Shown: positions 1-64,000 of the stretch, in pieces
Numbering within the stretch: position 1 is the stretch's first letter
Layout of the letters: each line of letters begins with the position of its first letter
DNA from: Escherichia coli
GTDB lineage: Bacteria > Pseudomonadota > Gammaproteobacteria > Enterobacterales > Enterobacteriaceae
Direction: 5' to 3' (one strand)
Length of the DNA stretch: 64,000 nt
Assembly (NCBI RefSeq): GCF_036507355.1
Contig: NZ_AP027877.1
Translations under genes and position numbers: made by a program
Notes under the pieces: generated by a model
Told to the model about the DNA's origin: nothing
The model's input: only the letters and a program-made list of their open reading frames with translations
The model's database searches: none

Positions 1-152
1 GCGTGGACATCCCACTGGGCATGATTAGTCAGTATCTTCCCAAACAATTTGAACGCATTCAGTCCGGGGAATTATCAGCAATACCGCATCAGCTGATTAT
101 GGATAAAATTTATGATGTTTTGCGCGCCTATCGCTACGGCTGTGCGGAATAA
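1..152 (+). CDS. gatZ: GatZ (tagatose-bisphosphate aldolase non-catalytic subunit), C-terminal end; 5' partial at window edge
   Basis: Frame-3 translation ...[42 protein letters not shown] ends at TAA 150-152, directly upstream of gatA; position fits gat operon order. Confidence 0.8.
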
Positions 153-161
153 GGACGGTAT

Positions 162-614
162 ATGACTAACCTGTTTGTTCGTAGCGGAATTTCTTTTGTC
201 GATCGTAGCGAAGTTTTAACCCATATCGGTAATGAGATGCTCGCCAAAGGTGTGGTTCATGATACCTGGCCACAGGCATTAATTGCCAGAGAAGCAGAAT
301 TCCCTACCGGGATAATGCTTGAGCAGCACGCCATTGCAATACCGCATTGTGAGGCGATTCATGCTAAGTCGTCAGCCATTTATCTGTTAAGGCCAACAAA
401 TAAAGTTCATTTTCAGCAAGCGGATGATGATAATGACGTGGCGGTATCGTTGGTTATTGCGTTGATTGTGGAAAATCCGCAGCAGCAATTGAAACTTTTA
501 CGCTGTTTATTTGGCAAGTTACAACAGCCCGATATCGTCGAGACACTAATCACTCTTCCTGAAACCCAGTTAAAGGAATACTTCACAAAGTATGTTTTAG
601 ATTCAGACGAATAA
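162..614 (+). CDS. gatA: PTS galactitol-specific EIIA component
   Basis: 150-aa ORF with RBS aaggacgg upstream; sequence and length match GatA; followed by gatB/gatC. Confidence 0.9.
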   Translation: MTNLFVRSGISFVDRSEVLTHIGNEMLAKGVVHDTWPQALIAREAEFPTGIMLEQHAIAIPHCEAIHAKSSAIYLLRPTNKVHFQQADDDNDVAVSLVIALIVENPQQQLKLLRCLFGKLQQPDIVETLITLPETQLKEYFTKYVLDSDE

Positions 615-644
615 ATCCCTCTGTAACAATAAAAAGGACTATTT

Positions 645-929
645 ATGAAACGCAAGATTATTGTCGCTTGCGGAGGCGCGGTTGCGACCTCTACGATGGC
701 GGCGGAAGAAATTAAAGAGTTGTGTCAGAGTCATAATATTCCTGTTGAATTAATCCAGTGTCGGGTTAATGAAATAGAAACCTATATGGATGGTGTGCAT
801 TTGATATGTACCACTGCCAGGGTGGATCGTAGTTTTGGCGATATTCCGTTAGTTCACGGCATGCCTTTTGTTTCTGGTGTCGGTATCGAAGCATTACAAA
901 ATAAAATTCTGACTATCTTACAGGGGTGA
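645..929 (+). CDS. gatB: PTS galactitol-specific EIIB component
   Basis: 94-aa [19 protein letters not shown]... with active-site Cys-containing motif; operon context. Confidence 0.9.
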
Positions 930-932
930 CCT

Positions 933-2288
933 ATGTTTTCAGAAGTCATGCGTTATATTCTCGACCTCGGCCCTACGGTGATGCTGCCGATTGTCATCAT
1001 AATTTTTTCTAAAATATTAGGCATGAAGGCAGGCGATTGCTTTAAAGCGGGTCTGCATATCGGGATTGGCTTTGTTGGCATTGGCCTTGTGATTGGCTTA
1101 ATGCTGGATTCCATTGGCCCGGTGGCGAAAGCGATGGCGGAAAATTTCGACCTGAATCTGCATGTGGTCGATGTCGGCTGGCCGGGCTCTTCACCAATGA
1201 CCTGGGCGTCGCAAATTGCGCTGGTGGCGATTCCGATTGCGATTCTGGTTAACGTGGCGATGTTACTGACCCGTATGACGCGGGTGGTAAATGTTGATAT
1301 CTGGAATATCTGGCATATGACCTTCACCGGCGCGTTGCTGCATCTGGCAACCGGTTCATGGATGATAGGGATGGCGGGTGTGGTAATTCACGCGGCGTTT
1401 GTTTATAAGCTCGGCGACTGGTTTGCCCGCGATACCCGAAATTTCTTTGAGCTGGAAGGCATTGCTATTCCGCACGGTACGTCGGCGTATATGGGGCCGA
1501 TTGCGGTGCTGGTCGATGCCATTATCGAGAAAATCCCAGGTGTTAACCGAATTAAATTTAGCGCCGACGATATTCAGCGCAAATTTGGTCCGTTTGGCGA
1601 GCCTGTCACCGTGGGTTTTGTGATGGGGCTGATTATCGGCATCCTCGCGGGTTACGATGTCAAAGGTGTATTGCAGCTGGCGGTAAAAACGGCGGCGGTG
1701 ATGCTGCTAATGCCACGGGTGATTAAACCCATCATGGATGGTTTAACGCCCATCGCTAAGCAGGCCCGTAGTCGTTTACAGGCGAAGTTCGGCGGTCAGG
1801 AGTTCCTGATTGGCCTGGATCCCGCATTACTGCTGGGGCATACGGCGGTGGTATCGGCAAGCCTGATTTTTATTCCGCTCACCATTTTAATTGCTGTTTG
1901 TGTTCCGGGTAATCAGGTACTGCCGTTTGGCGATCTTGCAACTATCGGCTTCTTCGTGGCGATGGCGGTCGCGGTGCATCGTGGAAATCTGTTCCGCACC
2001 TTAATCTCGGGTGTCATCATTATGAGCATCACCCTGTGGATCGCGACGCAAACTATTGGTTTGCACACCCAACTGGCGGCTAATGCTGGGGCGTTAAAAG
2101 CCGGGGGTATGGTGGCTTCAATGGATCAGGGCGGTTCTCCCATTACCTGGTTACTGATTCAGGTTTTCTCCCCGCAAAATATTCCCGGTTTCATTATTAT
2201 CGGCGCAATTTATCTTACCGGTATTTTCATGACCTGGCGTAGAGCGCGTGGCTTTATTAAACAAGAGAAAGTCGTTCTCGCAGAATAA
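933..2288 (+). CDS. gatC: PTS galactitol-specific EIIC permease
   Basis: 451-aa polytopic membrane protein ORF immediately after gatB. Confidence 0.9.
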   Translation: MFSEVMRYILDLGPTVMLPIVIIIFSKILGMKAGDCFKAGLHIGIGFVGIGLVIGLMLDSIGPVAKAMAENFDLNLHVVDVGWPGSSPMTWASQIALVAIPIAILVNVAMLLTRMTRVVNVDIWNIWHMTFTGALLHLATGSWMIGMAGVVIHAAFVYKLGDWFARDTRNFFELEGIAIPHGTSAYMGPIAVLVDAIIEKIPGVNRIKFSADDIQRKFGPFGEPVTVGFVMGLIIGILAGYDVKGVLQLAVKTAAVMLLMPRVIKPIMDGLTPIAKQARSRLQAKFGGQEFLIGLDPALLLGHTAVVSASLIFIPLTILIAVCVPGNQVLPFGDLATIGFFVAMAVAVHRGNLFRTLISGVIIMSITLWIATQTIGLHTQLAANAGALKAGGMVASMDQGGSPITWLLIQVFSPQNIPGFIIIGAIYLTGIFMTWRRARGFIKQEKVVLAE

Positions 2289-2335
2289 TTTTTACCTGAG
2301 GGGGAGGTTATCCCCCTTAACAATCAGGAGTTTTT

Positions 2336-3376
2336 ATGAAATCAGTGGTGAATGATACTGATGGTATCGTGCGCGTTGCAGAAAGCGTCATTCCTGAAAT
2401 TAAACATCAGGATGAGGTGCGGGTAAAAATTGCCAGCTCGGGCTTATGTGGTTCCGATTTACCCAGGATATTTAAAAATGGTGCACATTATTATCCAATA
2501 ACGTTAGGCCATGAATTTAGCGGCTATATTGATGCGGTAGGATCCGGTGTTGATGATTTACACCCTGGCGATGCGGTTGCCTGTGTGCCGTTATTACCCT
2601 GTTTTACTTGTCCAGAGTGTTTGAAAGGGTTTTATTCCCAGTGCGCAAAATATGATTTTATTGGCTCACGGCGTGATGGAGGATTTGCCGAATATATTGT
2701 CGTTAAGCGAAAAAATGTCTTTGCTCTACCCACGGATATGCCTATTGAGGATGGGGCTTTTATTGAGCCGATTACCGTTGGCCTGCATGCTTTTCATTTA
2801 GCGCAAGGTTGTGAGAATAAAAACGTTATTATTATTGGTGCCGGAACCATTGGCCTGCTGGCTATTCAGTGCGCTGTCGCGCTGGGAGCAAAGAGTGTGA
2901 CGGCGATCGACATTAGCTCAGAAAAACTGTCACTGGCAAAATCTTTCGGTGCGATGCAAACATTTAACAGTAGCGAAATGAGCGCGCCGCAAATGCAGGG
3001 GGTTTTACGCGAGCTGCGCTTTAATCAGCTTATCCTCGAGACGGCTGGCGTACCGCAAACTGTCGAACTGGCGGTAGAGATTGCCGGTCCTCATGCCCAA
3101 CTGGCGCTGGTGGGCACGTTGCATCAGGATCTGCATTTAACATCGGCAACGTTTGGCAAAATATTGCGTAAAGAGTTGACGGTTATCGGCAGTTGGATGA
3201 ACTACTCCAGCCCTTGGCCAGGGCAGGAGTGGGAAACGGCGAGCCGGTTGCTGACAGAACGTAAGTTAAGCCTGGAGCCATTAATCGCTCACCGTGGAAG
3301 CTTTGAATGCTTCGCCCAGGCGGTGCGTGACATCGCTCGTAATGCTATGCCGGGCAAAGTGTTGCTCATTCCCTGA
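2336..3376 (+). CDS. gatD: galactitol-1-phosphate 5-dehydrogenase (Zn-dependent medium-chain dehydrogenase)
   Basis: 346-aa ORF with GHEFSG zinc-ADH motif and GAGTIGL Rossmann motif. Confidence 0.9.
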   Translation: MKSVVNDTDGIVRVAESVIPEIKHQDEVRVKIASSGLCGSDLPRIFKNGAHYYPITLGHEFSGYIDAVGSGVDDLHPGDAVACVPLLPCFTCPECLKGFYSQCAKYDFIGSRRDGGFAEYIVVKRKNVFALPTDMPIEDGAFIEPITVGLHAFHLAQGCENKNVIIIGAGTIGLLAIQCAVALGAKSVTAIDISSEKLSLAKSFGAMQTFNSSEMSAPQMQGVLRELRFNQLILETAGVPQTVELAVEIAGPHAQLALVGTLHQDLHLTSATFGKILRKELTVIGSWMNYSSPWPGQEWETASRLLTERKLSLEPLIAHRGSFECFAQAVRDIARNAMPGKVLLIP

Positions 3377-3475
3377 AACCGCGGGCCAGCGTGATGCTGG
3401 CCCGGTATTGTGCAAAACAGATCATTCACCAATGGTCCCCCTTCGTTTACACTAGCCACAATTGAATATGGGTAA

Positions 3476-4255
3476 ATGACGATGAATTCATTCGAGCGAA
3501 GGAATAAGATCATCCAATTAGTGAATGAACAGGGAACCGTGCTTGTTCAGGATCTGGCGGGAGTATTTGCTGCCTCGGAAGCGACAATCCGTGCCGATTT
3601 GCGCTTTCTCGAACAAAAAGGCGTGGTTACGCGCTTTCATGGCGGTGCGGCGAAAATAATGTCCGGTAATAGTGAAACCGAGACCCAGGAAGTCGGGTTT
3701 AAAGAGCGATTTCAGCTCGCCAGCGCGCCAAAAAACAGAATAGCGCAGGCGGCAGTCAAAATGATCCACGAAGGGATGACCGTTATTCTCGACAGCGGAA
3801 GTACGACAATGCTTATCGCCGAAGGATTAATGACCGCCAAAAATATCACGGTGATTACCAACAGTCTCCCGGCAGCGTTTGCCCTTTCCGAAAATAAAGA
3901 CATTACTCTGGTCGTCTGTGGTGGCACGGTCCGCCATAAAACGCGCTCGATGCATGGTTCCATTGCCGAGCGTTCATTGCAGGATATTAATGCCGATTTA
4001 ATGTTTGTCGGTGCTGATGGTATTGATGCGGTTAATGGTATTACGACCTTTAATGAAGGTTATTCGATTAGCGGGGCGATGGTCACCGCCGCAAATAAAG
4101 TGATTGCCGTTCTCGATTCATCGAAATTTAATCGTCGCGGTTTTAATCAGGTACTGCCAATCGAAAAAATTGACATTATTATTACCGATGATGCCGTGTC
4201 AGATGTGGATAAACTGGCATTGCAGAAGACACGGGTAAAATTAATTACGGTGTAG
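3476..4255 (+). CDS. gatR: DeoR-family transcriptional repressor of the gat operon; uninterrupted here
   Basis: 259-aa continuous ORF with N-terminal HTH and C-terminal sugar-binding DeoR domain; alternative ATG at 3482. Confidence 0.85.
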   Translation: MTMNSFERRNKIIQLVNEQGTVLVQDLAGVFAASEATIRADLRFLEQKGVVTRFHGGAAKIMSGNSETETQEVGFKERFQLASAPKNRIAQAAVKMIHEGMTVILDSGSTTMLIAEGLMTAKNITVITNSLPAAFALSENKDITLVVCGGTVRHKTRSMHGSIAERSLQDINADLMFVGADGIDAVNGITTFNEGYSISGAMVTAANKVIAVLDSSKFNRRGFNQVLPIEKIDIIITDDAVSDVDKLALQKTRVKLITV

Positions 4256-4305
4256 TATTGTTCTGTATGCCGGATAAGGTGTTTACACCGCATCCGGCAT
4301 TACGG
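4256..4305. repeat. REP (repetitive extragenic palindrome) element
   Basis: gccggataagg...gcatccggca palindromic REP-type sequence in gatR-yegS convergent intergenic region. Confidence 0.6.
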
Positions 4306-4336
4306 ATTCTCCCTGGTTCAAGAGAGAATAGTTTGA

Positions 4337-5236
4337 TTAACGCAATAATGGACAATCTGGTGGTAATCGACAACGCAACGCCGCCGGAAGTATTTCAATA
4401 TGGAAGTTTTGCCCACTCAACGGTTCGCCATCAAGATTAAAAGTGATTTCGTGTGGGGCTTGTATATCAAACCACGACGAAGCGCCTTCGATAATATTCG
4501 GGTTATCTTCGTCAGATTTTAAGGTTGATACGAGAGCCGGAAGAATTTCATCGCCGGTAAAAATGCGCAGTTGCAGCAAGCCATCGTTAATTAACGCGTT
4601 CGGGCACAATTGTTGACCGCCACCGGCCTGACGCCCGTTACCAATACCAATGACCAGGGCGTCACCTTGCCAGTGAAAGTTTTCACCGCGGATTTCACAA
4701 CGGTCCGGTTGCAGAGTATCCATGCGCATTAAGCCATGAATGATGTAAGAGACGCCACCCAGCGCGGCTTTTAATTTTTCCGGCGTTTCTGTGGTAATAC
4801 GCGTCCCAAATCCGCCTGTCGCCATATTAATAAAACAGGTTTGTTTGTTGACCTGCGCCATATCTATCGCAATGGCGTTACCGGCAATTGCCAGTTTCAG
4901 CGCCTTATCCAGTGCCTCAGGAATCCCTACACTGGTGGCAAAATCATTGGCGGTTCCTAATGGCAAAATTCCCAGCGCGGGTATGTCATCCCCCTCACAC
5001 TGAATCAACGCCGTAGAAACTTCATTAATGGTGCCATCGCCACCACCGGCAATCACCGTTGCGACGCCCAACTTCCGGGCCTCCTCTACATATCGTGCGG
5101 CATCGCCTTTCTCCCAGGTGACCCGCACATGGATCGTCATTCCTTCCTCACGCAACAGCATAATTGCTTCGCGCAATGGTAAATTGTCAGTACTTTTGCC
5201 ATTAAGAATCAGTAAGCTGGCGGGAAATTCTGCCAT
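4337..5236 (-). CDS. yegS: lipid kinase YegS (DAGK-family)
   Basis: 299-aa [19 protein letters not shown]... with GGDGT motif typical of diacylglycerol-kinase fold. Confidence 0.9.
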
Positions 5237-5626
5237 GATCGTATGTGCCTTTATGATTGGTCTGTAGATAGTGTAGAGCAGAAAAGAAAAGGTGGAGTCA
5301 GAACAGGATGAAAGTCGGAGGATAAATAGTCAGTTCAAGTATGGAGGATTCAGTGGTTACCACCAGGAGCTTGCAATGGGGACAGCGAATACTAACGGCA
5401 GCCACCGATAAATTTCAAAAAAGAGCATATACCTAATATTCAACTAAACAGTGGCATCTTCAATATAATATATTAAAGCCTCCATGGAGTTACCCGGAAG
5501 GGCCTCCATGTCCGTAATTCCTACTTATGTAGGAAATGTTGTACAGAACATTTATTATAATCCTATTCAATTATAATAATCATGCCATTATTATATTTAA
5601 ACACTAGAGAGTGTCGTTGGTATTTA

Positions 5627-5959
5627 ATGGGGGAAGGTGAGGTGAACAAGATAGCTGCTATATCATTAATTAGTGTTTTTCTTATGTCTGGTTGTGCTGT
5701 GCATAATGATGAGACAAGTATCGGTAAATTTGGTCTTGCATATAAAAGTAATATTCAGCGTAAACTCGATAATCAATACTACACCGAAGCCGAAGCTTCT
5801 TTAGCCAGGGGCAGAATTTCTGGTGCAGAAAATATAGTAAAAAATGATGCAGCCCATTTCTGTGTTACTCAGGGCAAAAAAATGCAGATAGTTGACCTGA
5901 AGACAGAAGGTGCAGGATTACATGGCGTCGCTCGTCTGACATTCAAATGTGGAGAGTGA
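5627..5959 (+). CDS. yegR: YegR, small putative lipoprotein of unknown function
   Basis: ORF with signal peptide and lipobox (LMSGC); start chosen at internal ATG (MGEGEV), upstream ORF extension unsupported. Confidence 0.6.
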   Translation: MGEGEVNKIAAISLISVFLMSGCAVHNDETSIGKFGLAYKSNIQRKLDNQYYTEAEASLARGRISGAENIVKNDAAHFCVTQGKKMQIVDLKTEGAGLHGVARLTFKCGE

Positions 5960-6117
5960 GAATATTTTTTGGTAAGCGCCAAACATGCGCGTTCTGGTTG
6001 TGCTTAGCCGGAACCTGTGCGAGCACGATGCCGTTACGTGAAAGGCATCGTGCTATGAAGGGAGATTCTATCGATGTGGTCAATGGAAGACGGTGACCAG
6101 GGATAGGGCTTATGCAT

Positions 6118-6204
6118 AAAAAATAAGCCCGTGTAAGGGAGATTACACAGGCTAAGGAGGTGGTTCCTGGTACAGCTAGCATTTTATGGGTTATGTTTTT
6201 CAGC
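6118..6204 (-). ncRNA. cyaR: CyaR (RyeE) Hfq-dependent small RNA
   Basis: Reverse complement of 6118-6204 reads GCUGAAAAACAUAACCCAUAAAAUGCUAGC...CACGGGCUUAUUUUUU, matching the CyaR sequence as I recall it, with terminal hairpin and U-tail. Confidence 0.85.
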
Positions 6205-6288
6205 GAAACGGATGATAACCTTAATAAATGCAGCTGTATGTGATCGGTTTCTAAGAATTTTCCATCCGGGAAAAATAATCGAAATTAA

Positions 6289-7650
6289 TCACTTACCGTG
6301 TGGGTTACGCGTGGTTTCCCCGGAGAAATTACGCATCAGCAGCGCGTAATTTAGCTCAAGATCCTGCGGCACCGGGAGCCACACAGTATAACCATCGCCT
6401 GGTGCTACCGGCATAGCTTCGCCTTTGGCGTTTTCCATGTGCTCAAGGGTAAAGTTAATGTTGCCTTGCGGCGTCATCAGCTCAAGGCTGTCGCCAACGG
6501 AGAATTTATTTTTCACCGCTACCGCCGCGAGGTCCCCCTTGCGCTCACCGGTAAACTCACCAACAAACTGCTGGCGGTCAGAAACTGAATAACCGTATTC
6601 GTAGTTCTGATAATCGTCGTGAGTATGACGACGCAGAAATCCTTCGGTGTAACCACGATGCGCCAGACCTTCCAGAGTTTCCAGCAGGCTGGTATCGAAC
6701 GGTTTTCCCGCAGCGGCGTCATCGATAGCTTTGCGGTAAACCTGTGCGGTGCGTGCGCAATAGTAGAAAGATTTAGTACGGCCTTCGATTTTCAGCGAAT
6801 GCACGCCCATTTTGGTCAGGCGTTCTACATGGGCGATGGCGCGCAGATCTTTCGAGTTCATGATGTAAGTGCCGTGCTCATCTTCAAACGCGGTCATATA
6901 CTCGCCCGGACGCTGGGCTTCTTCGATCATAAACACTTTGTCGGTTGGCGCGCCAATACCAAGCGTAGGCTCAACGTTTTGCACCGGAATCGGCTCGTAC
7001 TTGTGTACGATGTTGCCGACGTCATCTTCTTTACCTTCCTGTACGTTGTACTCCCAGCGGCAGGCATTGGTGCAGGTTCCCTGGTTCGGGTCGCGTTTGT
7101 TAATGTAGCCCGAGAGCAGGCAGCGACCGGAGTAGGCCATGCACAGTGCGCCGTGAACGAAGATCTCGATCTCCATATCCGGCACCTGATTGCGGATCTC
7201 TTCAATCTCTTCCAGCGACAGCTCGCGAGAGAGGATCACGCGGGTCAGGCCCATTTGCTGCCAGAATTTCACCGTCGCCCAGTTTACGGCGTTAGCCTGC
7301 ACCGAGAGGTGGATCGGCATTTCAGGGAAGTGCTCACGCACCAGCATAATCAGCCCTGGATCGGACATAATCAGCGCATCCGGCCCCATTTCCACCACCG
7401 GTTTCAGGTCACGGATAAAGGTTTTCAGCTTGGCGTTGTGCGGGGCAATGTTGACCACGACATAAAACTTTTTCCCCAGCGCGTGGGCTTCATTGATGCC
7501 GAGCTGAAGATTTTCGTGGTTGAATTCGTTGTTGCGCACACGCAGGGAGTAACGCGGCTGGCCCGCATAAACAGCATCTGCGCCATAAGCGAAAGCGTAA
7601 CGCATATTTTTCAGCGTTCCCGCCGGGGAAAGGAGTTCCGGTTTAAACAT
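6289..7650 (-). CDS. yegQ: U32-family peptidase YegQ
   Basis: 453-aa ORF MFKPELLSPAGTLKNMRYAFAYGADAVYAGQPRYSLR... characteristic of peptidase U32 family. Confidence 0.9.
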   Translation of the reverse strand: MFKPELLSPAGTLKNMRYAFAYGADAVYAGQPRYSLRVRNNEFNHENLQLGINEAHALGKKFYVVVNIAPHNAKLKTFIRDLKPVVEMGPDALIMSDPGLIMLVREHFPEMPIHLSVQANAVNWATVKFWQQMGLTRVILSRELSLEEIEEIRNQVPDMEIEIFVHGALCMAYSGRCLLSGYINKRDPNQGTCTNACRWEYNVQEGKEDDVGNIVHKYEPIPVQNVEPTLGIGAPTDKVFMIEEAQRPGEYMTAFEDEHGTYIMNSKDLRAIAHVERLTKMGVHSLKIEGRTKSFYYCARTAQVYRKAIDDAAAGKPFDTSLLETLEGLAHRGYTEGFLRRHTHDDYQNYEYGYSVSDRQQFVGEFTGERKGDLAAVAVKNKFSVGDSLELMTPQGNINFTLEHMENAKGEAMPVAPGDGYTVWLPVPQDLELNYALLMRNFSGETTRNPHGK

Positions 7651-7752
7651 AATTCTCTCGTTCTGATGACAGGTCAGATCCGCTTCACCTGATGAAGCGG
7701 TTAGGGGAGTGCCCCCACTTTAAGGGCGGGCATTGTAGCGCAATCGGCGGGT

Positions 7753-8049
7753 TTAGCTCCAGTGTAAATGTCTGGTGGCGTCCTGGTTTTGGTTAAGGAT
7801 ACGAATGACGATAATTTCCCCTGGTGATTGCAGGAAATAAATTACGTGGCGTTCAAAAGGAAGAACAAAAATACCTTCGCCTAATTCAGGTCTGGGCGTA
7901 CCTATATTATTGTTACTCAGAATCTGGAGAACGTCTGAAAGATGTTCCACATATCTGTCGGCTTGTGGTTCGCCGAAATGGTGATAACTGTAATACCAGA
8001 TGCCTTCTAAATCCTCATTGGCTTTTGGCATGAGTTTAATAATACGCAC
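7753..8049 (-). CDS. ParE/RelE-superfamily toxin
   Basis: 98-aa ORF immediately downstream of, and 1 nt from, an RHH antitoxin ORF; ParE-like sequence pattern (..IFY...I.IIRIL...). Confidence 0.75.
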   Translation of the reverse strand: MRIIKLMPKANEDLEGIWYYSYHHFGEPQADRYVEHLSDVLQILSNNNIGTPRPELGEGIFVLPFERHVIYFLQSPGEIIVIRILNQNQDATRHLHWS

Positions 8050-8050
8050 A

Positions 8051-8302
8051 TTATTTCCTTATCCCTGCTTTCACCTTCCGTAAAAACGCGTCCTTTTCCC
8101 ACGGCTGAGCTTCACCACTACTCAACCCTTCTGCAAGCATGTCACGTAACGCTTGCAGGCGAGACTCTGCTTGCTTTTCTCGAAGTAAGCGCAGTGACTC
8201 ACGGATCACTTCGCTTTGGGTGCGATAGTCGCCGGATTCAATTAAGGACTCGATAAATTCACGCAACTCATCGCCGAGATCAACCGTCATCGTTCTGGCC
8301 AT
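8051..8302 (-). CDS. ParD-like (RHH/COG3609-type) antitoxin
   Basis: 83-aa ORF MARTMTVDLGDELREFIESLIESGDYRTQSEVIRESLRLLRE..., typical ParD antitoxin; precedes toxin ORF. Confidence 0.75.
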   Translation of the reverse strand: MARTMTVDLGDELREFIESLIESGDYRTQSEVIRESLRLLREKQAESRLQALRDMLAEGLSSGEAQPWEKDAFLRKVKAGIRK

Positions 8303-8315
8303 GTTTATGCTCTCC

Positions 8316-8334
8316 TGTAAGTAAAAATCTTACA
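8316..8334 (-). promoter_or_regulatory. Inverted repeat TGTAAG-n7-CTTACA in promoter region of the ParDE-like operon (candidate autoregulatory operator)
   Basis: Perfect 6-bp inverted repeat about 15 bp upstream of antitoxin start. Confidence 0.4.
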
Positions 8335-8499
8335 TCAGTGTATGTCATAAACCGGATAGCGTCACGAAAGTATTAGAAGATATTTTGGCAGATGAACATG
8401 TTCAGGAGGATAAGCATGGAGATGTTAAACAAAGAAAGCACAATGAGTATTCATCAGTGTCCACTATTTTAATGGCGCAGGTAAATAAATAAGCGTTAT

Positions 8500-8537
8500 T
8501 TGGAAATAAAGCCGGACGCCAACAACCCACGCCCGGC
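8500..8537 (-). terminator. Rho-independent terminator downstream of yegP
   Basis: GC-rich hairpin GCCGGGCG...CGTCCGGC followed by TTTATTTCC on minus strand just after yegP stop. Confidence 0.5.
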
Positions 8538-8544
8538 ATCGTAA

Positions 8545-8877
8545 TTACGTATTGTCTTTCACCGTCTGGCTTGTGCCATTGGCTTTAACGGAGGCAATTC
8601 CGGTTTCACGAGATTGCGCGGTGGCATACATCTGGCTGGAGCCGATAATTTGATGATTGGCGGCTTTCAGATTGAAATAGAATTTGCCGTTGCTTGCCGT
8701 TTTTTTCTCATAGCGTTCTTCTTGCGGGCTGTTGCTACGCACCGACGCGATGCCCTTTTCCGCAGAGGCTTTTGAGGTATACAGCTCGCTGGTGAGGATA
8801 GTCTCACCATTGCCCGCTTTTAGCACAAACCGGAACTGATTATCACTGCTCTTACTGAGTTCAAACCAACCAGCCAT
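8545..8877 (-). CDS. yegP: YegP (UPF0339/DUF1508 tandem-domain protein)
   Basis: ORF with internal tandem duplication (…KASAEKGIASVRSN… / …AQSRETGIASVKAN…); start at ATG MAGWFEL with upstream RBS. Confidence 0.85.
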   Translation of the reverse strand: MAGWFELSKSSDNQFRFVLKAGNGETILTSELYTSKASAEKGIASVRSNSPQEERYEKKTASNGKFYFNLKAANHQIIGSSQMYATAQSRETGIASVKANGTSQTVKDNT

Positions 8878-9067
8878 AATGACTCCTTGATTGAAATTGC
8901 TTATCGAAAACAGCATCTAAAGGTGCTGTTTACCGATTAAAGTATGAGCGATTTTCTGATGCCTGCCAGGGCGGAGAGATAATGTCAGTTTGCTGACCAT
9001 GCGTGGGATAATGTTGCCGGATCTGGTCTGAACGCCATCTCCGGCTAACAAAATAATGTCGCTAAAA

Positions 9068-9790
9068 CTAAACGATGCGGCAGGCGTCGGCTTCCCAGCG
9101 GTAACCGACGCCGTAAACGGCGCGGATAAATGACTGTTCGGCGTCGAGAGATTCCAGCTTGCGGCGCAGGTTTTTAATGTGGCTGTCGATGGTGCGGTCG
9201 GTTACTACGCGGTAGTCGTCATAAAGATGATTGAGCAATTGCTCGCGGGAGAACACTTTTCCTGGTTCGTGAGAGAGCGTTTTCAGCAGACGAAATTCCG
9301 CAGGCGTCAGGTCAAGCATTTTACCGCGCCATGAAGCCTGAAAACGACCTTCGTCGATAATCAACGGGCTTTCAGCATCCTGTTGCTGCAACTCGCGCTG
9401 CGGTTTGCAACGGCGCAAAATGGTTTTGACGCGCGCTACCACTTCCCGTGGGCTGTACGGCTTACAGATATAATCATCTGCGCCAATCTCCAGTCCGAGC
9501 AGGCGGTCGATCTCTTCGATTTTTGCCGTGACCATCACGATAGGAATGTCAGAAAAACGACGAATTTCCCGGCACAGCGTCAAGCCATCGGTGCCAGGGA
9601 GCATCAGATCCAACAGGATCAGATCCGGTGGTGTCTGGCGCACATACGGCAGTACCTGATCGCCGTGGCTGATAAGCGTCGGCGCATAGCTCGCAGCACG
9701 CAGATAATCAATGAGCAACTGCCCCAGCTTCGGTTCATCTTCCACGATCAAAATACGCGGTGTGTTTTCGTCGATTGGTAACTCGGTCAT
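9068..9790 (-). CDS. baeR: OmpR-family response regulator BaeR
   Basis: 240-aa ORF with receiver domain (LIVEDEPKL...D) and winged-helix C-terminus; overlaps baeS stop. Confidence 0.9.
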
Positions 9791-11190
9791 ACTTCTCTCT
9801 GTAAATCCCGTTCCAGCGGTAACTCTACTGTAATGCTTACCCCGCCAAAAGGCGAATGGGCGGCAATAATGCGGCCATTATGTGCTTCAACAATGTTCAG
9901 GCAAATCGCCAGCCCCAGCCCGGAACCGCCGCTGGCGCGGTTGCGGGAACCTTCGGTGCGATAAAAACGTTCAAACAATTTTTGTAGCTGATCGTCACTG
10001 ACACCTGGCGCACTGTCGGCAAAGGTCAGGCGCACCGTTTTGTCGTGCTGCTCGGCAGAGATTTTCAGGCTGCCGCCGCTGTCAGTGTAGCGCAGGCTGT
10101 TTTCCAGTAAGTTATTGAATAACTGCATTAAACGGTCGCGATCGCCAAATACGGTGATACTGTCTGGCAGGGAAAATTGCAGTTTCAGGCCACGGCTGGC
10201 AAATCGTTCGCGAAATGCGCCGCCCGCCACTTCCAGCAGTGGGATCAAATCTACCGGTGCTTTTTGATAGGCGAGAGCGCCTTCATCAGACATCGACAAC
10301 TGATGGAGATCGTCAACCAGTTTGGTCAGTGTACCGACCTCCGCCTGTAAAGACGCCACCGTCTCCGGCGTGAATTTACGCACGCCATCCTGAATGGCTT
10401 CCAGTTCACCGCGCAGCACTGCTAATGGCGTACGCAGTTCGTGAGAAATATCGGCCATAAAATCGCGCCGCATTTGCTGGTTTTTCTCCAGCGTGCTGGC
10501 GAGCTGGTTGAAGTCTTGCGCCAGTTTGCCCAGTTCATCTTCACTGGTGGGCGTTACGCGGGTAGTGAAATCGCCCGCCGCCAGTTTGTGCGTGCCATCG
10601 ACAAGTCGTTTTACCGGTGCCAGTAAACCGCGCGCTAGCAGAAAAGTGGCGAGTGCCGCGAGTAACGTTGCCAGGGCGACAATCAGCCAGCTGGTTTGCC
10701 GTTGTTGTTTATCGAAATTGATATCAGTATTGCGGGTCAGCCGCTCAACGGGGGAGGCAATCACCGCGCCCACTTCCGCACCGTTGACCAGAATGGGTCG
10801 CCGTGTACCGTCAGGTGGAATCGGCGCTCGCGGACCAACCAGCACCTTGTTGTTTTGATCAACCACCCAGAACTGAGTACGCCAGCCGTGTGGTGGCATA
10901 CCCGGGCCGGGTTTATCTTCCGAATTATCGTGTTCAAATGAACGCAGGATCTGAAAGACAAAGCGATCATTGTTGCGCAGGAAGCGCCAGTTGCCATGCT
11001 GCGCATACTGCTCGCCAAGCGCATCACTTAACAGTTGTAATCGCTGTTCATTACCATGCTTGATGTAATCAATAAAGCCACGCTCAAAACTGATACGCAC
11101 CGCCCAGTGCATACTGATCAGCAAGACAATGCAGGTGGCGAAAATCGCCAGAAACAGTTTGCCGGTAATACCAGGTCGCCAGAACTTCAT
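9787..11190 (-). CDS. baeS: sensor histidine kinase BaeS
   Basis: 467-aa ORF with TM segments, H-box ([11 protein letters not shown]) and HATPase motifs; upstream of baeR. Confidence 0.9.
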
Positions 11191-12602
11191 TGCGCGCTCC
11201 TTTTTCGCCGCGAAATAGCTACATTTTGATGCGTATCGTTCGGCACTCTGGCAAAGATGAACGCCGGAAGGGCGATGATAAACGCCATGCTAAGCCAGGT
11301 GTACATAAAGACGGTTTGTGTGGTGCTGCTGTCGACGCTGACATGCTGCGAACCAAAAAGTCCCAGCAACAGCCCGGCGATGGTGACGCCGATACTCATC
11401 GACAATTGCATAATCATCGACAGCAGACTGTTGCCGCTGCTCGCCAGATTGTCCGGGAGATCTTTCAGCGTCAGGGTGTTCATGGAGGAGAAACGGGTCG
11501 AGTTGACCATCCCTTGTAAAAACAGGACGAACGGCAAAACGTAGTACCAGCCCAACAGAGCGGTAGTCATAAACAACAGGGTGACCAGCGACAGACCCAG
11601 CGTGGTCGCTACCAGTACCCGACGATAACCAAAGCGATTCACCACCTGTACAACAATCCGCTTCATCCCCATGCTGCCAAGCACCATCGGGATCATCATC
11701 AGTCCGGCATGAAACGGTGAGAAGCCAAGGCCAATTTGCAGGAAAACCGGTGTCATAAAGGGCAACATGCCACTGCCAATACGTCCGGCAAAGCTCCCCG
11801 CCAGGCCCAGCGAAAAGGTACGAGTACGGAACAGTTTCAGACTGAACAGGGCACGGTTGTTATTTCTGGCGTGCAGCAGATAAAGCACCAGTGCCACCAC
11901 GCCAACTGCGACCAGGCCAGCAATCGCCAGCGGCGATAAACCTGTACCTTTACTGCCGTCCAGCGCCAGGGTTAATACCGCCATGCCAACCGCCAGCAAC
12001 AGAAAGCCGGAGAGATCAAAGCGCCGCGTCTGCATGGTATAGTTCGGCATTAACATCAATGTGGCGATCGCACCAATAATTCCCACCGGAATGTTGATCA
12101 AAAAGATCCAGTGCCACGACGCGTACTCCACCAGCAGACCGCCAAGCGCCGGACCGAGCAGCGGACCGACCTGACCGGGTAACGTGACAAAGGTCATCGC
12201 CGCCATATATTGCTCGCGCGGTACGATTTTCATCACCGTCAACCTGCCGACCGGCACCATCATCGCACCGCCCACGCCCTGTAACGCGCGTGCCAGCAAC
12301 AGTTCGTTCAGCGTGCCGGAAAGCGCGCAAAACAGTGAACCGAGAGTAAACAGCATGATGGCGGTAAAGAAAATATTGCGCACGCCGACTTTGTCCGCCA
12401 GCCAGCCGCTGGCGGGCAGCATCACCGCCACGGTCAGTACATAAGAGACAATAACCATGTGCATATGCAACGGACTTTCCCCGAGGCTTTGCGCCATTGA
12501 GGGAAGGGCGGTGTTTACGATGGTGGTGTCCAGCGACTGCATAAAGAAGCCGAAAGCCACAATCCACAATTGCCAGCGGGTGCTGTCGGGAAGATCTGTC
12601 AT
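11187..12602 (-). CDS. mdtD: MFS transporter MdtD
   Basis: 471-aa 14-TM MFS-type ORF overlapping mdtC stop and baeS start. Confidence 0.9.
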
Positions 12603-15600
12603 TTACTCGGTTACCGTTTGTTTAGGTTTACGCGAAAAACGCAGCCGCAGACGGTCGAAAAAGAGATACACCACCGGCGTGGTATACAGCGTCAGGAGCT
12701 GGCTCATTACCAGACCGCCGACAATGGTGATCCCCAATGGTTGGCGCAACTCCGAGCCGTCACCGCCCGACAACACCAGCGGCAGCGCGCCAAACAGCGC
12801 CGCCAGGGTAGTCATCATAATCGGGCGAAAACGCAGCAGACAGGCCTGGAAAATAGCTTCCTGCGGCGTCAGGTTACCGTGCCGTTGGGCTTCGAGCGCA
12901 AAATCGACCATCATAATGGCGTTTTTCTTCACGATGCCGATTAATAGCATGATCCCTATCAGGGCGATTAGGCTGAACGGGGCATTGAACAGCTCCAGCG
13001 CCAGCAGCGCTCCAACGCCCGCCGAGGGCAGGGTGGAGAGAATCGTCAGCGGATGTACGTAACTCTCGTAAAGGATACCCAGCACGATATACACCGTAGC
13101 GATGGCGGCGATAATCAGGATCACCTGCGAGTTCATCGTCTCCTGGAACACCTGCGCCGTGCCGGCAAAACTACCGCGCACCGTCGAAGGCACACCAAGC
13201 TGGGTCATTGCGCGATCGATCGCCGCACTGGCGTCCGAGAGCGATTTTCCGGTCGGCAGGTTGAACGAGATGGTCGAGGCCGCCGATAATCCCTGATGAT
13301 TCACCGACAGCGGGGCATTCGCCGGTTGCCATTTAGCGAAATACGACAGCGGGATCGCTTTGCCTTCGTTATTGATAACGAACATTTTTTCCAGCGCGCT
13401 GATGTCCTGGGTATAGCGCGGATCCACTTCCATCACCACTTTATACTGGTTCATCGGCTGGTAAATGGTCGAGATTTGCCGCTGACCGAAGGCGTTATTT
13501 AACAGACTGTTGGCGGCCTGTACGTCGATTCCCAGCCGTGCCATGGTGTCGCGGTCGTAAACCAGATTCATCTCCGCGCCGTTATCTTGCTGATCGGAGT
13601 TCACGTCCGCCAGTTCCGGCAACGTCGCCAGTTTTTTGCGGATTTTCGGCTCCCATTCGCGCAGTGCCGCCAGGTCGTCGGATAACAACGTGTACTGGTA
13701 GCTGGCGTTCGACTGACGCCCACCAACGCGAATATCCTGTACCGCCATCAGGAACAGATTCGCCCCCGGTTCTTTCGCCAGCTTCACGCGCAGACGGTCG
13801 ATAATTTGCTGCGCCGTTTCGCTGCGTTCGTCGCGTGGCTTGAGGGTGATAAACATCATCCCGCTGTTCACTCGCGAACCGCCGGTAAATCCGGTGACAT
13901 TATCCACTGCCGGATCGTCACGGATAATTTTCATGAAATCCTGCAACTTACCGCGCATCGCCTGAAACGAAATACTCTGATCCGCCTGAATCCCGCCCAT
14001 CAACACGCCAGTGTCCTGCTCCGGGAAGAAGGTTTTCGGGATCGAGATATATAGCCAGATATTCAGCGCAATGGTGCCAAGCAGCACCACGCCCACCAGA
14101 CGGGTATGATTGAGCACCCATTTCAGTGACTTGCCGTAGCCTTGTTGCAGGGCTACCAACATGCGACCAAAACCACGTAGTCGCTTTTGCTCGCGCGGCT
14201 TGCTGGCTTTCAGCATCCAGCCACACATCATCGGCGTTAGCGTCAGGGAAACCAGCAACGAAATACCAATGGCGACAGAAAGCGTTACGGCAAACTCGCG
14301 TAACAGACGCCCCGGCAATCCGCCCATCAACAGCAGCGGCAGGAACACCGCCACCAGTGACAGACTCATCGACAGCACCGTAAAACCGACTTCGCGAGTA
14401 CCTTGTAGCGCGGCCTGTAGTGGTTTCATCCCCGCTTCCAGATGACGGGCAATGTTTTCCAGCACCACGATGGCGTCATCCACCACAAAGCCTGTGGCGA
14501 TGGTGAGCGCCATTAACGACAGGTTATTGAGACTGAATCCGCACAGGTACATCGCCGCAAACGTACCAATCAGCGAAACCGGCACCGCAACGGCGGGAAT
14601 AATAGTGGCGCGACCCGAGCGCAGGAATAAAAACACCACCAGAATCACCAGCGCCACCGAGATAATCAGCGTTTGCTCGACTTCTTCCAGCGAGGCGCGA
14701 ATGGTGGGGGAGCGATCCTGAGCAATTTGCAGATCAATCGCCGCCGGAATGGTTTCCTGCAACTCCGGTAATTTTGCCCGGATGCTGTCAACCGTCTGGA
14801 TAATATTGGCTTCCGGCAGCTTGCGGATCATCAGCAAAATAGCCGGTTTGGCGTTGGTCATCCCGGCGTTGCGCACATCCTGCACTGAGTCGGTCACCGT
14901 CGCCACATCGCCCAGACGAACCGCGCCGCCGTTGTTGTAGTGAATAATCAGCGGCTGATATTCAGCGGCGGTTTTCAGTTCATCGTTGGTCTGGATCTGC
15001 CAGCGGTGAGTGCCATCTTCCAGCGCCCCCTGCGGTTTACGCACGTTGGCATTGCTGATGGCAGTGCGTACGTCGTCCAGCGACACGCCCTGATTAAACA
15101 GCGCCTGCGGGTTCAGCCCGACGCGCACGGCGGGCAGCGAGCTGCCGCCGACATCGACATCACCGACGCCGTCGATTTGCGAAATCGTCGGAGCCAGCTG
15201 CGTCGAGGCGAAATCGTACAATTCACCCTGCGAATAAGTATCGGAGGTTAGCGTCAGGATCATAATTGGCGCATCCGACGGGTTCGCTTTGCGATAAGTC
15301 GGGCGGCTGGGCATCCCACTGGGCAGCAGACTTTGTGCGGCGTTGATCGCCGCCTGCACATCACGCGCCGCACCGTTGATATCCCGGTCAAAATCAAACT
15401 GCAAAATAATACGCGTGCTGCCGAGCGAACTGCTGGAGGTCATTTCACTGACCCCGGCAATGCGCCCAAGTGAACGCTCCAGCGGCGTGGCAACGGAAGA
15501 CGCCATTGTCTCCGGCGACGCACCGGGCAGCGAGGCGCTGACCATAATCACCGGAAAATCGACCTGCGGCAGCGGGGCGACCGGCAGCATACGGAAACCC

Positions 15601-15680
15601 AGTATGCCGCACAGGGTAATGGCGACCGACAGTAAAATCGTCGCCACCGGGCGGTAAATGAAGAGGGCAAAAAACTTCAC
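12603..15680 (-). CDS. mdtC: RND multidrug efflux transporter subunit MdtC
   Basis: 1025-aa RND permease ORF. Confidence 0.9.
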
Positions 15681-18600
15681 TTACGCCTCCTCTTCATGGC
15701 GAGCAAAGCGACTTTTGGTCCACAATGCAAGGCGGTCGAACAGCAGATAAATCACTGGCGTGGTAAACAGCGTCAGTACCTGGCTGACAACCAGACCACC
15801 GACCATACCAATGCCTAACGGACGACGCAGTTCCGCGCCGACCCCGGTACTCAACATCAGCGGCAGCGCGCCAAGCAGAGCCGCCAGGGTGGTCATCAGG
15901 ATCGGACGAAAACGCAACAGACAAGCCTGGTAGATTGCATCGCGCGGCGACATGCCTTGCTCGCGCTCAGCAGCCAGCGCGAAGTCGATCATCATGATGG
16001 CGTTCTTCTTCACGATACCGATCAGCAAAATAATGCCGATAATCGCAATCACATCCAGTTCGCTACCGGCAATCATTAACGCCAGCAGGGCGCCAACACC
16101 TGCCGTGGGTAGCGTCGAGAGAATGGTGATCGGGTGAATAAAGCTCTCGTACAGAATGCCGAGCACGATATACATCGCCACCACCGCCGCGACAATCAGC
16201 CAGACAGTGCTGCCCAGCGCCGACTGGAAGGCGAGGGTGCTGCCCTGGAACTGCGTGGTGATATCCACCGGCAGATTCAGCGTCTTTTCGGTGTCCATAA
16301 TCGCCTGCACCGCATCGCCCAGCGAATAGTTATCTGGCACGTTAAAAGAGATGGTCGTTACCGGGAACTGATCCAGATGGTTGATGGAAAGCGGCGCAAA
16401 ACGCTGTTCAACTTTGGCAATTGAGCTTAACGGCACCACGCCGCCGTCGCTGCTGGTCAGGCGAATGGTATCCAGCGCCGCGAGGCCTGGGGTATTTTCG
16501 GTATTGTGCTCCAGCACTACGCGATACTGGTTAGCCTGAGTATAAATAGTGGAAATCAGTCGCTGACCAAACGCGTTGTACAGGGCGTTATCGACATCCG
16601 CCATGCTGATCCCCAGACGGCTGGCGCTGTCGCGATCAACATTGACATACGCCACCAGCCCTTTGTCCTGCCAGTCGCTGGAGACATCAGAAATCTGTGG
16701 CAGCTGCTGGAGTTTTTCCATCAACTGTGGCACCCAGGTACTGAGCGCATCTAGTGACGTGGCCTGCAAGGTAAACTGGTACTGGGTGCGGCTGACCTGA
16801 GTATCGATGGTCAGGTCCTGCGTTGGTTGCAGGAAGAGATCGACGCCCGGCACTTTATCCACCGCCGTTTGCAGACGGGCGATGACTTTTTGCACTCGAT
16901 CATCACGTTCATCCAACGGTTTGAGGTTGATCTGCAAACGCGCACTGTTCAGCGACGGGTTAGTGCCATCAACGCCAACAAATGAGGTCAGATTTTGCAC
17001 TGCCGGATCCTGCAAAATCACGTCCGCGACCTGGCGTTGCCGCTGGGCCATATTGGCAAAGGAGCTGGATTGCGGTGCCTGCAAAGTGCCCTGAATAATG
17101 CCGTTATCCTGTACCGGGAAGAAACCTTTCGGAATGAACATCCACAATAGAACGCTAAGCAGCAGCGTGCTGAGCGCCACGCTTAAGGTCAGCCACGGAT
17201 GATTCAGCACTTTCGCAAGTCCCTGACCATAGGCGGCGATTATCCTGTCGAACATTTTTTCCGAGGCACGGGAGAAGCGGTTCTGTTTACGCAACGACTC
17301 CTGGCTGAGCATCCGTGCGCACATCATCGGTGTCAGGGTTAGCGACACCACGGCTGAGATTAAAATCGCTACCGCCAGGGTAATAGCAAATTCGCGGAAC
17401 AGTCGCCCGACGATATCGCCCATAAACAGCAGTGGGATCAACACCGCAATCAGCGAGAAGGTCAGCGAGATAATGGTAAAGCCGATTTCACCTGCGCCTT
17501 TGAGCGCCGCCGCCAACGGTTTTTCGCCTTTTTCGATATAGCGGGAAATATTTTCGATCACCACGATGGCGTCATCGACCACGAACCCGGTGGCGATAGT
17601 TAACGCCATCAGCGTCAGGTTATTGATTGAAAAATCGAGAAACACCATAACCGCAAAAGTGCCGATTAACGACAGCGGCACGGCAACACCGGGAATGATG
17701 GTCGCCGGAATATTGCGCAAAAACAGGTAGATAATCATGACTACCAGCGCGATAGCCATCATCAGCTCAAACTGGGTATCGTCGACGGATGCGCGGATAT
17801 TGGTGGTGCGGTCAGAAAGTACCGTCACCTTCACCGATTTCGGCAGACTCTCGGTAAGCTGCGGCAGCATCTGCCGAATACTGTCGGCGGTAGAGATAAT
17901 GTTAGCACCAGGCTGGCGCTGAACATTCATCACAATAGCCTGTTCTTTATTCGCCCACGCCCCAAGCCAGCCGTTTTCGGCCCCTTGTTCAACGGTTGCG
18001 ACATCACCAAGACGAATCGGCGCGCCGTTCTGGTAGGCGATGATTAGCTGGCGATACTCTTCGGCGGATTGCATCTGGTCGTTAGCGGAAAGCGTGACCG
18101 CGCGGGAAGGGCCGTCGAGGCTACCTTTGGCTGAGTTAACGTTAGCACCGGTAATGGCGGTGCGCACGGTTTCGCTGGTCAGGCCGAGGGCGGCAATCGC
18201 CTGGGCGTTAAGTTTGACGCGAACAGCCGGACGCTGGCCGCCGGAAAGCGTCACCAGGCCGACGCCGGAAATCTGCGAGATTTTCTGCGCGACGCGGGTT
18301 TCCACCATATCTTCCACTTGCGTCATCGGCATGGCTGTTGAGGTGACGGCGAGCGTCATGATCGGCGGATCTGCCGGGTTCACTTTGCTGTAAACCGGCG
18401 GGTTAGGCAGATCGCTCGGCAACAAGTTGGTCGCAGCGTTAATCGCGGCCTGTACTTCCTGCTCGGCGACATCCAGCGGTAATGTTAGCTGGAACTGCAA
18501 AGTGATAACTGACGCACCGCCGGAACTTTGCGACGACATCTGTTTCAGACCAGACATCTGCCCGAACTGGCGTTCGAGCGGCGCGGTAACGGCAGAGGTC

Positions 18601-18803
18601 ATGACATCCGGGCTGGCACCTGGGTAGAGCGTGACCACCTGAATGGTCGGATAGTCCACTTCCGGCAGCGCCGAAACGGGCAGGGCGCGATAACCGATAA
18701 TCCCGGCGAGTAAGATCGCCACCATCAGCAGCGTGGTGGCCACAGGACGCATAATAAACAGGCGCGACGGGCCGCCTGTGCTGCTCGGAGGTAACACCTG
18801 CAT
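15681..18803 (-). CDS. mdtB: RND multidrug efflux transporter subunit MdtB
   Basis: 1040-aa RND permease ORF directly upstream of mdtC. Confidence 0.9.
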
Positions 18804-20050
18804 CAGGAGCGTGCTCCTTTTTTCGCGTATTCGCGGCTGGTGGCTTTCTCTTCCGGAGTGGTGGCGCTCTGGGCTTCCACCACTTCCACTTTCGCCCCTT
18901 CGGTCAGGCGATCAATGCCGTCTGTCACCACGCGATCGCCCGCAGAAATACCTGCGCGGATCACCACTTTCTGACTGTCCTGAATGCCCGGCGTCACCAG
19001 ATGTTTGCTGACCTTGTTTTCGCTATTCAGCACCCAGACAAAATGGCCTTCATTGCCCATTTGCAGGGCGGCGGTGGGGATCACTACGGCGTTTTGTTCG
19101 GTGTCGACTAACATGCGCGCGTTAACAAACTGATTGGGAAACAGCGCATCATCCTGATTATTAAAGCGTGCTTTCACTTTAATCGTACCGGTAGTGGCAT
19201 CGATTTGGTTATCGAGACTTAACAGCGTGCCTTCACTTAATTTCTTCGAGTTGGTGCGATCCCAGGCTTCTACCACCAGCGGTTTCCCGGCTTTTTGCGC
19301 CTGCATAACGGTAGTGATATCGCTTTCCGGCAGGGTAAAGACTAAATCGATAGGATGCGTCTGGGTGATCACCACAATTCCGGTGGTATCACCACTGGAG
19401 ATTTGGTTACCGACATCAACCTGCTTGAGACCAACGCGACCATCGACTGGTGCGGTGATGCGGCTCCAGTCGAGTTGCAGCTGTGCGCTGGCGACGCTTG
19501 CTTCATCAGCCTTAATGGTGCCTTCGGTTTCACTGACCAGCGCTTGTTGGGCATCCAGTTCCTGACGAGATACGAGATTGGTTTTTACCAGTTGTTGATA
19601 ACGCGCCAGGTCACGGCGGGCGTTGGCAAGCGTGGCTTTATCTTTTGCCAGTTGGCCCTGGGCTTGTGCTAATGCAACTTTGAACTGGCTGGGGTCAATT
19701 TCTGCCAGTAAATCGCCTGCTTTGACCTGCTGGCCTTCCTGGAAATGTAACGCCATCAGTTGACCGTCCACGCGGCTACGCACCGTAACAGTATTAGCAG
19801 CGGTAATAGTGCCAAGCCCGGTGAGGTAACGCGGAACTGCCTGTTCTACGGCGGTCGCCGCCTGAACCGGGGCTAATGGGCCGGAACGCATACCACGGCG
19901 ACCACCCGCTGGCGATTGCTGCGCTTGTTTCGTCGCCCCTGGGGCTGCACTCTGGGAGTCATTGCGGCCTTGCCAGAACCAGAATGCGGCGATGGCGGCG
20001 ATAACCACCACGATTACGATTACCCAACGGGATTTATAACTGCCTTTCAT
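18803..20050 (-). CDS. mdtA: RND efflux membrane fusion protein MdtA
   Basis: Membrane-fusion-protein ORF; start set at ATG ([12 protein letters not shown]...) with upstream RBS, giving 415 aa; the longer six-frame ORF extension is unsupported. Confidence 0.85.
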
Positions 20051-20103
20051 CGTTAAGAGTTTCTCTTCCTGAAACGTTTCGCGGAATGATACTAGTGTAG
20101 CCA

Positions 20104-20121
20104 GCCAATAAGGGAGAAAAA
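20104..20121 (-). promoter_or_regulatory. BaeR box upstream of mdtA
   Basis: Minus-strand sequence TTTTTCTCCCTTATTGGC closely matches the BaeR-binding consensus TTTTTCTCCATDATTGGC, about 55 bp upstream of mdtA start. Confidence 0.6.
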
Positions 20122-20289
20122 TGGAGGAATTATGAAACACTATCGGGAATCGTCTGAATGGCGGGCACATTTGCGAGCACGCATCCAGTAATAACACAGG
20201 AAACTATTTTATCTACGCGTTAGCGATAGACTGCTTGCATGGCGAAAGGAGGTAAGCCGACGATTTCAGCGGGACGCTGAAACGGGAAA

Positions 20290-20440
20290 GCCCCTCCCGA
20301 GGAAGGGGCCATAAATAAGGAAAGGGTCATGATGAAGATACTCATCATCGTGGCGCTCTTAGTGATTAGCTACCCAGCATACTAAGACTACCAGGGCGGG
20401 GGAAACCCCGCTCTACCCTCACTCCTGAAAGTATGCCTTC
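20290..20440 (-). ncRNA. sib: Sib-family antisense sRNA (antitoxin) overlapping ibs copy 1; boundaries approximate
   Basis: By family knowledge Sib RNAs are about 140 nt and fully antisense to ibs; minus-strand hairpin GGCCCCTTCCTCGGGAGGGGC+TTTCCC at 20291-20320 is a candidate terminator. Confidence 0.45.
20329..20385 (+). CDS. ibs: Ibs-family type I toxin peptide (MMKILIIVALLVISYPAY)
   Basis: 18-aa hydrophobic peptide ORF with MMK start and RBS aagg, inside Sib/Ibs repeat unit. Confidence 0.8.
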   Translation: MMKILIIVALLVISYPAY

Positions 20441-20636
20441 ACGTTCAGAATGTCAATCCGCAGGCTTTGCAGTCTGCGATCCTGCCAGCAAATATTCTTT
20501 GCGAGACGTTACGCAATAATCACAGAGGAAACTATTTTGTTCACGCGTTAGCGATAGACTGAATTCAGGGCGAAAGGAGGTAAGCCGACGATTTCAGCGG
20601 GACGCTGAAACGGGAAAGCCCCTCCCGAGGAAGGGG

Positions 20637-20648
20637 CCTTAAATAAGG
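20637..20648 (+). repeat. attL core: 12-bp direct repeat CCTTAAATAAGG flanking the island
   Basis: Identical 12-mer at 20637-20648 and 30686-30697; left copy ends the sib half-unit, right copy directly precedes the ibs RBS. Confidence 0.7.
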
Positions 20649-20721
20649 TAAGTTGCACATTTAAAATCTCTTTAATTATCAATAAACTACAATGTATAGG
20701 TCATTATTAGTCAAAATAAAA

Positions 20722-21621
20722 TCATTTGTTGATTTCAATTTTGTCCCATTCTCTCCCTCGGCTATCCCTATACCGCGCCGCCATTGAATCTGATTTATGT
20801 CCGAGAAGACGTTGAGCAAACTTATCGCCAATCTGATTCCGGTATAGCCTCGCCGACAGGCTACGCAGTTCATGGAATGTTGGTGGGTCTCCATCAAATG
20901 AGAGTCCAGATGCATTTCTCGCCTTTGTAAAATACTTCGATACTGTTTTCGGGGAAAGCGGTTCGTGATGCGTTGAGGCGATTATAGTTTCACTGCCGCT
21001 GGCCTCCCTGCATTTCTGTAGTGTATCAGCCAATGAGATATTGAGCGCGTCAATCGTTAGCATCAGCGGAATGGCGAGCTTAGCCCCTGTTTTACCCTGT
21101 TCAATGTGAAGATGGTTGTCGTTTATGTCTGACCATTTCATTCTGCACAAATCGCCGACTCTCTGCCCTGTAACGACAGCCGAATCCATCGCCAGTCTTA
21201 GCCAGATTGGGAGAGGTTCGGCTGCATGGTAAATCGCGACATACTCATTAGCTGTCAGCCTTGAGCGCCTTACTTCTGACTTTGCTGTGCGGGTTGCTGT
21301 TACCGGATTCGTTTCCACATGCCCCTCGGCTATTGCCTCACGAAAAACGTCAACAAGGGTTGACCTGATTAATTTTGCGGAAGCCGCTTTACCTTCTGCT
21401 ACGTAGGTGTTTAGCATTGCTGCCACCTCTTTCGTTGATATGTCAGCGAGCGGTTTGTCCGGCAATTTTCTTCGGATTGCCCTGATTTTGCTGGCGTAGT
21501 CGAGTAGAGTTTTCGTCCTGATCCCCCTCTCGCTGAGGATTGTTTCATATCGGTCAAGCCACGCATGAAGAGTGATTACGTCAGCGCCTTTAATCCTGTC
21601 TATCAGTGAGGTAGCCTGAGT
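20722..21621 (-). pseudogene. int: Tyrosine recombinase (phage integrase), N-terminally truncated
   Basis: Catalytic-domain motifs present (…HELRSLSARLY…LLGHKSDSMAARYRD…); reading frame continues upstream of the annotated start to 21621 (…SLIDRIKGADVITLHAWLDRYETILSERGIRTKTLLDYASKIRAIRRKLPDKPL) and is cut by an IS3-family fragment. Confidence 0.75.
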
Positions 21622-22120
21622 TTAACGGACACTCCTTCCTGAAATAGAATGGCATCAGAAGGAGCTAATAATGAGCAGAAAAACCCAACGTTACTCTAAA
21701 GAGTTCAAAGCCGAAGCTGTCAGAACGGTTCTTGAAAATCAACTTTCGATCAGTGAAGGCGCTTCCCGATTATCTCTTCCTGAAGGCACTTTAGGACAAT
21801 GGGTTACCGCCGCCAGAAAAGGGCTCGGTACTCCTGGTTCCCGCACGGTGGCTGAACTGGAATCTGAAATTCTGCAACTGCGTAAGGCGTTAAATGAAGC
21901 TCGCCTTGAGCGAGATATATTAAAAAAAGCAACGTATTTTGCACAGGAGTCGCTGAAAAATACGCGTTAATCGAACAATGGCGACAACAATTTCCCATTG
22001 AAGCGATGTGTCAGGTATTTGGTGTATCCAGGAGCGGTTATTACAACTGGGTACAGCATGAACCCTCAGACAGAAAACAAAGTGATGAGCGGCTAAAACT
22101 GGAGATTAAGGTGGCACATA
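21610..22120 (+). mobile_element. IS3-family element, 5' fragment only (orfA plus first about 38 codons of orfB)
   Basis: orfA 21671-21970 plus orfB N-terminus MCQVFGVSRSGYYNWVQ... in -1 frame, homology lost after about 22118; boundaries approximate. Confidence 0.6.
21671..21970 (+). CDS. IS3-family transposase OrfA (HTH)
   Basis: 99-aa ORF MSRKTQRYSKEFKAEAVRTVLE...ERDILKKATYFAQE, typical IS3 OrfA with leucine zipper and A-run slippery site near 3' end. Confidence 0.8.
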   Translation: MSRKTQRYSKEFKAEAVRTVLENQLSISEGASRLSLPEGTLGQWVTAARKGLGTPGSRTVAELESEILQLRKALNEARLERDILKKATYFAQESLKNTR

Positions 22121-22149
22121 CGGTAACAAGCCGATACATGCCACACGCA

Positions 22150-22756
22150 TTACTCACCCTCTTTGATGCGAATGCCAGCGGCGCGTGGCACATTAACTTC
22201 CACGATGCGCACTGTTGGTTTGTACATCTCAATCGCTGTCAGCCAGTCAGCTCCTGTCATGCGCTTTTCCGCATCGCCATTAGTCCACTGAACCGGTACA
22301 CCAATAGCCTTCATCGCGATTTCTATTTCCCCGGCAATGGCGCTTTTTCCGCAACCAGTAAAACCAGAAACAACGACAAGAACTTCACCTTTGGCTGGTT
22401 TTATTTCCCGTGCTTCCAGTTCTGCAATGCGCTTACTTCCATCCGCGATTACTCCCTCGTAATATTCACGCTGCTCGTTGAGTTTTGATTTTGCTGCTTC
22501 AAGCTCAACTCTCAGCTTCCCTACCGTTAGCGCAATATCCTCGTTCTCCTGGTCACGGGATTTGATGTATTGCTGGTTTCTTTCCCGTTCATCCAGAAGC
22601 GCCAGCACGGTTGCCGGATTAGCCTTGGCAACAAAATCACGGACTGGCTTACAATCAATCTCAGCAATGGGTTGATACGATGTGTATCCATGCTGTCTTG
22701 TATAACTACCGTGACGAATAACGAAAAAATCACCATTTATTTTTTTAGCCTGCCAC
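22150..22756 (-). pseudogene. Phage-derived protein fragment with P-loop-like motif (GFTGCGKS); 5' end interrupted by IS1
   Basis: Reading frame runs into IS1 terminal bases at 22757; annotated start codon lies inside IS1. Confidence 0.5.
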
Positions 22757-22771
22757 GGTAATGACTCCAAC

Positions 22772-23275
22772 TTATTGATAGTGTTTTATGTTCAGATAAT
22801 GCCCGATGACTTTGTCATGCAGCTCCACCGATTTTGAGAACGACAGCGACTTCCGTCCCAGCCGTGCCAGGTGCTGCCTCAGATTCAGGTTATGCCGCTC
22901 AATTCGCTGCGTATATCGCTTGCTGATTACGTGCAGCTTTCCCTTCAGGCGGGATTCATACAGCGGCCAGCCATCCGTCATCCATATCACCACGTCAAAG
23001 GGTGACAGCAGGCTCATAAGACGCCCCAGCGTCGCCATCGTGCGTTCACCGAATACGTGCGCAACAACCGTCTTCCGGAGCCTGTCATACGCGTAAAACA
23101 GCCAGCGCTGGCGCGATTTAGCCCCGACATAGCCCCACTGTTCGTCCATTTCCGCGCAGACGATGACGTCACTGCCCGGCTGTATGCGCGAGGTTACCGA
23201 CTGCGGCCTGAGTTTTTTAAGTGACGTAAAATCGTGTTGAGGCCAACGCCCATAATGCGGGCTGTTGCCCGGCAT
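22772..23275 (-). CDS. insB: IS1 InsB
   Basis: 167-aa InsB ORF overlapping insA (frameshift fusion partner). Confidence 0.95.
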
Positions 23276-23469
23276 CCAACGCCATTCATGGCCATATCAA
23301 TGATTTTCTGGTGCGTACCGGGTTGAGAAGCGGTGTAAGTGAACTGCAGTTGCCATGTTTTACGGCAGTGAGAGCAGAGATAGCGCTGATGTCCGGCGGT
23401 GCTTTTGCCGTTACGCACCACCCCGTCAGTAGCTGAACAGGAGGGACAGCTGATAGAAACAGAAGCCAC
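23194..23469 (-). CDS. insA: IS1 InsA
   Basis: 91-aa [43 protein letters not shown]... Confidence 0.95.
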
Positions 23470-23548
23470 TGGAGCACCTCAAAAACACCATCATACACTA
23501 AATCAGTAAGTTGGCAGCATCACCGCCTGCCACGGTAATGACTCCAAC

Positions 23549-24052
23549 TTATTGATAGTGTTTTATGTTCAGATAATGCCCGATGACTTTGTCATGCAGC
23601 TCCACCGATTTTGAGAACGACAGCGACTTCCGTCCCAGCCGTGCCAGGTGCTGCCTCAGATTCAGGTTATGCCGCTCAATTCGCTGCGTATATCGCTTGC
23701 TGATTACGTGCAGCTTTCCCTTCAGGCGGGATTCATACAGCGGCCAGCCATCCGTCATCCATATCACCACGTCAAAGGGTGACAGCAGGCTCATAAGACG
23801 CCCCAGCGTCGCCATCGTGCGTTCACCGAATACGTGCGCAACAACCGTCTTCCGGAGCCTGTCATACGCGTAAAACAGCCAGCGCTGGCGCGATTTAGCC
23901 CCGACATAGCCCCACTGTTCGTCCATTTCCGCGCAGACGATGACGTCACTGCCCGGCTGTATGCGCGAGGTTACCGACTGCGGCCTGAGTTTTTTAAGTG
24001 ACGTAAAATCGTGTTGAGGCCAACGCCCATAATGCGGGCTGTTGCCCGGCAT
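23549..24052 (-). CDS. insB: IS1 InsB (copy 2)
   Basis: Identical to copy 1 InsB. Confidence 0.95.
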
Positions 24053-24246
24053 CCAACGCCATTCATGGCCATATCAATGATTTTCTGGTGCGTACCGGGT
24101 TGAGAAGCGGTGTAAGTGAACTGCAGTTGCCATGTTTTACGGCAGTGAGAGCAGAGATAGCGCTGATGTCCGGCGGTGCTTTTGCCGTTACGCACCACCC
24201 CGTCAGTAGCTGAACAGGAGGGACAGCTGATAGAAACAGAAGCCAC
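23971..24246 (-). CDS. insA: IS1 InsA (copy 2)
   Basis: Identical to copy 1 InsA. Confidence 0.95.
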
Positions 24247-24296
24247 TGGAGCACCTCAAAAACACCATCATACACTAAATCAGTAAGTTGGCAGCA

Positions 24297-25112
24297 TCAC
24301 CCTTCCTTGATTCTTTTTTCTTCTGCTATTCTGGCTTGCTCTTTTGCTTCAGCCTCGCGCCGGATTCGTTCAGCCTCCTCCTGTGCTTTTCTGCGTTCTG
24401 CTTCAATTGCTGCCTGCTTTTCTCTTTCAGCTCGTTCTGCTGCCTCTTTTGCTTCGCGCTGTGCTCTCTGCTCGGCTTCAATGCGTTCACGCTCTGCACG
24501 TTCCGCTGCGGCCTTAGCTTCTGCTTCTCGCCTTGCTGCTGCTTCAATTTCGGCTTTTGCCTTTGCTTCGGCTTCAGCTCTGGCTTTCTCTTCAGCTTCT
24601 CTTTTTAAGCGTTCTTCATGCTCTCGCTTTTCCTGCTCCGCTTTGAGTCTTGCCTCTTCTCTTTGGCGGTCAAATTCGCGATCCATCAAAATCGCTATTT
24701 CATGGTCAGACTCAATTTGCTTTGCGAGAGCTTCAGCTGCTGCCTTAGCTTCTTCTTCGGCTTTAATCCGCGCCTGTTCTTCCTCATAATCAGTAAGAGG
24801 CTGGCGCGCCTTGGCTTTCAGTTCATCAAGGCGATCGCGCACTGTCTTGCGGTTGGCATCAATTAGCTTTGGAATTTCCTTCAGTTCAGCAACAAGGTCT
24901 TTGCCAAGACCATCGAGATATGTTTTCGTCTGCGCAACTTTATACGCCAGAGAAGCGATCTCCTTTCTGCCCTTTGCCGTTGTGATATCAGGCACAAAGG
25001 ACATAACTTCACGTTCAACCTTTTGAAGGATTTCTTCAATCTGGTCGGCAGACTGAAATACAGTCATTGCATTTGCTTTTTCAATAACAACTAAATCTGT
25101 TACTTCACTCAT
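24297..25112 (-). CDS. Phage-associated coiled-coil protein with long K/E/A/R-rich repeat region; 3' end abuts IS1, stop codon created at junction
   Basis: ATG with strong RBS ggagga at 25112; low-complexity EAKAKAE/RREAEAK repeats; frame terminates using IS1 terminal bases. Confidence 0.55.
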   Translation of the reverse strand: MSEVTDLVVIEKANAMTVFQSADQIEEILQKVEREVMSFVPDITTAKGRKEIASLAYKVAQTKTYLDGLGKDLVAELKEIPKLIDANRKTVRDRLDELKAKARQPLTDYEEEQARIKAEEEAKAAAEALAKQIESDHEIAILMDREFDRQREEARLKAEQEKREHEERLKREAEEKARAEAEAKAKAEIEAAARREAEAKAAAERAERERIEAEQRAQREAKEAAERAEREKQAAIEAERRKAQEEAERIRREAEAKEQARIAEEKRIKEG

Positions 25113-25246
25113 ATATCCTCCATCAAAAAAATTGCCCTCACATCGGAGGGCAAAGAAGATTTCCAATAATCAGAACAAGTCGGCTCCTGTTTAGTTACGA
25201 GCGACATTGCTCCGTGTATTCACTCGTTGGAATGAATACACAGTGC

Positions 25247-25450
25247 TTATTCGCGAGCTTTGAGCATTGCGTCTGCAAACTTATATGCAGCGCTTGCTGC
25301 ATAATTAACAGCTCCATCAGAATCATTATCGATAATCGATGGATTGCTAATCATTGCTTGCATAGCCTTAGCAGCGAAGTAATCACGTAATGTCGCATCA
25401 CTTGCCATTTCTGGGCGTTTGATATCTGCTTCATAAAACTCGCACATCAT
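25247..25450 (-). CDS. Small hypothetical phage protein (67 aa)
   Basis: ORF with ATGATG start overlapping stop of an upstream fragment; no family assigned. Confidence 0.4.
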   Translation of the reverse strand: MMCEFYEADIKRPEMASDATLRDYFAAKAMQAMISNPSIIDNDSDGAVNYAASAAYKFADAMLKARE

Positions 25451-25617
25451 TCACCTCCCAGAGCCTTGCTGATTGCTGCAAGACCTTTATTAACAGCTCC
25501 ATACCATTCTGGATATGTTGTCGTTGTTCTATTTTTGGATTGCTTAAGTAATAACTGAAGTGCTTCGAGAAGGTCAGGTGCTGCCGCTATTAGATTGGCA
25601 TCTTCAATACATTGAAC
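25451..25617 (-). pseudogene. C-terminal fragment of a phage gene truncated by IS3-family element
   Basis: In-frame coding sequence ...DANLIAAAPDLLEALQLLLKQSKNRTTTTYPEWYGAVNKGLAAISKALGGE with stop overlapping next ATG; upstream continuation replaced by IS end at 25618. Confidence 0.4.
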
Positions 25618-25674
25618 TGAATCGCCACGGGTTTAACAGACACCTCAGAGTCATTTAAGATGGCTTAAAGAGAG

Positions 25675-25959
25675 GTGCCCATGAGCGGTAAGCGTTATCC
25701 CGAAGAGTTTAAAATTGAAGCAGTCAAACAGGTTGTTGATCGCGGTTATTCTGTTGCCAGCGTTGCAACACGTCTCGATATCACCACCCACAGCCTTTAC
25801 GCCTGGATAAAGAAGTACGGTCCGGATTCTTCCGCTAATAAAGAACAGTCAGATGCTCAGGCCGAGATCCGCCGTCTCCAGAAAGAGCTGAAGCGGGTTA
25901 CCGACGAACGGGACATATTAAAAAAAGCCGCGGCGTACTTCGCAAAGCTGTCCGACTGA
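25675..25959 (+). CDS. IS3-family transposase OrfA
   Basis: 94-aa MPMSGKRYPEEFKIEAVKQVV... HTH plus leucine zipper. Confidence 0.85.
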   Translation: MPMSGKRYPEEFKIEAVKQVVDRGYSVASVATRLDITTHSLYAWIKKYGPDSSANKEQSDAQAEIRRLQKELKRVTDERDILKKAAAYFAKLSD

Positions 25960-26015
25960 GGTACGCCTTTATCCGTGACAACACCTGTTGCTGGCCTGTT
26001 CGCCTGCTCTGTCGG

Positions 26016-26828
26016 GTGCTGGATGTTCATCCCAGTGGTTTTTACGCCTGGCTTCAGCAGCCGCATTCACAACGCCATCAGGCAGACCTGAGGCTGACAG
26101 GGCAGATTAAACAGTTCTGGCTGGAATCGGGATGCGTCTATGGTTATCGCAAAATCCATCTGGATCTGCGGGACAGCGGGCAACAGTGCGGAGTGAACAG
26201 AGTCTGGCGACTGATGAAACGTGTCGGGATAAAGGCTCAGGTCGGATACCGGAGCCCGCGGGCACGTAAAGGCGAGGCCAGTATCGTGTCGCCCAACAGG
26301 CTCCAGCGACAGTTCAATCCGGATGCTCCGGATAAGCGTTGGGTAACGGACATAACCTACATCAGGACCCACGAAGGCTGGCTGTATCTTGCCGTGGTTG
26401 TTGATCTGTTCTCACGCAAAATTATCGGCTGGTCCATGCAATCCCGGATGACAAAGGACATTGTCCTGAACGCACTGCTGATGGCTGTATGGCGCCGTAA
26501 TCCCCAAAAACAGGTGCTGGTTCATTCGGATCAGGGCAGTCAGTACACAAGCCATGAGTGGCAGTCGTTCCTGAAATCACACGGCCTGGATGGCAGCATG
26601 AGCCGTCGCGGTAACTGCCATGATAATGCGGTTGCAGAAAGCTTTTTCCAGTTGTTGAAACGCGAACGGATAAAGAAAAAGATCTACGGAACGCGGGAAG
26701 AAGCCCGCAGCGATATTTTTGATTACATCGAAATGTTTTATAACAGTAAGCGTCGGCATGGTTCCAGCGATCAGATGTCACCGACAGAATATGAAAACCA
26801 GTATTATCAACGGCTCGGAAGTGTCTAG
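26016..26828 (+). CDS. IS3-family transposase OrfB (DDE integrase domain); produced as OrfAB via -1 frameshift
   Basis: 270-aa ORF in -1 frame relative to orfA with DDE-type motifs (…WVTDITYI…HSDQGSQYTS…NAVAESFF…); frame continues back to slippery site. Confidence 0.85.
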   Translation: MLDVHPSGFYAWLQQPHSQRHQADLRLTGQIKQFWLESGCVYGYRKIHLDLRDSGQQCGVNRVWRLMKRVGIKAQVGYRSPRARKGEASIVSPNRLQRQFNPDAPDKRWVTDITYIRTHEGWLYLAVVVDLFSRKIIGWSMQSRMTKDIVLNALLMAVWRRNPQKQVLVHSDQGSQYTSHEWQSFLKSHGLDGSMSRRGNCHDNAVAESFFQLLKRERIKKKIYGTREEARSDIFDYIEMFYNSKRRHGSSDQMSPTEYENQYYQRLGSV

Positions 26829-26847
26829 ATTATCCGTGGCGATTCAA

Positions 26848-27236
26848 TATTGGCCTGATAATTGAAATTGATGACTCAGTATTCAATAATGCATCTAAAT
26901 TCGTAGGTGGTGTTGTTATTCTTGATAATCTAGTTTGTGAATGTAAGACCTATCTCAAAAGAATCGCTTTAAGTCGTATTAGCGGAAGTACTTTTGGCGC
27001 ATTCAACGGAACAGGTCTTACAATTAACGGAGCAAGAGAGATTTACATGGTAAACTCTGGTGGTCATTATAGTAATGACAATGCTATTCACTTAATCAAT
27101 GTGCGTAATAGTGTTTTTTCTGGCAGTAGTTTTACTAACGCTGTGAACTCATGTCTTCTTTTAGATGATTGTCACGACTTAACATTTACCAGTGTGAATG
27201 CTGGTTTTGTAGAGGTATACGAATAATGGCCAACAT
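26848..27236 (+). pseudogene. 3' fragment of a tailspike/beta-helix-like phage gene, truncated by the IS3-family element
   Basis: In-frame translation ...GGVVILDNLVCECKTYLKRIALSRISGSTFGAFNGTGLTINGAREIYMVNSGGHYSNDNAIHLINVRNSVFSGSSFTNAVNSCLLLDDCHDLTFTSVNAGFVEVYE* starts at IS boundary with no start codon. Confidence 0.5.
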
Positions 27237-27534
27237 AACCCCAAAGTATGGGTTCAACATATCAACAGGGTGCACAGGTATTATTTTAGTAGGTTGCACC
27301 AGTGCAGGTAATAGTATTGCAAACATAACTGGTGGCGGTTATGTAGATGGTAGCACTAGAGTATTAGCATGTAATGGCATGCCTGATTCAGTTATTGTTC
27401 TCCGTGGGTCTACTGCGGAGCGCCCTACAGCACCAGTCAGTGGGCAGATGTATTATGATACAACGCTAGGTCTTCCAATATGGTATAACGGCACAGCTTC
27501 ATCATGGCAGCGAGCTGATGGAACAAATACTTGA
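27229..27534 (+). CDS. Small tail-fibre-like protein (102 aa), function unknown
   Basis: ATG overlapping stop of preceding fragment (TAATGG); Gly/Thr/Ser-rich; ends near gtr module. Confidence 0.4.
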   Translation, partial: ANITPKYGFNISTGCTGIILVGCTSAGNSIANITGGGYVDGSTRVLACNGMPDSVIVLRGSTAERPTAPVSGQMYYDTTLGLPIWYNGTASSWQRADGTNT

Positions 27535-27579
27535 TTAATTTATGGCGCATCAATATAAAGTATCGATGCGCCATAATAA

Positions 27580-29067
27580 TCACTGACAAATGTTTTTGTC
27601 AAAATCAACTACAATAATATCATCATATGAGTATAAGTTATATTCATATGCTCTTTTAATCTTTGCGGTTGAGCAAAAGGTTTTTTCATTTAACACACTT
27701 GCAATGTTTGTATTCCCAGGGTGTTTAAAGTAAACTCCAACTCTATTCATATAAGGGAATGGCCAATCCCAATTATAGAAATACTCTGGGAAAAATCTAG
27801 ATATTAACGGGTAATTATTTCGTGCGTTTACAAAAACATCATTGTCTTTCTTTTTACCATTAAAAATAAGTATCTGATTTGTTTTTCCGCTTAACTCGAA
27901 AGCATCATTTTTAATCTGATGAAACAGAACTGTGGTTATGTTTTTTTCTTCTGTCATTGCATTTGTGTATGAACATAAAAAACCAAAAACATAAATCAGA
28001 GGAATTACAAGTATATATGTTATTGAATTTTTTGTTTCTCGCGAGAAAAGATAAACAATCATGAATAAGAACAACATCGTAGCAGAAAAACCGATCATCA
28101 CTCTTGGGGCGTCGATGTGATGCTGAAGTGGTAATAGAGTAGCAAAAGACAATATCAAAGCTGTTACTGGCGATGTTATTGTAATTAAAAAATTAATAAT
28201 ACCAGTAATACTTTTATTAGGTATTAATTTCTTTAGCGCGATAAATGTCGTCATTGCAATGAAAAATAAAAATATTACTATAAACGCAACTCGTCCTGAT
28301 TCCCCAAAAATACCACTAGATATTGAATGAAGATAAAATTTTAAGTTTTCATATATAACTGAAAAAATGCCTTCAGTTTTAATTGATGGGTGATCCGGGT
28401 CCCCAACAACAGTTAAAAATAAAGGAATAACCACCAAAAAATATAATGCAACACCTATAACTAATGATACCGTCTTTTCTATGAGGTAAGTTAATAGATG
28501 TCTGTTACTATCTGAGTTAAAGTACATGTAAACATATTTACACAGAATAATAACCAGCATGAAATTTAATGATGCTTGGTATATAGACAATATAAATAAT
28601 GTTAACAGGGCGGCAAAAGAAATATTTAAAATTGTCTTTTTGAAATTAAATATTACAACTGAGAATGACAATGCAATACTCATGAACATCGGTAAAACAT
28701 CAAAGCGATACATTGCATTTTCAATTAAAAATGGGCTTGATAAAATACCAAGAGGAACCAACAGTCCAATAAATTTATTATCTGTCGATATAAACATCCT
28801 GCTAAAAAAATACAGGCAAACAGATATCAAAAATACTGATAATATTGCAGGAAATGGGAATAAGTCCGTTATGTGCATGTTGAAATTCAATGCAATCATC
28901 AACATTTCAGCCAAAGGTCTACCATCCCTAGCCCATCCAGTATACCCCCATATAGCTCTTCCCTGATCATCTACATAATGAATATTTGCCATGATGATGG
29001 GGGTGAAATATATAAAAACAGATATCAAGAACCAATGGAAAGGTGTTTTGTTTTTATTTGCAATCAT
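27580..29067 (-). CDS. GtrC-like type-specific O-antigen glucosyltransferase (polytopic membrane protein)
   Basis: 495-aa ORF, multiple TM helices, strongly AT-rich, immediately downstream of gtrB with overlapping stop/start. Confidence 0.7.
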
Positions 29068-29983
29068 TTTTCTGATCCTTTAAAACATATCTTGGGCGCT
29101 GCTTAACTTCAATATAAATACGTCCTATGTACTCTCCAAGTACACCAATACCAATTAGTTGTACGCCGCCAAGAAACAATATTGATACAAGAATTGAAGG
29201 GTATCCAGGTACATTATTACCAAAAATCAATTTATCAATTATCATCCATGAACCGTATGTAAATGATATACATGCAATAAATAACCCAATATAGGTCCAC
29301 ATGCGAAGCGGGAAAGTAGAAAAGCTAGTGATCCCTTCCAGCGCCAAGTTCCATAGCTTCCATCCATTGAACTTTGTGCTTCCTGCAACGCGTTCTGCTC
29401 GCGCATATTCTACGACATCGGTTCGACCACCAACCCAGCTCAGCACACCCTTCATAAACAGGTTTCGTTCTGGCATGAGCTTAATGTTTTCTACTACTTC
29501 GCGAGACATGAGCCGGAAGTCGCCAACATTCTCTTCTATCTGAGGGTTGCTGATTTTGTTATGAAGTTTATAGAACCACTCAGCAGATTTACGCTTCAGC
29601 CTGCTGTCAGTGGAGCGGTCAGAGCGTTTAGCCAGAACCATATCTGCACCGGCCTGCCATTTCTCTATCAAGTGAGGAATAACTTCGATAGGGTCTTGCA
29701 GATCAACGTCAATCGGGATAATTGCCTCCCCGGTAGCATGGTCCAGACCTGCGAACAGGGCGGGTTCTTTGCCGAAGTTACGTGTGAACGACAGCGAAAC
29801 CACAAGCGGGTCGGCAACAGCAAGCTCGTTGATAATTGATTCTGTAGCGTCTTTGCTGCCATCGTTTATGAAGACTATCTCGACTTCATGCTGCTGAAGC
29901 CCTTCAAATTCGCGCACGGTTTTATAAAAAATAGGTATCGTGGCCTCTTCGTTAAAGACCGGAACGACTAAAGAAATTTTCAT
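29054..29983 (-). CDS. gtrB: GtrB bactoprenol glucosyltransferase (GT2 family)
   Basis: 309-aa [16 protein letters not shown]...[10 protein letters not shown]...C-terminal TM helices; matches conserved GtrB. Confidence 0.9.
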
Positions 29984-30342
29984 TTCGCATCCCTAAAGAC
30001 AATGAACTTTGAATAGATGAAACCGCACACCAGGCTGATGGCGGAGAAGGTGACAAGAGTTATCATCGGGGGAAGTGCGCATCTATCAGCAGCCCATCCA
30101 ACAGTAGCACTGAGTGTTCCCATGAACCCGACATATAACATGTAGCGCATCGTTGTAGTTGATGCTTTGAATGTGAATTTTGCATTCGCGAAGAAGCTAA
30201 AACTCACAGCCACAACGAAACCTGCGAAGTTTGCCAGAGCCTGATTGGTATGCGCGGCATAGATACATACACCAAAAACCACCCAGTGTATAAGTGTGTT
30301 CAGCACACCAATCGAGGTGTACCTTGCAAATATATTTAACAT
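29980..30342 (-). CDS. gtrA: GtrA flippase (small 4-TM protein)
   Basis: 120-aa [31 protein letters not shown]...; overlaps gtrB start. Confidence 0.9.
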
Positions 30343-30685
30343 TTATTTAATCAATGAGTTCTGAAAGGTATGAAGTCTATCATCCAAGTCTCAATCGATC
30401 GATACTTGCGGTAGTTGATGAGGAAAACTCTGGTACACAAAGCTTTGCACTGGACTGCAAGGTGTTGTGCTTCTCTGGAGTGCGACATGTTTGATAACAA
30501 AAAATTAGCGCAAGAAGACAAAAAATCACCTTGCGCTAATGCTCTGTTACAGGTCACTAATACCATCTAAGTGGTTGATTCATAGTGACTGGATATGTTG
30601 TGTTTTGTCGCATTTTGCAGTCTATTATTTAACCGCGAATTCGTGTAATGCGATGATTTTTAAGTGATTAATATTATTTTGTCAT

Positions 30686-30697
30686 CCTTAAATAAGG
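30686..30697 (+). repeat. attR core: 12-bp direct repeat CCTTAAATAAGG
   Basis: Identical to 20637-20648; followed by aaagggtcATGATG of ibs. Confidence 0.7.
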
Positions 30698-30705
30698 AAA
30701 GGGTC

Positions 30706-30762
30706 ATGATGAAGTGGATCATCATCGTGGTGCTCTTAGTCATAAGCTTCCCGGCTTACTAA
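30706..30762 (+). CDS. ibs: Ibs-family type I toxin peptide (MMKWIIIVVLLVISFPAY), right half of the unit split by the island
   Basis: 18-aa hydrophobic ORF; upstream repeat-unit sequence replaced by island DNA. Confidence 0.75.
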   Translation: MMKWIIIVVLLVISFPAY

Positions 30763-30994
30763 GACTACCAGGGCGGGGGAAACCCCGCTCTACCCTCACT
30801 CCTGAAAGTATGCCTTCACGATAAGATTGTCAATCTGCAGGCTTTGCAGTCTGCGATCCTGCCAGCAAATATTCTTTGCGAGTCGTTACGCAATAATCAC
30901 AGAGGGAACTATTTTGTTCACGCGTTAGCGATAGACTGCATTCAGGGCGAAAGGAGGTAAGCCGACGATTTCAGCGGGACGCTGAAACGGGGAA

Positions 30995-31145
30995 CCCTCT
31001 CCCGGAGAAGAGGGCTTTTAATAAGGAAAGGGTTATGATGAAGCACGTCATCATACTGGTGATACTCTTAGTGATTAGCTTCCAGGCTTACTAAGAACAC
31101 CAGGGGGAGGGGGAAACCTCTCCCTAACCCTCACTCCTGAAATTA
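30995..31145 (-). ncRNA. sib: Sib-family antisense sRNA overlapping ibs copy 3; boundaries approximate
   Basis: Same unit architecture as 20290-20440, with hairpin gggaaccctctcccggagaagagggc upstream of the ibs RBS. Confidence 0.4.
31035..31094 (+). CDS. ibs: Ibs-family type I toxin peptide (MMKHVIILVILLVISFQAY)
   Basis: 19-aa hydrophobic ORF within complete repeat unit 3. Confidence 0.8.
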   Translation: MMKHVIILVILLVISFQAY

Positions 31146-31314
31146 TGTCACTCCGCCCTTAGTGTCAATCGACGGCTCTCCGTTCTTGCGAGGCGAATAG
31201 CAAAATTTTCTGCGCCGCCGGGACTAATTCTGAAAGTTTCTTCGTTTGCTCTTATTTCATTATTGCAGTCGGTATGATACCGGACCTTAATAATTCTCTA
31301 AGAAAGGATTTCTT

Positions 31315-31974
31315 ATGAGCGAACAAATCACGTTTGCCACCAGCGATTTTGCCAGTAACCCGGAACCACGTTGCCCCTGCATTCTGCTGCTGGATGTATC
31401 TGGCTCGATGAGCGGCAGACCTATTAATGAACTTAACGCCGGATTGGTTACCTTTCGTGATGAACTGCTTGCTGATCCGCTGGCTTTAAAAAGAGTGGAA
31501 CTCGGCATTGTGACGTTCGGCCCGGTGCATGTGGAACAACCCTTTACCAGCGCCGCTAACTTTTTCCCGCCCATCCTGTTTGCCCAGGGCGATACACCAA
31601 TGGGGGCCGCCATTACCAAAGCCCTGGATATGGTTGAAGAGAGGAAACGTGAGTACCGCGCAAATGGTATTTCGTATTATCGCCCGTGGATTTTCCTGAT
31701 CACCGATGGCGCTCCAACCGATGAGTGGCAGGCTGCCGCCAACAAAGTGTTTCAGGGGGAAGAAGATAAGAAGTTTGCCTTCTTTTCCATCGGTGTTCAG
31801 GGGGCGGATATGAAGACGCTGGCCCAAATCAGCGTCCGTCAGCCTTTGTCTCTGCAGGGATTACAATTCCGTGAACTGTTTAGCTGGTTATCCAGTTCGC
31901 TGCGTTCGGTTTCCCGCTCCACGCCGGGAACGGAAGTTGTGCTGGAAGCGCCAAAAGGCTGGACGTCAGTGTGA
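31315..31974 (+). CDS. yegL: von Willebrand factor A (vWA) domain protein YegL
   Basis: 219-aa ORF with MIDAS motif (DVSGSMSG); overlaps yegK start. Confidence 0.85.
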
Positions 31975-32732
31975 GCTGGCGTCTGGTTTATGCATCCGCT
32001 GTTGGAACGTCGCACATTAGCGCTGATTTACCTTGTCAGGATGCCTGCCAGATGCAGGTTGCCTGGCTAAATGACCAGCAGCCATTACTGGTGATGTTCC
32101 TTGCTGATGGCGCAGGTAGCGTTTCGCAGGGAGGAGAAGGCGCGAAGCTCGCCGTCAATGAAGCGATGGCGTTTATGGTGCAAAAAGTACAGGACGGTGA
32201 ATTGGGGCTTAATGATGTCCTCGCCACAAATATGGTACTGACCATTCGTCAACGACTTTTTGCCGAGGCAGAAGCCAAAGCATTAGCAGTTCGCGATTTT
32301 GCCTGCACGTTTCTGGGATTGATTTCATCGGCTAACGGCACATTGATTATGCAAATTGGCGACGGCGGTGTAGTGGTGGATTTTGGTCACGGTCTGCAAT
32401 TACCGCTTACGCCGATGGTGGGTGAATATGCCAATATGACGCATTTCATTACCGATGAAGATGCCGTTTCCAGACTGGAAACTTTCACCAGCACTGAGCG
32501 TGTGCATAAAGTTGCAGCATTTACGGATGGTATCCAGCGACTGGCGTTAAATATGTTGGATAATTCTCCGCATGTGCCTTTCTTTACCCCTTTTTTCAAT
32601 GGACTGGCGGCAGCAACGCAGGAACAGCTCGATTTATTACCTGAATTGTTAAAGCAGTTTTTGTCCAGCCCGGCGGTAAACGAGCGTACCGATGATGATA
32701 AAACGTTGGCACTGGCGCTGTGGTTACCATGA
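31971..32732 (+). CDS. yegK: PP2C-family Ser/Thr phosphatase YegK
   Basis: 253-aa ORF with PP2C-like motifs (…LADGAGS…DGG…); overlaps yegI start. Confidence 0.8.
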
Positions 32733-34669
32733 AACCCACTTTATATACTGCTACTGGTGAGTGCGTTACGCCAGGCCGTGAACTGGGCAAAGGTGGCGAA
32801 GGCGCGGTTTATGATATCAATGAGTTTGTCGATAGCGTCGCCAAGATTTATCACACGCCGCCACCCGCCTTAAAACAGGACAAACTTGCCTTTATGGCTG
32901 CGACAGCTGACGCGCAGTTGTTGAATTATGTCGCCTGGCCGCAGGCAACGCTTCACGGTGGACGAGACGGAAAAGTTATCGGTTTTATGATGCCAAAAGT
33001 TTCTGGTAAAGAACCGATTCATATGATCTATAGCCCGGCACATCGTCGCCAGAGTTACCCTCATTGTGCGTGGGATTTTCTACTCTATGTTGCGCGCAAT
33101 ATTGCTTCATCTTTTGCTACGGTTCACGAGCACGGGCACGTCGTGGGGGACGTAAACCAGAACAGCTTTATGGTAGGTCGCGACAGCAAAGTGGTGTTGA
33201 TCGATAGTGACTCTTTTCAGATTAACGCCAATGGCACACTGCATTTATGCGAAGTCGGCGTGTCGCATTTTACGCCGCCAGAGCTACAAACCTTGCCATC
33301 ATTTGTCGGTTTTGAACGTACCGCGAATCACGATAATTTTGGCCTTGCGTTGCTGATTTTTCACGTCTTGTTTGGTGGGCGGCATCCTTATTCTGGTGTG
33401 CCGCTTATCTCTGATGCGGGTAATGCGCTGGAGACGGATATTGCCCATTTCCGTTATGCCTACGCGTCAGATAATCAGCGACGTGGTTTAAAACCGCCGC
33501 CACGATCTATTCCGCTGTCGATGTTACCGGGCGATGTTGAAGCCATGTTTCAGCAGGCATTCACGGAAAGTGGCGTGGCAACGGGGCGTCCGACGGCTAA
33601 AGCGTGGGTAGCGGCACTGGACTCTCTACGCCAACAGTTAAAGAAATGTACCGTTTCAGCAATGCATGTTTACCCCGCTCATTTGACTGACTGCCCGTGG
33701 TGTACGCTGGATAATCAAGGCGTTATCTATTTTATTGATCTCGGCGAAGAGGTCATTACCACCGGCGGTGATTTTGTGCTGGCGAAAGTCTGGGCGATGG
33801 TGATGGCGTCAGTAGCGCCGCCAGCATTGCAACTGCCATTACCCGATCATTTCCAACCGACTGGCAGGCCGCTTCCTTTAGGCCTGTTACGGCGCGAATA
33901 CATCATTCTGATTGAGATCGCACTGTCAGCGTTATCGCTGTTGCTTTGCGGCCTTCAGGCAGAACCGAGTTATATTATTTTGGTTCCTGTGCTGGCGGCT
34001 ATCTGGATTATTGGCAGTCTGACAAGCAAAGCGTACAAAGCAGAAGTTCAGCAACGCCGTGAGGCATTTAATCGCGCGAAAATGGACTATGACCATTTAG
34101 TCAGCCAGAGCCAACAGTTGGGCGGGCTGGAAGGTTTTATCGCCAAACGGACGATGCTCGAAAAAATGAAGGACGAAATTCTCGGGTTACCGGAAGAAGA
34201 AAAACGTGCTCTGGCAGCACTTCACGACACTGCAAGGGAACGGCAGAAGCAGAAGTTTCTGGAGGGATTTTTTATTGATGTTGCCTCTATTCCCGGCGTT
34301 GGCCCTGCGCGTAAAGCGGCGTTACGATCTTTTGGTATTGAAACAGCCGCGGATGTTACCCGTCGTGGGGTTAAGCAAGTTAAAGGGTTTGGTGATCATC
34401 TGACCCAGGCGGTTATCGACTGGAAAGCGAGCTGTGAACGCCGTTTTGTGTTCAGGCCGAACGAAGCGGTAACGCCTGCAGACAGACAAGCGGTAATGAC
34501 TAAAATGGCCGCCAAACGACATCGGCTGGAATCGACGTTGACTGTCGGCGCGACAGAGTTGCAGCGATTCCGCCTTCATGCTCCAGCACGGACCATGCCG
34601 TTGATGGAACCGTTACGTCAGGCGGCAGAAAAACTGGCTCAGGCGCAGGCTGATTTAAGCCGTTGCTGA
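32729..34669 (+). CDS. yegI: Eukaryotic-like Ser/Thr protein kinase YegI
   Basis: Kinase-like N-terminal domain (GKGGEGAVY..., HGDVNQNSF..., DSDSF) plus long C-terminal extension; ATG at 32729 (GTG alternative at 32720). Confidence 0.8.
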   Translation: MKPTLYTATGECVTPGRELGKGGEGAVYDINEFVDSVAKIYHTPPPALKQDKLAFMAATADAQLLNYVAWPQATLHGGRDGKVIGFMMPKVSGKEPIHMIYSPAHRRQSYPHCAWDFLLYVARNIASSFATVHEHGHVVGDVNQNSFMVGRDSKVVLIDSDSFQINANGTLHLCEVGVSHFTPPELQTLPSFVGFERTANHDNFGLALLIFHVLFGGRHPYSGVPLISDAGNALETDIAHFRYAYASDNQRRGLKPPPRSIPLSMLPGDVEAMFQQAFTESGVATGRPTAKAWVAALDSLRQQLKKCTVSAMHVYPAHLTDCPWCTLDNQGVIYFIDLGEEVITTGGDFVLAKVWAMVMASVAPPALQLPLPDHFQPTGRPLPLGLLRREYIILIEIALSALSLLLCGLQAEPSYIILVPVLAAIWIIGSLTSKAYKAEVQQRREAFNRAKMDYDHLVSQSQQLGGLEGFIAKRTMLEKMKDEILGLPEEEKRALAALHDTARERQKQKFLEGFFIDVASIPGVGPARKAALRSFGIETAADVTRRGVKQVKGFGDHLTQAVIDWKASCERRFVFRPNEAVTPADRQAVMTKMAAKRHRLESTLTVGATELQRFRLHAPARTMPLMEPLRQAAEKLAQAQADLSRC

Positions 34670-34681
34670 GCCAGTTTTCAA

Positions 34682-36034
34682 TTAACGAAACACCACTTCC
34701 GCCCAGCGTGCTAGCCCGGCGGTGACGGAGCCAAAGTCATCGCCACCTGCAATCGGAATGCCCGGCAACTGTTCTGTCAGCGCTTTTTTAATCAGCGGAG
34801 AACGGGCGCTTCCGCCGGTCAGGTAGATAACGTCCGGTTTTTCCTGGGCGTTATCCAGGGCCAGTTGCACCTGTTCCAGAATCCGCGTCAGTGGCTGGCT
34901 GAGGGCGCTTTCCAGCCCTTGCTGGCTAATCAGCGTAGCCAGTTCATCGCTGATAAACGGCAGTGAGGCGCGGGTTTCCGCTACGCTTGAAAGCGCAATT
35001 TTGCTCTCTTCTGCGCTACGCACCAGGCGATAACTTAAACGCTGACGCCAGACTTTCTGTAACAGGGCCACTTTTTCCGGTTCGCGGGCATCGCGTACCA
35101 GATCGTTAAGCAGACGACCGTTGGCACTACTGTAGAAATCACTCTGCGCAGGAACGTCGTTGATGGCAACCGCATTCCACCACGGCAGAATCGGCAGGGC
35201 GATGCCTTTTTCGGTTTCGCCACCCATACCCAGTAACGGCATCAGGTTTTTAAACGCCAGCGCGATATCCAGATCGTTACCGCCAATACGGCAACCACTG
35301 TGACCCAGCAGGCTGGCTTCACGATCGAGACGCGAACGCCACTGCGGCCCCATCAGCAGCAATGAACAGTCAGTCGTACCACCGCCGATATCCACCACCA
35401 GCACCCGTTTTTCTTCCTGCAAGGAGGCTTCGTAATCCAGCCCAGCCGCGACCGGCTCGTACTGGAATACCACGTCCCTGAATCCGGCACGCTTCGCCGC
35501 GCGTTCCAGAATCCCTTGCGCCTGGGCGTTTGCTTCATCGCCGCCCAGCCCCTGGAAGTTGATCGGGCGACCAATCACCGCCTGAGTAATCGCTTCTGGC
35601 AGCTGCGCCTGCGCCTGCTGGCGAATGTGCAACATCATTGCGCAGACCAGATCCTCAAACAGCGCTACCTGCTGCGGTTTTAAGCCGCTGGCACCGAGGA
35701 ACGATTTTGGTGATTTCACAAACCACACTTCTTCTGGATCATCAATGTACTGTGCCAGTGAGGAAAGACCGAACTGCACGCTTTTCGCCGTAACATCGAT
35801 ATCTTCTTCGCGGTTATAACGAATCGCCCGACGCAACAGCGCCTGCGTTTCATCGTCGTCTGCCGGAACATCATGATGGCGGTACAGCCATTCGCTTACC
35901 GCTTCACGCGTTGGCGCGCAAAGCATTGAAGGCAGCAGCGTGCTGTCGTTTTCCATTTTTAGCAAGTGTGGTTTACCGTCACGCATGACCGCCACTGAAC
36001 AGTTTGCTGTACCGTAATCAAAACCAATAAACAC
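34682..36034 (-). CDS. yegD: Hsp70/actin-fold chaperone-like protein YegD
   Basis: ORF with FIGFDYGTANCSVAV N-terminal ATPase motif; GTG start at 36034 gives 450 aa. Confidence 0.85.
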   Translation of the reverse strand: MFIGFDYGTANCSVAVMRDGKPHLLKMENDSTLLPSMLCAPTREAVSEWLYRHHDVPADDDETQALLRRAIRYNREEDIDVTAKSVQFGLSSLAQYIDDPEEVWFVKSPKSFLGASGLKPQQVALFEDLVCAMMLHIRQQAQAQLPEAITQAVIGRPINFQGLGGDEANAQAQGILERAAKRAGFRDVVFQYEPVAAGLDYEASLQEEKRVLVVDIGGGTTDCSLLLMGPQWRSRLDREASLLGHSGCRIGGNDLDIALAFKNLMPLLGMGGETEKGIALPILPWWNAVAINDVPAQSDFYSSANGRLLNDLVRDAREPEKVALLQKVWRQRLSYRLVRSAEESKIALSSVAETRASLPFISDELATLISQQGLESALSQPLTRILEQVQLALDNAQEKPDVIYLTGGSARSPLIKKALTEQLPGIPIAGGDDFGSVTAGLARWAEVVFR

Positions 36035-36167
36035 GAAATAATCCCCATGCCGGTGAAGAAGGGGCGTGACTTTAGCGAAATGTTGCCGTCGCGACAACCG
36101 GAATATGAAAGCAAAGCGCAGCGTCTGAATAACGTTTATGCTGAAAGCGGATGAATAAGGAGATGCG

Positions 36168-37016
36168 ATGTATACCCTGAACTGGCAGCCGCCGTATGAC
36201 TGGTCGTGGATGTTGGGATTTCTCGCCGCCCGTGCAGTGAGTGGTGTGGAAACGGTCGCTGACGATTATTATGCCCGTAGTCTGGCGGTGGGCGAATATC
36301 GCGGCGTGGTGACTGCTATTCCGGATATAGCCCGCCATACTCTGCACATAAATTTAAGTGCAGATTTAGAACCCGTTGCCGCTGAGTGTCTGGCGAAAAT
36401 GAGCCGCCTGCTTGATCTGCAATGTAACCCGCAGATTGTTAACGGTGCGTTGGGCAAGTTAGGCGCGGCGCGGCCCGGATTGCGTTTACCCGGCAGTGTT
36501 GATGCTTTTGAGCAGGGCGTGCGGGCGATTTTAGGCCAACTGGTGAGCGTGGCGATGGCGGCAAAATTGACTGCCAAAGTGGTACAGCTTTATGGCGAAC
36601 GGCTGGATGATTTTCCGGAGTATATCTGCTTCCCCACGCCTCAGCGGCTGGCAGCAGCAGACCCGCAGGCATTAAAAGCGTTAGGTATGCCGTTGAAACG
36701 GGCAGAGGCGCTGATTCATCTGGCAAATGCGGCGCTGGAGGGCACCTTACCAATGACAATACCGGGCGATGTGGAGCAGGCGATGAAAACGCTGCAAACT
36801 TTTCCGGGTATCGGGCGCTGGACGGCGAATTATTTTGCTTTGCGTGGCTGGCAGGCGAAAGATGTTTTCCTGCCGGATGATTATCTGATTAAACAGCGAT
36901 TTCCGGGAATGACACCGGCGCAAATCCGCCGTTATGCCGAGCGCTGGAAGCCCTGGCGTTCTTATGCGCTGTTGCATATCTGGTATACGGAAGGCTGGCA
37001 ACCAGACGAAGCATGA
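36168..37016 (+). CDS. alkA: 3-methyladenine DNA glycosylase II
   Basis: 282-aa ORF MYTLNWQPPYDWSWMLGFLAARAVSGVE...HhH-GPD fold. Confidence 0.9.
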   Translation: MYTLNWQPPYDWSWMLGFLAARAVSGVETVADDYYARSLAVGEYRGVVTAIPDIARHTLHINLSADLEPVAAECLAKMSRLLDLQCNPQIVNGALGKLGAARPGLRLPGSVDAFEQGVRAILGQLVSVAMAAKLTAKVVQLYGERLDDFPEYICFPTPQRLAAADPQALKALGMPLKRAEALIHLANAALEGTLPMTIPGDVEQAMKTLQTFPGIGRWTANYFALRGWQAKDVFLPDDYLIKQRFPGMTPAQIRRYAERWKPWRSYALLHIWYTEGWQPDEA

Positions 37017-37110
37017 CGTTGGTCGCCGGATGCGGTGCGAGCGCCTTATCCGGCCTGGGGAATGAGCGATTTGTAGGCATGATAAGACGCGTTAGCGTCG
37101 CATCAGACGA
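37017..37110. repeat. REP/BIME element
   Basis: gccggatgcggtg...gccttatccggcc and cgtcttatcatgcctac-type palindromes in alkA-dgcE convergent intergenic region. Confidence 0.6.
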
Positions 37111-37124
37111 TGGGGAAGCACGCC

Positions 37125-40100
37125 TCAGTTAATCGCGAAATAACTACTATTCACCAGCAAATCCAGCGGTTGGGCATCGGCAATCACCTCACCATAAATC
37201 AGATCGACGCCGATGCCAGAAAGCGTATCCATCACTAAGGGTAAAACGACTGGCCCGGCGATGGTTTTCATCCCGAGTCGCTGAGCGTGCCCCTGAATAA
37301 TCGTAATCAGCATCTCATCCATCAAATTACCCTGCACGTTGGCGCATAACTCATCATCGAGTAGCAGGTAATCTGCCATATTCGCTTTCAGCGAGTTGAA
37401 GATTTGTAGATCGCGGCCCACCTGACTGAATATGATCCGACATCCCCCCAGCCGCAGTTTTTGCACGCTTTCTGCGTGATCTAAAATCGCTTCAGCCGGA
37501 ATAATCAGATGTAATAACCGTGGTGGTAGAGGGCTATTTTCCAGCTGCTCAAGCAGGTCATTCACCAGCATGGCGCTACTCAAACCGGCAACGGAAAGGG
37601 GGAGGGCGATGCTTATGCCTTTACTGGCAACCGCTTTTGCGGCCTGCTGGAAAAATTCGTGGAATACCCGGCGGTCAAGAGCATGGCTAAGCGCCGGATC
37701 GCTGAAGCTACGACGAAATGTTTGTTCATCAATAATCTCGCCTTCGCAACTCCAGAGCTTAAGTGAAATCAGCCACAAATTACGCGCTTCCGGGATCCGT
37801 GGCGAAGCGACACCGTGGGCGAGCATCATCAACTGATTCTCTTTAATCATCCGCCACTGTTCATCAAGCGACATCGCCGCCCGTTCGCTATGTGCGGCAG
37901 CTTGCTGCGGTTCGTAAACCGTCACCCGGCCCCGGCCACCATTTTTGGAGGCATAACAGGCGATATCAGCCTGCGACATCACTTCTGCCGCCTGATGATT
38001 GTTGTCATCGATCAAGGTAATCCCGGCGCTGGCACCTACCCGATGTACCCGGCCTTCCCATATAAAGTGATAGTCATTCACAGCACTGATAATACGTGTA
38101 GCGATAAAACGAGCGCTTTCAACATTGCAGTCTGGCAGCAGCAGACCAAATTCATCACCGCCGAGCCGCGCCAGCACGTCACTGGAGCGCAGCATACTCA
38201 GCATCAACGACGCCAGTTCGTGCAGCAAAGCGTCGCCCGCCGCATGCCCGGCGCTGTCATTCACCGCTTTAAAGCGATCAAGATCGATAAACACCAGTGC
38301 ATGTCGCTGATGCGTACTGTTTACCGTTTGCAGCAGGATACGCAGTTGTTTCTCAAAACTGGCGCGGTTGGCGAGATGCGTCAGTGCATCATGGGAGGCG
38401 CTGTAGCTCAGCTGGCGCAGCATTTTGCGTGATTCGGTGACGTCCTGAATCACCAGAACCGAGCCTATATTGCTGCCGTCCAGAGTACTTAACGGCGTAA
38501 TACTGTAATGCACGTCGTAGCTGCCGCCGCTCCGGCAGTGCAATACCACATCTTGTTCAATCGCGGAACGTGAGGTGTCGGCACTGTAAATGTTCTCCAT
38601 TAATGGTCCGTTGTCGCCAAAAGTAATATGCAACACCGTCAGGAGCGGAACACCTAATGCTTCTTCCTGCGTCCAGCCGCTCATCTTCTCCGCCACTGGA
38701 TTCATAAAGGTAATTTTCATCGCCATATCAATACAGACCACGGCTTCACCGATGGAATCAAGCGTAATGTGCAGGCGCTCTTTTTCCTGAAACAATGCCT
38801 CGTTAAGCTGTTTAACCTCGGTCATATCCATATTAATGCCGAGCAGACGTTCGACTTCGCCTTCTTTATTCAGTACCCGGTTGGCGAGGGCGCGGATATG
38901 GCGGATGCCATCTTTCACAGCAATGCGAAATTCCAGCTTAAAGGGCGAGCGTGATTGCAACGAATCACGAATCACTTTTTCGGCGTGTTGGCGATCTTCC
39001 GGCAATACACACTCGTACCACACCTGCCAGTTCGGTTTGATATGCGGAGGAATTTCATATAGCTCGAACATCCGCTTATCCCAGCTAAAAATATTCGGCT
39101 TCAGCTCCCACTCCCAGATGCCAATCCCGCCCGCTTCGTTAGCCAGCGTGATGCGCTCCATCAGTTGCTGATTGACCTGTTCGGTGCGTTTTAGCTCGTT
39201 AATGTCTTCAATCTGAGCGATAAAATAGAGCGGCGTGCCATCCGTGTGGCGCACCAGAGAGACGGCAAGCAACGCCCAGACAACATCGCCATTGCGGTTG
39301 TAGTAACGTTTTTCCATTGAATAAGTGTTTATTTCACCGCTTATCAGCTTTTCAACCTGTTGGAGATCTTTATTGAGATCCTCCGGCCAGGTCAGTTGCT
39401 GAAAGGTGAGTCCGCGCAGCTCTTCCTGACTGTAACCGAGAAACTGGCAGAGTGCTTTGTTGGATTGCAGCCATTGTCCCTCGGTGCCCACTAACGCCAT
39501 GCCGATAGCGGAATATTCCATCGCGTTTCGAAAGCGGGTTTCGCTTTCGGAAATGTGTTTGCGTTCCGCACGAAAGGCATACATCACCATGGTCATGATG
39601 TTGGCGGGCAGCAGGATCAGCAAAAACGGTAGCCACGGCATATGGCTCATCAGGTATGTACGCGGCGTAGCAAGCAGGGAGGGATCCGCGGCCATCATCA
39701 GCGACACCATCATCACCGTGGTAAGGAAGATCAAAAAGGCTTCCATTCGTGGCAGGCGCACGGCGCTCCACATCAACAGCACAATAATGAAAGTAAAAGG
39801 CCACGGCAGATACAGCATCGAAAGCCAGCTTAACGTCAGTGTGATGGCTAACGTGAGCAGCGACTCAAAAAGCAACCGTGGGTTGCGATGGCGCAGCAGA
39901 TAGTGTGGTTTAAATAACAATCCCAGCGGCACCAGTGCCAGAGCGCCGATGGATTCTGACAGTACCCATATCAAAAATGCCCTGAGAGGATCGTCTCCGG
40001 GCGTCAGCAGGACAACCAGAACACCCCCCAACAGAGGTGGAACAATGGCGCTGCCGAGTGCCAGACGCAGCCAGTCAGCCAGATTTTGCAAGGGGTTATA

Positions 40101-40442
40101 CCACGGCAGCAATTTACGTAGCAGCACTGCCCCGACCACGGCTTCAACAATATTGATGGTCGTCCAGGTCATGTTCAGCGAGCTGGTGGAAAAAAGCAGG
40201 ATGGATGCGGCGATATTTCCCAGCGAACAACTCAGCGCAATTCCCGGCCACATGCGCCCGGCATGGCGATAAAACGCCACCATCATGATGGACGTCGGGA
40301 ACCACAGTGGGGCGAGTTGGGTGCCAAACTGCGAAAGCTCAAGCGAGAAAAGGGTAAAGATAAACGAGACTAAACCTAAACTGACCAGGTGAAGCAGCGG
40401 GTGGGGCAGGGCAATTAATACATGCTGTGATTGTTTGCTCAT
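37125..40442 (-). CDS. dgcE: Diguanylate cyclase DgcE (YegE): MASE1-PAS-GGDEF-degenerate EAL
   Basis: 1105-aa ORF; GGDEF motif present (RLGGDEFGLLL); ATG start with RBS. Confidence 0.9.
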   Translation of the reverse strand: MSKQSQHVLIALPHPLLHLVSLGLVSFIFTLFSLELSQFGTQLAPLWFPTSIMMVAFYRHAGRMWPGIALSCSLGNIAASILLFSTSSLNMTWTTINIVEAVVGAVLLRKLLPWYNPLQNLADWLRLALGSAIVPPLLGGVLVVLLTPGDDPLRAFLIWVLSESIGALALVPLGLLFKPHYLLRHRNPRLLFESLLTLAITLTLSWLSMLYLPWPFTFIIVLLMWSAVRLPRMEAFLIFLTTVMMVSLMMAADPSLLATPRTYLMSHMPWLPFLLILLPANIMTMVMYAFRAERKHISESETRFRNAMEYSAIGMALVGTEGQWLQSNKALCQFLGYSQEELRGLTFQQLTWPEDLNKDLQQVEKLISGEINTYSMEKRYYNRNGDVVWALLAVSLVRHTDGTPLYFIAQIEDINELKRTEQVNQQLMERITLANEAGGIGIWEWELKPNIFSWDKRMFELYEIPPHIKPNWQVWYECVLPEDRQHAEKVIRDSLQSRSPFKLEFRIAVKDGIRHIRALANRVLNKEGEVERLLGINMDMTEVKQLNEALFQEKERLHITLDSIGEAVVCIDMAMKITFMNPVAEKMSGWTQEEALGVPLLTVLHITFGDNGPLMENIYSADTSRSAIEQDVVLHCRSGGSYDVHYSITPLSTLDGSNIGSVLVIQDVTESRKMLRQLSYSASHDALTHLANRASFEKQLRILLQTVNSTHQRHALVFIDLDRFKAVNDSAGHAAGDALLHELASLMLSMLRSSDVLARLGGDEFGLLLPDCNVESARFIATRIISAVNDYHFIWEGRVHRVGASAGITLIDDNNHQAAEVMSQADIACYASKNGGRGRVTVYEPQQAAAHSERAAMSLDEQWRMIKENQLMMLAHGVASPRIPEARNLWLISLKLWSCEGEIIDEQTFRRSFSDPALSHALDRRVFHEFFQQAAKAVASKGISIALPLSVAGLSSAMLVNDLLEQLENSPLPPRLLHLIIPAEAILDHAESVQKLRLGGCRIIFSQVGRDLQIFNSLKANMADYLLLDDELCANVQGNLMDEMLITIIQGHAQRLGMKTIAGPVVLPLVMDTLSGIGVDLIYGEVIADAQPLDLLVNSSYFAIN

Positions 40443-40759
40443 TACCGCTTTATCCGCAAGGCCAGGTCGCCAGTATTCGTTTCTGTGTTTATGCTAGTAC
40501 AAAAGTTTTACATTTTATATGCGAATTGCTCATAAAGTGACGTAAAGGCGGATAATTTGCGCAACTGCGTATAACATTTTTTACCTTGTATAAAACTGAT
40601 CAACGTAATTTGCCACCGGGAATTCTTCGTCAACAATTAACTCTGAGCGCGCGGCAACGCTATTCGACTGGTATCAGGCGGATGAAATCCCTATAATTGC
40701 CGCGTTTGGCGCTTCGTCGCCCCCTTCCTAACATCCAGGTTAATCAGGTCGCTAAATAT

Positions 40760-41401
40760 ATGACTGATCAGTCTCATCAGTGCGTCATTATCGGTATCGC
40801 TGGCGCATCGGCTTCCGGCAAGAGTCTTATTGCCAGTACCCTTTATCGTGAATTACGTGAGCAAGTCGGTGATGAACACATCGGCGTAATTCCCGAAGAC
40901 TGCTATTACAAAGATCAAAGCCATCTGTCGATGGAAGAACGCGTTAAGACCAACTACGACCATCCCAGTGCGATGGATCACAGCCTGCTGCTTGAGCATT
41001 TACAAGCGTTGAAACGCGGCTCGGCAATTGACCTGCCGGTTTACAGCTATGTTGAACATACGCGTATGAAAGAAACGGTGACGGTTGAGCCGAAGAAGGT
41101 CATCATTCTCGAAGGCATTTTGTTGCTGACGGATGCACGTTTGCGTGACGAACTTAACTTCTCCATTTTCGTTGATACCCCGCTGGATATCTGCCTGATG
41201 CGCCGCATCAAGCGTGACGTTAACGAGCGTGGGCGTTCAATGGATTCCGTGATGGCGCAATATCAAAAAACCGTGCGCCCGATGTTCCTGCAATTCATTG
41301 AGCCTTCTAAACAATATGCGGACATTATCGTGCCGCGCGGCGGGAAAAACCGCATCGCGATCGATATATTGAAAGCGAAAATAAGTCAGTTCTTTGAATA
41401 A
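40760..41401 (+). CDS. udk: uridine/cytidine kinase
   Basis: P-loop [11 protein letters not shown]; start set at ATG ([12 protein letters not shown]) giving 213 aa. Confidence 0.9.
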
Positions 41402-41492
41402 GCTTGATAAATTGTGTACCGTTCAGTGATAACCTGGTATGCCCTTGACGTAATTGGCGTTAAGGGAGTGATGCGCGAAAGGAGAAAATGCC

Positions 41493-42074
41493 ATGCGTCT
41501 GTGTGACCGAGATATTGAAGCTTGGCTTGATGAAGGCCGTTTGTCGATCAACCCACGTCCGCCAGTGGAGCGTATTAACGGCGCGACGGTGGATGTACGC
41601 CTGGGCAATAAATTTCGTACCTTCCGTGGTCACACGGCAGCGTTTATCGATCTGAGCGGTCCCAAAGATGAAGTGAGCGCCGCGCTTGACCGCGTGATGA
41701 GCGATGAGATCGTTCTCGACGAGGGCGAGGCGTTCTATCTTCACCCAGGAGAGCTGGCGCTGGCGGTGACGCTGGAGTCGGTGACGCTGCCAGCCGATCT
41801 GGTGGGCTGGCTGGACGGGCGTTCCTCTTTGGCGCGTCTGGGGCTGATGGTGCACGTCACCGCGCACCGCATCGATCCGGGCTGGTCTGGCTGCATTGTG
41901 CTGGAGTTCTACAACTCCGGTAAGCTGCCGCTGGCGCTGCGTCCGGGCATGTTAATTGGTGCGCTGAGCTTTGAGCCGCTTTCCGGCCCGGCGGCGCGAC
42001 CTTACAACCGCCGTGAAGATGCGAAATATCGCAACCAGCAGGGCGCGGTAGCCAGCCGAATCGATAAAGACTAA
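41493..42074 (+). CDS. dcd: dCTP deaminase
   Basis: 193-aa [22 protein letters not shown]... Confidence 0.9.
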
Positions 42075-42095
42075 TTCAGGCCCATTGAGGATACC

Positions 42096-43949
42096 ATGAG
42101 ACGATTTCTGACGACGCTGATGATACTCCTGGTCGTGCTGGTGGCCGGGTTATCTGCGTTAGTGTTGCTGGTGAATCCGAATGATTTCCGCGACTATATG
42201 GTCAAGCAAGTTGCTGCACGTAGCGGTTATCAATTGCAGCTCGACGGGCCACTGCGTTGGCACGTCTGGCCGCAACTTAGTATCCTCTCCGGGCGAATGT
42301 CTCTCACCGCCCAGGGCGCGAGCCAGCCACTGGTTCGCGCCGACAACATGCGCCTGGACGTGGCGCTTTTACCACTACTGAGTCATCAACTGAGCGTTAA
42401 GCAGGTGATGCTAAAAGGGGCAGTGATCCAACTGACGCCGCAGACGGAAGCGGTGCGCAGTGAAGACGCTCCGGTTGCACCGCGCGACAATACCTTGCCG
42501 GATCTGTCAGACGATCGCGGATGGTCGTTTGATATATCCAGTCTTAAGGTGGCGGACAGCGTTCTGGTGTTCCAGCATGAAGATGACGAGCAGGTGACAA
42601 TCCGCAATATCCGCCTGCAAATGGAACAAGATCCCCAACATCGTGGCTCATTTGAGTTCTCCGGGCGGGTTAATCGCGATCAGCGCGATCTCACGATATC
42701 CCTTAACGGTACGGTGGATGCTTCTGATTATCCGCATGATTTAACGGCTGCTATTGAACAAATTAACTGGCAGTTGCAGGGTGCCGATTTACCAAAACAA
42801 GGTATTCAGGGGCAGGGGAGTTTCCAGGCCCAGTGGCAGGAGTCACATAAACGCCTTTCATTTAACCAAATCAGCTTGACCGCCAATGACAGTACGCTGA
42901 GCGGGCAAGCACAGGTTACGCTGACAGAGAAACCGGAATGGCAGCTGAGGCTGCAATTCCCGCAACTGAATCTTGACAACCTCATCCCGCTTAATGAAAC
43001 AGCGAATGGTGAAAACGGTGCCGCGCAGCAGGGGCAGAGCCAATCAACGTTGCCGCGCCCGGTCATTTCTTCGCGTATTGATGAACCGGCCTATCAGGGA
43101 CTGCAAGGCTTTACGGCTGATATTTTGTTGCAGGCCAGTAACGTGCGCTGGCGCGGAATGAATTTTACAGATGTTGCCACGCAAATGACCAACAAGTCGG
43201 GTTTGCTGGAAATTACTCAACTGCAGGGCAAACTTAACGGTGGACAGGTTTCACTGCCGGGCACGCTGGACGCGACATCAATAAATCCGCGGATAAACTT
43301 CCAGCCACGGCTGGAAAACGTTGAGATTGGTACCATTCTGAAGGCGTTTAACTATCCGATTTCGTTGACCGGAAAAATGTCACTGGCTGGTGATTTCTCC
43401 GGTGCTGACATAGATGCCGACGCATTCCGCCACAACTGGCAAGGACAGGCACATGTCGAAATGACCGACACGCGCATGGAAGGGATGAACTTCCAGCAGA
43501 TGATTCAGCAAGCGGTAGAACGTAATGGTGGTGATGTGAAGGCCGCTGAAAACTTGGATAACGTGACGCGTCTTGACCGCTTTACCACCGATTTGACGTT
43601 GAAGGATGGCGTCGTGACGTTAAACGACATGCAAGGTCAATCGCCTGTGCTGGCGTTGACAGGGGAAGGCATGTTGAATCTGGCAGATCAAACCTGCGAC
43701 ACCCAGTTTGATATTCGGGTCGTGGGTGGCTGGAACGGGGAAAGCAAACTGATTGATTTCCTCAAAGAAACGCCAGTACCGCTGCGGGTTTATGGCAACT
43801 GGCAGCAACTCAATTACAGTCTGCAAGTGGATCAGTTACTGCGCAAACATCTACAGGACGAAGCGAAACGTCGCCTGAATGACTGGGCCGAGCGGAATAA
43901 AGATTCCCGCAATGGCAAAGATGTGAAGAAGTTGCTGGAGAAGATGTAG
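42096..43949 (+). CDS. asmA: outer-membrane assembly protein AsmA
   Basis: 617-aa ORF with N-terminal TM anchor. Confidence 0.9.
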   Translation: MRRFLTTLMILLVVLVAGLSALVLLVNPNDFRDYMVKQVAARSGYQLQLDGPLRWHVWPQLSILSGRMSLTAQGASQPLVRADNMRLDVALLPLLSHQLSVKQVMLKGAVIQLTPQTEAVRSEDAPVAPRDNTLPDLSDDRGWSFDISSLKVADSVLVFQHEDDEQVTIRNIRLQMEQDPQHRGSFEFSGRVNRDQRDLTISLNGTVDASDYPHDLTAAIEQINWQLQGADLPKQGIQGQGSFQAQWQESHKRLSFNQISLTANDSTLSGQAQVTLTEKPEWQLRLQFPQLNLDNLIPLNETANGENGAAQQGQSQSTLPRPVISSRIDEPAYQGLQGFTADILLQASNVRWRGMNFTDVATQMTNKSGLLEITQLQGKLNGGQVSLPGTLDATSINPRINFQPRLENVEIGTILKAFNYPISLTGKMSLAGDFSGADIDADAFRHNWQGQAHVEMTDTRMEGMNFQQMIQQAVERNGGDVKAAENLDNVTRLDRFTTDLTLKDGVVTLNDMQGQSPVLALTGEGMLNLADQTCDTQFDIRVVGGWNGESKLIDFLKETPVPLRVYGNWQQLNYSLQVDQLLRKHLQDEAKRRLNDWAERNKDSRNGKDVKKLLEKM

Positions 43950-43956
43950 GTTACCA

Positions 43957-44035
43957 GGTGACCTGTCCTGTAGGCCTGATAAGACGCGTAAAGCGTCGCA
44001 TCAGGCGTTCGCGGCGGCACCATTATATTCTGAAT
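43957..44035. repeat. REP/BIME element downstream of asmA
   Basis: cctgtaggcctgataagacgcg...cgtcgcatcaggcg REP consensus. Confidence 0.7.
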
Positions 44036-44199
44036 ATGTAAGATCGAAGGCTGTTCCGTTCACTTGATGTTCCTCACTACTATGGAACGCTCAAGCCGGT
44101 GAACGTGCCAGGGTGGCTCAATCGCCACCACCCTGGCAACCCGGGCTCCCGGCGGTAAATCGCCGCTGGCGCGGTTCCCTCATCTTATTCCTTTCGGCT

Positions 44200-45620
44200 A
44201 TCGGGTACGGGCGCGAGGTAACATATATGGACGCTCCCGGAATGCAATGCTTTCTTCAGTTATGTAATAAAACGGGTAGGTGCAGCCATATATCCGGTTT
44301 CTGATGGGATTTTTATCCCGAACCATGATGAAATCCGCCAGGCAGGTACCAATCATCCTCTACGGGCTAACTTGCCCTTGTTACCTCTCGGTGTATCCTG
44401 CCTGCGGTCTTACCTGTTTTGCCATCTTCTGAAGTCACCTGCACCTACCAGGACGTTAACTTTTTTTCAGCACCTCGTCAGATTGACTGACCTTGTGTCA
44501 GGCGAGCTGCCGAGGTTGATATTCAGTATTGTGTGACAACATTGACCACATGCTCCTCGCTGTTTTTGCCGCCATGGCGACAACAGCTACATTGTAGTGC
44601 TTCCGCTCAAGGAGTCCCTGAAGCCAGGAATTCTCCTCAACCGCGCCGTTTCGGTTGACCCAGGCGGTAAGTGCGCGTGCGCCGTGAACCAGCAGGTATC
44701 GGAAATATCCATCTCCACGTTTGCTGATCCCTCCCAGTTGCTGTTTCCCGCCGCTGGAATGTTCCTTTGGTGTCAGCCCCAGCCATGAAGCGAACTGCTT
44801 TGCGGTACTGAATTGTCGGGCATTACCCACTGCTGCTACCACATAAGTGGCCGTTAGCATGCCAACCCCCGGGATTTTGGCCATTCTCTGGCAGGCTTCC
44901 TGCGTTCTATACCAGGAGGCCAGAGCTTCTTCTACCTGTTTAACTTGTTCTTCAAGTTCCCGGATATGTTTAGACTGTCTGTAGATGCTGGTTCTGACAA
45001 AGGGAGATAAACCATTTTCGCTATCCTCCAGAATGGCTGGCAGCTCACGGGTTAAATGGCTTTGTCCGGCCGCAATCGTAATACCAAACTCAGCAAGTGT
45101 GGCTCTTAAACTATTGGCACAGGCAATCCGCTCACGGATAAGTATTCCCCGTTCAGTGTGTAACGCTAAAACGGCCTGCTGCTCTTCGGTTTTTATCTGA
45201 ACAAAACGCATATTCGGACGGGTTACCGCTTCGCAGATTGCTTCAGCATCTGCTGCATCCGTCTTGTTCGTTTTCACATAAGGCTTCACATACTGCGGAG
45301 GTATGAGTTTTACCTCATGACCATAGCGGGTGAATAATCGCGCAAAATAATGACTGGATGAGCAGGCTTCCATGCCAATCAGACAAGGTTCCAGTTGAAT
45401 CACAAACTGAACAAACTTAGCCCGGGTGAGCTTTTTACGCAAAATAGTATGGCCTTCATGATCGACACCATGAAGCTGAAAAACGTTCTTTGCCAGGTCG
45501 ATACCAAGAGTTGATACTTTCATGTGGACGCTCCTAATTTTTCAGGACGTATTGCAACGATCCAGTCTGGTACTTTGATACCGTAAAATCTGGAGCGTCC
45601 ATCTCATTATCCCTTCCCTG
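44200..45620 (-). mobile_element. IS110-family (IS1111-like) insertion sequence; ends approximate
   Basis: Single DEDD-type transposase ORF, no obvious long terminal IRs; 11-bp inverted copies of ATGGACGCTCC at 44227-44237 and 45588-45598; long 3' non-coding region. Confidence 0.6.
44498..45523 (-). CDS. IS110-family transposase/recombinase (DEDD type)
   Basis: 341-aa ORF MKVSTLGIDLAKNVFQLHG...MEACSSSHYFAR...DAADAEAICEA...RPNMRFVQIKT..., pattern typical of IS110/IS1111 transposases. Confidence 0.85.
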   Translation of the reverse strand: MKVSTLGIDLAKNVFQLHGVDHEGHTILRKKLTRAKFVQFVIQLEPCLIGMEACSSSHYFARLFTRYGHEVKLIPPQYVKPYVKTNKTDAADAEAICEAVTRPNMRFVQIKTEEQQAVLALHTERGILIRERIACANSLRATLAEFGITIAAGQSHLTRELPAILEDSENGLSPFVRTSIYRQSKHIRELEEQVKQVEEALASWYRTQEACQRMAKIPGVGMLTATYVVAAVGNARQFSTAKQFASWLGLTPKEHSSGGKQQLGGISKRGDGYFRYLLVHGARALTAWVNRNGAVEENSWLQGLLERKHYNVAVVAMAAKTARSMWSMLSHNTEYQPRQLA

Positions 45621-45788
45621 TAAAACGCGCCCTCAGCCCACATCCATGTGGGCTGCCCCGGCCTACAGGAAACGATTCGGCGATTTACAGCCGGACCCCC
45701 CCCGCTGTAATGTCCATGTACCACAGACAACGCTTCATTGCTGAAGTTATAAGGCGTTACGCAGCATCGGGTAAAATGACCGATACCA

Positions 45789-47372
45789 TCACACCTCGTA
45801 CTCCATCTCGCCATCCTTACGCAGCGGTATAATCTGCACCTTCTGCACGCGATGGCTTTCTACCTGCAACGTTTTAAGCAAATAATCCCCCACCTGAACT
45901 TCTTCGCCAGGTTTTGGAATACGCTGCAAATACTCCATCAACAGCCCGGCAATGGTGTGATATTCACGTTTTTCATCCAGCGGCAGCGGCACATATTGCA
46001 CCAGATCCTCCAGCGGCATATGACCATTCGCCGTCCAGGAACCGTCCGCATTCTTCTGAATATCATGTCGGGCGTCGATCTCTTCCACTTCGTTCGGTAA
46101 GTTACCGGCAATGGTTTCAGTGACGTCACTTAATGTCACAATCCCTTCCACCGAGCCAAACTCATCCACCACAAAAGCAAAGTGCGTGCGGGCATTACGG
46201 AACTGCTCCAGGGCAGGTAACAACGGCAAGGTTTCCGGGAACACCAGCGGCTGGCGAATCAACACCCGCAGGTTGAGCGGTTCGCCGCGCAGTGATTGTT
46301 GTAACAGGTCGATAACGTGAACAACACCGAGCAAATCTTCTGCGTCATCACCGTCGGTAACCACCAGCCGCGTATGCTGATTTCGCTCCAGCAACTGGCG
46401 GATTTCTTCTTCCGGCGCGTTGAGATCGATATGCTCAATATCGTGGCGCGACGTCATAATGCTGCTGACGGTACGCTGGTTAAGATTAAGTACCCGCTCA
46501 ATCATCCGCCGTTCCTGCGGATTAAAGATCTGCTGGTTACCATGATCCACCAGCATGGACGCGGTTTCGGCGTCCAGTTCCGCATCTTCTTTTTGCCCGC
46601 TAAGCAGGCGCATTACCGCTTCGGTAGTCCGCTGGCGCAGCGTCTGGTTAGCGGAAAGAAAACGTCGCCGGTTAAAGATAGCCAACTGATTGAGCGCCTC
46701 GATCATCACCGAGAAACCAATGGCAGCGTACAGGTAGCCTTTCGGAATGACGAAGCCGAAACCTTCTGCCACCAGGCTAAAGCCAATCATCAACAGGAAG
46801 CTTAAGCAGAGAATAACGATGGTCGGGTGACTGTTAACAAATTGCGTTAACGGCTTGCTGGCCATCAACATCAGGCTGATAGCGATAACCACGGCGGCCA
46901 TCATGACCAGTAAATGGTCGACCATCCCGACGGCGGTAATCACTGAGTCGAGTGAGAAGATGGCGTCCAGTACCACAATTTGTGTCACCACCCCCCAGAA
47001 CTTCGCACCTTTGCGTTGTGTGGGATTATTGCTGTCTTTCCCTTCCAGCCGTTCGTTCAGCTCCATCGTGGCTTTGAACAACAGGAAGAAACCACCAAAC
47101 AGCATGATTAAGTCGCGGGCGCTAAAGGTAAACGAGCGGAAGCTGAACAGCGGTTGAGTCAGGGTGACCAGCCAGGAGATTGACGCCAGCAGTAACAGGC
47201 GCATTAACATCGCCAGCAGCAGCCCGGTAACCCGTGCGCGGTCGCGCTGCTTCGGCGGTAGTTTTTCGGCGAGGATGGCAATAAAGACCAGGTTATCAAT
47301 GCCGAGGACCAGTTCGATCACAATCAGCGTGATTAACCCGGCCCAGATAGACGGATCGGCAATCCATTCCAT
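45789..47372 (-). CDS. yegH: TerC-family membrane protein with CBS and CorC/HlyC domains (YegH)
   Basis: Start set at [13 protein letters not shown] (527 aa); integral membrane N-terminus plus CBS pair. Confidence 0.85.
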
Positions 47373-47840
47373 AGTAAGTACAAAACCTATTCGTTGTATG
47401 ACAAATGTCACAATTCGATCATGGATAAATCGGGGCAAAAATGCAATGTTGCAGCACTATTTATCTCATATTATTTGAGGACAATAACCTCACATTATCC
47501 CTGAATTAAAAGTGGTAATAATAAAACATTATTTAAGAAATATCGCATGTGGAGACGCAATATTAAATATTGTCAACCTAAAGAAACTCCTAAAAACCAT
47601 ATTGAATGACACTTAATATAATTCTTAAAAATAGCCAATTGCCGAATTGTTACCTTGCCTGCTATTCCGTTAGCTGTAACACTTCCTCCTGCATTATTGG
47701 AGAGCCAATATTCAATTACCATAATGTCACCTTATATTCGGAAGTTAATTTCCGCAATAACCCTTTCTCATCAACGACTGTATGTTGAGAGGGTTTTAAA
47801 AATTAAGCTAAATCAGTGTATTGGTAGCTAAAAAGCCAGG

Positions 47841-47852
47841 GGCGGTAGCGTG
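47841..47852 (+). promoter_or_regulatory. ops element (GGCGGTAGCGTG) within JUMPstart in the wza leader
   Basis: Exact match to the RfaH-recruiting ops consensus GGCGGTAGnnTG about 180 bp upstream of wza. Confidence 0.75.
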
Positions 47853-48030
47853 TCTGGATGCCTGAAAGACCAGTCTGAATTATTCTGTCAATAGCCTGCG
47901 GATGAAATCAATTTTTTTAGGACTGATGCCAGTTAAATTTTTATTCAATTAACTGCAAGGTAAATGTGCATGGCGACATTGCTATTAATAGTGCACAGGA
48001 TAATTACTCTGCCAAAGTGATAAATAAACA

Positions 48031-49170
48031 ATGATGAAATCCAAAATGAAATTGATGCCATTATTGGTGTCAGTAACCTTGATAAGCGGTTGCACAGTAC
48101 TTCCGGGCAGCAATATGTCGACGATGGGCAAAGACGTCATCAAACAGCAGGACGCTGATTTCGATCTCGACAAAATGGTGAATGTTTATCCGTTGACCCC
48201 GCGCCTGATTGATCAATTACGTCCACGACCCAACGTAGCGCGCCCCAATATGACGCTGGAAAGTGAGATCGCGAATTACCAGTATCGCGTCGGGCCGGGC
48301 GACGTTCTGAATGTCACCGTCTGGGATCACCCGGAACTCACCACGCCAGCCGGTCAGTACCGCAGCTCCAGCGACACCGGCAACTGGGTACAGCCTGACG
48401 GCACTATGTTTTACCCGTATATCGGCAAGGTTCACGTAGTCGGGAAAACGCTCGCTGAAATCCGCAGTGATATTACCGGGCGCTTAGCGACGTACATCGC
48501 TGACCCGCAAGTGGACGTTAATATCGCCGCCTTCCGCTCACAAAAGGCCTATATCTCCGGACAGGTGAATAAATCCGGTCAACAGGCGATCACCAACGTA
48601 CCACTGACCATTCTCGACGCCATCAACGCCGCAGGTGGCCTGACCGACACCGCTGACTGGCGCAACGTGGTGTTAACACACAATGGTCGTGAAGAACGCA
48701 TTTCTTTGCAGGCGCTGATGCAAAACGGCGACCTCAATCAGAACCGACTGCTTTATCCCGGCGATATTCTCTACGTGCCGCGTAATGATGATCTGAAAGT
48801 GTTTGTGATGGGGGAAGTGAAGAAACAGAGCACCCTGAAAATGGACTTTAGCGGCATGACCCTGACCGAAGCCCTGGGCAATGCTGAAGGCATCGACATG
48901 ACCACCTCCAACGCCAGCGGCATCTTTGTCATTCGTCCGCTGAAAGGCGAGGGCGGGCGTAACGGCAAGATTGCCAATATCTACCAGCTGGATATGTCCG
49001 ATGCCACGTCGCTGGTGATGGCGACAGAATTCCGCCTGCAACCTTATGACGTGGTGTATGTCACCACCGCCCCGGTTTCCCGCTGGAACCGTCTGATCAA
49101 TCAGTTGCTGCCAACTATTAGCGGTGTCCGTTACATGACGGATACAGCCAGCGACATTCATAACTGGTAA
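48031..49170 (+). CDS. wza: outer-membrane polysaccharide export lipoprotein Wza
   Basis: 379-aa ORF with lipobox LISGC. Confidence 0.9.
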
Positions 49171-49175
49171 TCGTC

Positions 49176-49619
49176 ATGTTTAACAACATATTAGTTGTCT
49201 GTGTCGGCAATATTTGCCGTTCCCCGACGGCGGAACGCTTACTGCAACGTTATCACCCGGAACTGAAAGTGGAGTCCGCTGGACTCGGCGCGCTGGTCGG
49301 TAAGGGCGCTGATCCTACCGCTATCAGCGTCGCCGCAGAACATCAACTGTCTCTGGAAGGCCACTGTGCACGACAAATCAGCCGCCGCCTGTGTCGCAAC
49401 TATGACCTGATTTTGACCATGGAAAAGCGCCATATCGAACGCTTATGCGAGATGGCACCTGAGATGCGCGGCAAAGTGATGCTGTTTGGTCACTGGGATA
49501 ACGAATGTGAAATCCCCGATCCGTATCGCAAAAGCCGGGAAACGTTTGCAGCGGTGTACACATTACTTGAACGGTCTGCCCGCCAGTGGGCGCAGGCATT
49601 GAACGCAGAGCAGGTATAA
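49176..49619 (+). CDS. wzb: low-molecular-weight protein-tyrosine phosphatase Wzb
   Basis: 147-aa ORF with CVGNICRS P-loop motif. Confidence 0.9.
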   Translation: MFNNILVVCVGNICRSPTAERLLQRYHPELKVESAGLGALVGKGADPTAISVAAEHQLSLEGHCARQISRRLCRNYDLILTMEKRHIERLCEMAPEMRGKVMLFGHWDNECEIPDPYRKSRETFAAVYTLLERSARQWAQALNAEQV

Positions 49620-49621
49620 GA

Positions 49622-51784
49622 ATGACAGAAAAAGTAAAACAACATGCCGCTCCGGTAACGGGCAGTGATGAAATCGATATTGGTCGCCTGGTCGGCACCG
49701 TCATTGAAGCGCGCTGGTGGGTGATTGGCATCACCGCTGTATTTGCCCTCTGTGCCGTGGTTTACACCTTCTTCGCCACGCCGATTTATAGTGCCGACGC
49801 ACTGGTACAAATCGAGCAAAGCAGCGGCAATTCGTTAGTGCAGGACATTGGTTCGGCATTAGCCAACAAACCGCCTGCATCGGACGCCGAGATCCAGTTG
49901 ATTCGTTCGCGTCTGGTGCTTGGTAAAACGGTGGACGATCTCGACCTCGATATTGCGGTGAGCAAAAACACGTTCCCGATTTTCGGTGCGGGCTGGGATC
50001 GTTTGATGGGACGTCAGAACGAGACGGTGAAAGTGACCACCTTTAACCGCCCGAAAGAGATGGCGGATCAGGTGTTTACGCTTAATGTGCGGGACAACAA
50101 AAACTACACCCTGAGCAGCGACGGCGGCTTTAGCGCCCGTGGGCAAGCGGGTCAGATGCTGAAAAAAGAAGGCGTCACGCTGATGGTTGAAGCCATTCAC
50201 GCCAGCCCGGGCAGTGAGTTTACCGTCACCAAATACTCCACGCTGGGGATGATCAACCAACTGCAAAACAGCCTGACGGTAACGGAGAACGGCAAAGACG
50301 CAGGCGTACTGAGCCTGACTTATACCGGTGAAGATCGCGAACAGATCCGCGACATTCTTAACAGCATCGCCCGTAACTATCAGGAACAAAATATTGAGCG
50401 CAAATCGGCGGAAGCGTCGAAAAGCCTCGCTTTCCTCGCGCAACAGTTACCGGAAGTACGTAGCCGCCTCGATGTTGCCGAAAACAAACTGAATGCCTTC
50501 CGTCAGGATAAAGATTCTGTTGATCTGCCGCTGGAAGCGAAAGCGGTGCTCGATTCGATGGTGAACATCGACGCGCAGTTGAACGAACTGACCTTTAAAG
50601 AGGCGGAAATCTCCAAGCTGTACACCAAAGTTCACCCGGCGTACCGCACGCTGCTGGAGAAACGTCAGGCGCTGGAAGACGAAAAAGCCAAACTTAATGG
50701 TCGCGTAACGGCGATGCCGAAAACCCAGCAGGAAATTGTCCGTCTGACCCGCGATGTCGAGTCTGGTCAGCAGGTCTATATGCAACTGCTGAATAAAGAG
50801 CAGGAGCTGAAAATCACCGAAGCCAGCACCGTCGGCGATGTGCGCATTGTTGACCCGGCAATCACCCAGCCTGGCGTGCTAAAACCGAAGAAAGGGCTGA
50901 TTATCCTCGGCGCGATTATCCTTGGCCTGATGCTCTCTATCGTGGGTGTGCTGCTGCGCTCGTTGTTTAATCGCGGCATCGACAGCCCGCAGGTGCTGGA
51001 AGAACACGGTATCAGCGTCTATGCCAGCATCCCGTTGTCGGAATGGCAGAAAGCGCGCGATAGCGTCAAAACCATCAAAGGGATTAAACGCTATAAACAG
51101 AGCCAGCTACTGGCGGTGGGGAATCCAACCGATCTGGCGATTGAAGCCATCCGCAGTCTGCGTACCAGTTTGCACTTCGCGATGATGCAGGCGCAGAACA
51201 ATGTGTTGATGATGACCGGGGTTAGCCCGTCAATCGGTAAAACCTTTGTCTGTGCCAACCTGGCGGCGGTGATCAGTCAGACCAATAAACGGGTGTTGTT
51301 GATCGACTGCGATATGCGCAAAGGCTACACCCACGAGCTGTTGGGCACCAATAACGTCAATGGCCTGTCGGAAATTCTGATTGGTCAGGGCGATATTACT
51401 GCTGCTGCTAAACCCACTTCGATTGCCAAATTTGACCTGATCCCGCGCGGTCAGGTACCGCCAAATCCTTCTGAACTGTTGATGAGCGAACGCTTTGCCG
51501 AACTGGTGAACTGGGCGAGTAAAAACTACGACCTGGTGTTGATTGATACGCCGCCGATTCTGGCAGTGACCGATGCGGCAATTGTTGGTCGTCATGTCGG
51601 AACCACGTTAATGGTGGCGCGATATGCGGTCAACACATTGAAAGAAGTGGAAACCAGTCTGAGCCGCTTTGAGCAAAACGGTATTCCGGTGAAAGGGGTG
51701 ATTCTGAACTCCATCTTCCGCCGCGCCAGCGCGTATCAGGATTATGGCTATTACGAATACGAATATAAGTCGGATGCGAAATAA
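49622..51784 (+). CDS. wzc: tyrosine autokinase / polysaccharide co-polymerase Wzc
   Basis: Start at ATG MTEKVKQ (720 aa); Walker A, C-terminal Tyr-rich tail YQDYGYYEYEYKSD. Confidence 0.9.
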   Translation: MTEKVKQHAAPVTGSDEIDIGRLVGTVIEARWWVIGITAVFALCAVVYTFFATPIYSADALVQIEQSSGNSLVQDIGSALANKPPASDAEIQLIRSRLVLGKTVDDLDLDIAVSKNTFPIFGAGWDRLMGRQNETVKVTTFNRPKEMADQVFTLNVRDNKNYTLSSDGGFSARGQAGQMLKKEGVTLMVEAIHASPGSEFTVTKYSTLGMINQLQNSLTVTENGKDAGVLSLTYTGEDREQIRDILNSIARNYQEQNIERKSAEASKSLAFLAQQLPEVRSRLDVAENKLNAFRQDKDSVDLPLEAKAVLDSMVNIDAQLNELTFKEAEISKLYTKVHPAYRTLLEKRQALEDEKAKLNGRVTAMPKTQQEIVRLTRDVESGQQVYMQLLNKEQELKITEASTVGDVRIVDPAITQPGVLKPKKGLIILGAIILGLMLSIVGVLLRSLFNRGIDSPQVLEEHGISVYASIPLSEWQKARDSVKTIKGIKRYKQSQLLAVGNPTDLAIEAIRSLRTSLHFAMMQAQNNVLMMTGVSPSIGKTFVCANLAAVISQTNKRVLLIDCDMRKGYTHELLGTNNVNGLSEILIGQGDITAAAKPTSIAKFDLIPRGQVPPNPSELLMSERFAELVNWASKNYDLVLIDTPPILAVTDAAIVGRHVGTTLMVARYAVNTLKEVETSLSRFEQNGIPVKGVILNSIFRRASAYQDYGYYEYEYKSDAK

Positions 51785-51850
51785 CGACGCCTGCATTCGC
51801 ACCGCCCCGTAGGCCGGATAAGGCGCTCACGCCGCATCCGGCAAGCAAAC
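51785..51850. repeat. REP element
   Basis: gccggataaggcg...gcatccggc palindromic REP between wzc and wcaA. Confidence 0.6.
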
Positions 51851-51876
51851 CAGCTCATAAGCCGGGAGAACAACCT

Positions 51877-52716
51877 ATGAAAGACAATCCGCTGATCTCA
51901 ATCTATATGCCGACCTGGAACCGCCAACAACTGGCGATTCGGGCGATAAAATCGGTCCTGCGCCAGGACTACAGCAACTGGGAGATGATCATCGTGGATG
52001 ATTGCTCCACCTCCTGGGAACAACTGCAACAGTACGTCACCGCCCTCAACGATCCGCGTATTACCTACATTCACAACGACATTAACAGCGGGGCGTGCGC
52101 GGTACGTAACCAGGCGATTATGCTGGCGCAAGGGGAATACATCACCGGGATCGATGATGATGATGAATGGACACCCAACCGTCTGAGCGTCTTCCTCGCC
52201 CATAAACAGCAACTGGTCACTCACGCCTTTTTGTACGCTAACGACTACGTTTGCCAGGGCGAAGTCTATTCCCAACCAGCAAGTTTGCCGCTGTATCCCA
52301 AATCGCCGTACTCACGCCGCCTGTTCTATAAACGCAATATCATTGGCAATCAGGTCTTTACCTGGGCATGGCGTTTCAAAGAGTGTTTGTTCGATACCGA
52401 ACTGAAAGCGGCACAGGATTACGACATCTTCCTGCGGATGGTGGTGGAGTATGGCGAACCGTGGAAAGTGGAAGAAGCGACGCAGATCCTGCATATCAAT
52501 CACGGTGAAATGCAGATCACCTCGTCACCGAAAAAATTCTCCGGATACTTCCACTTTTACCGCAAGCACAAAGACAAATTTGACCGCGCCAGCAAAAAAT
52601 ATCAGCTGTTTACCCTCTACCAGATCCGCAATAAACGCATGACCTGGCGCACTTTGCTGACGCTGCTGTCGGTGCGTAACGGCAAACGTCTGGCTGATGG
52701 TATTCGGGGGCGCTAA
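51877..52716 (+). CDS. wcaA: colanic acid glycosyltransferase WcaA (GT2)
   Basis: 279-aa ORF, position in wca cluster. Confidence 0.85.
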   Translation: MKDNPLISIYMPTWNRQQLAIRAIKSVLRQDYSNWEMIIVDDCSTSWEQLQQYVTALNDPRITYIHNDINSGACAVRNQAIMLAQGEYITGIDDDDEWTPNRLSVFLAHKQQLVTHAFLYANDYVCQGEVYSQPASLPLYPKSPYSRRLFYKRNIIGNQVFTWAWRFKECLFDTELKAAQDYDIFLRMVVEYGEPWKVEEATQILHINHGEMQITSSPKKFSGYFHFYRKHKDKFDRASKKYQLFTLYQIRNKRMTWRTLLTLLSVRNGKRLADGIRGR

Positions 52717-52718
52717 AG

Positions 52719-53207
52719 ATGCTGGAAGATCTGCGCGCCAACAGCTGGAGTTTACGCCCGTGCTGCATGGTTCTTGCCTATCGTGTTGCTCATTTTTGTT
52801 CGGTGTGGCGCAAAAAGAACGTCCTCAACAATCTGTGGGCGGACCCGCTGCTGGTGCTGTATCGCATTATCACCGAATGCTTTTTCGGTTATGAAATCCA
52901 GGCAGCCGCAACCATTGGCCGCCGCTTTACTATCCATCACGGTTACGCCGTAGTGATCAATAAAAACGTGGTAGCGGGGGATGATTTTACCATTCGCCAC
53001 GGCGTCACTATCGGCAATCGTGGTGCCGATAACATGGCATGTCCACACATTGGCAACGGCGTCGAACTCGGTGCCAACGTCATTATTCTTGGTGATATCA
53101 CGCTTGGTAACAACGTCACCGTGGGTGCGGGCAGCGTGGTGCTCGACTCTGTCCCGGACAACGCGCTGGTGGTGGGAGAAAAAGCGAGAGTGAAGGTAAT
53201 TAAATGA
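52719..53207 (+). CDS. wcaB: colanic acid acetyltransferase WcaB (hexapeptide repeat)
   Basis: 162-aa ORF with left-handed beta-helix hexapeptide repeats. Confidence 0.85.
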   Translation: MLEDLRANSWSLRPCCMVLAYRVAHFCSVWRKKNVLNNLWADPLLVLYRIITECFFGYEIQAAATIGRRFTIHHGYAVVINKNVVAGDDFTIRHGVTIGNRGADNMACPHIGNGVELGANVIILGDITLGNNVTVGAGSVVLDSVPDNALVVGEKARVKVIK

Positions 53208-54421
53208 ATATTCTGCAATTTAATGTGCGACTGGCGGAAGGCGGGGCGGCAGGTGTGGCGTTAGATCTCCACCAGCGTGCGCTGCAACAGGGGCTAGCGT
53301 CACATTTTGTCTACGGTTACGGCAAAGGCGGCAAAGAGAGCGTCAGCCATCAGAACTATCCGCAGGTCATCAAACATACGCCGCGGATGACCGCGATGGC
53401 GAACATTGCCCTGTTTCGTCTGTTTAATCGCGATCTGTTTGGCAATTTCAATGAGTTATATCGCACCATTACTCGCACACCGGGTCCGGTGGTCCTGCAT
53501 TTTCATGTGCTGCACAGCTACTGGCTAAATCTTAAGAGCGTGGTGCGCTTTTGCGAAAAGGTGAAAAACCATAAACCGGACGTCACTCTGGTCTGGACGC
53601 TGCACGACCACTGGAGCGTTACCGGGCGCTGCGCCTTTACCGACGGTTGTGAAGGCTGGAAAACGGGCTGCCAGAAATGCCCGACCTTAAATAATTATCC
53701 GCCGGTGAAGATTGATCGCGCACACCAACTGGTGGCGGGCAAACGCCAGTTATTCCGTGAGATGCTGGCGCTGGGCTGTCAGTTTATTTCCCCCAGCCAG
53801 CATGTGGCTGATGCTTTCAATAGCCTGTACGGTCCAGGGCGTTGCCGGATTATCAATAACGGTATTGATATGGCAACCGAAGCGATTCTGGCGGACTTGC
53901 CTCCGGTGCGCGAAACCCAGGGCAAGCCGAAAATCGCGGTGGTGGCGCATGACCTGCGTTACGACGGCAAAACTAACCAGCAACTGGTGCGCGAGATGAT
54001 GGCGCTGGGCGACAAAATCGAACTGCATACCTTCGGTAAGTTCTCGCCGTTCACCGCTGGCAACGTGGTCAATCACGGCTTTGAAACCGACAAACGTAAG
54101 CTGATGAGCGCGCTCAATCAGATGGATGCGCTGGTGTTCAGTTCTCGTGTCGATAACTACCCACTGATTTTGTGTGAGGCGTTATCAATTGGCGTGCCGG
54201 TGATTGCCACCCATAGCGACGCGGCGCGTGAAGTGTTGCAAAAATCCGGCGGTAAAACCGTCAGCGAAGAAGAGGTGCTTCAACTGGTGCAGTTAAGCAA
54301 ACCGGAAATCGCGCAGGCGATATTGGGTACCACGCTGGCTGAGTTCAGCCAACGCAGCCGCGCGGCCTACAGTGGACAACAGATGCTGGAGGAGTATGTC
54401 AACTTCTATCAGAATCTGTAG
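53204..54421 (+). CDS. wcaC: colanic acid glycosyltransferase WcaC (GT1/GT4)
   Basis: 405-aa ORF. Confidence 0.85.
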   Translation: MNILQFNVRLAEGGAAGVALDLHQRALQQGLASHFVYGYGKGGKESVSHQNYPQVIKHTPRMTAMANIALFRLFNRDLFGNFNELYRTITRTPGPVVLHFHVLHSYWLNLKSVVRFCEKVKNHKPDVTLVWTLHDHWSVTGRCAFTDGCEGWKTGCQKCPTLNNYPPVKIDRAHQLVAGKRQLFREMLALGCQFISPSQHVADAFNSLYGPGRCRIINNGIDMATEAILADLPPVRETQGKPKIAVVAHDLRYDGKTNQQLVREMMALGDKIELHTFGKFSPFTAGNVVNHGFETDKRKLMSALNQMDALVFSSRVDNYPLILCEALSIGVPVIATHSDAAREVLQKSGGKTVSEEEVLQLVQLSKPEIAQAILGTTLAEFSQRSRAAYSGQQMLEEYVNFYQNL

Positions 54422-55613
54422 CTACCTGTTGCTGCCGCTGATTTACCTGCTGGTTAACGTCAAAATCGCCCAGCTTGGCGAAAGTTTTCCCATAACCATC
54501 GTCACTTTTTTACCTGTCTTGTTACTGCTGTTTTTAGAGCGCATCAGCGTTAAAAAATTGATGATTGCCCTGGGGATTGGTGCGGGACTCACGGCGTTTA
54601 ACTATCTGTTTGGTCAGTCGCTGGATGCCAGTAAATACGTCACTTCAACCATGCTGTTTGTCTATATTGTGATCATTATTGGCATGGTGTGGAGTATTCG
54701 TTTTAAAACAATTTCGCCACACAACCATCGCAAGATTTTACGTTTCTTTTATCTGGTGGTCGGGCTGGTGGTGGCGCTGGCGGCGATGGAGATGGCGCAA
54801 ATTATCCTCACCGGTGGCAGCAGTATTATGGAGTCGATTTCGAAATATCTGATTTACAGCAACAGCTATGTGCTGAATTTCATCAAATTCGGCGGCAAGC
54901 GCACGACAGCACTTTATTTCGAACCGGCATTTTTCGCTCTGGCATTAATCTCAATTTGGCTCAGCATCAAACAGTTTGGTATCAAAACGCCTAAAACCGA
55001 TGCTATGATTCTCGCAGGGATAATATTATCCGGATCGTTTTCAGGGGTTATGACCTTTATCCTGTTTTATTTGCTGGAGTGGGCATTTCAATATCTGAAT
55101 AAAGAGGCGATTAAGAAAAAGTTACCGTTAGCATTGATTTCTCTGGCTGTATTCCTGGTTGGTGTGGTAATTGCATTTCCTTATATTTCCACCCGTCTGG
55201 GCGATTTAGGTACGGAAGGATCGTCATCGTATTATCGTATTGTCGGTCCGCTGGTGATGGTCGGTTATTCTTTGACCCATATTGACGGTGTAGTCAGATT
55301 TGGCTCACTTTATGAATATGTCGCATCATTCGGAATATTTAACGGTGCGGATGTCGGAAAAACCATAGACAATGGTTTGTATCTGCTGATTATTTATTTT
55401 TCCTGGTTCGCGGTGTTTTTATCGCTGTGGTACATGGGGAAAGTGATAAAAATGATGATCAACGCTTTTGGTGATAACCGCAATTTTCGCGTGCAATTAT
55501 ATCTTTTTACTCCGGTGTCGCTGTTTTTTACCGGTTCGATATTTAGCCCAGAATATGCATTTTTAATCGTCTGTCCGTTTATTTTGCGAAAAGCGTTAAA
55601 TATTACGAGGTAA
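54396..55613 (+). CDS. wcaD: colanic acid polymerase WcaD
   Basis: Polytopic membrane ORF; start set at [13 protein letters not shown] (405 aa). Confidence 0.85.
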
Positions 55614-55623
55614 GAATAAGAAC

Positions 55624-56370
55624 ATGTTGCTTAGCATAATCACTGTCGCGTTTCGTAACCTCGAAGGGATAGTCAAAACACACGCCTCGCTGGCGCATCT
55701 GGCGCAGGCGGACGATATCAGCTTCGAATGGATTGTTGTCGATGGCGGTTCCAATGACGGCACCCGTGAGTACCTGGAAAATCTCAATGGTATCTATAAC
55801 CTACGCTTTATCAGCGAGCCAGATAACGGTATCTACGACGCCATGAACAAAGGCATTGCGATGGCACAAGGCAAGTTCGCGTTGTTTCTTAACTCGGGCG
55901 ATATTTTTCATCAGGATGCCGCAAATTTTGTCCGTAAGTTAAAAATGCAAAAAGATAACGTGATGATCACCGGCGATGCGCTGCTGGATTTTGGCGACGG
56001 GCATAAAATTAAGCGTAGTGCTAAACCGGGTTGGTATATTTATCACAGCCTGCCCGCCAGTCATCAGGCGATATTTTTCCCGGTATCCGGTTTGAAAAAA
56101 TGGCGTTATGACCTGGAATATAAAGTTTCTTCTGATTACGCGCTGGCAGCCAAAATGTATAAAGCCGGTTATGCATTTAAAAAACTCAATGGTCTGGTGT
56201 CTGAATTTTCTATGGGTGGGGTATCAACCACCAATAATATGGAATTGTGTGCTGACGCGAAAAAAGTCCAACGGCAAATATTACATGTGCCTGGCTTTTG
56301 GGCTGAATTATCCTGGCATTTACGCCAACGTACTACCTCAAAGACGAAAGCCTTATATAACAAAAGCTGA
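55624..56370 (+). CDS. wcaE: colanic acid glycosyltransferase WcaE (GT2)
   Basis: 248-aa ORF. Confidence 0.85.
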
Positions 56371-56385
56371 ATATAAGGGAAAACG

Positions 56386-56934
56386 ATGCAAGATTTAAGC
56401 GGTTTCTCGGTGCCGAAAGGGTTCCGGGGCAGCAATGCTATTAAAGTGCAATTGTGGTGGGCGGTACAGGCAACAATATTTGCCTGGTCGCCACAAGTAT
56501 TGTATCGCTGGCGGGCATTTTTATTACGTTTATTCGGCGCAAAAATAGGAAAAAATGTAGTTATTCGTCCGTCAGTAAAAATTACCTATCCGTGGAAATT
56601 AACCTTAGGTGATTACGCGTGGGTCGGCGATGACGTCAATTTATATACCCTCGGTGAAATAACCATTGGCGCACATTCGGTGATATCGCAAAAAAGTTAT
56701 TTATGCACCGGGAGCCACGACCATGCAAGTCAACATTTCACCATTAACGCCACGCCTATTGTGATTGGCGAGAAATGCTGGCTGGCAACCGATGTTTTTG
56801 TTGCCCCAGGCGTCACGATTGGCGACGGCACCGTCGTGGGTGCGCGAAGCAGTGTTTTTAAATCGCTTCCGGCAAATGTGGTTTGCCGGGGGAATCCCGC
56901 AGTGGTGATACGCAAACGCGTTGAAACTGAATAA
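56386..56934 (+). CDS. wcaF: colanic acid acetyltransferase WcaF (hexapeptide repeat)
   Basis: 182-aa ORF. Confidence 0.85.
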   Translation: MQDLSGFSVPKGFRGSNAIKVQLWWAVQATIFAWSPQVLYRWRAFLLRLFGAKIGKNVVIRPSVKITYPWKLTLGDYAWVGDDVNLYTLGEITIGAHSVISQKSYLCTGSHDHASQHFTINATPIVIGEKCWLATDVFVAPGVTIGDGTVVGARSSVFKSLPANVVCRGNPAVVIRKRVETE

Positions 56935-56961
56935 ATTCAAAAAAATACAGAGGAATAAGAC

Positions 56962-58083
56962 ATGTCAAAAGTCGCTCTCATCACCGGTGTAACCGGACAA
57001 GACGGTTCTTATCTGGCAGAGTTTCTGCTGGAAAAAGGTTACGAGGTGCATGGTATTAAGCGTCGCGCATCGTCATTCAACACCGAGCGCGTGGATCACA
57101 TTTATCAGGATCCGCACACCTGCAACCCGAAATTCCATCTGCATTATGGCGACCTGAGTGATACCTCCAACCTGACGCGCATTTTGCGTGAAGTGCAGCC
57201 GGATGAAGTGTACAACCTGGGCGCAATGAGCCACGTTGCGGTTTCTTTTGAGTCACCGGAATATACCGCTGACGTCGACGCGATGGGTACGCTGCGCCTG
57301 CTCGAGGCGATCCGCTTCCTCGGTCTGGAAAAGAAAACCCGTTTTTATCAGGCTTCCACCTCTGAACTGTATGGTCTGGTGCAGGAAATTCCGCAGAAAG
57401 AAACCACGCCGTTCTACCCGCGATCTCCGTATGCGGTCGCCAAACTGTACGCCTACTGGATCACCGTTAACTACCGCGAATCCTACGGCATGTACGCCTG
57501 TAACGGTATTCTCTTCAACCATGAATCCCCGCGCCGCGGCGAAACCTTCGTTACCCGCAAAATCACCCGCGCAATCGCCAACATCGCCCAGGGGCTGGAG
57601 TCGTGCCTGTACCTCGGCAATATGGATTCCCTGCGTGACTGGGGCCATGCCAAAGACTACGTAAAAATGCAGTGGATGATGCTGCAACAGGAACAGCCGG
57701 AAGATTTCGTTATCGCGACCGGCGTTCAGTACTCCGTGCGTCAGTTCGTGGAAATGGCGGCAGCACAGCTGGGCATCAAACTGCGCTTTGAAGGCACGGG
57801 CGTTGAAGAGAAGGGCATTGTGGTTTCCGTCACCGGGCATGACGCGCCGGGCGTTAAACCGGGCGATGTAATTATCGCCGTTGACCCGCGTTACTTCCGT
57901 CCGGCTGAAGTTGAAACGCTGCTCGGCGACCCGACCAAAGCGCACGAAAAACTGGGCTGGAAACCGGAAATCACCCTCAGAGAGATGGTGTCTGAAATGG
58001 TGGCTAATGACCTCGAAGCGGCGAAAAAACACTCTCTGCTGAAATCTCACGGCTACGACGTGGCGATCGCGCTGGAGTCATAA
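56962..58083 (+). CDS. gmd: GDP-mannose 4,6-dehydratase
   Basis: 373-aa ORF with [15 protein letters not shown]-binding motif. Confidence 0.95.
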
Positions 58084-58085
58084 GT

Positions 58086-59051
58086 ATGAGTAGACAACGC
58101 ATTTTTATTGCTGGCCATCGCGGGATGGTCGGTTCCGCCATCAGGCGGCAGCTCGAACAGCGCGGTGATGTGGAACTGGTATTACGCACCCGCGACGAGC
58201 TGAACCTGCTGGACAGCCGCGCCGTGCATGATTTCTTTGCCAGCGAACGTATTGACCAGGTCTATCTGGCGGCCGCGAAAGTGGGCGGCATTGTTGCCAA
58301 CAACACGTATCCGGCGGATTTCATCTATCAGAACATGATGATTGAGAGCAACATCATTCACGCCGCGCATCAGAACGACGTGAACAAACTGCTGTTTCTC
58401 GGATCGTCCTGTATCTACCCGAAACTGGCAAAACAGCCGATGGCAGAAAGCGAATTATTGCAGGGCACGCTGGAGCCGACCAACGAGCCTTACGCCATTG
58501 CCAAAATCGCCGGGATCAAACTGTGCGAATCTTACAACCGCCAGTATGGACGCGATTACCGCTCACTCATGCCGACCAACCTGTACGGGCCGCATGACAA
58601 CTTCCACCCGAGTAATTCGCATGTGATCCCTGCATTGCTGCGTCGCTTCCACGAGGCGACGGCACAGAATGCACCGGACGTGGTGGTATGGGGCAGCGGT
58701 ACACCGATGCGTGAGTTCCTGCACGTCGATGATATGGCGGCGGCGAGCATTCATGTCATGGAGCTGGCGCATGAAGTCTGGCTGGAGAACACCCAGCCGA
58801 TGCTGTCGCACATTAACGTCGGCACGGGCGTTGACTGCACTATCCGCGAGCTGGCGCAAACCATCGCCAAAGTGGTGGGTTACAAAGGTCGGGTGGTTTT
58901 TGATGCCAGTAAACCGGATGGTACGCCGCGCAAACTGCTGGATGTGACGCGCCTGCATCAGCTTGGCTGGTATCACGAAATCTCACTGGAAGCGGGGCTT
59001 GCCAGCACTTACCAGTGGTTCCTTGAGAATCAAGACCGCTTTCGGGGGTAA
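58086..59051 (+). CDS. fcl: GDP-L-fucose synthase
   Basis: 321-aa [22 protein letters not shown]... Confidence 0.95.
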
Positions 59052-59053
59052 TG

Positions 59054-59533
59054 ATGTTTTTACGTCAGGAAGACTTTGCCACGGTAGTGCGCTCCACACC
59101 GCTTGTCTCTCTCGACTTTATTGTCGAGAACAGTCGCGGCGAGTTTCTGCTTGGCAAAAGAACCAACCGCCCGGCGCAGGGTTACTGGTTTGTGCCGGGA
59201 GGGCGCGTGCAGAAAGACGAAACGCTGGAAGCCGCATTTGAGCGGCTGACGATGGCGGAACTGGGGCTGCGTCTGCCGATAACAGCAGGCCAGTTTTACG
59301 GTGTCTGGCAGCACTTTTATGACGATAACTTCTCCGGCACGGATTTCACCACTCACTATGTGGTGCTCGGTTTTCGCTTCAGAGTAGCGGAAGAAGAACT
59401 GTTACTGCCGGATGAGCAGCATGACGATTACCGCTGGCTGACGCTGGACGCACTGCTCACCAGTGACAATGTTCACGCTAACAGCCGCGCCTATTTTCTC
59501 GCTGAGAAGCGTGCCGGAGTACCCGGATTATGA
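59054..59533 (+). CDS. gmm: GDP-mannose mannosyl hydrolase (Nudix)
   Basis: Nudix-type ORF overlapping fcl stop; start ATG at 59051 or 59054. Confidence 0.85.
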
Positions 59534-60753
59534 AAATACTGGTCTACGGCATTAACTACTCGCCGGAGTTAACCGGCATCGGCAAATACACCGGAGAGAT
59601 GGTGGAATGGCTGGCGGCACAAGGTCATGAGGTGCGGGTTATTACCGCACCGCCTTACTACCCGCAGTGGCAGGTGGGCGAGAACTATTCCGCCTGGCGG
59701 TACAAACGAGAAGAGGGGGCCGCCACGGTGTGGCGCTGCCCGCTGTACGTGCCAAAACAGCCGAGCACCCTGAAACGCCTGTTGCATCTCGGCAGTTTTG
59801 CCGTCAGCAGTTTCTTTCCGCTGATGGCGCAACGTCGCTGGAAGCCGGATCGCATTATTGGTGTGGTGCCAACGCTGTTTTGCACGCCGGGAATGCGCCT
59901 GCTGGCGAAACTCTCTGGCGCGCGTACCGTGCTGCATATTCAGGATTACGAAGTGGATGCCATGCTGGGGCTGGGCCTTGCCGGAAAAGGTAAAGGCGGC
60001 AAAGTGGCACAGCTGGCAACGGCGTTCGAACGTAGCGGACTGCATAACGTCGATAACGTCTCTACGATTTCGCGCTCGATGATGAATAAAGCTATCGAAA
60101 AAGGCGTGGCGGCGGAAAACGTCATTTTCTTCCCAAACTGGTCGGAAATCGCCCGTTTTCAGCATGTTGCAGACGCCGATGTTGACGCCCTTCGTAACCA
60201 GCTTGGCCTGCCGGATAACAAAAAAATCATTCTTTACTCCGGCAATATTGGTGAAAAGCAGGGGCTGGAAAACGTTATTGAAGCCGCCGATCGTCTGCGC
60301 GATGAACCGCTGATTTTTGCCATTGTCGGGCAGGGCGGCGGCAAAGCGCGGCTGGAAAAAATGGCGCAGCAGCGTGGTCTGCGCAACATGCAACTTTTTC
60401 CGCTGCAATCGTATGACGCTTTACCCGCACTGCTGAAGATGGGCGATTGCCATCTGGTGGTGCAAAAACGCGGCGCGGCAGATGCCGTATTGCCGTCGAA
60501 ACTGACCAATATTCTGGCGGTAGGCGGTAACGCGGTGATTACCGCAGAGGCCCACACAGAACTGGGGCAGCTTTGCGAAACCTTTCGGGGCATTGCGGTT
60601 TGCGTAGAACCGGAATCGGTCGAGGCGCTGGTGGCGGGGATCCGTCAGGCGCTTCTGCTACCCAAACACAACACGGTGGCACGTGAATATGCCGAACGCA
60701 CGCTCGATAAAGAGAACGTGTTACGTCAATTTATAAATGATATTCGGGGATAA
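59530..60753 (+). CDS. wcaI: colanic acid glycosyltransferase WcaI (GT4)
   Basis: 407-aa ORF. Confidence 0.85.
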
Positions 60754-60755
60754 TT

Positions 60756-62192
60756 ATGGCGCAGTCGAAACTCTATCCAGTTGTGATGGCAGGTGGCTCC
60801 GGTAGCCGCTTATGGCCGCTTTCCCGCGTACTTTACCCCAAGCAGTTTTTATGCCTGAAAGGCGATCTCACCATGCTGCAAACCACCATCTGTCGCCTGA
60901 ACGGCGTGGAGTGCGAAAGCCCGGTGGTGATTTGCAATGAGCAGCACCGCTTTATTGTCGCGGAACAGCTGCGTCAACTGAACAAACTCACCGAGAACAT
61001 TATTCTCGAACCGGCAGGGCGTAACACTGCACCTGCCATTGCACTGGCGGCGCTGGCGGCAAAACGTCATAGCCCGGAGAGCGACCTGTTAATGCTGGTG
61101 CTGGCGGCGGATCATGTGATTGCCGATGAAGACGCGTTCCGTGCCGCCGTGCGTAATGCCATGCCGTATGCCGAAGCGGGCAAGCTGGTGACCTTCGGCA
61201 TTGTGCCGGATCTACCTGAAACCGGATATGGCTATATTCGTCGCGGTGAAGTGTCGGCGGGTGAGCAGGATACGGTGGCCTTTGAAGTGGCGCAGTTTGT
61301 CGAAAAACCGAATCTGGAAACCGCCCAGGCCTATGTGGCAAGCGGCGAATATTACTGGAACAGCGGTATGTTCCTGTTCCGCGCCGGACGCTATCTCGAA
61401 GAACTGAAAAAATATCGCCCGGATATCCTCGATGCCTGTGAAAAAGCGATGAGCGCCGTCGATCCGGATCTCGATTTTATTCGCGTGGATGAAGAAGCGT
61501 TTCTCGCCTGCCCGGAAGAGTCGGTGGATTACGCGGTCATGGAACGTACGGCAGATGCCGTTGTGGTGCCGATGGATGCGGGCTGGAGCGATGTCGGTTC
61601 CTGGTCTTCATTATGGGAGATCAGCGCCCACACCGCCGAGGGCAACGTTTGCCACGGCGATGTGATTAATCACAAAACTGAAAACAGCTATGTGTACGCC
61701 GAATCTGGCCTGGTCACCACCGTCGGGGTGAAAGATCTGGTGGTGGTGCAGACCAAAGATGCGGTGCTGATTGCCGACCGCAATGCGGTGCAGGATGTGA
61801 AAAAAGTGGTCGAGCAGATCAAAGCCGATGGTCGCCATGAGCATCGGGTACATCGCGAAGTCTATCGCCCGTGGGGCAAATATGACTCTATCGACGCGGG
61901 CGACCGCTACCAGGTGAAACGCATCACCGTGAAACCGGGCGAAGGCTTGTCGGTACAGATGCACCATCACCGCGCGGAACACTGGGTAGTGGTCGCGGGA
62001 ACGGCAAAAGTCACTATTGACGGTGATATCAAACTGCTTGGTGAAAACGAGTCCATTTATATTCCGCTGGGGGCGACGCACTGCCTGGAAAACCCGGGGA
62101 AAATTCCGCTCGATTTAATTGAAGTGCGCTCCGGCTCTTATCTCGAAGAGGATGATGTGGTGCGCTTCGCGGATCGCTACGGACGGGTGTAA
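60756..62192 (+). CDS. cpsB: mannose-1-phosphate guanylyltransferase
   Basis: 478-aa ORF with [12 protein letters not shown] nucleotidyltransferase motif and C-terminal cupin. Confidence 0.95.
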
Positions 62193-62330
<138 letters not shown>

Positions 62331-62384
62331 ATAAAATTGGCCGCTTCGGTCAGGGCCAACTATTGCCTGAAAAAGGGTAACGAT

Positions 62385-63755
62385 ATGAAAAAATTAACCT
62401 GCTTTAAAGCCTATGATATTCGCGGGAAATTAGGCGAAGAACTGAATGAAGATATTGCCTGGCGCATTGGTCGCGCCTATGGCGAATTTCTCAAACCGAA
62501 AACCATTGTGTTAGGCGGTGATGTCCGCCTCACCAGCGAAACCTTAAAACTGGCGCTAGCGAAAGGTTTACAGGATGCGGGCGTCGATGTGCTGGATATT
62601 GGCATGTCCGGCACCGAAGAGATCTATTTCGCCACGTTCCATCTCGGCGTGGATGGCGGCATCGAAGTTACCGCCAGCCATAACCCGATGGATTACAACG
62701 GCATGAAGCTGGTGCGCGAAGGGGCTCGCCCGATCAGCGGTGATACCGGACTGCGCGACGTCCAGCGCCTGGCAGAAGCCAACGACTTCCCTCCCGTTGA
62801 TGAAACCAAACGCGGTCGCTATCAGAAAATCAACCTGCGTGACGCTTACGTTGATCACCTGTTCGGTTATATCAATGTCAAAAACCTCACGCCGCTCAAG
62901 CTGGTGATTAACTCCGGGAATGGCGCAGCGGGTCCGGTGGTGGACGCCATCGAAGCCCGCTTTAAAGCCCTCGGCGCACCAGTGGAATTCATCAAAGTGC
63001 ACAACACGCCGGACGGCAATTTCCCCAACGGTATTCCTAACCCGCTACTGCCAGAATGCCGCGACGACACCCGCAATGCGGTCATTAAACACGGCGCGGA
63101 TATGGGCATTGCTTTTGATGGCGATTTTGACCGCTGTTTCCTGTTTGACGAAAAAGGGCAGTTTATCGAGGGCTACTACATTGTCGGCCTGTTGGCAGAA
63201 ACATTCCTCGAAAAAAATCCCGGCGCGAAGATCATCCACGATCCACGTCTCTCCTGGAACACCGTTGATGTGGTGACGGCCGCAGGCGGCACCCCGGTAA
63301 TGTCGAAAACCGGACACGCCTTTATTAAAGAACGTATGCGCAAGGAAGACGCCATCTACGGTGGCGAAATGAGCGCCCACCATTACTTCCGTGATTTTGC
63401 TTACTGCGACAGCGGCATGATCCCGTGGCTGCTGGTCGCCGAACTTGTGTGCCTGAAAGAGAAAACGCTGGGCGAACTGGTGCGCGACCGGATGGCAGCA
63501 TTTCCGGCAAGCGGTGAGATCAACAGCAAACTGGCGCACCCCGTTGAGGCGATTAATCGCGTCGAACAGCACTTTAGCCGCGAGGCGCTGGCGGTGGATC
63601 GCACCGATGGCATCAGCATGACCTTTGCCGACTGGCGCTTTAACCTGCGCTCCTCCAACACCGAACCGGTGGTGCGGTTGAATGTGGAATCGCGCGGTGA
63701 TGTGCCGCTGATGGAAGCGCGAACGCGAACTCTGCTGACGTTGCTGAACGAGTAA
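62385..63755 (+). CDS. cpsG: phosphomannomutase
   Basis: Start at [17 protein letters not shown] (456 aa); phosphohexomutase active-site TASHNP. Confidence 0.95.
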
Positions 63756-63799
63756 TGTCGGATCTTCCCTTACCCCATTGCGGGTAAGGGGCTAATAAC

Positions 63800-64000
63800 A
63801 GGAACAACGATGACAAATCTAAAAAAGCGCGAGCGAGCGAAAACCAATGCATCGTTAATCTCTATGGTGCAACGCTTTTCAGATATCACCATCATGTTTG
63901 CCGGACTATGGCTGGTTTGCGAAGTCAGCGGACTGTCATTCCTCTACATGCAACTGTTGGTGGCGCTGATTACGCTGGTGGTGTTCCAGATGTTGGGCGG
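63800..64000 (+). CDS. wcaJ: UDP-glucose:undecaprenyl-phosphate glucose-1-phosphate transferase WcaJ, N-terminal part (3' partial at window edge)
   Basis: ATG at 63800, MTNLKKRERAKTNASLISMVQRF... with TM helices; continues past window end. Confidence 0.75.

What the first reader, a model, noticed from the sequence alone, without database searches (positions are those of the whole stretch)
43950..45788. IS110/IS1111-family element next to a REP site, with a long structured 3' non-coding region (candidate bridge RNA)
The asmA-yegH convergent interval is about 1.8 kb and contains one DEDD-type IS110-family transposase gene. Downstream of its stop there are about 270-450 bp of non-coding sequence rich in hairpins (for example GCCAGGGTGG...CCACCCTGGC at about 44115-44145), and the motif ATGGACGCTCC recurs in inverted orientation at 44227 and 45588 and again at 45527. 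IS110-family recombinases are known to use an element-encoded structured RNA (bridge RNA) to recognise target and donor; in the IS1111 subgroup it is encoded 3' of the recombinase, which fits this layout. The element also sits beside a REP sequence, a known target type for some family members.
Basis: partly seen in the sequence, partly recalled or inferred. Interest (0 to 1): 0.6.

Follow-up and report, generated by a model that had tools for sequence, protein, structure and literature searches.

The report
ISEc81 insertion sequence with bridge RNA

Summary
The asmA-yegH interval holds one intact IS1111-type insertion sequence on the minus strand. Comparison with empty sites puts it at 44224-45609 (1386 bp). 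It has 11-bp subterminal inverted repeats, a 341-aa DEDD transposase gene (44498-45523) and a 273-nt 3' non-coding region.

A covariance model built from 10 relatives hits the window once, at 44271-44453(-). It also finds the same RNA just 3' of the transposase gene in about 69 distant relatives. There, 87.5% of cells are paired against 32-48% in slid controls, and 31 of 34 pairs show compensatory changes.

One internal loop carries GAGGUAACA, complementary to the 9 bp right of the insertion point, and AGGAUG, which spans the cut. A second loop matches the element's ends. Across 51 loci, loop-flank matching beat all 10,000 permutations. IS5075 served as a positive control.

- The element is not in the REP, which lies 214 bp away. 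It sits at the apex of a different ~200-bp low-copy repeat.
- The cited hairpin at about 44115-44145 is host DNA.
- The non-coding region is 273 nt, not up to 450.

The element is ISEc81 or a close variant, already listed by Durrant et al. 2024 with a right-end bridge RNA. Expression was not tested.

The parts
44224..45609 (-). Insertion sequence proper, 1386 bp (ISEc81 or a close variant). On its own strand it reads 5'-TAATGAG[ATGGACGCTCC]...[GGAGCGTCCAT]ATA-3'.
   Evidence: Empty-site comparison. Identical junctions at three other loci. Boundaries carry a 1-2 bp ambiguity because A|T is shared by target and ends.
45610..45614 (-). Five extra bases, AGGGA on the element's strand, between the left flank and the left end. 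This is a tandem copy of the target's AGGGA (45615-45619).
   Evidence: Absent from all other copies examined. Of 5426 complete genomes only strain G4/9 has it.
44498..45523 (-). Transposase/recombinase gene, 341 aa. It has a DEDD RuvC-like domain and a Transposase_20 domain with GLTPKEHSSG (the GL-P----SG motif).
   Evidence: Pfam PF01548 and PF02371. NCBIfam NF033542 'IS110 family RNA-guided transposase' at 355.7 bits against a cut-off of 140. D9, E52, D89, D92, S257 and G258 are invariant among 13 relatives. PDB IS621 transposase 8wt6 matches at E 2.9e-7.
45592..45602 (-). Left subterminal inverted repeat ATGGACGCTCC, preceded by the 7-bp left-end extension TAATGAG (45603-45609).
   Evidence: Sequence. 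Conserved in relatives.
44227..44237 (-). Right subterminal inverted repeat GGAGCGTCCAT, followed by the 3-bp right-end extension ATA (44224-44226).
   Evidence: Sequence. Conserved in relatives.
45524..45534 (-). Third copy of the repeat (GGAGCGTCCAC), covering the Shine-Dalgarno sequence and abutting the ATG. It pairs with the left repeat to form a long hairpin in any transcript that enters from outside.
   Evidence: Predicted fold of the left end. The hairpin is kept with covarying sequence in distant relatives. Its regulatory role is inferred.
44271..44453 (-). Bridge RNA (seekRNA) gene, 183 nt.
   Evidence: The only hit of model R1 in the 64-kb window, 199.3 bits. Covariation. Fold z-score -3.36.
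44439..44449 (-). Closing helix, 5' strand GGUAGGUGCAG. It pairs with CUGCACCUACC at 44275-44285.
   Evidence: Perfect 11-bp complement in the window. Paired in 73-75% of cells across relatives, with compensatory changes in 9 of 11 pairs in A4.
44335..44407 (-). Target-binding arm. Basal stem CCGCAGGCAGG (44397-44407) pairs with CCUGCCUGGCGG (44335-44346). Inner 3-bp stem ACC/GGU. Distal hairpin GGGC-AAGUUA-GCCC (44364-44377).
   Evidence: Paired in 99-100% of cells, with 8 pairs changed on both sides, among 10 close relatives. Paired in 97-98% across 80 sequences.
44379..44387 (-). Right-target guide GAGGUAACA, on the 5' side of the internal loop. [quoted passage not shown]
   Evidence: Longest match between the non-coding region and the target. 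The same loop position matches the right flank in relatives.
44354..44359 (-). Left-target guide AGGAUG, on the 3' side of the loop. It has the same sense as the top strand across the cut: GGA|TG here, AAGGA|TG at variant sites.
44326..44332 (-). Right-donor guide UUCAUCA. It pairs with the left-end extension TAATGAG, with one A.C and one G.U.
   Evidence: Covaries with the left-end extension in relatives: UCCAUCA with TAATGGA, UUCAUUA with TGATGAA.
44286..44293 (-). Left-donor guide AUAUAUGG, with the same sense as the right end CCATATA|T.
   Evidence: Covaries with the 3-bp right-end extension in relatives (GUA, CUA, GCA, AGA, ATA).
44242..44247 (-). TTGCAT, the candidate -35 of a promoter completed only in the excised circle: TTGCAT-N16-TA|TAAT across the right-end/left-end junction.
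   Evidence: Read from the sequence. TTG at this distance and TA+TAAT at the ends are conserved in relatives. No circle was observed here, so this is inferred.
44215..44223 (-). Right half of the target, TGTTACCTC on the element's strand. This is host DNA.
   Evidence: Empty site reads ...ACAGGGA|TGTTACCTC.... Identical at all four loci.
45615..45619 (-). Left half of the target, AGGGA on the element's strand. This is host DNA.
   Evidence: Empty site.

Best explanation
The interval contains an intact copy of the IS1111-type insertion sequence ISEc81, or a close variant.

Its 3' non-coding region encodes a ~183-nt bridge RNA (seekRNA) that the element's DEDD recombinase most likely uses to choose where to insert.

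The RNA is closed by a long helix and has two arms:
- In the target arm, one side of an internal loop (GAGGUAACA) pairs with the top strand just right of the cut (TGTTACCTC). The other side (AGGAUG) pairs with the bottom strand across the cut (GGA|TG).
- In the donor arm, UUCAUCA pairs with the 7-bp left-end extension. AUAUAUGG matches the right-end tip.

The element therefore inserts, without a long duplication, at ...GGGA|TGTTACCTC..., which is the apex of a ~200-bp low-copy intergenic repeat.

What is shown and what is inferred:
- Shown here: the element's ends, the conserved and covarying structure, and the loop-to-flank and loop-to-end matching.
- Inferred from work on ISEc11 and IS621: that the RNA is made, that it binds the recombinase, that the element moves through a circle, and that the circle junction forms a promoter (TTGCAT-N16-TATAAT).
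For: - Ends: defined by an empty allele and by identical junctions at asmA-yegH, dusC-yohP, ybaP-copA and lysO/aqpZ-linked sites.
- Activity: copies 99.2-99.9% identical occur in 179 of 5426 complete E. coli genomes, 1-4 per genome.
- Protein: Pfam DEDD_Tnp_IS110 plus Transposase_20. NF033542 at 355.7 bits.
- RNA structure: model R1 hits the window once (199 bits) and finds a full-length match just 3' of the transposase gene in about 69 loci with only 45-54% protein identity. On that alignment 87.5% of cells pair against 32-48% when partners are slid, 31 of 34 pairs have compensatory changes, and 0 of 500 shuffles reach the observed values.
- Close relatives: the target-arm stems are 99-100% paired, with 8 pairs changed on both sides.
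- Guides: there is a 9-nt exact complement to the right flank. By my own arithmetic, a given 9-mer is expected about 0.001 times in 273 nt. Over 51 non-redundant loci, cognate loop-flank runs average 7.1 nt against 3.2 for non-cognate (right) and 4.9 against 2.6 (left), with 0 of 10,000 permutations as high.
- Natural retargeting: two ISEch3 copies in one Dickeya genome differ in the loop (UUCGCCGCG against UUCGCGGCG) exactly as their flanks differ (CGCGGCGAA against CGCCGCGAA).
- Positive control: in IS5075/IS4321 the same loop positions read AAAACGGAA and UAUUUUC. These match TTCCGTTTT and TATT|TTC in the flanks of the two copies fetched, which I recognise as the Tn21-type inverted repeat these elements are reported to target (Partridge and Hall 2003, ref. 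10 in PMC11208160).
- Literature: 3' non-coding RNAs of IS1111 elements are required for transposition and co-purify with the transposase (PMC11187229). ISEc81 is listed as 'RE, IS1111' in the bridge-RNA table of PMC11208160.
Against: - No expression, RNA-protein binding or circle junction data exist for this element, and none could be obtained here.
- Rfam 15 has no matching family.
- No promoter-like site was found on the element's strand inside the integrated copy, so the source of the RNA in the integrated state is unknown.
- The left-target guide matches only 5 nt at this locus (6 nt at variant sites).
- The donor pairing contains a conserved A.C mismatch and G.U pairs, so the donor-arm register is less certain than the target-arm register.
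- The outer helix and the first four pairs of the target-arm basal stem are only 73-77% paired across distant relatives.
- The alignment used for the wide covariation count was fitted to the model's structure, which favours it.
Confidence: 0.88

Rival explanations
1. The RNA guides target choice only (a short seekRNA made of the target arm). The element's ends are recognised by the protein through the subterminal inverted repeats, and the apparent donor-arm matches are not functional pairings.
For: - The predominant RNA co-purifying with the ISEc11, ISPa11 and ISKpn4 transposases was 82-96 nt and was described only as carrying target matches (PMC11187229).
- The inverted repeats are strongly conserved.
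- The donor pairings proposed here include an A.C mismatch and wobbles.
Against: - The 3-nt right-end extension varies among relatives (GTA, CTA, GCA, AGA, ATA) and the loop varies with it.
- The left-end extension and its loop also co-vary: TAATGGA with UCCAUCA, TAATGAG with UUCAUCA or CUCAUCA.
- The donor-arm helix GGUU/AACC and its hairpin are kept by compensatory change (hairpin pairs counted, 94% paired; the GGUU/AACC helix read off the alignment).
- A longer 154-nt RNA was also bound by TnpEc11.
- Durrant et al. report donor-complementary loops in IS1111 bridge RNAs.
Confidence: 0.08
2. The conserved 3' region is a DNA-level feature, such as transposase-binding sites or an end-proximal enhancer, and not an RNA.
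For: It lies next to the right end, and no transcript has been shown for this element. No internal promoter was found on the element's strand.
Against: - Conservation is of base-pairing, not of sequence. Many pairs show 4-6 different Watson-Crick or wobble types, including G-U, which is meaningful only in RNA.
- The loops track flanking host DNA, which a protein-binding site would not do.
- There is direct RNA evidence for related elements (PMC11187229).
Confidence: 0.02
3. This particular copy is a stranded, immobile remnant. The 5 extra bases at the left junction disrupt the flank-plus-end geometry needed for excision.
For: The extra AGGGA is private to this strain and G4/9. Siddiquee et al. 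found that both target-derived flanks are needed for circle formation.
Against: - The five bases directly preceding the left end are still AGGGA, so the sequence read by the left-target guide is unchanged.
- The ORF, both ends and the RNA are intact, and the element is 99.9% identical to copies at other loci.
Confidence: 0.1
4. The region encodes a small protein. The window has ORFs of 50-63 aa overlapping it.
For: ORFs at 44280-44432(+), 44372-44536(+), 44198-44356(-) and 44113-44304(+).
Against: No reading frame stays open across the relatives, and 38 of 50 alignment gaps are single bases. The substitution pattern is that of paired RNA.
Confidence: 0.01

Closest known systems
ISEc81 (ISfinder entry; listed in Durrant et al. 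2024, Supplementary Table, as group IS1111 with bridge RNA in the right end)
   Same: The transposase is identical at 330 of the 336 residues printed in that table. Same host species, same IS1111 layout.
   Different: The ISfinder nucleotide entry could not be read here, so whether this is ISEc81 itself or an isoform is not settled. This copy carries 5 extra bases at its left junction. I found no paper that describes ISEc81's guides or its target; only resistance-genomics papers mention it.
ISEc11 and its seekRNA (Siddiquee et al. 2024, PMC11187229)
   Same: IS1111 type, with subterminal inverted repeats, a 7-bp left-end extension, no added bases on insertion and a long 3' non-coding region. 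The top-strand match lies 5' of the bottom-strand match in the RNA, and the two matches overlap at the cut.
   Different: It falls in a different transposase cluster in Durrant's table and has a different target (GTGAAAATACTG). ISEc11 has experimental proof; this element has none.
IS621 bridge RNA (Durrant et al. 2024; Hiraizumi et al. 2024)
   Same: The RNA has two internal loops, each with one guide for the bottom strand on the left and one for the top strand on the right. The pairings overlap at the crossover. The recombinase has the same two domains.
   Different: - IS621 encodes the RNA in the left end, 5' of the gene; here it is 3'.
- The order of left and right guides within a loop is reversed here.
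- IS621 has only 2-3-bp subterminal repeats.
- IS621 targets REP (ATCAGGCCTAC) with a CT core. This element does not target REP, and its target (TG) and donor (TA) share only the T at the crossover.
- The proteins are only distantly related (PDB match E 2.9e-7, over the C-terminal domain only).
[quoted passage not shown]
   Same: Same transposase cluster in Durrant's table. The RNA model built here hits them at 33-35 bits, and their loops match their known target at the same positions. The left-end extension TAATGAG is the same.
   Different: About 40% protein identity. They are plasmid- and transposon-borne and target a transposon end rather than a chromosomal repeat.
ISPpu9 / Ssr9 small RNA of Pseudomonas putida (PMC12288879)
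   Same: An IS110-family element with a small RNA gene downstream of the transposase gene. It inserts into an intergenic repeat.
   Different: It targets REP sequences. Orphan copies of its RNA gene exist. I took this from the abstract only.

Membership tests
IS110 family, IS1111 group | N-terminal DEDD (RuvC-like) catalytic domain | tested here: met
   PF01548 at E 1e-14. D9, E52, D89 and D92 are invariant in 13 relatives.
IS110 family, IS1111 group | C-terminal Transposase_20 domain with the GL-P----S(t)G motif | tested here: met
   PF02371 at E 4.4e-24. GLTPKEHSSG is at residues 249-258, with S257 and G258 invariant. The motif definition is from PMC11187229.
IS110 family, IS1111 group | Curated NCBIfam model for the family, above its cut-off | tested here: met
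   NF033542 'IS110 family RNA-guided transposase' at 355.7 bits against a cut-off of 140.
IS110 family, IS1111 group | Subterminal inverted repeats of 7-17 bp, set in from the ends (which distinguishes IS1111 from IS110 proper) | tested here: met
   An 11-bp ATGGACGCTCC lies 7 bp from the left end and 3 bp from the right end.
IS110 family, IS1111 group | Long non-coding region 3' of the gene and a short left end | tested here: met
   273 nt on the 3' side against 86 nt on the 5' side.
IS110 family, IS1111 group | Insertion at one specific sequence, in one orientation, without a multi-base target duplication | tested here: met
   Same position and orientation in the same repeat at four loci. 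Only the A|T at the junction is shared.
IS110 family, IS1111 group | Circular intermediate whose junction forms a promoter | not testable with these tools
   The joined ends would read TTGCAT-N16-TATAAT. The TTG and the TA+TAAT are conserved. No circle was observed.
Bridge RNA / seekRNA | Element-encoded structured RNA with stems conserved by compensatory change | tested here: met
   87.5% of cells paired against at most 48% in slid controls, and 31 of 34 pairs with changes on both sides.
Bridge RNA / seekRNA | Loop segments complementary to both strands of the target, overlapping at the cut | tested here: met
   GAGGUAACA pairs with TGTTACCTC, and AGGAUG matches GGA|TG. Family-wide permutation test gave 0 of 10,000.
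Bridge RNA / seekRNA | Loop segments complementary to the donor (the element's ends) | tested here: met
   UUCAUCA pairs with TAATGAG, and AUAUAUGG matches CCATATA|T. Both co-vary with the ends in relatives. The pairing is imperfect (A.C and G.U), so the exact register is not certain.
Bridge RNA / seekRNA | The RNA is expressed, binds the recombinase and is required for transposition | not testable with these tools
   Shown for ISEc11, ISPa11, ISKpn4, ISPst6 and IS621 in the literature, but not for this element.
Bridge RNA / seekRNA | Match to a curated RNA family | tested here: not met
   No Rfam 15 family matched the region even at E up to 10. This most likely reflects what the library holds.
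ISEc81 (named ISfinder element) | Near-identity to the reference element | tested here: inconclusive
   330 of 336 residues match the ISEc81 protein as printed, with columns removed, in Durrant's table.
REP-targeting IS110-family elements (IS621, ISPa11, ISPpu9/10) | Insertion inside a REP sequence | tested here: not met
   The REP at 43966-44010 is intact and 214 bp from the element. It is identical in the empty allele. The target lies in a different repeat.

The most novel reading that the evidence does not exclude
All four guide segments of this clade's RNA read UG (left guides) or CA (right guides) at the crossover, which fits the target (T-G). The element's own joined ends read T-A there. 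Donor pairing therefore carries a conserved A.C mismatch and G.T wobbles. In addition, the two left guides match the integrated junctions (flank|TAAT, end|TG) about as well as, or better than, the empty site and the circle. This built-in asymmetry could be how this IS1111 clade uses one RNA for both excision and insertion, or how it biases the direction of the reaction. I did not find this described for IS1111 elements in the papers read.
Probability: 0.2. Interest if true: 0.45.

Novelty: already known. Interest (0 to 1): 0.2.

Why it matters
For the genome scan this is a correct call of a known kind of element. RNA-guided IS110/IS1111 recombinases were described in 2024. NCBI already names this protein family 'IS110 family RNA-guided transposase', and ISEc81 is in the published bridge-RNA table.

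What this work adds is local detail:
- exact ends of the element;
- an explicit assignment of the four guides;
- the natural target, GGGA|TGTTACCTC, at the apex of a ~200-bp low-copy E. coli repeat;
- a covariance model that recovers the RNA across a wide IS1111 clade.

That detail could help annotate such elements, and could help anyone choosing natural IS1111 systems for reprogramming. It does not change what is known about the mechanism.

Tried and rejected
- **Rfam.** A scan of 43500-46200 at E up to 10 gave only a REP-derived naRNA4 match and a chance microRNA match.
- **Genome-collection scan.** Close relatives had to be fetched one protein at a time. The distant set then proved useful for covariation.
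- **RNAalifold.** On the raw MAFFT alignment it paired the donor guide with the right-end repeat, which is an artefact of including the element's tip. It also missed the donor hairpin, which MAFFT had misaligned. A hand-set structure and model-based realignment fixed this.
- **Automatic detection of inverted repeats.** This failed for the window and about 20 loci because it picked up host palindromes. Those loci were fixed by hand or dropped.
- **Promoter scan.** It found nothing on the element's strand.
- **REP as target.** Rejected: the REP is 214 bp away and intact.
- **Small-protein reading.** Rejected.
Full report
**What is in the sequence.** The window is E. coli chromosome. asmA ends at 43949 on the plus strand and yegH ends at 45789 on the minus strand. 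Between them lies one long ORF, 44498-45523 on the minus strand, 341 aa. It has the two domains of IS110-family recombinases, DEDD_Tnp_IS110 and Transposase_20. It scores 355.7 bits against NCBIfam NF033542, 'IS110 family RNA-guided transposase', whose cut-off is 140. It shows distant sequence similarity to the solved IS621 transposase. The motif ATGGACGCTCC is at 44227-44237, its inverse is at 45592-45602, and a one-mismatch third copy is at 45524-45534.

**Exact ends.**
- Most E. coli genomes have an empty asmA-yegH interval. Aligning the window to one of them (strain G6/7, L001) gives flanks that meet at ...GCGCGAGGTAACAT|CCCTGTAAAACG....
- Copies of the element at asmA-yegH in other strains, and at dusC-yohP and ybaP-copA, have identical junctions.
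- Read on the element's own (minus) strand, the target is ...TTTTACAGGGA|TGTTACCTCGCGCC...
- The element is 5'-TAATGAG-ATGGACGCTCC...GGAGCGTCCAT-ATA-3', 1386 bp, window 44224-45609. It has a 7-bp left-end extension and a 3-bp right-end extension beyond 11-bp subterminal inverted repeats. That is the IS1111 layout described by Siddiquee et al. (PMC11187229).
- The A|T at the junction is shared by target and ends, so the boundary can be shifted by a base or two.
- The 3' non-coding region is 273 nt and the left end is 86 nt.
- The window's copy has five extra bases (AGGGA, 45610-45614) between flank and left end. Among 5426 complete genomes only strain G4/9, which is 99.9% identical to the window here, shares them.

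- The hairpin GCCAGGGTGG...CCACCCTGGC (44108-44137) is real, but it is host DNA and is present in the empty allele.
- The REP at 43966-44010 is 214 bp from the element and intact, so this is not a REP insertion.
- The element sits at the apex of a different repeat: an imperfect palindrome of about 200 bp, found in 5425 of 5426 E. coli genomes at a median of 3 places per genome. I could not put a name to this repeat.

**Is there a conserved RNA?**
- Relatives with 60-88% transposase identity were fetched. They include ISYen1/IS1667 of Yersinia, ISEch3 of Dickeya, and elements of Serratia, Pectobacterium, Jejubacter and Citrobacter. They keep the same inverted repeat.
- Their 3' regions align into conserved blocks separated by short hypervariable stretches.
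- A structure set by hand on ten of them has a closing helix, a target arm (11-bp basal stem, 3-bp inner stem, distal hairpin) and a donor hairpin. The target-arm stems pair in 99-100% of cells, with eight pairs changed on both sides. Overall pairing is 86% against 34-45% when partners are slid.
- A covariance model built from this alignment (R1) hits the 64-kb window once, at 44271-44453(-), with 199 bits.
- The model also finds a full-length match on the same strand, a few tens of bases 3' of the transposase gene, in about 69 loci whose proteins are only 45-54% identical.
- On that 80-sequence alignment, 87.5% of cells pair against 32-48% in slid controls. 31 of 34 pairs have compensatory changes, many pairs show four to six pair types, and no shuffle reaches the observed values. 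That alignment was fitted to the model, which favours the structure, but the margin over the controls is large.
- The window's RNA folds better than all 200 shuffles (z -3.36).
- No reading frame is conserved across the region, and most alignment gaps are single bases.

**Do the loops read the target?**
- In the window, the 5' side of the target-arm internal loop contains GAGGUAACA. This is the exact complement of TGTTACCTC, the nine bases immediately right of the cut, and it is the longest match between the non-coding region and the target.
- The 3' side contains AGGAUG, which has the same sense as the top strand across the cut: GGA|TG here, and AAGGA|TG at the variant sites in IAI39 and AR Bank #0349.
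- The same two loop positions match the flanks of every close relative, although the flanks differ.
- Two ISEch3 copies in one Dickeya genome differ in the loop (UUCGCCGCG against UUCGCGGCG) exactly as their right flanks differ (CGCGGCGAA against CGCCGCGAA).
- Over 51 non-redundant loci, the exact complementary run between a loop and its own right flank averages 7.1 nt, against 3.2 nt for other loci's flanks. For the left guide the figures are 4.9 against 2.6. None of 10,000 permutations reached either mean.
- As a positive control, the model finds the RNA in IS5075 and IS4321. Their loops read AAAACGGAA and UAUUUUC, matching TTCCGTTTT and TATT|TTC in the flanks of the copies fetched. I recognise those flanks as the Tn21-type inverted repeat that these elements are reported to target (target per Partridge and Hall 2003, ref. 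10 in PMC11208160).

**Do other loops read the element's ends?**
- After the target arm comes UUCAUCA. It can pair with the left-end extension TAATGAG, with one A.C and one G.U.
- In distant relatives the extension is TAATGGA and the loop is UCCAUCA. In ISEch3 they are TGATGAA and UUCAUUA.
- A short helix follows (GGUU/AACC here; GGAC/GUCC and GGCC/GGCC elsewhere), and then a hairpin kept by compensatory change.
- Next comes GGAUAUAUGG, which has the same sense as the right-end tip CCATATA|T. Where relatives end in GTA, CTA, GCA or AGA, the loop reads GGAUGUAUGG, GGAUCUAUGG, GGAUGCAUGG or GGAUAGAUGG.
- In Durrant's terms, the four segments are a right-target guide, a left-target guide, a right-donor guide and a left-donor guide. 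The right guide lies 5' of the left guide in each arm. That is the reverse of IS621, as Siddiquee et al. reported for IS1111 elements.
- The donor register is less certain than the target register because of the mispairs.

**Mechanism, shown and inferred.**
- Shown: intact gene, intact ends, a conserved covarying RNA, and guide-target and guide-end matching. Near-identical copies at several loci in 179 genomes argue for recent activity.
- Inferred from ISEc11 and IS621: the RNA is produced and bound by the recombinase, and the element excises as a circle.
- Also inferred: the joined ends make a promoter. Here that would be TTGCAT (44242-44247), 16 nt of spacer, then TA from the right end plus TAAT from the left end. 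The TTG and the TA/TAAT are conserved in relatives.
- Also inferred: the RNA then aligns the circle junction with GGGA|TGTTACCTC for strand exchange.
- No promoter-like site was found on the element's strand in the integrated copy. yegH lies directly upstream on the same strand, so read-through transcription is a possible source of RNA. This is speculation.

**Comparison with what is known.** The transposase matches the ISEc81 sequence printed in Supplementary Table file 8 of Durrant et al. 2024 at 330 of 336 residues. That table lists ISEc81 as group IS1111 with its bridge RNA in the right end. Newer RefSeq annotations of this very gene read 'IS110 family RNA-guided transposase'. The only papers I found that mention ISEc81 are resistance-genomics surveys. 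The guide and target assignments here seem not to be published, but they are a routine application of a known principle.

**The least ordinary observation.** All four guides read UG/CA at the crossover. This fits the target (TG) but not the element's own joined ends (TA). The left guides also match the integrated junctions at least as well as the substrates. This may bear on how one RNA serves both excision and insertion. I give it a low probability of being a new point.

Noticed in passing
window 45610-45614: Five extra bases (AGGGA on the element's strand) sit between the left flank and the left end, repeating the target's AGGGA in tandem. Only strain G4/9 of 5426 complete genomes shares this. 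It is either a slippage duplication or flank carried along in a previous circle.
   Followed up: partly
window ~44100-44223 and 45615-~45720; L005, L006, L105, L106: The insertion target is the apex of a ~200-bp imperfect-palindromic intergenic repeat. The repeat is present in 5425 of 5426 E. coli genomes at a median of 3 places per genome, including asmA-yegH, dusC-yohP, ybaP-copA and lysO-aqpZ. I could not match it to a named repeat family.
   Followed up: partly
window 44200-44207 and 45768-45775; L002: In many strains (for example MB20 and the K-12 derivative CJ236) 178 bp of the asmA-yegH interval are absent, including the target site. The missing stretch is bounded by the 8-bp direct repeat ATCGGGTA. 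This is either a microhomology deletion or an old insertion with a duplication. Such strains lack the target at this locus.
   Followed up: no
L007, L008 (3106-3553); hits H26-H29: In other E. coli lineages the same asmA-yegH interval carries a RelE/ParE toxin remnant plus a helix-turn-helix antitoxin gene. In some of them it sits next to the insertion sequence.
   Followed up: no
L105 (IAI39), L106 (AR Bank #0349): There are hybrid junctions: lysO-IS-yohP in IAI39 and dusC-IS-aqpZ in AR Bank #0349. Normally dusC neighbours yohP and lysO neighbours aqpZ. This implies a large chromosomal inversion between two oppositely oriented copies of the element. Whether it arose by homologous recombination or by the element's own recombinase is unknown.
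   Followed up: partly
window 45524-45609 (minus strand): The left inverted repeat pairs with a third copy that covers the Shine-Dalgarno sequence just before the ATG. The resulting ~75-nt hairpin is kept, with covarying sequence, in relatives down to 50% protein identity. It would hide the ribosome-binding site in transcripts entering from outside. A transcript starting at the circle-junction promoter would lack the 5' arm.
   Followed up: partly
window 43966-44010: This is a canonical REP sequence (GCCTGATAAGACGCG...CGTCGCATCAGGC), with a sub-threshold Rfam naRNA4 match (33 bits against a gathering score of 59.5). It is unrelated to the insertion.
   Followed up: yes
L074 2678-2870; L030 287-475; L079 1-160: The RNA model gives second hits that are not directly 3' of the transposase gene in that locus. 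In L074 there are two in tandem. These may be orphan or duplicated bridge-RNA genes, or neighbouring element copies. Orphan Ssr9 genes are reported for ISPpu9.
   Followed up: no
L096 vs L098 (Dickeya dadantii 3937): Two copies of ISEch3 in one genome differ by a two-base swap in the right-target guide, and they sit next to flanks that differ by the matching swap. This is a natural example of guide and target changing together.
   Followed up: yes

Follow-up and report, generated by a model that had tools for sequence, protein, structure and literature searches.

Which of the short motifs upstream of wza is the RcsAB box of the E. coli colanic acid operon, and what is to be made of the others that are conserved beside it? 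The question concerns positions 47440-48030 of the window (the whole 64,000-nt stretch of DNA that was analysed), a span that falls within the 655-bp intergenic region between yegH and wza (47376-48030). Very probably, this span holds the canonical promoter of the E. coli colanic-acid (cps/wca) operon together with its 5' leader, including the published wza RcsAB box, here called box C, and a predicted transcription start site (TSS) at about 47690. In other words, the control region is an ordinary one that is already described for E. coli, with one box assignment corrected. The correction concerns which 14-mer is the published RcsAB box, and its importance lies mainly in annotation hygiene. 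Two features appear mildly new: an architecture of three RcsAB-like boxes (A, C, and B, in order toward wza) in which box B is the most conserved, and a constraint on the late part of the leader.

The wza locus and its genomic context

The intergenic region is bounded by two divergent genes.

45789-47375, minus strand: yegH, annotated as a TerC family protein in RefSeq (open reading frame and annotation)
48031-49170, plus strand: wza, the first gene of the operon (full-length NCBIfam match to Wza, 729 bits)

Downstream of wza, NCBIfam matches place wzb, wzc, and wcaA through cpsB on the plus strand. Wzb (329 bits) and Wzc (1513 bits) were matched over their full length, and the matches of Wza, Wzb, and Wzc are all to equivalogs. 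Full-length matches were also found for WcaA, WcaB, WcaC, WcaE, Gmd, Fcl, WcaI, and CpsB. The window holds over 16 kb of the operon, and the distal genes lie beyond it. The span had been described in an initial annotation as the leader of the colanic acid (wza) operon, and this description is borne out by Wza, Wzb, and Wzc, by the gene order, and by a JUMPstart element in front of wza.

The gene order yegH / wza-wzb-wzc-wcaA and onward is the same in K-12, and in the wza promoter of K-12 MG1655 the three boxes, the core promoter block, and the JUMPstart element are sequence-identical to those of the window. The window differs from K-12 by scattered single-nucleotide changes in the spacers (98.4% identity), none of which falls in an element, and by an IS110-family insertion beyond yegH. 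The colanic acid control region of this strain is thus intact and K-12-identical in its elements for Rcs-activated initiation and RfaH-dependent elongation. The MG1655-identical elements and the full-length genes from wza through cpsB, with the distal genes outside the window, weakly suggest that the operon is functional. A 901-bp query centred on the finding was matched at 98-99.9% identity in 4839 of 5426 complete E. coli genomes, and yegH and wza were annotated as the flanking genes in all E. coli genomes that it matched; the same identity range holds for the yegH-wza intergenic region of 4818 E. coli genomes. The IS110-family transposase gene occupies 44498-45523 on the minus strand (356 bits), between asmA and yegH; the insertion is missing in K-12 C600 and is present at the same site in strain G4/9, the closest genome.

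The RefSeq record of MG1655 has no regulatory features annotated in the yegH-wza region. What RefSeq/PGAP does annotate there, in many E. coli genomes, is a minus-strand 'hypothetical protein' of 49 aa (47573-47722). Its frame is intact in 3 of 75 orthologous loci, and the call is almost certainly spurious; it overlaps boxes C and B and the core promoter. Further blocks, of moderate to strong conservation, occur at 47398-47468, a short way upstream of where the divergent yegH begins; AAATGCAATGT at 47439-49 is one of them. These are presumably the promoter or the 5' UTR of yegH; an Rfam search returned no riboswitch at 47398-47468, although yegH is a TerC-family gene.

RcsAB-like boxes upstream of the promoter

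The TSS and the RcsAB box of wza were reportedly mapped by Stout in 1996 and by Wehland and Bernhard in 2000. Both papers are in the reference list of a compilation of known RcsAB boxes (Fang et al. 2015, Table S1; PMC4381331), in which the E. coli/Shigella wza box is given as TAAAGAAACTCCTA, and the identity of box C rests on this secondary compilation. The 14-mer occurs once in the window, on the plus strand at 47579-47592, and an identical copy is present in MG1655 at complement(2137682..2137695). The initial annotation had put the RcsAB box on the minus strand at 47614-47627, and the reverse complement of that segment is, as it had stated, TAAGAATTATATTA. The published box lies 35 bp upstream of this motif (start to start), so the reference site falls elsewhere, which is the outcome that the initial annotation had itself named as refuting its assignment. 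In other words, the annotated motif turned out to be real and conserved, but it is not the published wza box. In a full-text literature search, the 14-mer of the initial annotation was not printed in the papers covered, and the main texts held nothing relevant on any of three candidate 14-mers; the published box came from the supplementary table. The elements upstream of the TSS are as follows.

47531-47548, plus strand: conserved block over box A, TTTAAGAAATATCGCA (75-locus footprint)
47534-47547, plus strand: box A, RcsAB-like, TAAGAAATATCGCA (6 of 6 invariant consensus positions)
47571-47576, plus strand: invariant TGTCAA hexamer just upstream of box C (>90% identity, 75 loci)
47579-47592, plus strand: box C, the published wza RcsAB box (14 of 14 positions with Table S1 of PMC4381331)
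47579-47596, plus strand: conserved block of box C and its A-tract (75-locus footprint)
47614-47627, plus strand: box B, TAATATAATTCTTA (TAAGAATTATATTA on the minus strand), a conserved RcsAB-like element that is not the published box
47655-47660, plus strand: predicted -35 hexamer TTGCCT (in CTTGCCTG, nearly invariant across 75 loci)
47675-47683, plus strand: predicted extended -10 element TGtAACACT (in the conserved block GTTAGCTGYAACA; TGcAACAAT in most genera)

Relative to the predicted TSS, the boxes are centred at about -150 (A), -105 (C), and -70 (B). Against the consensus TaAGaatatTCctA, box B matches 10 of 14 positions and 5 of the 6 invariant ones (T1, A3, G4, T10, C11, A14) in either orientation. 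Neither strand has the full invariant set, the plus strand lacking G4 and the minus strand C11. A match of this quality is by itself within chance expectation. About thirty 14-mers in the window agree with the consensus at 10 or more of 14 positions, and when the intergenic region was shuffled with its dinucleotides preserved, 17% of the shuffles contained a site as strong as box B by weight matrix. From these numbers alone, the AT-rich motif at 47614-47627 could be a chance consensus match devoid of function.

Evidence of another kind comes from conservation. Orthologous wza loci, 80 in all, were collected from other Enterobacteriaceae (Citrobacter, Salmonella, Enterobacter, Lelliottia, Kosakonia, Phytobacter, Atlantibacter, Franconibacter, Cedecea, Buttiauxella, Trabulsiella, and others). 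For 75 sequences (the window and 74 orthologous loci) with an anchorable ops (operon polarity suppressor) element, the 480 nt upstream of ops were aligned. Conservation across these 75 loci was found only in discrete blocks, and the spacers between the blocks are randomised in sequence and fixed in length. Box B forms the most conserved upstream block; with its A-tract (47612-47630) it reads CTTAATATAATTCTTAAAAA in the window and TTAATATTAATCTTAAAA in most genera. In box C, the right half TCCTAAAA is invariant across genera. At the left half, Franconibacter and Atlantibacter have TGAGG, and Citrobacter and Salmonella have a degenerate TCAAT. Box A is the sole intergenic 14-mer with all six invariant consensus positions and does not vary among eight Escherichia sequences. 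In that set, which includes one divergent E. coli as well as E. whittamii, 92 of the 95 variable intergenic columns fell outside the defined elements and only 3 fell within their 189 bp (P = 9e-11). The three boxes, the -35 and -10 elements, and ops were free of variable columns in the eight sequences.

The three boxes also stand out by weight matrix. With a matrix built from the 13 other published boxes, the wza box being left out (leave-one-out), they were the top three intergenic sites (B 9.95, A 9.10, and C 8.12 bits), the next best scoring 5.9 bits. Three such sites within 94 bp were seen in 0 of 2000 shuffles. Of 73 loci, 75% score 8 bits or more at the aligned position of box A, 62% at that of box C, and 90% at that of box B; for null windows in the same sequences the figure is 1%. 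Box B scored 11.5 bits in most genera and kept a perfect TCTTA half-site in 90% of loci. Spacing was maintained as well: 34-35 bp from C to B in 58 of 63 loci, and 30-31 bp from B to the -35 hexamer in 67 of 70.

Box B is therefore judged to be real because of its conservation, and the comparative evidence marks it as a genuine, strongly constrained RcsAB-like element, the most conserved of the three. A functionless match is extremely improbable on the same evidence. Some 70 loci, drawn from more than 15 genera, carry the box in near-invariant form between randomised spacers, it stays at a fixed distance from box C and from the -35 hexamer, and it shows no polymorphism within Escherichia. Conservation has, in effect, already refuted the chance reading.

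If box B is real, might it be the RcsAB box of the wza promoter after all? On the minus strand its left half, TAAGAAT, is perfect, its leave-one-out score is the highest of the intergenic region, no upstream block is better conserved, and a centre near -70 is typical for a class I activator. However, the published box is the other 14-mer, and the right half, when read on the minus strand, has AT in place of the invariant TC. The plus strand aligns better. There, box B runs TCTTA and then AAAAA, and the published boxes of wza (TCCTA+AAAA), rcsA (TCCGA+AAAA), and yjbE (TCCTA+AAA) end in a similar way. Since this half-site with an A-tract is common to the three, the plus reading fits known boxes better, and the minus-strand reading probably has the wrong orientation. 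It is thus very unlikely that TAAGAATTATATTA is the one RcsAB box of this promoter. Box B is absent from published box compilations.

A candidate auxiliary site and the wza operator

What does box B bind? Structural work on RcsB gives the half-sites TN(G/A)GA and TC(T/C)NA, and an RcsB box of the form TN(G/A)GA-N4-TC(T/C)NA (PMC7913699). According to a review, one half of the box is conserved and presumably bound by RcsB, and the sequence of the other half depends on the partner (PMC5651002). Boxes A, C, and B each have exactly one canonical RcsB-type half-site (TA[AG]GA or TC[CT]TA), and unlike the RcsB homodimer box none of the three E. coli boxes has both. All three score far lower than the other published boxes (8-10 bits against 12-17). 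The single half-sites would be consistent with dependence on RcsA rather than on RcsB alone. We lean, with modest confidence, toward box B as a putative auxiliary site for RcsAB or RcsB in the promoter-proximal position, at about -70.

A comparison with rcsA offers a precedent of a kind. The E. coli rcsA promoter contains TAATATAATTCCGT 33 bp upstream of its published box TAAGGATTATCCGA, and this sequence and wza box B have the 12-mer TTAATATAATTC in common. The rcsA sequence also overlaps the footprint of YdaT at the rcsA promoter, which is stated to cover 'box1', one of the two boxes ('box1' and 'box2') of the RcsAB operator there (PMC11879457). Like the wza operator, then, the rcsA operator has two Rcs-like elements 33-35 bp apart, one being the published 14-bp box with its A-tract and the other carrying TTAATATAATTC. 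The two operators differ in that the order of the elements relative to the promoter is reversed in rcsA, where the B-like site reaches only 4.7 bits, and in that wza has box A as a third element. By this analysis, rcsA may serve as a precedent for a two-box Rcs operator with a B-type element. The yjbE promoter has no second site at 34 bp. A general rule of a second box at 34 bp is not claimed, as rcsA (33 bp) speaks for it and yjbE against it.

The conservation of box B, and perhaps of box A, could instead have a reason unrelated to Rcs. The segment might be recognised by another regulator, might nucleate H-NS/StpA or bind IHF, or might act as an A-tract bend that positions box-C-bound RcsAB relative to RNA polymerase. 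An A5 tract follows each of boxes B and C, the 35 bp between their centres correspond to a non-integral number of helical turns, and box B is without the G4 that the structural RcsB motif requires. In its minus-strand reading, GCGATATTTC, box A may loosely resemble the AT-rich high-affinity motif of H-NS. In uropathogenic CFT073, the wza promoter is covered by H-NS-StpA and silenced (PMC9765446). Against such explanations stand the perfect RcsB-type TCTTA that box B keeps in nine-tenths of the loci, its 11.5 bits in most genera, the recurrence of its 12-mer at the RcsAB 'box1' of rcsA, and the very low likelihood that three Rcs-like sites cluster by chance. A non-Rcs reason is considered rather unlikely, and an auxiliary Rcs site is the preferred reading of box B.

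A bolder proposal can be put forward tentatively, and with some doubt. Across the Enterobacteriaceae, the wza operator would comprise three phased Rcs-type boxes (at about -150, -105, and -70), of which box B is the most constrained and is required for activation, and the leader from ops to the ATG would be separately constrained, beyond the level of coding sequence. The three-box footprint and the late-leader constraint would then sharpen models of long-range activation of capsule promoters by RcsAB.

Other Rcs-like sites were noted in passing. Enterobacter and Lelliottia have a perfect palindrome of the RcsB-homodimer type, TGAGATTTCTCTTA, about 420 nt upstream of ops at the yegH end (loci L028, L031, L033, L035, L045, and others; aligned to window positions 47420-47433). 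Kosakonia and Phytobacter carry TAAGA(A/T)AAATCGCA on the opposite strand at the equivalent place, and the E. coli equivalent is degenerate. The strongest RcsB/RcsAB-like site of the whole window is TGAGGATAGTCTCA at 8793-8806 on the plus strand (about 14 bits), within a 123-aa open reading frame that has no NCBIfam match and adjoins baeR.

Core promoter, ops element, and leader

The core promoter was assigned from conservation and is likewise a prediction. A conserved block at 47648-47690, CTTGCCTG-N10-TTAGCTGTAACACT, would hold the -35 and the extended -10 with a 17-bp spacer between them. On this assignment, transcription would start at about 47689-47692 and the leader would be some 340 nt long. 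A scan with a generic sigma-70 consensus gave a single match, at 47698-47725; it lies in unconserved sequence, is below shuffle expectation, and was rejected. The leader carries the following elements.

47814-47852, plus strand: JUMPstart element (Rfam RF01707)
47841-47852, plus strand: ops, GGCGGTAGCGTG, the RfaH loading site (exact match)
47879-47905 and 47914-47936, plus strand: late-leader conserved blocks (mostly 80-99% identity, 75 loci)
47994-48030, plus strand: conserved 37 nt before the wza start, CTGCCAAAGTGATAAATAA[AT]CAATG

JUMPstart/ops is a known RfaH-recruitment element (Rfam RF01707; Hobbs and Reeves 1994). Here the Rfam covariance model was matched over its full length (positions 1-38 of 38) with 57.3 bits and E = 6.3e-12, the gathering score being 35. 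Apart from JUMPstart, an Rfam scan of 46500-49000 with a cut-off of E ≤ 1 returned a single hit, a chance match to a miRNA. The exact ops sequence reported in the initial annotation was confirmed: it occurs only once in the window, within JUMPstart. A 12-mer with at most one mismatch to ops appeared in 30% of shuffles. The ops core GGCGGTAG lies on the non-template strand, as RfaH requires (the plus strand being the coding strand of wza), in the leader before the first gene of the operon, and ops starts 190 nt upstream of the wza ATG. Of the 80 orthologous wza loci, 75 carry GGCGGTAGC, at a distance of 186-199 nt (mostly 189-190) from the start codon.

The wza ops of CFT073 has the identical 12-mer at -190 from wza on the non-template strand (PMC9765446, Data set S2), and a ChIP signal of RfaH was detected there in an hns stpA double deletion (PMC9765446). 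The ops elements of rfaQ and wzx in CFT073 also have the same 12-mer as the window, where it belongs to the leader of a polysaccharide operon. The window's wza ops differs in its distance to the first start codon, 190 nt as against 40-71 nt for wzx, kps, and rfa, and its ops-to-wza leader is unusually conserved.

These elements suggest the following course of events, in which RcsAB activation and RfaH loading are taken from the literature, and identity, conservation, spacing, and statistics from this analysis. The RcsA-RcsB~P heterodimer would bind the upstream operator at the published box C and activate a weak sigma-70 promoter (-35 TTGCCT, extended -10 TGtAACACT, TSS about 47690), which would otherwise be silenced by H-NS-StpA (PMC9765446). 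Box B would be a second element of the same operator, with boxes C and A upstream of it at fixed spacing, and would most likely bind RcsAB or RcsB as an auxiliary site; it is the functions of boxes A and B that we infer. About 150 nt into the transcript, RNA polymerase would expose ops on the non-template strand. RfaH would load there and, along the whole length of the long operon, counteract pausing, termination by Rho, and the polarity that H-NS imposes. It may also aid the recruitment of ribosomes to wza, an activity of RfaH that is summarised in PMC9765446. No canonical Shine-Dalgarno sequence precedes wza; only GUGAU is found, 9 nt upstream of the ATG, and this would be consistent with RfaH-assisted recruitment.

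The two parts of the leader are conserved to different degrees. The early leader (the first ~120 nt of the predicted transcript) is unconserved, with 30 variable columns in 123 bp among the eight Escherichia sequences, and the leader from ops to the ATG (47853-48030) has 4 in 178 bp (Fisher P = 2e-9). This late part is more conserved than the adjacent coding sequence and contains blocks with more than 90% identity across genera. What maintains it? RNA structure was rejected as the cause: RNAalifold gave 11 pairs, of which 0 were compensatory, at -5.5 kcal/mol, and the z-score of the minimum free energy of the single sequence was 0.24. A leader-peptide uORF starting from the ATG at 47927 was rejected too, as this codon is ATT or ATA in several genera. 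Within the leader, ops positions 47841-47848 (GGCGGUAG) are complementary to an invariant CUCUGCC (48006-48012) about 20 nt before the wza start, through 7 pairs and one bulge. Both sides of this pairing are nearly invariant; few partner variants were seen and none was compensated, which gives no support for the importance of the helix. The TGTCAA hexamer found just upstream of box C (47571-47576) recurs in the late leader at 47887-47892, within the conserved block TCTGTCAATAG.
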